DNA of 29,706 bases, taken from assembly GCA_964454175.1 (NCBI GenBank), contig CAYVSA010000016.1, forward strand, positions 3,654 through 33,359, in the 5' to 3' direction. The translations under genes were made by a program, and so were the position numbers. The notes below the pieces were generated by a model. That model was not told the DNA's origin and did not search any database. It saw only the letters and a list, made by a program, of their open reading frames with translations. This stretch comes from an uncultured Pseudomonadota bacterium (GTDB lineage: Bacteria; BMS3Abin14). Shown here piece after piece: positions 1 to 29,706 of this stretch (positions within the stretch are counted from its first letter, which is position 1; every line of letters begins with the position of its first letter).

Positions 1-142
1 AATACCCTAAACTTTATTTCACCAATTTCATGGTTATTTTATTCCCTGGAGTGCATAAGCTTCAGAAACTCAGCAACATGGTCTGCTATGAAAAGTTTTC
101 ATAGCTGTCGCCCTGTCTTTTGCCCAATCTGACAAATTATGG

Positions 143-171
143 TTGTTCGCTGTAAGAAAATGTGGTAAATA
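143..171 (+). promoter_or_regulatory. Possible sigma70 promoter for ftsH
   Basis: TTGTTC (143-148), 17-nt spacer, then TG-n-TAAATA extended -10-like element (163-171); SD GGAGGT at 193-198 before the TTG at 207. Confidence 0.35.
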
Positions 172-206
172 TGTAATATAACTGAAAAATTTGGAGGTAA
201 GCACAC

Positions 207-2075
207 TTGAATAACTTCTATAGACACCTTTCATTGTGGGTAGTCATCGGTCTGGTGATGATCCTCCTGTACAATCTCTTTTCCGTTCATCCGCAGCAGG
301 TGGAGGAACTGGTCTACAGCGACTTTCTGTCGAGGGTGGAGGAGGGCGCCATTGATGAGGTCCTCCTGCGGGGCAAGTACATCACTGGAAAATTCTCTGA
401 CGGCAGCCAGTTCAAGCTCTACTCGGCTGATGACCCTGACCTGGTCACTTACCTCCGGGACAAGAACATCCGCATTACTGCCGAGCCGAAGGAAGAGAGC
501 CCCTGGTACATAACCATCTTCGTTTCATGGTTCCCGATGCTCCTTCTGATCGCAGTTTGGATCTTTTTCATGCGTCAGATGCAGTCAGGCGGGAGCAAAG
601 CCCTGTCTTTCGGTAAATCCCGAGCACGGCTCCTTTCGGACACTTCTGTCCGTGTGACTTTCGAGGATGTTGCCGGGGTTGACGAGGCCAAGGAAGAACT
701 TCAGGAGATCATCGAATTCCTCAAGGACCCCATGCGCTTCCAGAAACTCGGAGGCAAGATACCCAAGGGAGTCCTGCTAATGGGTCCCCCAGGGACTGGT
801 AAAACACTGCTGGCCAAGGCAATAGCTGGAGAGGCTGAAGTTCCGTTTTTCTCCATCAGCGGTTCCGATTTCGTTGAGATGTTCGTTGGTGTCGGCGCCT
901 CCAGGGTCAGGGATCTTTTCGAGCAGGGAAAGAAGCATGCCCCCTGCATCATCTTCATCGATGAGATAGACGCCGTTGGCAGACACCGGGGTGCCGGGCT
1001 CGGTGGCGGCCACGACGAACGGGAGCAGACCCTCAATCAACTCCTGGTGGAGATGGATGGCTTTGAGTCCAACGAAGGTGTCATCCTCATAGCCGCAACC
1101 AACAGGCCAGACGTGCTGGATCCTGCACTTACAAGACCCGGGCGCTTTGACAGGCAAGTGATCGTTCCCAACCCCGATATAAAGGGACGAGAGGGCATCC
1201 TTGCGGTCCACTCCAAGGAAATACCTGTGGATGAGGACGTCAACCTCGAGGTGGTAGCCCGCGGGACTCCGGGTTTTTCGGGAGCTGATCTGGCCAACCT
1301 GGTAAATGAGGCTGCCCTTCTTGCTGCAAGACGCGATAAGGACAGCGTGGGTGCCGAGGATTTTGAGGACGCGAAAGACAAGGTTCTCATGGGCGCCGAA
1401 CGCAAGAGCCTGATCATTAGCGACAAGGAAAAGCGGATCACCGCTTACCATGAGGCTGGACACACTCTTGTTGCCAAGATGCTGCCTGGCGCCGATCCTA
1501 TCCACAAGGTGACCATAATTCCCAGGGGCAGGGCCCTTGGGCTCACCCAGCAGCTGCCCATGGACGAGAGGCACACGTATCCCAAAGACTACCTCCTGGA
1601 CCGCCTGGCTATCATGATGGGAGGGAGGGTGGCTGAAGAACTCGTGCTGGATGACGTAACAACGGGTGCCGGCAACGATATCGAACGTGCTACCGAAGTT
1701 GCCAGAAAGATGGTGTGCGAGTGGGGCATGAGCGAGAAGATGGGACCTCTGACCTTTGGAAAGAAGGAAGAACAGATCTTCCTGGGCCGGGAGATCGCTC
1801 AGCACAGGGATTACAGCGAGGGCACTGCGATAATGATAGACAAAGAGGTTAAGGGCCTGGTAACGGGCGCCCACGAAAGCGCCAGGAAGATAATTTCCGG
1901 AAACATTGAAAAACTACATGATCTGGCCGCATCTCTTCTCGAGAGGGAAGTGCTGGATGGACACGAGATAGATAGTATCCTGAAAGGCGAGGCACTGCCC
2001 GCCATCAAGAAAGAAGACATTGAACCTGAAGAAGGCGACTCGCAGCCTGAACAGTCAAGCGACCCCGCGGCCTAG
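207..2075 (+). CDS. ftsH: ATP-dependent zinc metalloprotease FtsH
   Basis: Two N-terminal TM segments, Walker A GPPGTGKT, Walker [12 protein letters not shown] region ([19 protein letters not shown]), HEAGH zinc motif; TTG start with SD GGAGGT. Confidence 0.98.
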
Positions 2076-3261
2076 GATCCTTGATCTCACTACCGAGGCC
2101 ATCCGAAATGAGATGGTTCTCATGGATGTGGATCCCAGGGGGATCGAGATCATGGCGGGAAAAGCCCGCCTCCTGCTGGTCAGGTTTGATGATATGGACC
2201 TGCGCGCAGCTCTTATCCTGAAGCAGGACATACTCTCTCTGGGTGGAGACGCAGCGCTCACCAGGTCTGCGGCGGGACTTAAAGTGGACAGGACACCAGT
2301 CCTGATCATGGGCACTGTCAGACAGCTGTCTGAACTTGCGTTGAAGCTTAAGGACCAGCCTTTCGGACTTGGCGCAATTGCCGATTCGATCGGAGACCTG
2401 CTGGAGAATGCGGCCGGTAAGAGGGTGTTCCTGGTCGGAGGCGAGGATCTGCTCCTTGTAAAAAACGTCCTGGTGATGGGCGTTCTGAACGTTACGGATG
2501 ACTCCTTTTCAGACGGGGGACGCTTCCTTGCAAAGGAAAACGCCGTTGAAAGGGGTGTCGAAATGGCCTCACAGGGGGCCGATATCATTGACGTTGGGGG
2601 AGAATCCACAAGGCCCGGATCTCCTGGAGTTTCGGCTGAACTGGAATCCTCCAGGGTGGTTCCCGTTATCAGCGCTCTGGCCAGAGAAGGTGTGAAGAAC
2701 ATATCTGTTGACACGACGAAGGCCGAAGTCGCTGCAAAGGCACTGGATGCCGGGGCAGGGATTGTAAATGACATAAGTGGGATGTTCTTCGATCCGGCCA
2801 TGGCCGAAACCGTATCGGATTCCGGCGCTTCGGCAGTGCTGATGCACACTGCGGGCAAGCCGGACAGAATGCAGGAAGACACGGATTATGAAGACCTTCT
2901 GGGCAGCGTATATGCATATCTCATGAAGGCTGTCGACGGCGCGATAGCAGCAGGTATTGCACGAGAAAACCTCTGCGTTGATCCAGGCATAGGCTTCGGC
3001 AAGACTCCAGAGCAGAACCTGGAGCTTCTGGGAAGGGTAGGAGAACTCAGGTCGCTGGGAACTGCCGTGATGGTTGGAGCTTCGAGGAAGTCCTTTATCG
3101 GCCATTACCTTGGGCTGGAAGTGGCTGACCGGGTCGAAGGTTCTTTAGCAGCAGCTATTTCTGCAGTTATGTGCGGTGCGGACATGGTCAGAGTTCACGA
3201 TGTGACAGAGACTGTGAGAGCGATCAGACTGACTGAGAAGATTAGACAATGGAGAGTATGA
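2020..3261 (+). CDS. folP: Dihydropteroate synthase with an N-terminal extension of roughly 140 aa
   Basis: [40 protein letters not shown] and VRVHDV motifs; start uncertain (TTG 2020 overlapping ftsH, or ATG 2113). Confidence 0.95.
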
Positions 3262-4094
3262 TCAACACATTGCAGTTCTTTTTCGGGGACTTTCAGTGGA
3301 AAGACCTCCTGGATATCATTGTCGTTGCTGTCATTCTCTACTGGATACTCCTCCTGATCCGCGGAACCCGGGCGCTGCAGATAGTGTTCGGGCTGGTGGT
3401 TCTGGGCGCTGGCTACCTGCTTGCCCTGGGAGCCGAGATGAGTACTCTCGTGTGGATACTGGAAAACTTTCTGGGTTCAATAGTCATCGTGGTGGTGGTC
3501 CTTTTCCAGAACGAGATCCGGCATGCCCTTGCTCTGGTCGGTTCCAACCCCCTCACGGGATCCAACCCAGGTCAACAGAAACTCGTACTGGAAGAGATAG
3601 TTAAGGCGATCAGTTCCCTTTCGAACCGCAGGATCGGGGCCCTGATAGCCCTGGAAAGGTCCACTGGTCTCAAGAATTTCATACAGAAGGGAACGAAGAT
3701 CGATGCTGCCGTCAGCAAAGATCTTCTGATGTCCATTTTCATGCCCTTTTCCCCTATCCACGACGGCGCTGTTATCATAAGTGAGGGGAAAATATCTGCT
3801 GCACAGGTATTCCTGCCCCTCACACTGAACCCCCGCCTGGAAAAAATACTTGGAACCAGGCACAGGGCTGCATTGGGATTCTCAGAGGAAACTGACGCGG
3901 TGATCATCGTTGTATCGGAGGAGACCGGAAAGATCTCCCTGGCCTGTGAAGGCAAAATATACTCACGTCTTGAGGTGGATGAACTCAGGCGCCTCCTGAA
4001 AAAGATGCTCACCGGCGTGGGCAGCCAGGCGCAAACCAACCTCCTGGAGCGGCTGAAAATTGCTGGACATTTTAAGAAAGAACATCGGACTTAA
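3258..4094 (+). CDS. cdaA: Membrane-bound diadenylate cyclase (c-di-AMP synthase), CdaA/DacA type
   Basis: Three N-terminal hydrophobic segments, catalytic HDGA and GTRHRA motifs, VVSEETG; ATG 3258 overlaps the folP stop (ATGA) with GGAG upstream. Confidence 0.95.
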   Translation: MINTLQFFFGDFQWKDLLDIIVVAVILYWILLLIRGTRALQIVFGLVVLGAGYLLALGAEMSTLVWILENFLGSIVIVVVVLFQNEIRHALALVGSNPLTGSNPGQQKLVLEEIVKAISSLSNRRIGALIALERSTGLKNFIQKGTKIDAAVSKDLLMSIFMPFSPIHDGAVIISEGKISAAQVFLPLTLNPRLEKILGTRHRAALGFSEETDAVIIVVSEETGKISLACEGKIYSRLEVDELRRLLKKMLTGVGSQAQTNLLERLKIAGHFKKEHRT

Positions 4095-4743
4095 GATATT
4101 TTCTCTCCTGTTCGCCTTTTTCCTCTGGTCCATAATATCCAGAGGGGCAGGCGGGAGGACCATGGAGGTCAGTGTCTCCATCCCGGTTGAGTTCCAGAAC
4201 CTGTCAACCGAAATGGAGATGGTCGAGCATCCCACAGAGAGGGTCAATGTTCGTTTTTCAGGACCAAGGCGCATTGTGTCCAACATCTCCCAGCTTGGGA
4301 TCACGCTCCCACTGGACCTTGATGGCGCCATGGAGGGACTCACTACATTCGAGCTCTATCCCTCAGCCATCAAGGCTCCGGATATGACAAAGGTCACAAG
4401 GATCAGCCCTTCGATCATTTCGGTAATACTTGAAAGAAGTGGTGAAGAACGATTTCCAATCGAGCCTGTTATCGAAGGCGTTCCTTCACCCGGCTTTAAA
4501 GTCAGCGCAGTAACTGTTGATCCGCTCTTCGTGAGGCTGGCAGGACCGCGGTCAAGTCTTGCCGCTGTCACCATGGTTCAGACAGCTTCAGTTGACATAG
4601 AGGGGGCAATCGATTCGGTGGAGCGTGAGGTGCAGCTGACTCTGCCGGACTCCAGACTCAGAAATACTGAATCTTCCACGGTAAAGGTGGTAGTAAGCAT
4701 AATGCCGCAGGACGGGGAAGTTAAAAAGAGTACGCCGCAGTAG
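4060..4743 (+). CDS. cdaR: YbbR-domain protein, CdaA regulator CdaR
   Basis: N-terminal anchor LKIFSLLFAFFLW, two beta-rich YbbR-like repeats (V.V...GP...), position between cdaA and glmM. Confidence 0.88.
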   Translation: MLDILRKNIGLKIFSLLFAFFLWSIISRGAGGRTMEVSVSIPVEFQNLSTEMEMVEHPTERVNVRFSGPRRIVSNISQLGITLPLDLDGAMEGLTTFELYPSAIKAPDMTKVTRISPSIISVILERSGEERFPIEPVIEGVPSPGFKVSAVTVDPLFVRLAGPRSSLAAVTMVQTASVDIEGAIDSVEREVQLTLPDSRLRNTESSTVKVVVSIMPQDGEVKKSTPQ

Positions 4744-4789
4744 TAGTCCAAACTTAATGTAAAACATTAAAAGAATGTAATAACTATCT

Positions 4790-6169
4790 ATGATTATTGA
4801 TAATAATAAATTATTCGGCACTGATGGTGTGCGTGGGCAGGCCAATACCTATCCAATAACTTCTGAAGTTGCGCTGCGGCTGGGCATGGCAGCAGGCCTT
4901 CTTTTTAAAAACCACAGTGACCGGTCCAGGATTGTGATCGGCAAGGATACGCGCCTTTCCGGATACATACTGGAATCCGCACTTATGTCAGGTATCTGCG
5001 CCATGGGCTCGGACGTTTATCTTGTTGGGCCCATGCCGACACCCGCTATTGCTTTTATAACCCGCACAATGAGGGCAGACGCAGGAATCGTCATATCTGC
5101 CTCACACAACCCGTTTCAGGATAACGGCATTAAGTTTTTTGGCCCCGACGGCAGAAAACTGGCGGACGGCGTCGAGAATAAACTGGAAGCGCTCGCACGA
5201 GAAGATAACGTTAAGCGCCCAACCCACGGCGAGGTCGGCAGGGCCTACAGGCTGGATGACGCCGAGGGGCGATACATTGAGTACGCGAAGAACACCATCC
5301 CCAAGGGAATGGTGTTTGACGGGCTCAAGATGGTAGTTGACTGTGCCAACGGAGCCGGGTACGTGGTCGCGCCAACGATATTCAGAGAGCTGGGGGCCCA
5401 GGTATCGGCCATCGGAACCGACCCGGATGGACTCAACATCAACGAAGGCTGCGGGTCAACCTGTCCTGAACGCATGGTTGAGATGGTAGTTGAGGCCGGT
5501 GCTGATATCGGGTTGGCCCTTGATGGGGACGGTGACAGAGCTATCTTCTGCGATGCCGAGGGCAGCATTGCTGATGGCGACGATGTTCTTTACATCTGCG
5601 GGAATCACGCCCTGAAAACCGGGCGTCTGCCCGGCAGCACCATAGTAGGCACGGAGATGACCAACATGGGCCTGGAAGCGGCCCTGCGGGCATCGGGGAT
5701 AGATCTAATAAGATCTGCAGTTGGAGACAGGTACGTTCTTGAGAAAATGAAAAGTTCCGGGTCTACCCTTGGCGGGGAGCCGTCAGGGCACGTCATATTC
5801 ATGGATCACAGTACTACGGGTGATGGCGTTATAACTGCTCTGCAGCTCGTCAACTGCATGGTCAACACGGGTCTTGCACTTAAAGACCTCAGAGAAGGGT
5901 GGAAGAGGTATCCACAGGTAATGAAGAATATCAGGGTGAGGGAGAAGATCCCGCTTGCCGAACTGGACTGGCTCGAACCCGTGATCACGGAGGCCGAGAG
6001 TACAATGGGAGATGACCGGATTCTGAACCTGCGGTACTCAGGAACCGAACCGCTGCTCAGACTCACTGTCTCCTGTGAATCCCCAGATACCGTTGACAAT
6101 ATCGCGGAGAGTCTCTGTCTGCGACTGACCGAGGGGCTGGGCAGCAAGTATCCCGATGATGTTAGTTGA
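4790..6169 (+). CDS. glmM: Phosphoglucosamine mutase
   Basis: FGTDGVRG, active-site SASHNP, metal-binding DGDGDR, GGEPSGH, RYSGTEP. Confidence 0.96.
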   Translation: MIIDNNKLFGTDGVRGQANTYPITSEVALRLGMAAGLLFKNHSDRSRIVIGKDTRLSGYILESALMSGICAMGSDVYLVGPMPTPAIAFITRTMRADAGIVISASHNPFQDNGIKFFGPDGRKLADGVENKLEALAREDNVKRPTHGEVGRAYRLDDAEGRYIEYAKNTIPKGMVFDGLKMVVDCANGAGYVVAPTIFRELGAQVSAIGTDPDGLNINEGCGSTCPERMVEMVVEAGADIGLALDGDGDRAIFCDAEGSIADGDDVLYICGNHALKTGRLPGSTIVGTEMTNMGLEAALRASGIDLIRSAVGDRYVLEKMKSSGSTLGGEPSGHVIFMDHSTTGDGVITALQLVNCMVNTGLALKDLREGWKRYPQVMKNIRVREKIPLAELDWLEPVITEAESTMGDDRILNLRYSGTEPLLRLTVSCESPDTVDNIAESLCLRLTEGLGSKYPDDVS

Positions 6170-6198
6170 ATTCCTGAACTCAATGAAGGGGGCCGCAA

Positions 6199-6921
6199 AT
6201 GACCAGACTTGGCGTTAACGTCGACCATATAGCCACTTTGAGACAGTCGAGGCTGGTCAGTGAACCAGACCCGGTAGAAGCTGCCTTTATGGCGGAACTG
6301 GGCGGCGCCGACGGGATTGTTGTCCACCTCAGGGAAGACCGGCGCCACATCCAGGACCGGGATCTTAATATCCTCAGACAGACCGTGAAGACCATGCTCA
6401 ACCTGGAGATGGCGGCAACCCAGGAGATGGTCAAGATCGCCCTGGAGGTCAAACCTGACACCGTAACCCTCGTCCCGGAGCGCAGAGAGGAGCTGACCAC
6501 CGAAGGAGGGCTCGAGGTGGCCATGAACCTGGACTACCTGAAAAAAATGACTGGGCTCATGCAGGATGCCGAGATCAGGGTAAGCCTTTTTGTAGATCCC
6601 GATGTAGACCAGATAAAAGCCAGCCACAGAGTTGGAGCTGATGCAGTGGAAATACATGTGGGGAAATATGCTGATGCTAAGGCGAACCATGAGGTTGAGG
6701 AAGAATATCAGCGTATAGTCAACGCCGCCAAAGTGGGAAGCAAGCTCAAGATGGAGGTTGTAGCAGGTCACGGGCTGAATTACCGGAACGTTCTCAGGAT
6801 CTCCAGAATAAGTGAGATCCGCGAGCTTAACATAGGGCACAGCATTGTTTCGCGGTCTGCTCTGGTCGGCATGGAGAGGGCAGTCCGGGAGATGAAAAAG
6901 GCAATGGGGGGAGTGCTATGA
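6199..6921 (+). CDS. pdxJ: Pyridoxine 5'-phosphate synthase
   Basis: [43 protein letters not shown]. Confidence 0.98.
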
Positions 6922-7295
6922 TAGTCGGAGTAGGTGTTGATCATGTTGAGACAAAGCGGATGCAGGAAATACTCCTGAAATGGGCCGAGAAAGTCGAAGG
7001 TCGTGTGTTTACAGAAGACGAGATCGCCTATTCCAAATCCAAGGGGAAGGCTCACCTTCACCTTGCAGCCAGGTTTTCCGCCAAAGAGGCCTTTTTTAAG
7101 GCACTTGGTAAGGGACTGAGCGAGGGTATGAAGTGGACTGATGTGTCGGTTCAGACCGAGAAGTCAGGCAAACCGTCAATCGATCTTTCAGGCAGGGCAA
7201 AGGAGATTGCCGCCTCAATGGATGTGGACAATATCCATCTGAGCATGACCCACACCGAAAAATGTGCAATAGCGGTGGTCGTTCTTGAAAAATAG
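6918..7295 (+). CDS. acpS: Holo-[acyl-carrier-protein] synthase
   Basis: [32 protein letters not shown] overlap with pdxJ. Confidence 0.96.
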
Positions 7296-8856
7296 CCAGC
7301 CTATCGTAACGCCGCTGCAGATGCAGGAGATCGACAGGAGGGCCATTGAAGATCTTGGTATTCCCTCCCTCGTTCTAATGGAAAATGCGGGGATGTGCGT
7401 GGTTGAGGAGATAGAGCGGCGTGCAGGGACCACGCCCGTCAGGGTAACGTCTGTTTGCGGCCCTGGCAATAACGGCGGCGACGGCATTGTTGCGGCGCGT
7501 CTGCTTCACGAAAAGGGTTACGAAGCAGTAATTTTCCTTGCGTCGCCGCGAAAATTATTGAGTAAAGATGCCAGGATCCAGCTGAAAACAGCCTCTGACG
7601 TTGGCGTGCCGATCCAATTATTGCCAAAAGGCGGCGGCCTCGAAAAATTGCGGGCAAGGCTTGCTGAATCGGATTTCGTACTGGATGCCCTGTTCGGTAC
7701 AGGGATGACGCGAGAGGTTACAGGGATCTGCCGTGACCTTGTAGAAGCCATTAATGAGTCCCCAGGTACTGTGGTGTCAGTTGACATACCCTCGGGCCTT
7801 GACGGACTAAGCGGTCATCCAGCCGGCTGCGCTGTGCTGGCCGATGTTACAGTTACATTTGCTTTCCCAAAGCTTGGTTTTGCTGTATTTCCCGGCGCAG
7901 CCCACGCTGGAGAGGTTGTTGTCGGGGACATCGGTATACCAGCCGCGGCCTGTGATGGCCTGAGTTTAGAAGGATTTTTTACCGACCCGTCTCATGTCTG
8001 CAAAGCCTTCGGCCCCCGTTGGCCCGACACGCACAAGGGCTCCTATGGCCATCTCCTTGTTGTTTCCGGGTCTACCGGCAGGGTTGGGGCGGGCTTGCTG
8101 ACAAGTGAAGGCGCTCTGCGGTCTGGAGCCGGGCTGGTCACACTCGCACTGCCCGCATCCTCAGTGACAGCCGCAGACGCGGCAGCAGTAGAGGTGATGA
8201 CTGAACCCTTACCAGAGACCCAGGCCGGAACTCTGGCGGGGTCGGGTCTGCAGGCTGTAAAAAAACTGATCCTGGAAAGAAGTGCCCTTGCTATTGGACC
8301 CGGGCTGTCGGTTAACGATGAAACCGTTGCCCTGGTGCGGGATATCCTGGAACTTCCCGGGTTTCCTGCCGTAGTTGATGCTGATGCATTAAATGCCGTC
8401 GCAGCGGATTTGGACCTGATCAATGCCCGGGGAGCCTACACTGTGCTCACTCCGCATCCTGGAGAGATGGGACGGCTCCTGGGAAGTTCTGCCGGGTATG
8501 TCCAGGCAGACAGGGTAGGGGCTGCAAGGGAATGTGCAGGCAGGACAGACGCGGTCGTTGTTTTGAAGGGAGCAAGGACTGTGATCGCCGAGCCTGGGGG
8601 CAGATACTACGTTAACCTCACGGGGAATCCAGGCATGTCAACTGCCGGTTCCGGTGATGTACTCACAGGAATGATTGGCGCCCTCCTCGCAAGGGGCCTG
8701 GATCCGATTTTGAGTTCGGTTGCTTCGGTATACCTGCACGGAGCTGCAGGAGATTTTGCTGCCGAAATGTACACTGAACACTCCATGACAGCAGGTGACC
8801 TGTTAACCGAGATCGGCCCTGCCCTCAAGGCCATACTTACGGAGACTATATGCTGA
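7285..8856 (+). CDS. nnr: Bifunctional NAD(P)H-hydrate epimerase/dehydratase (YjeF, NnrE-NnrD fusion)
   Basis: LMENAG, GPGNNGGDG, DALFGTG, DIPSG, HKGSYG, GPGL, DADALN, TPHPGE, AGSGDVL. Confidence 0.95.
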   Translation: MKNSQPIVTPLQMQEIDRRAIEDLGIPSLVLMENAGMCVVEEIERRAGTTPVRVTSVCGPGNNGGDGIVAARLLHEKGYEAVIFLASPRKLLSKDARIQLKTASDVGVPIQLLPKGGGLEKLRARLAESDFVLDALFGTGMTREVTGICRDLVEAINESPGTVVSVDIPSGLDGLSGHPAGCAVLADVTVTFAFPKLGFAVFPGAAHAGEVVVGDIGIPAAACDGLSLEGFFTDPSHVCKAFGPRWPDTHKGSYGHLLVVSGSTGRVGAGLLTSEGALRSGAGLVTLALPASSVTAADAAAVEVMTEPLPETQAGTLAGSGLQAVKKLILERSALAIGPGLSVNDETVALVRDILELPGFPAVVDADALNAVAADLDLINARGAYTVLTPHPGEMGRLLGSSAGYVQADRVGAARECAGRTDAVVVLKGARTVIAEPGGRYYVNLTGNPGMSTAGSGDVLTGMIGALLARGLDPILSSVASVYLHGAAGDFAAEMYTEHSMTAGDLLTEIGPALKAILTETIC

Positions 8857-9311
8857 CTGCATCGAATATGATGAAAAAGAGATTTCTGACTGTAACTCCT
8901 GAGATGGGGATAGATGAACTTGCACGCCTTTTCAACAGAGATCACAATTCGGGAGCGGCGGTTGTTGACAAGAAGGGCAAGCTCCTCGGCGTCATCACCG
9001 AGGGGGATCTGATCGCCAGGGAGAAAAACCTGCATCTGCCCACCGTCATCACCCTTTTCGATGCCGTCATCTATCTGGAGAGCACCGGGCACTTCAAGGA
9101 AGAGCTGCAGAGGATGCTTGCTACCAGGGTCAACGACATATACACGAGGGACCCCGAAACAATTACACCAGGAACCCAGCTATCCGACATAGCGACGATG
9201 ATGATCGAGAAGGGCGCCCATTTCCTTCCCGTGATGGAGGACGGCAGGGTGATCGGTATTATCAGCAGAAGAGAAATTCTGCAGGCTATTGTCCGTCAGG
9301 AGAATGGCTGA
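8850..9311 (+). CDS. CBS-pair domain protein
   Basis: Two CBS motifs (VVDKKGKLLGVITEGDL; PVMEDGRVIGIISRREI). Confidence 0.9.
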   Translation: MLTASNMMKKRFLTVTPEMGIDELARLFNRDHNSGAAVVDKKGKLLGVITEGDLIAREKNLHLPTVITLFDAVIYLESTGHFKEELQRMLATRVNDIYTRDPETITPGTQLSDIATMMIEKGAHFLPVMEDGRVIGIISRREILQAIVRQENG

Positions 9312-9786
9312 TCACCTGGCCGTGGTCGTTCCACGCCCCCGGGATATGGTTCACCTCGGCAGGTTACTGGGCCGGAATATTTTCAGTGGAGCTGCCATCG
9401 GCCTGAGCGGGCCCATGGGGGCCGGCAAAACAACACTGGTGACCGGAATCGCCCAGGGGATGAAAATAAGCCGGGGTTACAGGGTTTCAAGCCCGACTTT
9501 CACTGTAATGCAGTATTACCCATGTCTTTTGAGTGACCTGTTCCACCTTGACCTGTACAGGGTAGATGGTTTTGAAGACCTGGAGTCCACAGGATACAGG
9601 GAAGCGATGGGCCCGGGGGCGGTCCTTGTTGTGGAATGGGTGGATAAAGAGCCAGAGGTCCTTCCAGAGGAACATCTTCTGGTGGATCTACAGTACGAAA
9701 ATGACGGCAGAGTTGTCCGATTCCATCCATCCGGCAGTCGATACCTTGACATGCTTACACGTTCCCTGGATCAATTTCCAAAATAG
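9289..9786 (+). CDS. tsaE: tRNA threonylcarbamoyladenosine biosynthesis ATPase TsaE (start could be ATG 9304)
   Basis: GPMGAGKT, VSSPTF, HLDLYR, VVEW motifs. Confidence 0.94.
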   Translation: MSVRRMADHLAVVVPRPRDMVHLGRLLGRNIFSGAAIGLSGPMGAGKTTLVTGIAQGMKISRGYRVSSPTFTVMQYYPCLLSDLFHLDLYRVDGFEDLESTGYREAMGPGAVLVVEWVDKEPEVLPEEHLLVDLQYENDGRVVRFHPSGSRYLDMLTRSLDQFPK

Positions 9787-9807
9787 TGATCTGACCCGCT
9801 GCAGATA

Positions 9808-9836
9808 TTGACACCCAATTGTGACGGTGCTATTTG
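9808..9836 (+). promoter_or_regulatory. Probable sigma70 promoter for the alaC-like gene
   Basis: Perfect TTGACA (9808-9813), 17-nt spacer, TG-c-TATTTG extended -10 (9828-9836). Confidence 0.55.
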
Positions 9837-9886
9837 TTTGAGCTTGTTTATGGATCATTAGAGTATTGGAGATTATATTTAACCCC

Positions 9887-9965
9887 CCCCTCCCTCGATG
9901 GGAGGGGATAAAGGGGAGGGTGATAGTATTACCACCCCCCCTGACCTCCCCCATCAAGGGGGAGG
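9887..9965. repeat. GC-rich REP/REPIN-like inverted doublet
   Basis: Hairpin CCCCTCCC-TCGAT-GGGAGGGG (9887-9907), hairpin CCTCCCCC-ATCAA-GGGGGAGG (9945-9965), central GGGTG...CACCC arms; the two halves are approximate reverse complements. Confidence 0.75.
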
Positions 9966-9983
9966 AATTAGATGGAGAAAAAA

Positions 9984-11153
9984 ATGGAAGAGTTCTTCAG
10001 GATCAAAAGACTTCCGCCCTATGTGTTCAATATTGTCAACGAACACAAGTATCAGGCCAGGCTCAAGGGCGTTGACATCGTAGACTTCGGGATGGGTAAC
10101 CCGGACCTGCCCACGCCTCAGCACATTGTGGACAAGCTGATCTCGGCGGCCCAGGATCCAAGGAACCACAGGTACTCGGTTTCGCGCGGGATCCACAAGC
10201 TCAGAGTGGCCATGGCCGATTGGTACAGGAGAAAGTACGATGTTCACCTCGATCCTGAGACGGAGGTGGTTGCGACCATAGGGTCGAAAGAGGCGATCTC
10301 CCATATGATCCTTGCCATTTCTGCGCCTGGTGATGTTGCCATAGTGCCTGATCCCTGTTATCCGATCCACTTCTACAGCGCCATAATCTCCAATGCGGAC
10401 GTCAGGAGCGTCCCCATGCAGGAGGACGAGGACGAGTTCCTTGCGAGCATCGAGCGTGCTGTAAAAGGTCTGTGGCCCCGTCCCAAGATGCTGATCCTGA
10501 ACTACCCTAACAACCCGACTACTTTTACGGTGCACCTATCCTTTTTTGAGAAGGTGGTTGAGCTTGCAAGGGAGTACGACCTGATAGTAGTTCATGACCT
10601 CGCATATGCTGACCTTGTGTTTGAAGGCGGACAAGCTCCAAGTATCCTCCAGGTGCCTGGCGCCAAGGACGTTGCGGTTGAGATCTACACTCTTTCCAAG
10701 AGCTACAATATGCCTGGCTGGAGGGTCGGCTTTGCAGTTGGAAACCCCAGGGTGATAGGGGCGCTCGTCCGTATTAAAAGCTATCTGGACTACGGTATGT
10801 TTCAGCCGATACAGATCGCGGCTATCATCGCTCTGAACGGACCGGACGACTGTGTCAAGGACACCGTTGAAGTTTATCGAAAGAGACGGGATGTCCTGGT
10901 GGAAGGTCTTAACAGGATCGGCTGGGAGGTAGAAAAGCCCAAAGCCACCATGTTCGTCTGGGCACCGATACCAGACAAGTACAAGGAGATGGGGAGTCTT
11001 GACTTCTCGCTCATGGCCATGGAAAAAGCCAAGGTTGCGATGGCTCCCGGCATAGGCTTTGGACAGGGGGGTGACGGGTCGGTCAGGTTTGCTTTGGTGG
11101 AGAATGAACACAGGACTCGTCAGGCGATCAAGGGGCTTAAGACTCTGTTTTAG
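9984..11153 (+). CDS. alaC: PLP-dependent class I/II aminotransferase, AlaC/YfdZ-like (alternative start 9972)
   Basis: [33 protein letters not shown] lysine in [20 protein letters not shown]; substrate not verifiable from sequence. Confidence 0.85.
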
Positions 11154-11159
11154 TTATGC

Positions 11160-11277
11160 GGCTACAAAAACAGGCTATCTACGGTGTTCTCGGTCGTCGG
11201 AAATCCTCGACGTATTGTATATGCGCCTCTGGTTTCCTTCTCCCTGCGGCCTTGTATCTAACCCGTTTTTGTGAGCC
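11160..11277. mobile_element. ~118-bp MITE-like palindromic element with terminal inverted repeats
   Basis: Left end GGCT-ACAAAAACAGG versus reverse complement of right end GGCTCACAAAAACGGG; internal arms GGAAA...TTTCC and CGTAT...ATGCG; no coding capacity. Confidence 0.6.
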
Positions 11278-11289
11278 TTATTTATATTT

Positions 11290-11380
11290 GAAATTGGAGA
11301 ATGGAGATTGGAAAATCTGGTAATGGGCAATAGACTAGAGGCTATAGCCGGGTTCTACTAATTACCAATCACGCATCACA
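11290..11380. repeat. Heptamer tandem-repeat array (AAATTGG/AGAATGG/AGATTGG) with a weaker opposite-sense array
   Basis: 7-nt periodicity at 11290-11332; C-rich counterpart ATTACCA-ATCACGC-ATCACA at 11361-11380. Confidence 0.7.
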
Positions 11381-11435
11381 TTGGACCTTGGCGAGTAACT
11401 AGATTGAACACCTGCCTGAACACGTGAGAGAGACA

Positions 11436-12458
11436 ATGGGCCGAAAAGAATATTCAATAGCTGTGGCTGGAGCAACCGGTGCGGTGGGAGCGTTGATGAT
11501 AAAGGTGCTGGAAGAGCGCAACTTTCCGGTACGTGAGATGAGATATCTCGCTTCCTCGAGGTCGGTTGGAAGGAAACTTGACTGGATGGGAGAACAGCTC
11601 CAGGTACAGGAATTGACAAAAGACTCCTTTTCGGGGGTCGACATCGCGCTTTTCTCGGCCGGTGGAGGGCGGAGCAAAGAGTTCGCTCCTGCGGCGGTAG
11701 AGGCGGGAGCGGTGGTTGTGGATAATTCCTCCGCCTTCCGGATGGATGCAGACGTCCCGCTGGTCGTACCCGAAGTTAATCCGCAGGATATAGCCGGATA
11801 CACCAGAGCAGGTATTATCGCCAACCCGAACTGCACGACGATAATCATGATAGTCGCCCTAAAGCCGCTGCACGACTATGCCAGGATCAAAAGGGTGGTG
11901 GTGTCATCATACCAATCCACCAGCGGAGCAGGGGCAAAAGCCATGGAAGAGTTGATAAACCAGGCAAGGGACTGGTCCGCGGATAAGCCTCTGACTGTGG
12001 GCGCGTTTCCCTACCCGATACTCTTTAACGTGATCCCTCACGTCGACGATTTTACGGAAAACGGCTACACAAAAGAAGAGATGAAGATGCACAACGAGAC
12101 CCGAAAAATGCTCCACGATGACGATATCATGGTTTCAGCAACCTGCGTGCGGGTCCCCGTACTTACGGCCCACTCTGAGTCGATCAGCATCGAGACCGAA
12201 AAGGAGATAACAGTTCAGAAGGCGAGGGAGCTGCTGGGTGCAGCGCCGGGGGTTGAGGTGCTTGATGAACCGGAAAATCTGAAATATCCCATGCCCATAT
12301 ACGCTGCCGGAGGGGATACCTGCTACGTAGGCCGGATAAGGAAGGATATTTCCACAAGGAACGGCCTTGCCTTCTGGGTGTCTGGTGACCAGCTTCGAAA
12401 GGGAGCAGCTACCAATACGGTTCAGATCGCCGAGATACTGGCGGATGAGTATCTGTAA
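11436..12458 (+). CDS. asd: Aspartate-semialdehyde dehydrogenase
   Basis: GATGAVG, DNSSAFRM, VPEVN, catalytic ANPNCTT, YQSTSGAG, ATCVRVPV..HSE, DQLRKGAA. Confidence 0.97.
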   Translation: MGRKEYSIAVAGATGAVGALMIKVLEERNFPVREMRYLASSRSVGRKLDWMGEQLQVQELTKDSFSGVDIALFSAGGGRSKEFAPAAVEAGAVVVDNSSAFRMDADVPLVVPEVNPQDIAGYTRAGIIANPNCTTIIMIVALKPLHDYARIKRVVVSSYQSTSGAGAKAMEELINQARDWSADKPLTVGAFPYPILFNVIPHVDDFTENGYTKEEMKMHNETRKMLHDDDIMVSATCVRVPVLTAHSESISIETEKEITVQKARELLGAAPGVEVLDEPENLKYPMPIYAAGGDTCYVGRIRKDISTRNGLAFWVSGDQLRKGAATNTVQIAEILADEYL

Positions 12459-12473
12459 GGCTATTACCCTGGA

Positions 12474-12608
12474 TAATAGAAATTAGACAATGGAGATTGG
12501 AAATTCTATATTTTAAACACAAAGCAAAGGCAGAGCAGAAATCCTGTGCAATTTCCATTTTTCACTCTCCGTTTTCTAATGCTCCAATTTCTAATGTCTA
12601 ATGTTCCT
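12474..12608. repeat. Inverted pair of heptamer arrays (AATTAGA/CAATGGA/GATTGGA ... ATTTCCA/ATTTCTA/ATGTCTA)
   Basis: 12482-12502 matches the reverse complement of 12582-12602 at 17/21; 7-nt periodicity on both arms. Confidence 0.75.
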
Positions 12609-12625
12609 ATTGCTGCGAGCAATTA

Positions 12626-13441
12626 ATGAGATGGCTGCAGGACATCACTCTCGGGAGCTATTTTCCCGTTGATTCCCCCATCCACGATCTTGACCCGAGA
12701 TTGAAGATCGCCTCCATGGTTTTCCTCATGGGGGCGACCTTCTTCTTTTCTTCCGCCTGGGCTATTGGATTGCACACCCTGGGGCTTCTGGTCCTGGTCA
12801 GGCTCTCCTGCATCCCTGTAAAATATTTCATCAGAAGCCTGCGTTTTTTCGTCTGGCTGTTCGTGTTCACAGCAGTTCTCCACCTCTTTTTTACAGCGGG
12901 GACACCCGTGACTGATGAACCGCTCTTTGGATTTATCACGATCACATATGAGGGGATCTACCGCGGTGCAGTAATTTCCTGGAGACTCCTCTCCGTTGTT
13001 GCACTTTCCGCACTGTTAACTCACACTACGACTCCTCTGGAGATCACACGGGGTATGGAATCCCTGCTCAAGCCGCTCAATGCCGTTCGCTTCCCGGTGC
13101 AGGATTTTTCAATGATGATGATGATAGCCATAAGATTCATACCGGTGCTGTTTGACGAGACACAGATGGTGTGGAAGGCCCAGAGGTCAAGAGGCGCAGA
13201 TTTTTCCAGGGGCGGTATCAGGAGCAGGGCGAACACACTCCTTTCCGTGCTCATGCCTGTATTTACGGGCGTCTTCAAGAGGGCCGATGATCTTGCCATT
13301 GCCATGGAGTCACGCGGCTATGCCCCCGGCAGAAAGAGAACGAGCATGAAGACACTGAAGTGGACCGGCAGAGAAACTCTGGCGGCTGCGGCCCTGATTG
13401 TATGGGTATTCGCTGCAGTCACAGTCCAGGCTGTGCTGTAG
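12626..13441 (+). CDS. ecfT: Energy-coupling factor transporter transmembrane component T
   Basis: G.YFPVDSPIHDLDPRLK N-terminus, multiple TM segments, IAIRFIP, and the two conserved X-R-G motifs (AQRSRG, AMESRG). Confidence 0.93.
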   Translation: MRWLQDITLGSYFPVDSPIHDLDPRLKIASMVFLMGATFFFSSAWAIGLHTLGLLVLVRLSCIPVKYFIRSLRFFVWLFVFTAVLHLFFTAGTPVTDEPLFGFITITYEGIYRGAVISWRLLSVVALSALLTHTTTPLEITRGMESLLKPLNAVRFPVQDFSMMMMIAIRFIPVLFDETQMVWKAQRSRGADFSRGGIRSRANTLLSVLMPVFTGVFKRADDLAIAMESRGYAPGRKRTSMKTLKWTGRETLAAAALIVWVFAAVTVQAVL

Positions 13442-13450
13442 GATCGATCA

Positions 13451-14179
13451 ATGAGGCTCTTTTTCAAGATCGAGTATGATGGGACACAGTTTCACGGTTG
13501 GCAGATACAGCCTGACGTGAGGACGGTCCAGGGAGATATGGAAGACGCAGTTGGTCAGATGATGGGAGCACCCGTCAGAGTGATAGGTTCGGGCAGGACC
13601 GATGCAGGCGTACACGCCATGGCCCAGGTTGCTCACTGCGACGTCGAAAAAGATATCCCCTTTTTTAACATCAGGATGGGATTGAACAGCATCCTCCAGG
13701 ATGACGTCAGGGTTCTTGAATGTTCAGAGGCGCCCAAAGGTTTTCACGCTCAGTTCAGTGCAAAGGGCAAGAGGTACCGCTACAGGGTTTTGAATCGTGA
13801 AAACCCCACTGCTCTGGACAGGCACAGGGTCTGGCACCTCAGACATCCCCTGGACCTGGATACCATGGAGGAGGCAGCTGAACACCTCAGGGGGAAGCAC
13901 GATTTCACTTCCTTCAAGTCGGCAGGGGACAACAGGTCCAGCGTGAGAGATCTCAGGAAAATAGTTATCGAGAAAAACGGTGATTTGATCACGATGGATT
14001 TCGAGGCTAACGGTTTTTTAAAATACATGGTCAGGAACATCGTGGGAGCATTGACGTGGGTAGGTGCAGGCAGGATGACACCGGGGGAACTCAAGGATTT
14101 TCTCGAGCTGAAAAGGCGCATGGATGCCCCAAAGAAAGCACCGCCCCAGGGGCTTACTCTCAAATGCGTGTACTACTGA
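13451..14179 (+). CDS. truA: tRNA pseudouridine(38-40) synthase
   Basis: YDGTQFHGWQIQ, catalytic GRTDAGVHA, GKHDFTSF, FLKYMVRNIVG, APPQGL. Confidence 0.97.
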   Translation: MRLFFKIEYDGTQFHGWQIQPDVRTVQGDMEDAVGQMMGAPVRVIGSGRTDAGVHAMAQVAHCDVEKDIPFFNIRMGLNSILQDDVRVLECSEAPKGFHAQFSAKGKRYRYRVLNRENPTALDRHRVWHLRHPLDLDTMEEAAEHLRGKHDFTSFKSAGDNRSSVRDLRKIVIEKNGDLITMDFEANGFLKYMVRNIVGALTWVGAGRMTPGELKDFLELKRRMDAPKKAPPQGLTLKCVYY

Positions 14180-14243
14180 ACTATCGACAGCAATACAAAA
14201 GGGCAAAAGAGTGAGCGCCTGTGTACGGGCATTTAGTTTTTTA

Positions 14244-14272
14244 TTGATAGTGTGAGGATAATTAAGTAGTGT
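14244..14272 (+). promoter_or_regulatory. Possible sigma70 promoter of the liv operon
   Basis: TTGATA (14244-14249), 17-nt spacer, TAGTGT (14267-14272). Confidence 0.45.
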
Positions 14273-14387
14273 TGCAGTTCTGTAAGCTGCAGGTGAGTGA
14301 GATCACTCGTGCTGCATTTGGTCAGAGAATTGGGGTTGATCAGATTCGTTCAGCGGTACTTTCGGAGTGGATGGAAAGGAGTATGTT

Positions 14388-15542
14388 ATGAGGAGAAGGT
14401 TCGTAGTAAGCAGTCTTACTGTTCTGGTTCTTAGTCTGTCCTTCCTCGTGTTTGGCTGCAGCAAGAAGGCGGCGCAGCCTGCCGAGACGATAAAAATACC
14501 TGTTGCCTCACCCTTCACGGGGCAGCTGGCATCGTTCGGTGAGGGTGTCAAGAATGGCGCCCTTCTCGCAGCTGAAGACATCAACTCCGCTGGAGGTATA
14601 GGTGGAAAGAACGTTGAGATCGTCCTCGGGGATGACCTTTGCGATCCCAAAGAGGCCGCCAACGTTGCCACAAAGTTCGCCGCCGACACGGGGGTTTCCG
14701 TAGTAGTTGGCCACTTGTGCAGCTCCTCAACCATGGCAGCGCTGCCCATCTACAAGGAAGCCAAGCTCCCCGCTATCTCACCAGCAAGCACCAATGTGAA
14801 GATCGGCAAGATGAGCCCGTACTACTTCAGGAACGTCTACAAGGATGACTTCCAGGGAACATTCCTGGCCAAGTATTCCAAAAAAGTGCGAAATCACAGC
14901 AAGGTTGCTATCTTTTTTGAGACCAACGACTATTCCATAGGGCTCAAGGACGCTTTTGTGGCTGAGGCGAAAAAGCAGGGGCTGAATATTGTCGGGCAGG
15001 AGTCCTACACTTCTGATACGACCGATTTCACTTCATCACTCACCAAGTTCAGGGCCCAGTCCCCGGACGCTATTTTTATTCCCGGATATGCTCCACAGGC
15101 GACCCTGATAGTTGCCCAGGCAGCCAAGCTGGGGATCAAAGTGGACTACTTCGGCGCTGACGGCCTTGATGACAACATCATGCTGGAAAACCCCGATGCA
15201 GAAGGGCTGTTCGTGACGAGCCCGTTCCTGCCTGACAGAGCGGGACCGGATGCACAGTCATTTATCAAGTCCTACACCGCCAAATACAATAAGGAGCCAA
15301 ACTGGTTCGCCGCCAACACCTACGACGCAGTCCGAATGGCCTCAGACGCAATTGCCAACGCAGGACAGGACAGGGAAAAGGTCAAGGACTATCTCGCTGG
15401 TCTTAACACCCCCGCAAAGGCGTACATGGGTGTTACCGGTGCTACCTATTTCGATGAGAACGGCGACTGTCTGAAACCGGCCTTCATCAAGAACATAAAG
15501 GGCGGAAAGTGGGTAAGTGCCGCCACGCAGCTGACCGAGTAG
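14388..15542 (+). CDS. livK: Branched-chain amino acid ABC transporter substrate-binding lipoprotein (LivJ/LivK family)
   Basis: SD AAGGAG at 14376-14381; lipobox-like VFGC; INSAGGIGG, DDLCDPKEA, GHLCSSST, ISPAST, YDAV motifs. Confidence 0.88.
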   Translation: MRRRFVVSSLTVLVLSLSFLVFGCSKKAAQPAETIKIPVASPFTGQLASFGEGVKNGALLAAEDINSAGGIGGKNVEIVLGDDLCDPKEAANVATKFAADTGVSVVVGHLCSSSTMAALPIYKEAKLPAISPASTNVKIGKMSPYYFRNVYKDDFQGTFLAKYSKKVRNHSKVAIFFETNDYSIGLKDAFVAEAKKQGLNIVGQESYTSDTTDFTSSLTKFRAQSPDAIFIPGYAPQATLIVAQAAKLGIKVDYFGADGLDDNIMLENPDAEGLFVTSPFLPDRAGPDAQSFIKSYTAKYNKEPNWFAANTYDAVRMASDAIANAGQDREKVKDYLAGLNTPAKAYMGVTGATYFDENGDCLKPAFIKNIKGGKWVSAATQLTE

Positions 15543-15661
15543 AGATCTTCTGGTTATTGGCAGAAGGCTTGCGGTCCGAGCCGGCACTTGCAAGTTCAAA
15601 CCAGCGGGACTATAAACGTTGAAAAGGTTTTCGGTTCCGGGCACTTGAGAAGTAAATCCAC

Positions 15662-15699
15662 GGGCAGGTGGGGGCATTAGCGCCTACCTGCCTCTTTTT
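15662..15699 (+). terminator. Rho-independent terminator-like hairpin between the binding-protein gene and livH
   Basis: GGCAGGTGGG...CCTACCTGCC stem followed by TCTTTTT. Confidence 0.75.
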
Positions 15700-15764
15700 G
15701 TTTTGATCCTGAACATAATTTCTAAAACTGAATTTCGAACTACCTGAACCGTTGAGGAATATAA

Positions 15765-16682
15765 TTGATTGATTCATTCCTGGGCAACTTTTCACTGTTG
15801 GGCCAACAGCTTGTTAATGGCATTACGCTGGGTTCAGTTTATGCTCTTATAGCTGTCGGTTACACCATGGTTTACGGCGTAATTGAACTCATTAATTTTG
15901 CCCATGGCGAAGTCTACATGATGGGAGCATTCTTCTCCTTTACTATGGTAACCAGCATGGGATTGAACTTCTGGGTGGCTTTTCCGGTCACCATCATCCT
16001 TTGCGCCATCCTGGGTGTTCTTCTTGACATTATTGCCTACCGGCCACTGAGACAGGCACCGAGATTGGCAGCACTGATCACTGCCATCGGTATGTCCCTT
16101 TTCCTGCAGAATTTCGCGCTCATTATCTGGGGGTCCCAGATAAAATCATTCCCCGCCGCAACTTTGCCGGAGGTGTTCACACATTCGGCGTTTATAATGG
16201 GGGATATAATCATCTCCTGGCTGCAGATATTTATCCTGGCGGTGGCGACTGGAATGATGGCGGCCCTTCACGCAATTATCCACTATACCAGGGTGGGTAC
16301 TGCCATGCGCGCCATTGCTCAGGACAAGGTTACAGCTTCTCTGATGGGGATAAACGTAAACAGGGTGATCTCCTTTACTTTCGCGATAGGCTCGGCCATG
16401 GGTGGTGTTGCCGGGATACTTGTTGGAATGTACTACAATGCGATCTGGCCCACCATGGGCTACATAGCCGGGATCAAGGCATTTGCCGCCGCCGTCCTGG
16501 GCGGCATCGGTTCGGTACCCGGAGCGATGCTGGGCGGAGGTGTTCTTGGTATGGCAGAGGTTCTTGGATCCGGTTATATCTCCTCTGCTTACAGGGATGG
16601 GATAGCTTATGCCGTCATGATACTTGTCATTATTTTCAAACCTTCTGGACTTCTGGGTAAGTCCACGCTGCAGAAGGTGTGA
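15765..16682 (+). CDS. livH: Branched-chain amino acid ABC transporter permease LivH
   Basis: QQLVNGITLGSVYALIAVGYTMVYG..INFAHGE, G.AMRAIAQD, KAFAAAVLGGIG. Confidence 0.95.
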   Translation: MIDSFLGNFSLLGQQLVNGITLGSVYALIAVGYTMVYGVIELINFAHGEVYMMGAFFSFTMVTSMGLNFWVAFPVTIILCAILGVLLDIIAYRPLRQAPRLAALITAIGMSLFLQNFALIIWGSQIKSFPAATLPEVFTHSAFIMGDIIISWLQIFILAVATGMMAALHAIIHYTRVGTAMRAIAQDKVTASLMGINVNRVISFTFAIGSAMGGVAGILVGMYYNAIWPTMGYIAGIKAFAAAVLGGIGSVPGAMLGGGVLGMAEVLGSGYISSAYRDGIAYAVMILVIIFKPSGLLGKSTLQKV

Positions 16683-16683
16683 A

Positions 16684-17805
16684 GTGAAACTCTCGATGTT
16701 TGCAAATATTCTGGAAAAAGTGCCTGGTGGCTCAAGGACCCTGTTATTTTTGTTTTGCCTGGCTGTTCTCGCTCTGCCTCTTGTCATGGTCGGGTTCGGA
16801 GCTCAGTATCTCCTGCGAATTGTAACTCTCAGTATGCTTTATATGGTTCTGGCCCTCGGATTGAACATCGTTCCAGGTTTTACCGGACTTCTCGACCTTG
16901 GATATGTTGGTTTTTACGGGATCGGGGCCTACACTGCCGGGCTTCTAACGATACATTTCGGTCTCTCATTCTGGGTCATACTTCCCATTGCGGCACTTAA
17001 TGGTGCTCTGTGGGGTATCATGCTGGGCGCACCCACACTCAGGCTGACAGGTGATTACTTTGCCATAGTGACCTTCGGGTTCTCGGAACTGGTTGTACTT
17101 GTTATTCGGAACGAACTGTGGCTGACGAGGGGTCCCATGGGTCTTCCGGGCATAGCGCCTCCCTCTGTTTTCGGTCACACTTTAAGGAAGGGCTGGGAAT
17201 ATTATTACCTCATTCTGGCTATACTGCTCCTGGTGGTTTTCATTGTAAGGCGGATAGAAGATTCCAGGCTCGGCAGGGCATGGTTCGCCATACGGGAGGA
17301 CGAGATAGCCGCAGAGTGCGTTGGTATAAATATTATTAATTACAAGATAATTGCTTTTGCTACCAGCGCTTCCATTGGTGGATTGGGCGGCGCATTTTTT
17401 GCCAAGTGGTTCCTGTTTATCCATCCTGATATGTTCAAATTCTGGGAATCGATCTTGATACTTTGTCTGATCGTCTTCGGAGGCATGGGCAGTATAAAAG
17501 GTACGATGGTGGGTGCTGCCGTGCTGATACCCCTCACCGAGGTCCTCAGGTCGATACTTCTTAAGATACCGCACCTGCTTGCCAGTGTTGGAGTAGCCGT
17601 CTCCGATGACCTTGGACAGAACCTTGTCCAGGCACGCTACCTCCTTTTCGGGCTTATCCTGGTACTTATGATGAGGTTCCGTCCGGAGGGACTCTTCCCC
17701 GTTACCAGGGTTAAGGCGGAGATGCACTCCGACGAACCGTCCACGGCCTCTGAAGATGAGTCCATTTACGACAAGAGAAAAGTACAGAAGGTCAAGAAAG
17801 TATGA
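16684..17805 (+). CDS. livM: Branched-chain amino acid ABC transporter permease LivM (start GTG 16684 or ATG 16696)
   Basis: LGLNIVPGFTGLLDLGY, LRLTGDYFAIVTFGF, SRLGRAWFAIREDE, GGMGS, RPEGL. Confidence 0.94.
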   Translation: MKLSMFANILEKVPGGSRTLLFLFCLAVLALPLVMVGFGAQYLLRIVTLSMLYMVLALGLNIVPGFTGLLDLGYVGFYGIGAYTAGLLTIHFGLSFWVILPIAALNGALWGIMLGAPTLRLTGDYFAIVTFGFSELVVLVIRNELWLTRGPMGLPGIAPPSVFGHTLRKGWEYYYLILAILLLVVFIVRRIEDSRLGRAWFAIREDEIAAECVGINIINYKIIAFATSASIGGLGGAFFAKWFLFIHPDMFKFWESILILCLIVFGGMGSIKGTMVGAAVLIPLTEVLRSILLKIPHLLASVGVAVSDDLGQNLVQARYLLFGLILVLMMRFRPEGLFPVTRVKAEMHSDEPSTASEDESIYDKRKVQKVKKV

Positions 17806-19052
17806 TGGGCAGCAGAGATGACATTGGTAAGGTTATGACTATGGGGAAAAAGGCACCGGAAACGGGCGGAAGGCTCCTTGATGGCGCTAACCTGGGAAAG
17901 GTATTCGGAGGGCTGGCTGCACTGGAAGGGGTGGACCTCCATGTGGACGAAGGGGAGATCGTTGGGCTCATAGGTCCTAATGGCGCAGGAAAGACGACCC
18001 TGTTTAACTGCCTGACTGGTATAACTATCCCTTCGACGGGGACCATCAGGTTCGGCGGCGCCGATCTCGTACCGCTTCCAATGATCACCCTTCTCGGCCA
18101 GCTTTCACGGATGTGCAGGTTTTTTATTCTTTTGTCTGTCATGTGGACCCTTACGGTCCTGGGTGCGTATTTCCCCGGAGCCGAGTTTCCAATGGAATTC
18201 ACTATGGCCTTGTGCGGATTAGGGGCTTTCAGAATATTTGTGGGTGCCATGCTCAAGAGGGCAGTGCCCTGGACCAGGGGGGTGACCCTCCTTTTTGCAA
18301 CCACTGATGCAGTCCTTGCAGCCACATGGATGATAAAGTTTAGTGAGATCTGGTCAGATGCTACTTTTTTTGGTCTCGGCAAACTGGAATACCTCATGGT
18401 CCCACTGTCCGTGGTGATGATCTCGTACCCGATTTACTTTTTCGTCGTTCTTTTGAGAAAGGACGTAAAAACGCTTTTCGGGATTTTCATGAGGCCAGAT
18501 GACGTTACCAGGCTTGGCATGGCAAGGACCTTTCAGAATATACGTCTCTTTTCCAACCTGTCAGTCCTGGACAATGTCAAGCTTGGCAGGCACTGCCGAA
18601 CGAAGAGCAACTTTTTTTCCTGTGTCCTTCACACAAAATCACAGCGTAACGAGGAAGAAGAGACGACTCTGAAGGCGATGGAGGCACTGAGCTTCGTTGG
18701 ACTGGGACACAAGGCGGAGAGTCTTGCTTCCAGCCTTCCCTATGGCGAACAGAGAAGACTGGAGATAGCAAGGGCCCTGGCAACTGAACCCCAGCTTCTT
18801 TTGCTGGATGAGCCTGCGGCTGGCATGAATCCAAACGAGACGGAATCCCTTATCAGGCTGATCCTGAAGATCAGGAGCAGTGGTGTTTCGGTCCTACTCA
18901 TAGAGCACGACATGAAAGTGATAATGAGGATCTCAGAGCGCATACTTGTACTCGATCACGGCAGAAAGATCGCCGAGGGTGATCCGAAATCCATCAGGAA
19001 GGACCCCAGGGTCGTTGAAGCCTACCTGGGTTCAGCATACGCGGCGCAGTAG
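17802..19052 (+). CDS. livG: LivG-type ABC ATPase with an internal ~139-aa multi-transmembrane insertion
   Basis: Walker A GPNGAGKT, GMARTFQ Q-loop, LPYGEQRR signature, LLLLDEPAAG, IEHDM, DPRVVEAYLG; hydrophobic insert at aa ~91-229. Confidence 0.92.
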   Translation: MMGSRDDIGKVMTMGKKAPETGGRLLDGANLGKVFGGLAALEGVDLHVDEGEIVGLIGPNGAGKTTLFNCLTGITIPSTGTIRFGGADLVPLPMITLLGQLSRMCRFFILLSVMWTLTVLGAYFPGAEFPMEFTMALCGLGAFRIFVGAMLKRAVPWTRGVTLLFATTDAVLAATWMIKFSEIWSDATFFGLGKLEYLMVPLSVVMISYPIYFFVVLLRKDVKTLFGIFMRPDDVTRLGMARTFQNIRLFSNLSVLDNVKLGRHCRTKSNFFSCVLHTKSQRNEEEETTLKAMEALSFVGLGHKAESLASSLPYGEQRRLEIARALATEPQLLLLDEPAAGMNPNETESLIRLILKIRSSGVSVLLIEHDMKVIMRISERILVLDHGRKIAEGDPKSIRKDPRVVEAYLGSAYAAQ

Positions 19053-19056
19053 CGCC

Positions 19057-19148
19057 AGTCCCAGGTTCCATGTCCCAAGTCCCGGGTGACGCGTAGAAAA
19101 CTTGTACGGACGCCACTTGGAACCTGGAACATGGAACTTGAAACCCGG
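19057..19148. repeat. Inverted pair of heptamer arrays (GTCCCAG/GTTCCAT/GTCCCAA ... CTTGGAA/CCTGGAA/CATGGAA/CTTGAAA)
   Basis: Two complementary 7-nt-period arrays separated by ~28 nt, between livG and livF. Confidence 0.85.
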
Positions 19149-19157
19149 TAAATATCA

Positions 19158-19862
19158 ATGTTGAAAGTCAAAGACATACACACTTATTACGGATCGATCC
19201 ACGCCCTGAAGGGTGTCTCCTTCGCTGTGAAAGAGGGTCAGATCGTTACCCTCATAGGCGCAAACGGAGCAGGAAAGTCCACAACACTCATGTCCATATC
19301 GGGTGTCCATCCGCCCGAACGGGGAGAGATCGTCTTCAGAGGCGGGGAGATCACTAAAAAACAGCCCGACAGGATAGTTCAGAGCGGCATCTCTCAGGTT
19401 CCGGAGGGCAGGAGGATCTTTCCGCACCTTTCGGTCAGAGAAAATCTCCTGATGGGTTCCTACATCCGGAAGGATAAGCATGCAGTGGAAGAAGATCTGA
19501 GTGGGGTACTGGAGTTGTTTCCCGTTCTGGCCGAGAGGGAGAAGCAGGATGGGGGAACCCTGTCGGGGGGCGAGCAGCAGATGCTGGCCATTGGCAGAGC
19601 ACTTATGGCAAGGCCAAGACTGCTCCTCCTTGATGAACCGTCCCTGGGACTTGCACCGATAGTCGTTGAAAAGATATTCGAGGTGATAGAAGAGATCAAC
19701 AGGCAGGGTACCACTATACTGCTTGTGGAACAGAATGCCTTTATGGCCCTTAACATAGCCGACAGGGGTTACGTCATAGAGACTGGCAGAGTTGTGCTTG
19801 AAGATGAGGCCAGGACCCTGCTTGACAACCCGAAGGTAAAAGAAGCCTACCTGGGGGAGTAG
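19158..19862 (+). CDS. livF: Branched-chain amino acid ABC transporter ATPase LivF
   Basis: GANGAGKS, VPEGRRIF, LSGGEQQMLAIGRALM, LLLDEPSLGLAP, VEQN, EAYLG. Confidence 0.96.
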   Translation: MLKVKDIHTYYGSIHALKGVSFAVKEGQIVTLIGANGAGKSTTLMSISGVHPPERGEIVFRGGEITKKQPDRIVQSGISQVPEGRRIFPHLSVRENLLMGSYIRKDKHAVEEDLSGVLELFPVLAEREKQDGGTLSGGEQQMLAIGRALMARPRLLLLDEPSLGLAPIVVEKIFEVIEEINRQGTTILLVEQNAFMALNIADRGYVIETGRVVLEDEARTLLDNPKVKEAYLGE

Positions 19863-19871
19863 TTAAGTGAT

Positions 19872-19902
19872 AGGTAGAAGGCAATGGGCAATGGGCTGTG
19901 GG
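19872..19902. repeat. Heptamer array (AGGTAGA-AGGCAAT-GGGCAAT-GGGCTGT)
   Basis: 7-nt periodicity; 25/31 identical to 25422-25452. Confidence 0.75.
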
Positions 19903-19977
19903 CTTAGTGCCAGGGGCAATAGTTTTTAGGAGCTTGAAAGGTGTCGAGCGAGGTATCGATATACCGAAGTTTAAGGT

Positions 19978-20004
19978 CTACCAGAAACCAGAAACCAGAA
20001 TCCA
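19978..20004. repeat. Heptamer array (CTACCAG-AAACCAG-AAACCAG), opposite-strand copy of the TCTGGTT family
   Basis: Reverse complement closely matches 28437-28462. Confidence 0.75.
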
Positions 20005-20121
20005 TCCCCCTACTACCGGGTCACATTTAAGGGCAGATGAAACTGATTTTGTAATCATCCGATATTTCGGCCGTAATACAAGTATACTTGTACAGGGCAC
20101 CAACCAGCAGGGAGGTTGTAT

Positions 20122-21516
20122 ATGAAAAGGGTGTTGGGATGTACGGCTGTAATTATTCTCTGTTCATTTGTTGTGGTTTTATCGACACATGCCTTTGTGC
20201 TTTCACTAAAGGACAAGGCCGCGCTTCAGTGGCACAGTATTGCGGGACCGCCCACGGCAAACCCTGACGTCGAATTCAAAGGTGATATAACCAGGGGAGA
20301 GACTGCCAGGGACCGCTTCAGCGACAAACCCCTGTGGATCGTATCAGGTGTTTTCGAGGATGAAGCACCTTCAGGGCTGGCTGTCGTATTTGAGGGAGGG
20401 ATACTCCGATACCTTACCCTTACAACAACAGGTATCAGAACCATTTCTACGACCAACGGCGTATCAGAAGACTCGCCACCTGTGATCACAGCTGACGCAG
20501 TCGGCTGGATCGGAAAGGGTGTAATCTGCATAGACTCACGCGGCAGTCTGGTGATAATCACCCCTGAAGACGGCCGTACGAGACCTCTTGCCGGCGGTTT
20601 CTCCAAGGTGTCATACCCCACCGTTGCTGATCTTGATGGAGATGGTGAAAACGACATTCTCGCGGTGGATGAGAATGGCCGGTTCACAGTTGTTACCTCC
20701 AGAAATACAAGCAGGACTGAAAAAAGGACTTCCCTGCCGCCGGACGCGAGAGTGGCTGTAGGGGATCTTGACGCAGACGGCAGGCTCGAGGCCGTTGCAC
20801 TCACACAACCGACCAGTGATTTTGAATTCGGACACCTTGGCGACAATATCGAGCCCGTTGGATTCGGGGTTTTCACCTGGGACGGAAAAACAGTCAAGCT
20901 GGAGGATGAGTTCGTACTCAAGTCCGGCCGGGCTTTCGAGGACCACACACCGCTGCTGGCTGACGTTGCCGAGAGTGATGGACTTGAGATCATTTTGCCT
21001 GTCACACAAGAGGGCAGCGGAACAAGGCTCAGATCTTTTTCTTTCGTATCTGGCCGTATCAGGGAAGTCCGAAGCGGTCCCAGGTCCGGGGCCGGCAGTT
21101 GGCTGCACCCTGTGTCGGTTGGTGTGGTAGGGGATGATGAGCGTGTGTCGGTTCTTTCTGTTACAGACCCCGACGGTGCAGGCACGCTGGAATCCTACAG
21201 ACCCGACCTGGCCCTGACCAGGATCAAGCTTGAAAAAGAGATATCCACACACATACCCGGGACGAGAACTGTAGAAACGGCTTTGCTTGGGGATTTTAAT
21301 TCCGACGGGGAAAATGAGCTCCTTGCCCCGAACACGGACAGGAAAAGCCTGAATATAGTGTCCCTCAGGAAAAACAGATTCAGGACTTGGGAGATCTACA
21401 ACGGTACCAGGAACCTGTCCACAAATCTCGCACCCGGAGATTACAATGGCGACGGAAAGGGTGATGTTGCTGCTGGTTTTGATGATGGAAGTATTATTAT
21501 ATTTCTTGGAAAATAG
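20122..21516 (+). CDS. Secreted FG-GAP/VCBS-repeat (beta-propeller-like) protein
   Basis: SD GGAGG at 20111-20115, signal peptide ending STHA, repeated Ca-binding-like motifs [40 protein letters not shown]. Confidence 0.85.
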
Positions 21517-21560
21517 CTGTTCAGTGGCGACCCGTTGATAAAGACGACCGGATCAGGATA

Positions 21561-23583
<2,023 letters not shown>

Positions 23584-23603
<20 letters not shown>

Positions 23604-25416
23604 GCTAGCCCAGATACCGTCCCTGCCTGGTGTATACCTGTTCCGTGACGAAGCGGGGGAGGTGATATACGCCGGCAAGGCCAAGAACCTGCGCAAGCGC
23701 GTCAGGCAGTACTTCAACAGGAACCAGGTTGTGCGGACTGCCATGCTGGTTGCCGCGATTGATTCCGTCGAAACCATTGTCACCGACACGGAAAAGGAAG
23801 CCCTCCTCCTCGAACGAACGATGATCAAGAGGTTTCGTCCACATTTCAACGTTGACCTCAAAGACGACAAGAGCTATCCCTACTTCCGCCTTACGGTCCA
23901 GGAGCAGTTCCCCAGACTCGAAATGTCGAGAAACCTCAAGAAAGACGGCAGTCTTTATTTCGGCCCCTTCACCGATGTGGGATCGGCGCGGAAAACAATG
24001 GCCTTCCTTACCAGAGCCTTTGCTCTTAGACGCTGCAGGGGAAAAGAGCCGGGCGGCCGCGGGCCAGGAGGGCGACCTTGCATTGACTATCAGATGGGAA
24101 GATGTCCCGGGCCGTGCTGCGGACATATCTCCGAAGACGCATACCGGGCGAACATTAACGAGCTGATATCTTTTCTGAAAGGCGGCGGTAGAAAAGTGAT
24201 CTTCGATATGAAAAAAAGGATGAAGAGCCTTTCCGAAGAGCTCAGGTTCGAGGAGGCCGCTGCTTTAAGAGACCGTATCTCGGCAATTGAATCTGTCCTT
24301 GAGGAACAAAAAGCTGTTGGGGATCCCGGAGACGATGTGGATATCATCGGCTACTCAAGTGCCAGGGACCTTACGGTCCTGGAATGCCTTTACGTTCGTT
24401 CGGGTCTGATAATGGGGAGGTGTGAGAAGGTTTTGAAAGGAAATTTTGAAGCTCCTGAGGCTGTTGAGGCCTTCCTCTCATCACACTACCAGGAGGCTGA
24501 AAGGATTCCTCCACGGATCCTTTACCCGGTTGAGATAGATTTCGGGCCTGCCTATCAGGAATTTCTCTCAGAATTGGCGGGCAGATCAGTCAAAATGCAG
24601 CAGCCAGTGAGAGGCAAGAGCCTCCGTCTTGTCAATCTGGCCAACGAGAACGCCCATGCAGGGCTAAGGGCTGCAAGGGTGAGATACCAGGATTACAAGG
24701 CCATCTCTGAAGAGATCGGCAAAACGCTGAACCTGGCATCGCCTCCGGAATCCATCGAGTGTGTGGATATTTCCCACACGGCTGGCAGACAGGCATATGG
24801 GAGCGTTGTTGCATGGAGGAGGGGAAGCCTCGACAGGGGCTCCTACAGGCTGTTCACCATCAGGGATGCCAAGCCGGGGGACGACTACGGTGCCATGGAA
24901 GAGGTGTTAAGGCGCCGCTATGCGGGCAGGTTATCAGAGCAGCTCACTGTCCCGGACCTCCTGCTGCTCGATGGCGGCAAAGGACAGCTTGGAAGAGGAA
25001 GCAGCATAGTTAAATCACTCGGCATGGAGAACCTTGCAATCGCTTCTATTTCAAAGGCAAAAAGTGCCCGTAAACAAAATCCGGATGAACTTACAGATGA
25101 ACTCTTCCTTCCAGGAAGAAAAAATCCGGTGAGACCTGCAAGACATTCAAGGGCACTTCATGTCCTGCAGCAGCTCCGTGATGAAGCCCACAGGTTCGCT
25201 TTGACGGGCCACCGGCGAAGAAGGGCTAAAGATGATATTCTCAGTTCGCTGGATGGCATAAGAGGTGTCGGACCCGCAAGACGACGGGTGCTTATGACCC
25301 ACTTTCGTTCCATTAACGAGATCAGGAGCGCGTCTGTGGAGGAGCTTGCATCCCTGAAGGGTTTTAATAAGAGTGTGGCGGTGAATGTGAAGAAAGCGCT
25401 GAATAATGAAGATTAG
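23584..25416 (+). CDS. uvrC: Excinuclease ABC subunit C
   Basis: GIY-YIG domain ([18 protein letters not shown]), Cys cluster, UVR motif, [22 protein letters not shown]-terminal HhH. Confidence 0.97.
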
Positions 25417-25460
25417 GCAAAAGGCAGAAGGTAATAGGCGATGGGCCATGGGGCCTGGGA
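25415..25460. repeat. Heptamer array (AGGCAAA-AGGCAGA-AGGTAAT-AGGCGAT-GGGCCAT)
   Basis: 7-nt periodicity immediately after the uvrC stop, between convergent genes. Confidence 0.75.
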
Positions 25461-25481
25461 CCTATTACTAAGTACCATAAT

Positions 25482-25997
25482 CTAGAAACTTTTTGATGAA
25501 ACCGCAAGAAACCTGTCCTCAATAAATTCACACACCCTTTCGATATCATCCAGGGCAAAGACTGGTACATCGAGGTCCAGAGAAACATCACTGGCGACGG
25601 CGATCAGGTTTTGGTCATTGACCTTCCCGCGGCACAGGAGATTTTTACTTACGCCCTCGCGGAAAACCTCTATCTTTGGATGATCGCCGCCCTTCATACC
25701 CTCCACCAGGACGATGGAGACGTCTGGTGCGTAGAGGGAGACAAGGTCTTCTACGTTTACTTCACTTATGTTCCGGGTAACACTCAGCCGCCCGGGAGAG
25801 GAGAGCATGGTAATCTCGGCTCCCGCTCTTGAAACGCGCCACGTGTCTGTACCTTCGCGGTCCATCGACACAGACTGACCAGAATGCTTGATGGCAGCAA
25901 CCCGATACCCCTTTTCTGTCAGGAGACGGACGAGACCTTCCAGGAGGGTTGTTTTGCCGCTATCTGAGAACCCGACGAAATGCAATACAGGCTGCAA
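25482..25997 (-). CDS. mobB: Molybdopterin-guanine dinucleotide biosynthesis protein B
   Basis: GFSDSGKTTL, IKH, D..G.DT, LVEGMK, PKIEVFR; TTG start at 25997 chosen from SD GGAG at 26010-26007. Confidence 0.9.
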   Translation of the reverse strand: MQPVLHFVGFSDSGKTTLLEGLVRLLTEKGYRVAAIKHSGQSVSMDREGTDTWRVSRAGAEITMLSSPGRLSVTRNISEVNVEDLVSLYAPDVSIVLVEGMKGGDHPKIEVFREGVSKNLLCRGKVNDQNLIAVASDVSLDLDVPVFALDDIERVCEFIEDRFLAVSSKSF

Positions 25998-26111
25998 CAG
26001 TAAGTACTCCCCCCGTATGGGATGATCCAGACCCGGAGCACTCCAGGCCTGCTTGAGTGTGGCTACAATACAGCACCAGTACTTTCCTGGCAACTTTTGT
26101 CACTATGGCAC

Positions 26112-26141
26112 TTGACAAATGTGCCAAATATAACCCATATT
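26112..26141 (+). promoter_or_regulatory. Possible sigma70 promoter of the lytic transglycosylase gene
   Basis: TTGACA (26112-26117), 18-nt spacer, CATATT (26136-26141). Confidence 0.45.
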
Positions 26142-26238
26142 TAGCAGGGTTTGTTCGGAAGTCGGCTTAACAAAATAGATCCGACTGCCAGGTAAACACG
26201 AATTGGCGGTAAAAATGTTGTCAAGGAGTGAACGACGG

Positions 26239-26820
26239 ATGAGACATGCAGGACTGGCAGCCTTCATAATTATTTCAATTGCACTCCTCCATGTGCCGGC
26301 TGAAGCTGACATCTACCGGTTCGTTGACAACAACGGTATCGTATATTTTACTGACTACCCGAAGCACGACGGGTTCAAGATGCACATCAGGGAAGGGACC
26401 GATAGAGGTCTCGTGACGTCCCGGGGATATTATCCATACAGAGAAGTTGTCAGGAAGGCCTCCACCCTCTATGAGGTGGAGGAGCCACTGTTAAGGGCGG
26501 TTATCGAGATCGAATCGGACTACAACCGCTACGCTGTGTCCAGGGCAGGGGCGAGAGGGCTGATGCAGTTGATGCCTGAGACGATGCAGCACCTCGGTGT
26601 ACGGAATCCGTGGGATCCGGTACAGAACATCAACGCCGGGACAAGGTATCTGAAAAAGTTAATGAAGAGATTTTCCGGTGACCTGTCTCTTGCCCTCGCA
26701 GCCTATAATGCCGGCTCCACCAGTGTTATCAAGTACGGGAGTATCCCGCCCTTCCCCCAGACTGAAAGATACGTCAAAAAGGTCCTGGAGCGCTACCAGG
26801 CATACAGCGGGTTCGAATAG
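26239..26820 (+). CDS. Secreted SLT-domain lytic transglycosylase with a DUF4124-like N-terminal domain
   Basis: Signal peptide ending AEA, IYRFVDNNGIVYFTD, catalytic IES, GARGLMQLMP, ALAAYNAG, TERYV; SD AAGGAG at 26223-26228. Confidence 0.92.
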   Translation: MRHAGLAAFIIISIALLHVPAEADIYRFVDNNGIVYFTDYPKHDGFKMHIREGTDRGLVTSRGYYPYREVVRKASTLYEVEEPLLRAVIEIESDYNRYAVSRAGARGLMQLMPETMQHLGVRNPWDPVQNINAGTRYLKKLMKRFSGDLSLALAAYNAGSTSVIKYGSIPPFPQTERYVKKVLERYQAYSGFE

Positions 26821-26880
26821 GACCGGACCCCGGTCTCACATTTCCGGTTACTTCTGATTGCAATAACCTTGTGAACATGC

Positions 26881-26908
26881 TTGTATTTATCCAGATGGCT
26901 AGTAAAAT
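26881..26908 (+). promoter_or_regulatory. Possible sigma70 promoter of pgsA
   Basis: TTGTAT (26881-26886), 16-nt spacer, TAAAAT (26903-26908). Confidence 0.45.
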
Positions 26909-26944
26909 CCCAATTAGATAACTCCTATACGAGGATGACTGGAT

Positions 26945-27505
26945 TTGAAACTTAACACCCTGCCTAACTGGCTGACGATCGGACGACTCCTGGCGACACC
27001 GGCCATCATACTTCTCACTATGTGGCCCGGTAAGGTGCTTGGTATCTCAGCAGCCATTGTTTTTTCGATCGCGGCCATCACGGACATACTGGATGGTTAC
27101 TACGCCAGGAAGACCGGGCAGGTGAGTGAGTTTGGCATGCTGATCGATCCCATCGCCGACAAGGTGATCGTAGCCTCGGCGCTGGTGATGATGGTTCATC
27201 TCCAGAGAGTTCCAGCCTGGATGGTTGCCCTGATAATCTCAAGGGAGTTCGCTGTCTCCGGGTTGAGGGCATTTTCAGGCACACGGGGGCTTGTAATACC
27301 TGCCAACATGATGGGTAAGGTGAAAACGACCCTCCAGGTGCTCGCGCTGATCGGTCTGATGGTCGATTATCCGTTCCTGGGCATTCCCTTCGGGGACCTT
27401 GGCCGGGCTCTTTTTATTGCAGCTTTCATAGCGACCTTGTGGTCGGGCTATGTCTATTTCAGAGACTATGCTCAAGTGGTGAAGGATCAATCGAAGAAAT
27501 TGTGA
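26945..27505 (+). CDS. pgsA: CDP-diacylglycerol--glycerol-3-phosphate 3-phosphatidyltransferase
   Basis: LPNWLTIGR, CDP-alcohol phosphotransferase motif D..DG..AR...Q.S.FG..IDP.ADK, SRE..VSGLR, GKVKT..Q. Confidence 0.95.
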   Translation: MKLNTLPNWLTIGRLLATPAIILLTMWPGKVLGISAAIVFSIAAITDILDGYYARKTGQVSEFGMLIDPIADKVIVASALVMMVHLQRVPAWMVALIISREFAVSGLRAFSGTRGLVIPANMMGKVKTTLQVLALIGLMVDYPFLGIPFGDLGRALFIAAFIATLWSGYVYFRDYAQVVKDQSKKL

Positions 27506-27553
27506 AGCTTGAGGGAGTTTTCGACATGATTTGCTCTAGCGCTTACAAAGCTC

Positions 27554-27582
27554 TTGATACCAAACGCAACTTTTGCTATATA
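27554..27582 (+). promoter_or_regulatory. Probable tRNA-Gly promoter
   Basis: TTGATA, 17-nt spacer, TG-c-TATATA, followed by GC-rich discriminator-like GTGCCCC just before the tRNA. Confidence 0.55.
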
Positions 27583-27594
27583 TGTGCCCCTCAG

Positions 27595-27669
<75 letters not shown>

Positions 27670-27678
27670 TTCGCAGAC

Positions 27679-27706
27679 AGGGACTCCCTCCGGGGAGTCC
27701 TTTTTT
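27679..27706 (+). terminator. Rho-independent terminator after tRNA-Gly
   Basis: GGACTCCC-TCCG-GGGAGTCC stem-loop followed by TTTTTT. Confidence 0.92.
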
Positions 27707-27742
27707 CGTTTTGTCCTGTCCAGCAATCAGGTCAACAAGTGG

Positions 27743-28432
27743 ATGACAATGACTGACGACAGACTGCGTGAACGTGAAGAATCTTTAAGCAGGTTTCCCC
27801 TTTTTTCAGGTCTCGACGCTGCTCACCTGTCTGCCTTCGCAGCAATAGCCCGTCCAAGAAAAGTATCAAGGAAAGAAATACTCTTCAGGGAAGGTGATCC
27901 TGCAACTGGTTTCTTTTTGCTTCTCAAGGGCAGGATCAAGCTCTTGAAGTTGAGTTCCTCCGGTAAGGAACAGATCATTCACTTCGTGAACGAGGGAAAC
28001 TCTTTTGCTGAGGCGGCCCTTTACATGCAGCAGACATATCCGGTTTATGCCGAGGCTCTGGAGAATTCAGAGCTCCTGTTCATACCCAAGGACGAGTTTA
28101 CGAAACTTCTGGAGAGTGATAGCAGCCTGGCTGCAAACCTAATTGCGCACCTTGCACAATATCTGCAGCTCCTTACCAGAAAAGTGGAAGAACTGTCCCT
28201 GATGGACGCCGCGTCCCGCTTGTGCAGACACCTTGCTGCGAACCTCGACCCTGAAACAGGTATTGTGAAGTTGGGTGCGGGAAAGGGCCAGACAGCCTCG
28301 AGCCTCGGGATGGCAGTGGAAACGTTTTCCCGTACTCTCACGCGCCTGAAGGAAGAGGGTGTGGTGAAGGAGGACAAGGGTGGTATCCTGCGCGTCCCGG
28401 ACAGGGAGGCGCTGGAGAAATATGGGGAGTAG
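27743..28432 (+). CDS. Crp/Fnr-family transcriptional regulator (Dnr/HcpR-like, lacking FNR Fe-S cysteines)
   Basis: cNMP-like domain (LFREGD, G.IKL...S.SGKEQI, FAEAAL) and HTH ASSLGMAVETFSRTL; only one Cys in the protein. Confidence 0.92.
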   Translation: MTMTDDRLREREESLSRFPLFSGLDAAHLSAFAAIARPRKVSRKEILFREGDPATGFFLLLKGRIKLLKLSSSGKEQIIHFVNEGNSFAEAALYMQQTYPVYAEALENSELLFIPKDEFTKLLESDSSLAANLIAHLAQYLQLLTRKVEELSLMDAASRLCRHLAANLDPETGIVKLGAGKGQTASSLGMAVETFSRTLTRLKEEGVVKEDKGGILRVPDREALEKYGE

Positions 28433-28462
28433 GTAATGAATCTGGTTTCTGGTTTCTAGTAG
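28433..28462. repeat. Heptamer array (TCTGGTT-TCTGGTT-TCTAGTA)
   Basis: 7-nt periodicity; 28433-28460 differs from 29586-29612 by one substitution and one indel. Confidence 0.8.
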
Positions 28463-28494
28463 GGCAGATCAACATAACCAGGAAATTACCGGAC

Positions 28495-28833
28495 TTACTT
28501 TCTGGCGAAAATAAGTCTGGGCCCCACGTATTTCATAACCACCTGCATTTCCTCCCTGTACTCCGGCCGATAACAGTGCTCGGGGCAGTTCCTGCACTTG
28601 GGCTTCGGGTCCAGGGGGCACAGGTACCGCATCACGATGGCGTGTCTGGCAAGGCGAGTACACTCACCGCAGAGCGGCACCCCCTCCTTAAGCGAGACGG
28701 GTATTCTGGGATAGTTGAATTCGAAATCGGCCCTGCTGTTTCCTGCATGGTGCGCCCTGCAGTAGATATCCATAAAGTGAAGGATCTTTTCGGAATCGGC
28801 TTGGACCGCCTCCATGTCTTTTTCTTTTTCCAT
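28495..28833 (-). CDS. YgbA-like ('nitrous oxide-stimulated promoter' family) Cys/His-rich protein
   Basis: Pattern IYCRAHH...LCGEC...CP..PKPKCRNCPEHCY.PEYREEM..VMKYVGPR typical of the YgbA family. Confidence 0.85.
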   Translation of the reverse strand: MEKEKDMEAVQADSEKILHFMDIYCRAHHAGNSRADFEFNYPRIPVSLKEGVPLCGECTRLARHAIVMRYLCPLDPKPKCRNCPEHCYRPEYREEMQVVMKYVGPRLIFARK

Positions 28834-28863
28834 ACCAGCTCTTCTACTGTTTCCTGGCTGATC

Positions 28864-29109
28864 TTAACCGTGGCACTTGACACACAGCGGCTCTAATCCG
28901 ATCTCCCGGGGAGTGGACGGCATCTCTCCACCTATTAGCTTGTTGCCCGGTCCATGGCAGAGGAAGCACGATCGGCCCTCAAGGGCAAGCTCGTCATGCA
29001 TTTTGACCATCTCTGGGCACTTGCTGTGGCAGGTACAGGCTGCGTATAGGGAAGGGGACCACAGGCTGAGGATAAGGGCAACAGAGCACAAAACATAAAA
29101 AGGCCGCAC
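28864..29109 (-). CDS. Small secreted multiheme c-type cytochrome (2 CxxCH plus 1 CxCH)
   Basis: Signal peptide, CFLCH, CVKCH and CTCH; GTG start overlaps the upstream TAG, with GGAGAGAGG SD-like sequence. Confidence 0.8.
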   Translation of the reverse strand: MRPFYVLCSVALILSLWSPSLYAACTCHSKCPEMVKMHDELALEGRSCFLCHGPGNKLIGGEMPSTPREIGLEPLCVKCHG

Positions 29110-29516
29110 TAACCTCTCTCCAGGAAGCGTTTACAAAGACCTATACCGTGAACGTGAACGTCTCTGATCTCCCCTATATTCGCAATAAACTCATCTGGGA
29201 ACTCTTCAGTGAGGAGTTCATCCAGTTTTCTCAGCACCCATTCCTGGCCCTTTACGAGAAGTTCAAGGCGCTTTACATCATCGTCCAGAGCCATTACTTT
29301 ATCGGCAAAGTCTCCGACGCCGCTGCCCCCACTCTCTCCGGCACTCAGTATCAAGCGCCCGAGTATCCTGCAGCTTTTCCTCTCACCATCAAGGATGCTG
29401 ACAAGAAGGGCAGTAAAGTCCTGGTCCTCGGTGTCCGCGATCAGTGCTCTTGACACGGCCACCCCGGCACGTTCTGCTTCGAGCAGTGTTATGAGACTAT
29501 CTGCAATATCAGCCAT
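29109..29516 (-). CDS. Ferritin-like four-helix protein, DUF6306-like
   Basis: LLEAERAG, GE..SC, GDF..KV.A, RLELLVKGQEWVLRKL, late H.H; SD GGAGGTG at 29529-29523; family recalled by eye. Confidence 0.7.
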   Translation of the reverse strand: MADIADSLITLLEAERAGVAVSRALIADTEDQDFTALLVSILDGERKSCRILGRLILSAGESGGSGVGDFADKVMALDDDVKRLELLVKGQEWVLRKLDELLTEEFPDEFIANIGEIRDVHVHGIGLCKRFLERG

Positions 29517-29563
29517 ATGTAACACCTCCAATGATGATCAAAACAGATTTTCTGTAAATATAG

Positions 29564-29581
29564 CATTGATTTATGTCAATG
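29564..29581. promoter_or_regulatory. FNR/Dnr/HcpR-type binding box
   Basis: CATTGAT-TTAT-GTCAATG; core TTGAT-N4-GTCAA is one mismatch from TTGAT-N4-ATCAA; centred ~56 nt upstream of the 29516 start. Confidence 0.75.
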
Positions 29582-29585
29582 ATTA

Positions 29586-29706
29586 GTAATGATCTGGTTT
29601 CTAGTTTCTAGTTTCGGGTGTCGCTGCGCTCCGGTCCAATGTCCAACGTTAAATCAGTTCCATGTTCCAAGTTCCAGGTAAAGAACTTCTAGAAACAAGA
29701 AACTGG
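29586..29706. repeat. Composite heptamer-array region (TCTGGTT/TCTAGTT, GTCCAA, GTTCCAN, inverted CTAGAAA/CAAGAAA) running to the window edge
   Basis: Outer inverted TTTCTRG arrays (29593-29615 and 29689-29706) enclose GTCCAA and GTTCCAT-GTTCCAA-GTTCCAG arrays (29657-29677). Confidence 0.8.

Follow-up and report, generated by a model that had tools for sequence, protein, structure and literature searches.

The window, the whole stretch of 29,706 nucleotides that was analysed, comes from an uncultured Pseudomonadota bacterium and carries a five-gene liv operon in which the gene for the LivG ATPase contains a nested, hydrophobic insert. The features of the operon and of the insert, with amino acid (aa) positions referring to LivG and mean hydropathy given on the Kyte-Doolittle (KD) scale, are:

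14367..15542, + strand: substrate-binding protein (LivJ/K-like); Pfam Peripla_BP_6 1.7e-62; lipobox-like VFGC near the N terminus
15765..16682, + strand: LivH-type permease; Pfam BPD_transp_2 3e-47; best NCBIfam match LivH (272.9 bits, cut-off 379)
16624..17805, + strand: LivM-type permease; Pfam BPD_transp_2 5.7e-44
17802..18071, + strand: N-terminal part of the LivG nucleotide-binding domain (NBD; aa 1-90), with the first beta strands, Walker A and strand GTIRFGGADLV
18072..18491, + strand: nested insert (aa 91-230), made up of a linker, four hydrophobic helices, three loops and a linker; conserved in 17 homologues
18111..18179, + strand: predicted TM1 (aa 104-126); KD 1.78; invariant S112
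18198..18254, + strand: predicted TM2 (aa 133-151); KD 1.78; invariant R144 inside and invariant E132 just before
18255..18278, + strand: predicted cytoplasmic loop 2 (aa 152-159, KRAVPWTR); invariant W157; 2-3 K/R in 17/17 homologues
18279..18341, + strand: predicted TM3 (aa 160-180); KD 1.51, lower than in the other three segments; invariant D169
18393..18455, + strand: predicted TM4 (aa 198-218); KD 2.18
18456..18491, + strand: basic return linker (aa 219-230, RKDVKTLFGIFM); invariant F226 and G227
18492..19052, + strand: C-terminal part of the LivG NBD (aa 231-416), with helix RPDDVTRLG, Q245, LPYGEQ, Walker B, H369 and EAYLG
19158..19862, + strand: LivF (234 aa), an ordinary soluble ATPase and partner of LivG; single-stretch Pfam ABC_tran match, 1.2e-32

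The stop codon of LivM overlaps the start codon of LivG (ATGA), with the true start of LivM probably lying near 16696 as judged by orthologue alignment. The LivG of this operon is assigned to the LivG/HAAT family (TC 3.A.1.4) on the strength of PF12399, its best LivG matches and the neighbouring LivH, LivM, LivF and Peripla_BP_6 proteins. LivF has LivF as its best NCBIfam match and a maximum KD of 1.22. The scores of LivH, LivM and LivF all fall under the NCBIfam cut-offs, as is expected in a distant lineage, and the best NCBIfam match of the substrate-binding protein is a branched-chain amino acid subfamily, likewise below cut-off. By family-level resemblance of the binding protein, the substrate may be branched-chain or other hydrophobic amino acids. 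The window yielded neither a riboswitch nor any other RNA element hinting at the substrate, promoter and terminator scans gave results at chance level, and the antisense ORFs at 17792..18397 and 18577..18834 matched no family. Two further liv systems of the genome are of the ordinary kind, their LivG being soluble. The preliminary description of the locus held that the insert does not replace a missing permease, in keeping with the presence of both LivH and LivM, the latter being no shorter than its paralogues.

The ORF at 17802..19052 (+) encodes a LivG-type ABC ATPase of 416 aa that is free of internal stops. Pfam ABC_tran matches the protein in two stretches (1.8e-28, the best stretch at aa 41-91), with the LivG/LivF-type C-terminal motif BCA_ABC_TP_C (PF12399) at aa 388-413 (5e-11). 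The ABC motifs are complete, comprising Walker A (GPNGAGKT, 58-65), the Q-loop (Q245), the signature (LPYGEQ, 312-317), Walker B with the catalytic Glu (LLLLDEP, 332-338), the H-loop (H369) and the EAYLG tail (406-410). The best NCBIfam match is LivG NF008449, at 274.2 bits against an equivalog cut-off of 362 with the model split by the insert, and the best PDB match is the LivG homologue MJ1267. Alignment to the solved structure of MJ1267 (1g6h) pairs aa 26-89 with chain residues 8-71 and aa 231-410 with chain residues 75-256, such that about 140 LivG residues replace three residues of MJ1267 (72-74). The helical-subdomain insert of the LivG family, located at about aa 265-287 of the window LivG, is covered by this alignment; the term "LivG-family insert" is taken from PMC3776845. 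The nested insert therefore comprises 140 aa (aa 91-230, nt 18072-18491) within the NBD. Its coordinates had been put at 18072-18488, which agrees to within one codon, and the initial view of an overlong LivG with a split NBD, a continuous frame and intact ABC motifs is upheld by the ORF, the 1g6h alignment and the motif check.

A soluble peripheral NBD is continuous, about 230-280 aa long and without a membrane-spanning segment, a description that the window LivG does not fit. In this genome the spacing between Walker A and Walker B is 115-165 residues in 37 of 38 ABC domains, none of which exceeds a peak hydropathy of 1.41, the window LivG being the sole outlier with a spacing of 274 residues and a hydropathy of 2.18. 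Its odd layout exceeds chance.

Hydropathy and loop charge of the insert

Hydropathy was calculated in 19-residue windows with a peak threshold of 1.5. Four peaks were found in the insert, at aa 104-122 (1.78), 133-151 (1.78), 160-178 (1.51) and 200-218 (2.18), corresponding to predicted membrane segments of 19-23 residues. Among the homologues, four peaks of at least 1.5 were present in 11 of 17 and three in the other six, with those segments that pass 1.5 peaking at 1.51-2.42, compared to 1.57-2.82 for the segments of LivH and LivM. The maximum per protein in LivG and LivF proteins that lack the insert was 0.86-1.54 (n = 11).

The distribution of basic residues is the same in all 17 homologues, with no K or R in loop 1, two to three in loop 2 and two to four in the return linker. 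This pattern fits the positive-inside rule for a chain with both termini in the cytoplasm (N-in/C-in), and both the length of the hydrophobic segments and the charge of the loops are those looked for in a four-helix N-in/C-in protein. The preliminary description had listed four hydrophobic stretches and the basic motifs LKRAVPWTR and LLRKDVKTLF, all of which are present, and had argued that an even number of helices would bring the chain back to the cytoplasm, which the loop charges of all 17 homologues are consistent with. The distance to the cytoplasmic end of the respective helix is 8 residues for R144 (TM2), 10 for D169 (TM3) and 8-9 for S112 (TM1), which would place these three residues at mid-membrane depth. 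On these grounds the window LivG is probably an integral membrane protein.

Conservation, distribution and origin of the insert

Seven residues of the insert (S112, E132, R144, W157, D169, F226 and G227) are invariant in 17 of 17 sequences and also in the 12 inserts of a second alignment. Mean conservation is 0.75 in loop 2 and 0.76 in the return linker (aa 219-231), compared to 0.59-0.65 in the helices and 0.79-0.81 in the NBD, and the helical periodicity of conservation is weak. The insert is under purifying selection, with omega values of 0.087 and 0.156 for the two unsaturated pairs and of 0.19-0.29 in the second phylum (five pairs yielding an estimate, with dS above 1). The GC3 of the insert is 0.593, that of the flanks 0.600 and 0.613.

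Carriers of the nested architecture number at least 12 genomes from two phyla; additional metagenome contigs and one cultured species have it too, and the frame is open in all. In 11 close homologues the insert is 55-99% identical to that of the window, the identity being 30-33% in the branch of P0014 and Deferrisoma and 34-37% in the branch of P0015, a protein that retains the insert with a degenerate signature and H-loop. In the second phylum a shorter insert of 123 residues is present in six of six genomes. The gene order SBP-LivH-LivM-LivG-LivF is kept in both phyla, with the other four proteins being 63-67% identical between them. A check of homologues for the insertion site had been proposed from the outset, and it revealed one common site in independent assemblies of four branches, including the cultured Deferrisoma palaeochoriense. 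Two metagenome hits (loci L040 and L041) were spurious, the LivG ORF being absent, and an apparent LivM-LivG fusion in L025 proved to be two overlapping frames. Nested LivG is rare and limited to a few bacterial lineages, with three real matches among 1.84 billion representatives and carriers in 9 of 401 sampled genomes. This frequency, together with the absence of any family match, speaks against the early caution that the architecture might be a widespread and well-annotated family.

Searches with the insert gave nothing consistent in Pfam (nine inserts, E up to 10), no families in NCBIfam, no PDB match to the insert alignment profile at E up to 10 and no usable match in the ESM Atlas, where full-length P0010 retrieved ordinary LivG clusters only. 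A search for stand-alone insert homologues of 79-265 aa returned none, with two truncated LivG fragments as the only matches. Derivation of the insert from LivM or LivH (BPD_transp_2) was rejected on hhalign probabilities of 0.1% and 0.5%, respectively, as was an internal hairpin duplication (0.16%). The nearest relatives found without the insert are the LivG proteins of four genomes (G003, G005, G008 and G009), with an NBD identity of 59-61%, which form the sister group to the 15-member insert clade (90/83). At the insertion site these sister proteins have a 12-residue loop that starts with (L/I)IP, compared to two residues in other LivG and LivF proteins. Unlike the nested LivG they have no hydrophobic segment (maximum KD 0.86-1.13), and they sit in a different liv operon, with a LivM identity of only 46-48%.

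Possible roles of the nested module

The preferred reading, with a probability of about 0.6, is that a catalytically competent LivG contains a conserved module of four membrane helices, which would anchor the ATPase beside LivHM with a possible allosteric coupling to the Q-loop. The insert occupies a loop that is preceded by the beta-hairpin downstream of Walker A and followed by the short helix entering the Q-loop. The chain would leave the cytoplasmic domain, cross the membrane four times and re-enter the cytoplasm to complete the NBD, making LivG an integral membrane subunit fixed beside the permease (LivH/LivM) encoded in the same five-gene operon. The primary role of the module would be the lasting anchoring and positioning of LivG at the transporter. 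A link to the catalytic cycle, rather than a passive tether, is suggested by loop 2 and the return linker being nearly as conserved as the ATPase and by the invariant polar cluster of S112, R144 and D169 at predicted mid-membrane depth, in which R144 and D169 may pair. Docking of the module on LivHM would be part of this arrangement; the group-specific residues of LivM (38) and LivH (35) are as in any orthologous group, with no docking site indicated. A W-L-T-R-G motif of LivM resembling the PWTRG of loop 2 was also considered, and is treated as a coincidence since the charge pattern places it in a periplasmic loop. The weakness of TM3, the charged residue in each of TM2 and TM3, the six homologues with three peaks and the weak helical periodicity of conservation count against the preferred reading.

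It is possible, though doubtful, that the module serves mainly in sensing or regulation rather than in anchoring, with the polar cluster (S112, E132, R144 and D169) sensing an ion, protons, membrane potential or lipid, and loop 2 and the return linker relaying the signal to the helix before the Q-loop to gate ATP hydrolysis. In all four branches the charged residues within the predicted membrane helices are unchanged, loop 2 and the return linker exceed the helices in conservation and approach the NBD, and the insert joins directly ahead of the Q-loop helix, all of which would be in keeping with such a role. The genome retains two ordinary systems whose LivG is soluble, so the system with the nested LivG may be specialised. 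However, an R-D pair and a serine could merely hold a small helix bundle together, the insert matches no ligand-binding family, and its retention in P0015 beside a degenerate signature and H-loop suits a structural role equally. Unlikely in its turn is the proposal that the module acts as a fifth membrane component, in which the Ser-Arg-Asp cluster and Glu132 at the outer end of helix 2 would sense or bind an ion, protons or membrane potential, with the PWTRG loop and the LFG linker relaying this to the Q-loop helix to gate ATP hydrolysis. If this were true, an ABC importer would have its ATP hydrolysis controlled straight from the membrane interior.

A hydrophobic helical domain packed against the NBD or the cytoplasmic side of LivHM, or dipping into a single leaflet, would account for the marginal TM3, for the homologues with three peaks only and for a charged residue inside each of TM2 and TM3, but is considered very unlikely given that the four segments, each 19-23 residues long, equal the LivH and LivM helices in hydropathy, that the bias in loop charge alternates strictly in 17 of 17 homologues, and that soluble LivG and LivF reach at most 1.54 and the 37 other NBDs of the genome 1.41. 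The explanation that the insert stems from chimeric assembly or an error of frame, or is selfish or foreign DNA inserted neutrally in frame and devoid of function, is close to refuted. The window does come from an assembly of 135 contigs, no RNA run was listed as containing the stretch, and the single public run containing part of it (word share 0.33) has contigs that span the 5' junction only, where a 225-nt contig (17913-18137) bridges the junction with three mismatches and leaves the 3' junction uncovered; this run was excluded as independent support because it may be the source sample. The recurrence of a common insert and site in independent assemblies of four branches, with an open frame in every one of the carriers from two phyla, metagenome contigs and a cultured species, indicates that the insert is not an assembly artefact, and the purifying selection and the GC3 equal to that of the flanks argue against neutral or foreign DNA, as does a plasmid search that gave no match; the insert bears no repeat or mobile signature.

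Comparison with known systems

The window LivG has in common with canonical LivG of HAAT-family importers (E. coli model NF008449; solved homologue MJ1267, PDB 1G6H/1GAJ/1G9X) the ABC motifs, PF12399, the LivG-family insert and the operon. Canonical LivG is soluble, 250-275 aa long and has two to three residues at the site where the window LivG has 140 hydrophobic residues. In PMC10710835, MetN C2 and ModC are described as having C-terminal regulatory domains that modulate the ATPase cycle of the importer. These domains and the window module are alike in being extra domains on an importer ATPase, but the former are soluble and C-terminal and bind substrate in the cytoplasm, whereas the window module is internal and hydrophobic and matches no such family. 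Another point of comparison is the regulatory insertion (RI) in NBD1 of CFTR, which lies between the first beta strands, a site different from that of the insert in the window LivG. According to PMC3776845, the RI (residues 405-436) has a regulatory role and is an insertion specific to its lineage within the NBD of an ABC protein. At about 30 residues it is disordered, soluble and phosphorylated, unlike the hydrophobic insert of 140 residues described here. A search of the literature accessible without subscription found no report of an NBD, be it that of LivG or another, with membrane helices inside it.

ABC importers are modular, with membrane domains in the membrane and soluble ATPases docked beneath. 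The arrangement predicted here, with membrane helices running through the middle of the catalytic ATPase domain, would break with this rule and raises questions on how the NBD is folded and inserted co-translationally when its two halves are made before and after four membrane helices, on how permanent tethering would affect the large movements of the NBD during the transport cycle, and on whether the membrane module passes information to the Q-loop. The system is a tractable case for such questions, with a compact operon and with natural controls in the sister LivG proteins without the insert and in the two ordinary liv systems. It is also present in a named carrier, Deferrisoma palaeochoriense, whose locus tag comes from a culture collection.

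Architecture and membrane character of the insert

17802..19052, + strand: LivG-type ABC ATPase, open frame of 416 codons
18072-18491, + strand: insert, aa 91-230 of LivG, delimited by alignment with 1g6h

The operon at the window locus runs binding protein, LivH, LivM, LivG and LivF, the LivM stop overlapping the LivG start. Motifs, best matches and operon all place the protein in the LivG family of ATPases. It does not fit the definition of a nucleotide-binding domain (NBD) as soluble and uninterrupted. In Pfam the ABC ATPase domain is split over two stretches, with the LivG/LivF C-terminal motif at aa 388-413, while the top curated model (LivG, NF008449) gave 274 bits, under its cut-off of 362 bits because the match is split. 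The nearest solved structure, the LivG homologue MJ1267 (1g6h), aligns in two blocks (query 26-89 with chain 8-71, query 231-410 with chain 75-256), and the insert therefore replaces three MJ1267 residues. It follows the beta strand GTIRFGGADLV and precedes RPDDVTRLG, the helix running into the Q-loop. The preliminary description of an in-frame insert splitting the NBD is borne out by the open frame, the two Pfam stretches and this alignment, as is its claim of preserved ATPase motifs, with Walker A, Q245, LPYGEQ, Walker B, H369 and the EAYLG tail all intact. The element called the LivG insert in the literature belongs to the helical subdomain (PMC3776845) and is different, the window's LivG aligning through that region.

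Kyte-Doolittle hydropathy in 19-residue windows recovered the four hydrophobic stretches already noticed in the insert, with peaks at aa 104-122 (1.78), 133-151 (1.78), 160-178 (1.51) and 200-218 (2.18). For LivH and LivM from the same operon the segment peaks are 1.57-2.82, and the maxima per protein of insert-less LivG/LivF reach only 0.86-1.54 (n=11). Among the 38 ABC domains found in the window's genome, 37 have a Walker A-Walker B spacing of 115-165 residues with hydropathy between the motifs of at most 1.41, the window's LivG alone having a spacing of 274 residues and a hydropathy of 2.18. In all 17 insert-bearing homologues loop 1 holds no Lys/Arg, loop 2 holds 2-3 and the return linker 2-4, which is the positive-inside pattern expected for a chain predicted to start and end in the cytoplasm. 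The earlier proposal that an even number of helices returns the chain to the cytoplasm agrees with these charges in 17/17; its helix count is less uniform, with four peaks in only 11/17 homologues at the threshold of 1.5 and three in 6/17.

Occurrence and evolution of the insert

A word-seeded search with the insert returned 11 proteins, all LivG-type and 55-99% identical over the insert. Exhaustive phmmer searching of 1.84 billion representatives (E <= 0.001) gave four matches, of which three were real, namely a fragment and the proteins P0014 (31%) and P0015 (37%), the fourth being a repeat protein matched over only 30 residues. A protein of Deferrisoma palaeochoriense, annotated merely as hypothetical, falls in the P0014 branch. 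Six-frame profile searches located the insert in 9/401 sampled genomes, comprising six out of 16 in the window's own phylum, which has a single family (the window's genome counted), and three of another family. In the phylum to which this other family belongs (the second phylum) all six genomes carry it, shortened to 123 residues and without most of loop 3. A further four genome contigs and three metagenome contigs came from collection scans, two more metagenome candidates proving spurious. The frame is open in every carrier found, and one contig of a public run, which may be the source sample, bridges the 5′ junction. The insertion site is conserved across independent assemblies from four branches. 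The insert is rare and bacterial, lies outside the norm of a soluble, continuous NBD and is found in a named, culture-collection species; with its rarity in the genomes sampled and no Pfam or NCBIfam model, it does not belong to a well-annotated widespread family.

Profile searches of Pfam, NCBIfam and solved chains gave no match to the insert, and searches for a stand-alone protein of 79-265 aa resembling it and for a plasmid match were likewise negative. Derivation from the LivH/LivM permease or by helix duplication was rejected, since comparisons showed neither similarity to LivH or LivM nor internal duplication.

When the tree was restricted to NBD columns, 15 of the insert-bearing proteins grouped in one clade (92/90), whose sister (90/83) comprises four LivGs without the insert from related genomes. 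The two second-phylum sequences are unresolved at the base, and the AU test does not reject a clade uniting all 17 (p = 0.37). The nearest insert-less LivGs (loci L031-L034; genomes G008, G009, G005 and G003) are 262-275 aa long, with NBDs 59-61% identical, and have a 12-residue loop at the exact insertion site (e.g., PPGKKADRINGL) where other LivG/LivF have two residues; the loop is therefore a hot spot for length change. Loop and insert share the opening (L/I)(V/I)P, and the loop could represent a precursor-like or a remnant condition.

Within the window's family, genomes without the insert also lack the orthologous operon: their top LivM identity is 46-48% in G003, G005, G008 and G009 and falls below that in G007, compared with 71-77% between orthologues. 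The full five-gene operon is common to both phyla (binding protein, LivH, LivM and LivF 63-67% identical), so the insert follows a single HAAT subfamily. In the complete-looking genome G001, LivG-LivF lies apparently ~820 kb from LivH-LivM. The spacers after LivM and before LivG are 95-97% identical over ~450 nt with short tandem motifs (L018:5040-5770, L023:520-1500). The copy after LivM takes in the start of the LivG gene, and each copy terminates in a run of N; the split is probably an assembly or masking artefact.

Constraint on the insert and its candidate function

For two gene pairs unsaturated at synonymous sites, omega was 0.087 and 0.156 in the insert vs 0.050 and 0.064 in the C-terminal NBD, so that the insert, although clearly constrained, changes at about twice the rate of the ATPase. 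Insert omega in the second phylum was 0.19-0.29 (five pairs yielding an estimate; dS > 1), and GC3 is the same in the insert as in its flanks. Within the insert, seven residues do not vary in any of the 17 sequences (S112, E132, R144, W157, D169, F226 and G227). Mean conservation approaches the NBD level (0.79-0.81) in loop 1 (0.70), cytoplasmic loop 2 (KRAVPWTR, 0.75) and the return linker (0.76), and is lower in the helices (0.59-0.65). By residue counts from the cytoplasmic end of each helix, S112 (helix 1), R144 (helix 2) and D169 (helix 3) share roughly the same mid-membrane depth, from which we infer a putative buried cluster of polar residues in which R144 and D169 would pair across the antiparallel helices 2 and 3.

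The window's genome retains two ordinary liv systems with soluble LivGs of 256 and 275 aa. LivM of the insert operon is not shorter than its paralogues and therefore the module is not replacing lost permease helices, in keeping with the earlier view, based on the presence of LivH and LivM, that no missing permease is being substituted. The helix before the Q-loop strand presumably has its N terminus facing the membrane side of the NBD fold. On the sequence evidence, the favoured reading (probability about 0.6) is that a built-in four-helix module would turn LivG into an integral subunit held next to LivHM, with ATPase activity retained. A regulatory or sensing role is a weaker candidate, for which the strongly conserved cytoplasmic loop and linker, the charges buried in predicted membrane segments and the junction immediately ahead of the Q-loop helix leave room. 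Both are likelier than a hydrophobic domain that does not span the membrane, which is improbable, or an artefact, which is very improbable indeed, the earlier worry over chimeric assembly being answered by the same insert with open frames in multiple genomes, including those of the second phylum.

As an anchor beside LivHM the module would differ from described add-ons. Those of the importer ATPases MetN (C2) and ModC are soluble and C-terminal (PMC10710835), whereas the module here is internal and hydrophobic, and the CFTR RI is disordered (PMC3776845). No membrane domain inside an NBD was found described in the openly accessible literature.

Other features of the locus and its homologues

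P0015 (405 aa, metagenome) keeps the insert and its invariant residues but has a degenerate signature (LGADDRR) and Gln replacing the H-loop His, and may be a non-catalytic LivG. In insert-type operons LivH has a group-specific 5-residue insertion (aa 130-134) and LivM is without an 8-column N-terminal stretch of other LivMs, while 35 positions in LivH and 38 in LivM hold residues that are invariant across the insert group and absent from sister and paralogous proteins (window 15765-17805). The LivM C terminus (window 17700-17802) forms an acidic cytoplasmic tail, EMHxD...EDxSLYDxR, conserved in window's-family orthologues and missing from second-phylum LivM (310-314 aa). The binding protein N terminus (window 14388-14480) has a lipobox-like Cys, as do its window's-family orthologues (VFGC, FAAC, FAGC and VIGC across the set), second-phylum orthologues having a signal peptide that lacks Cys; the presence of the LivG insert therefore does not predict a lipid-anchored binding protein.

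The gene directly downstream of LivF (window 20116-21516) encodes a 466-aa FG-GAP repeat protein that carries a hydrophobic segment at the N-terminal end and has no NCBIfam match. Orthologous loci within the window's family keep it in the same place (41-62% identical). The only RNA family match in the window is the following.

27595-27669: tRNA-Gly (GCC)

At window 3249-6169, cdaA (DAC with an N-terminal membrane domain), ybbR and a phosphoglucosamine-mutase-type gene form an ordinary c-di-AMP synthase neighbourhood.
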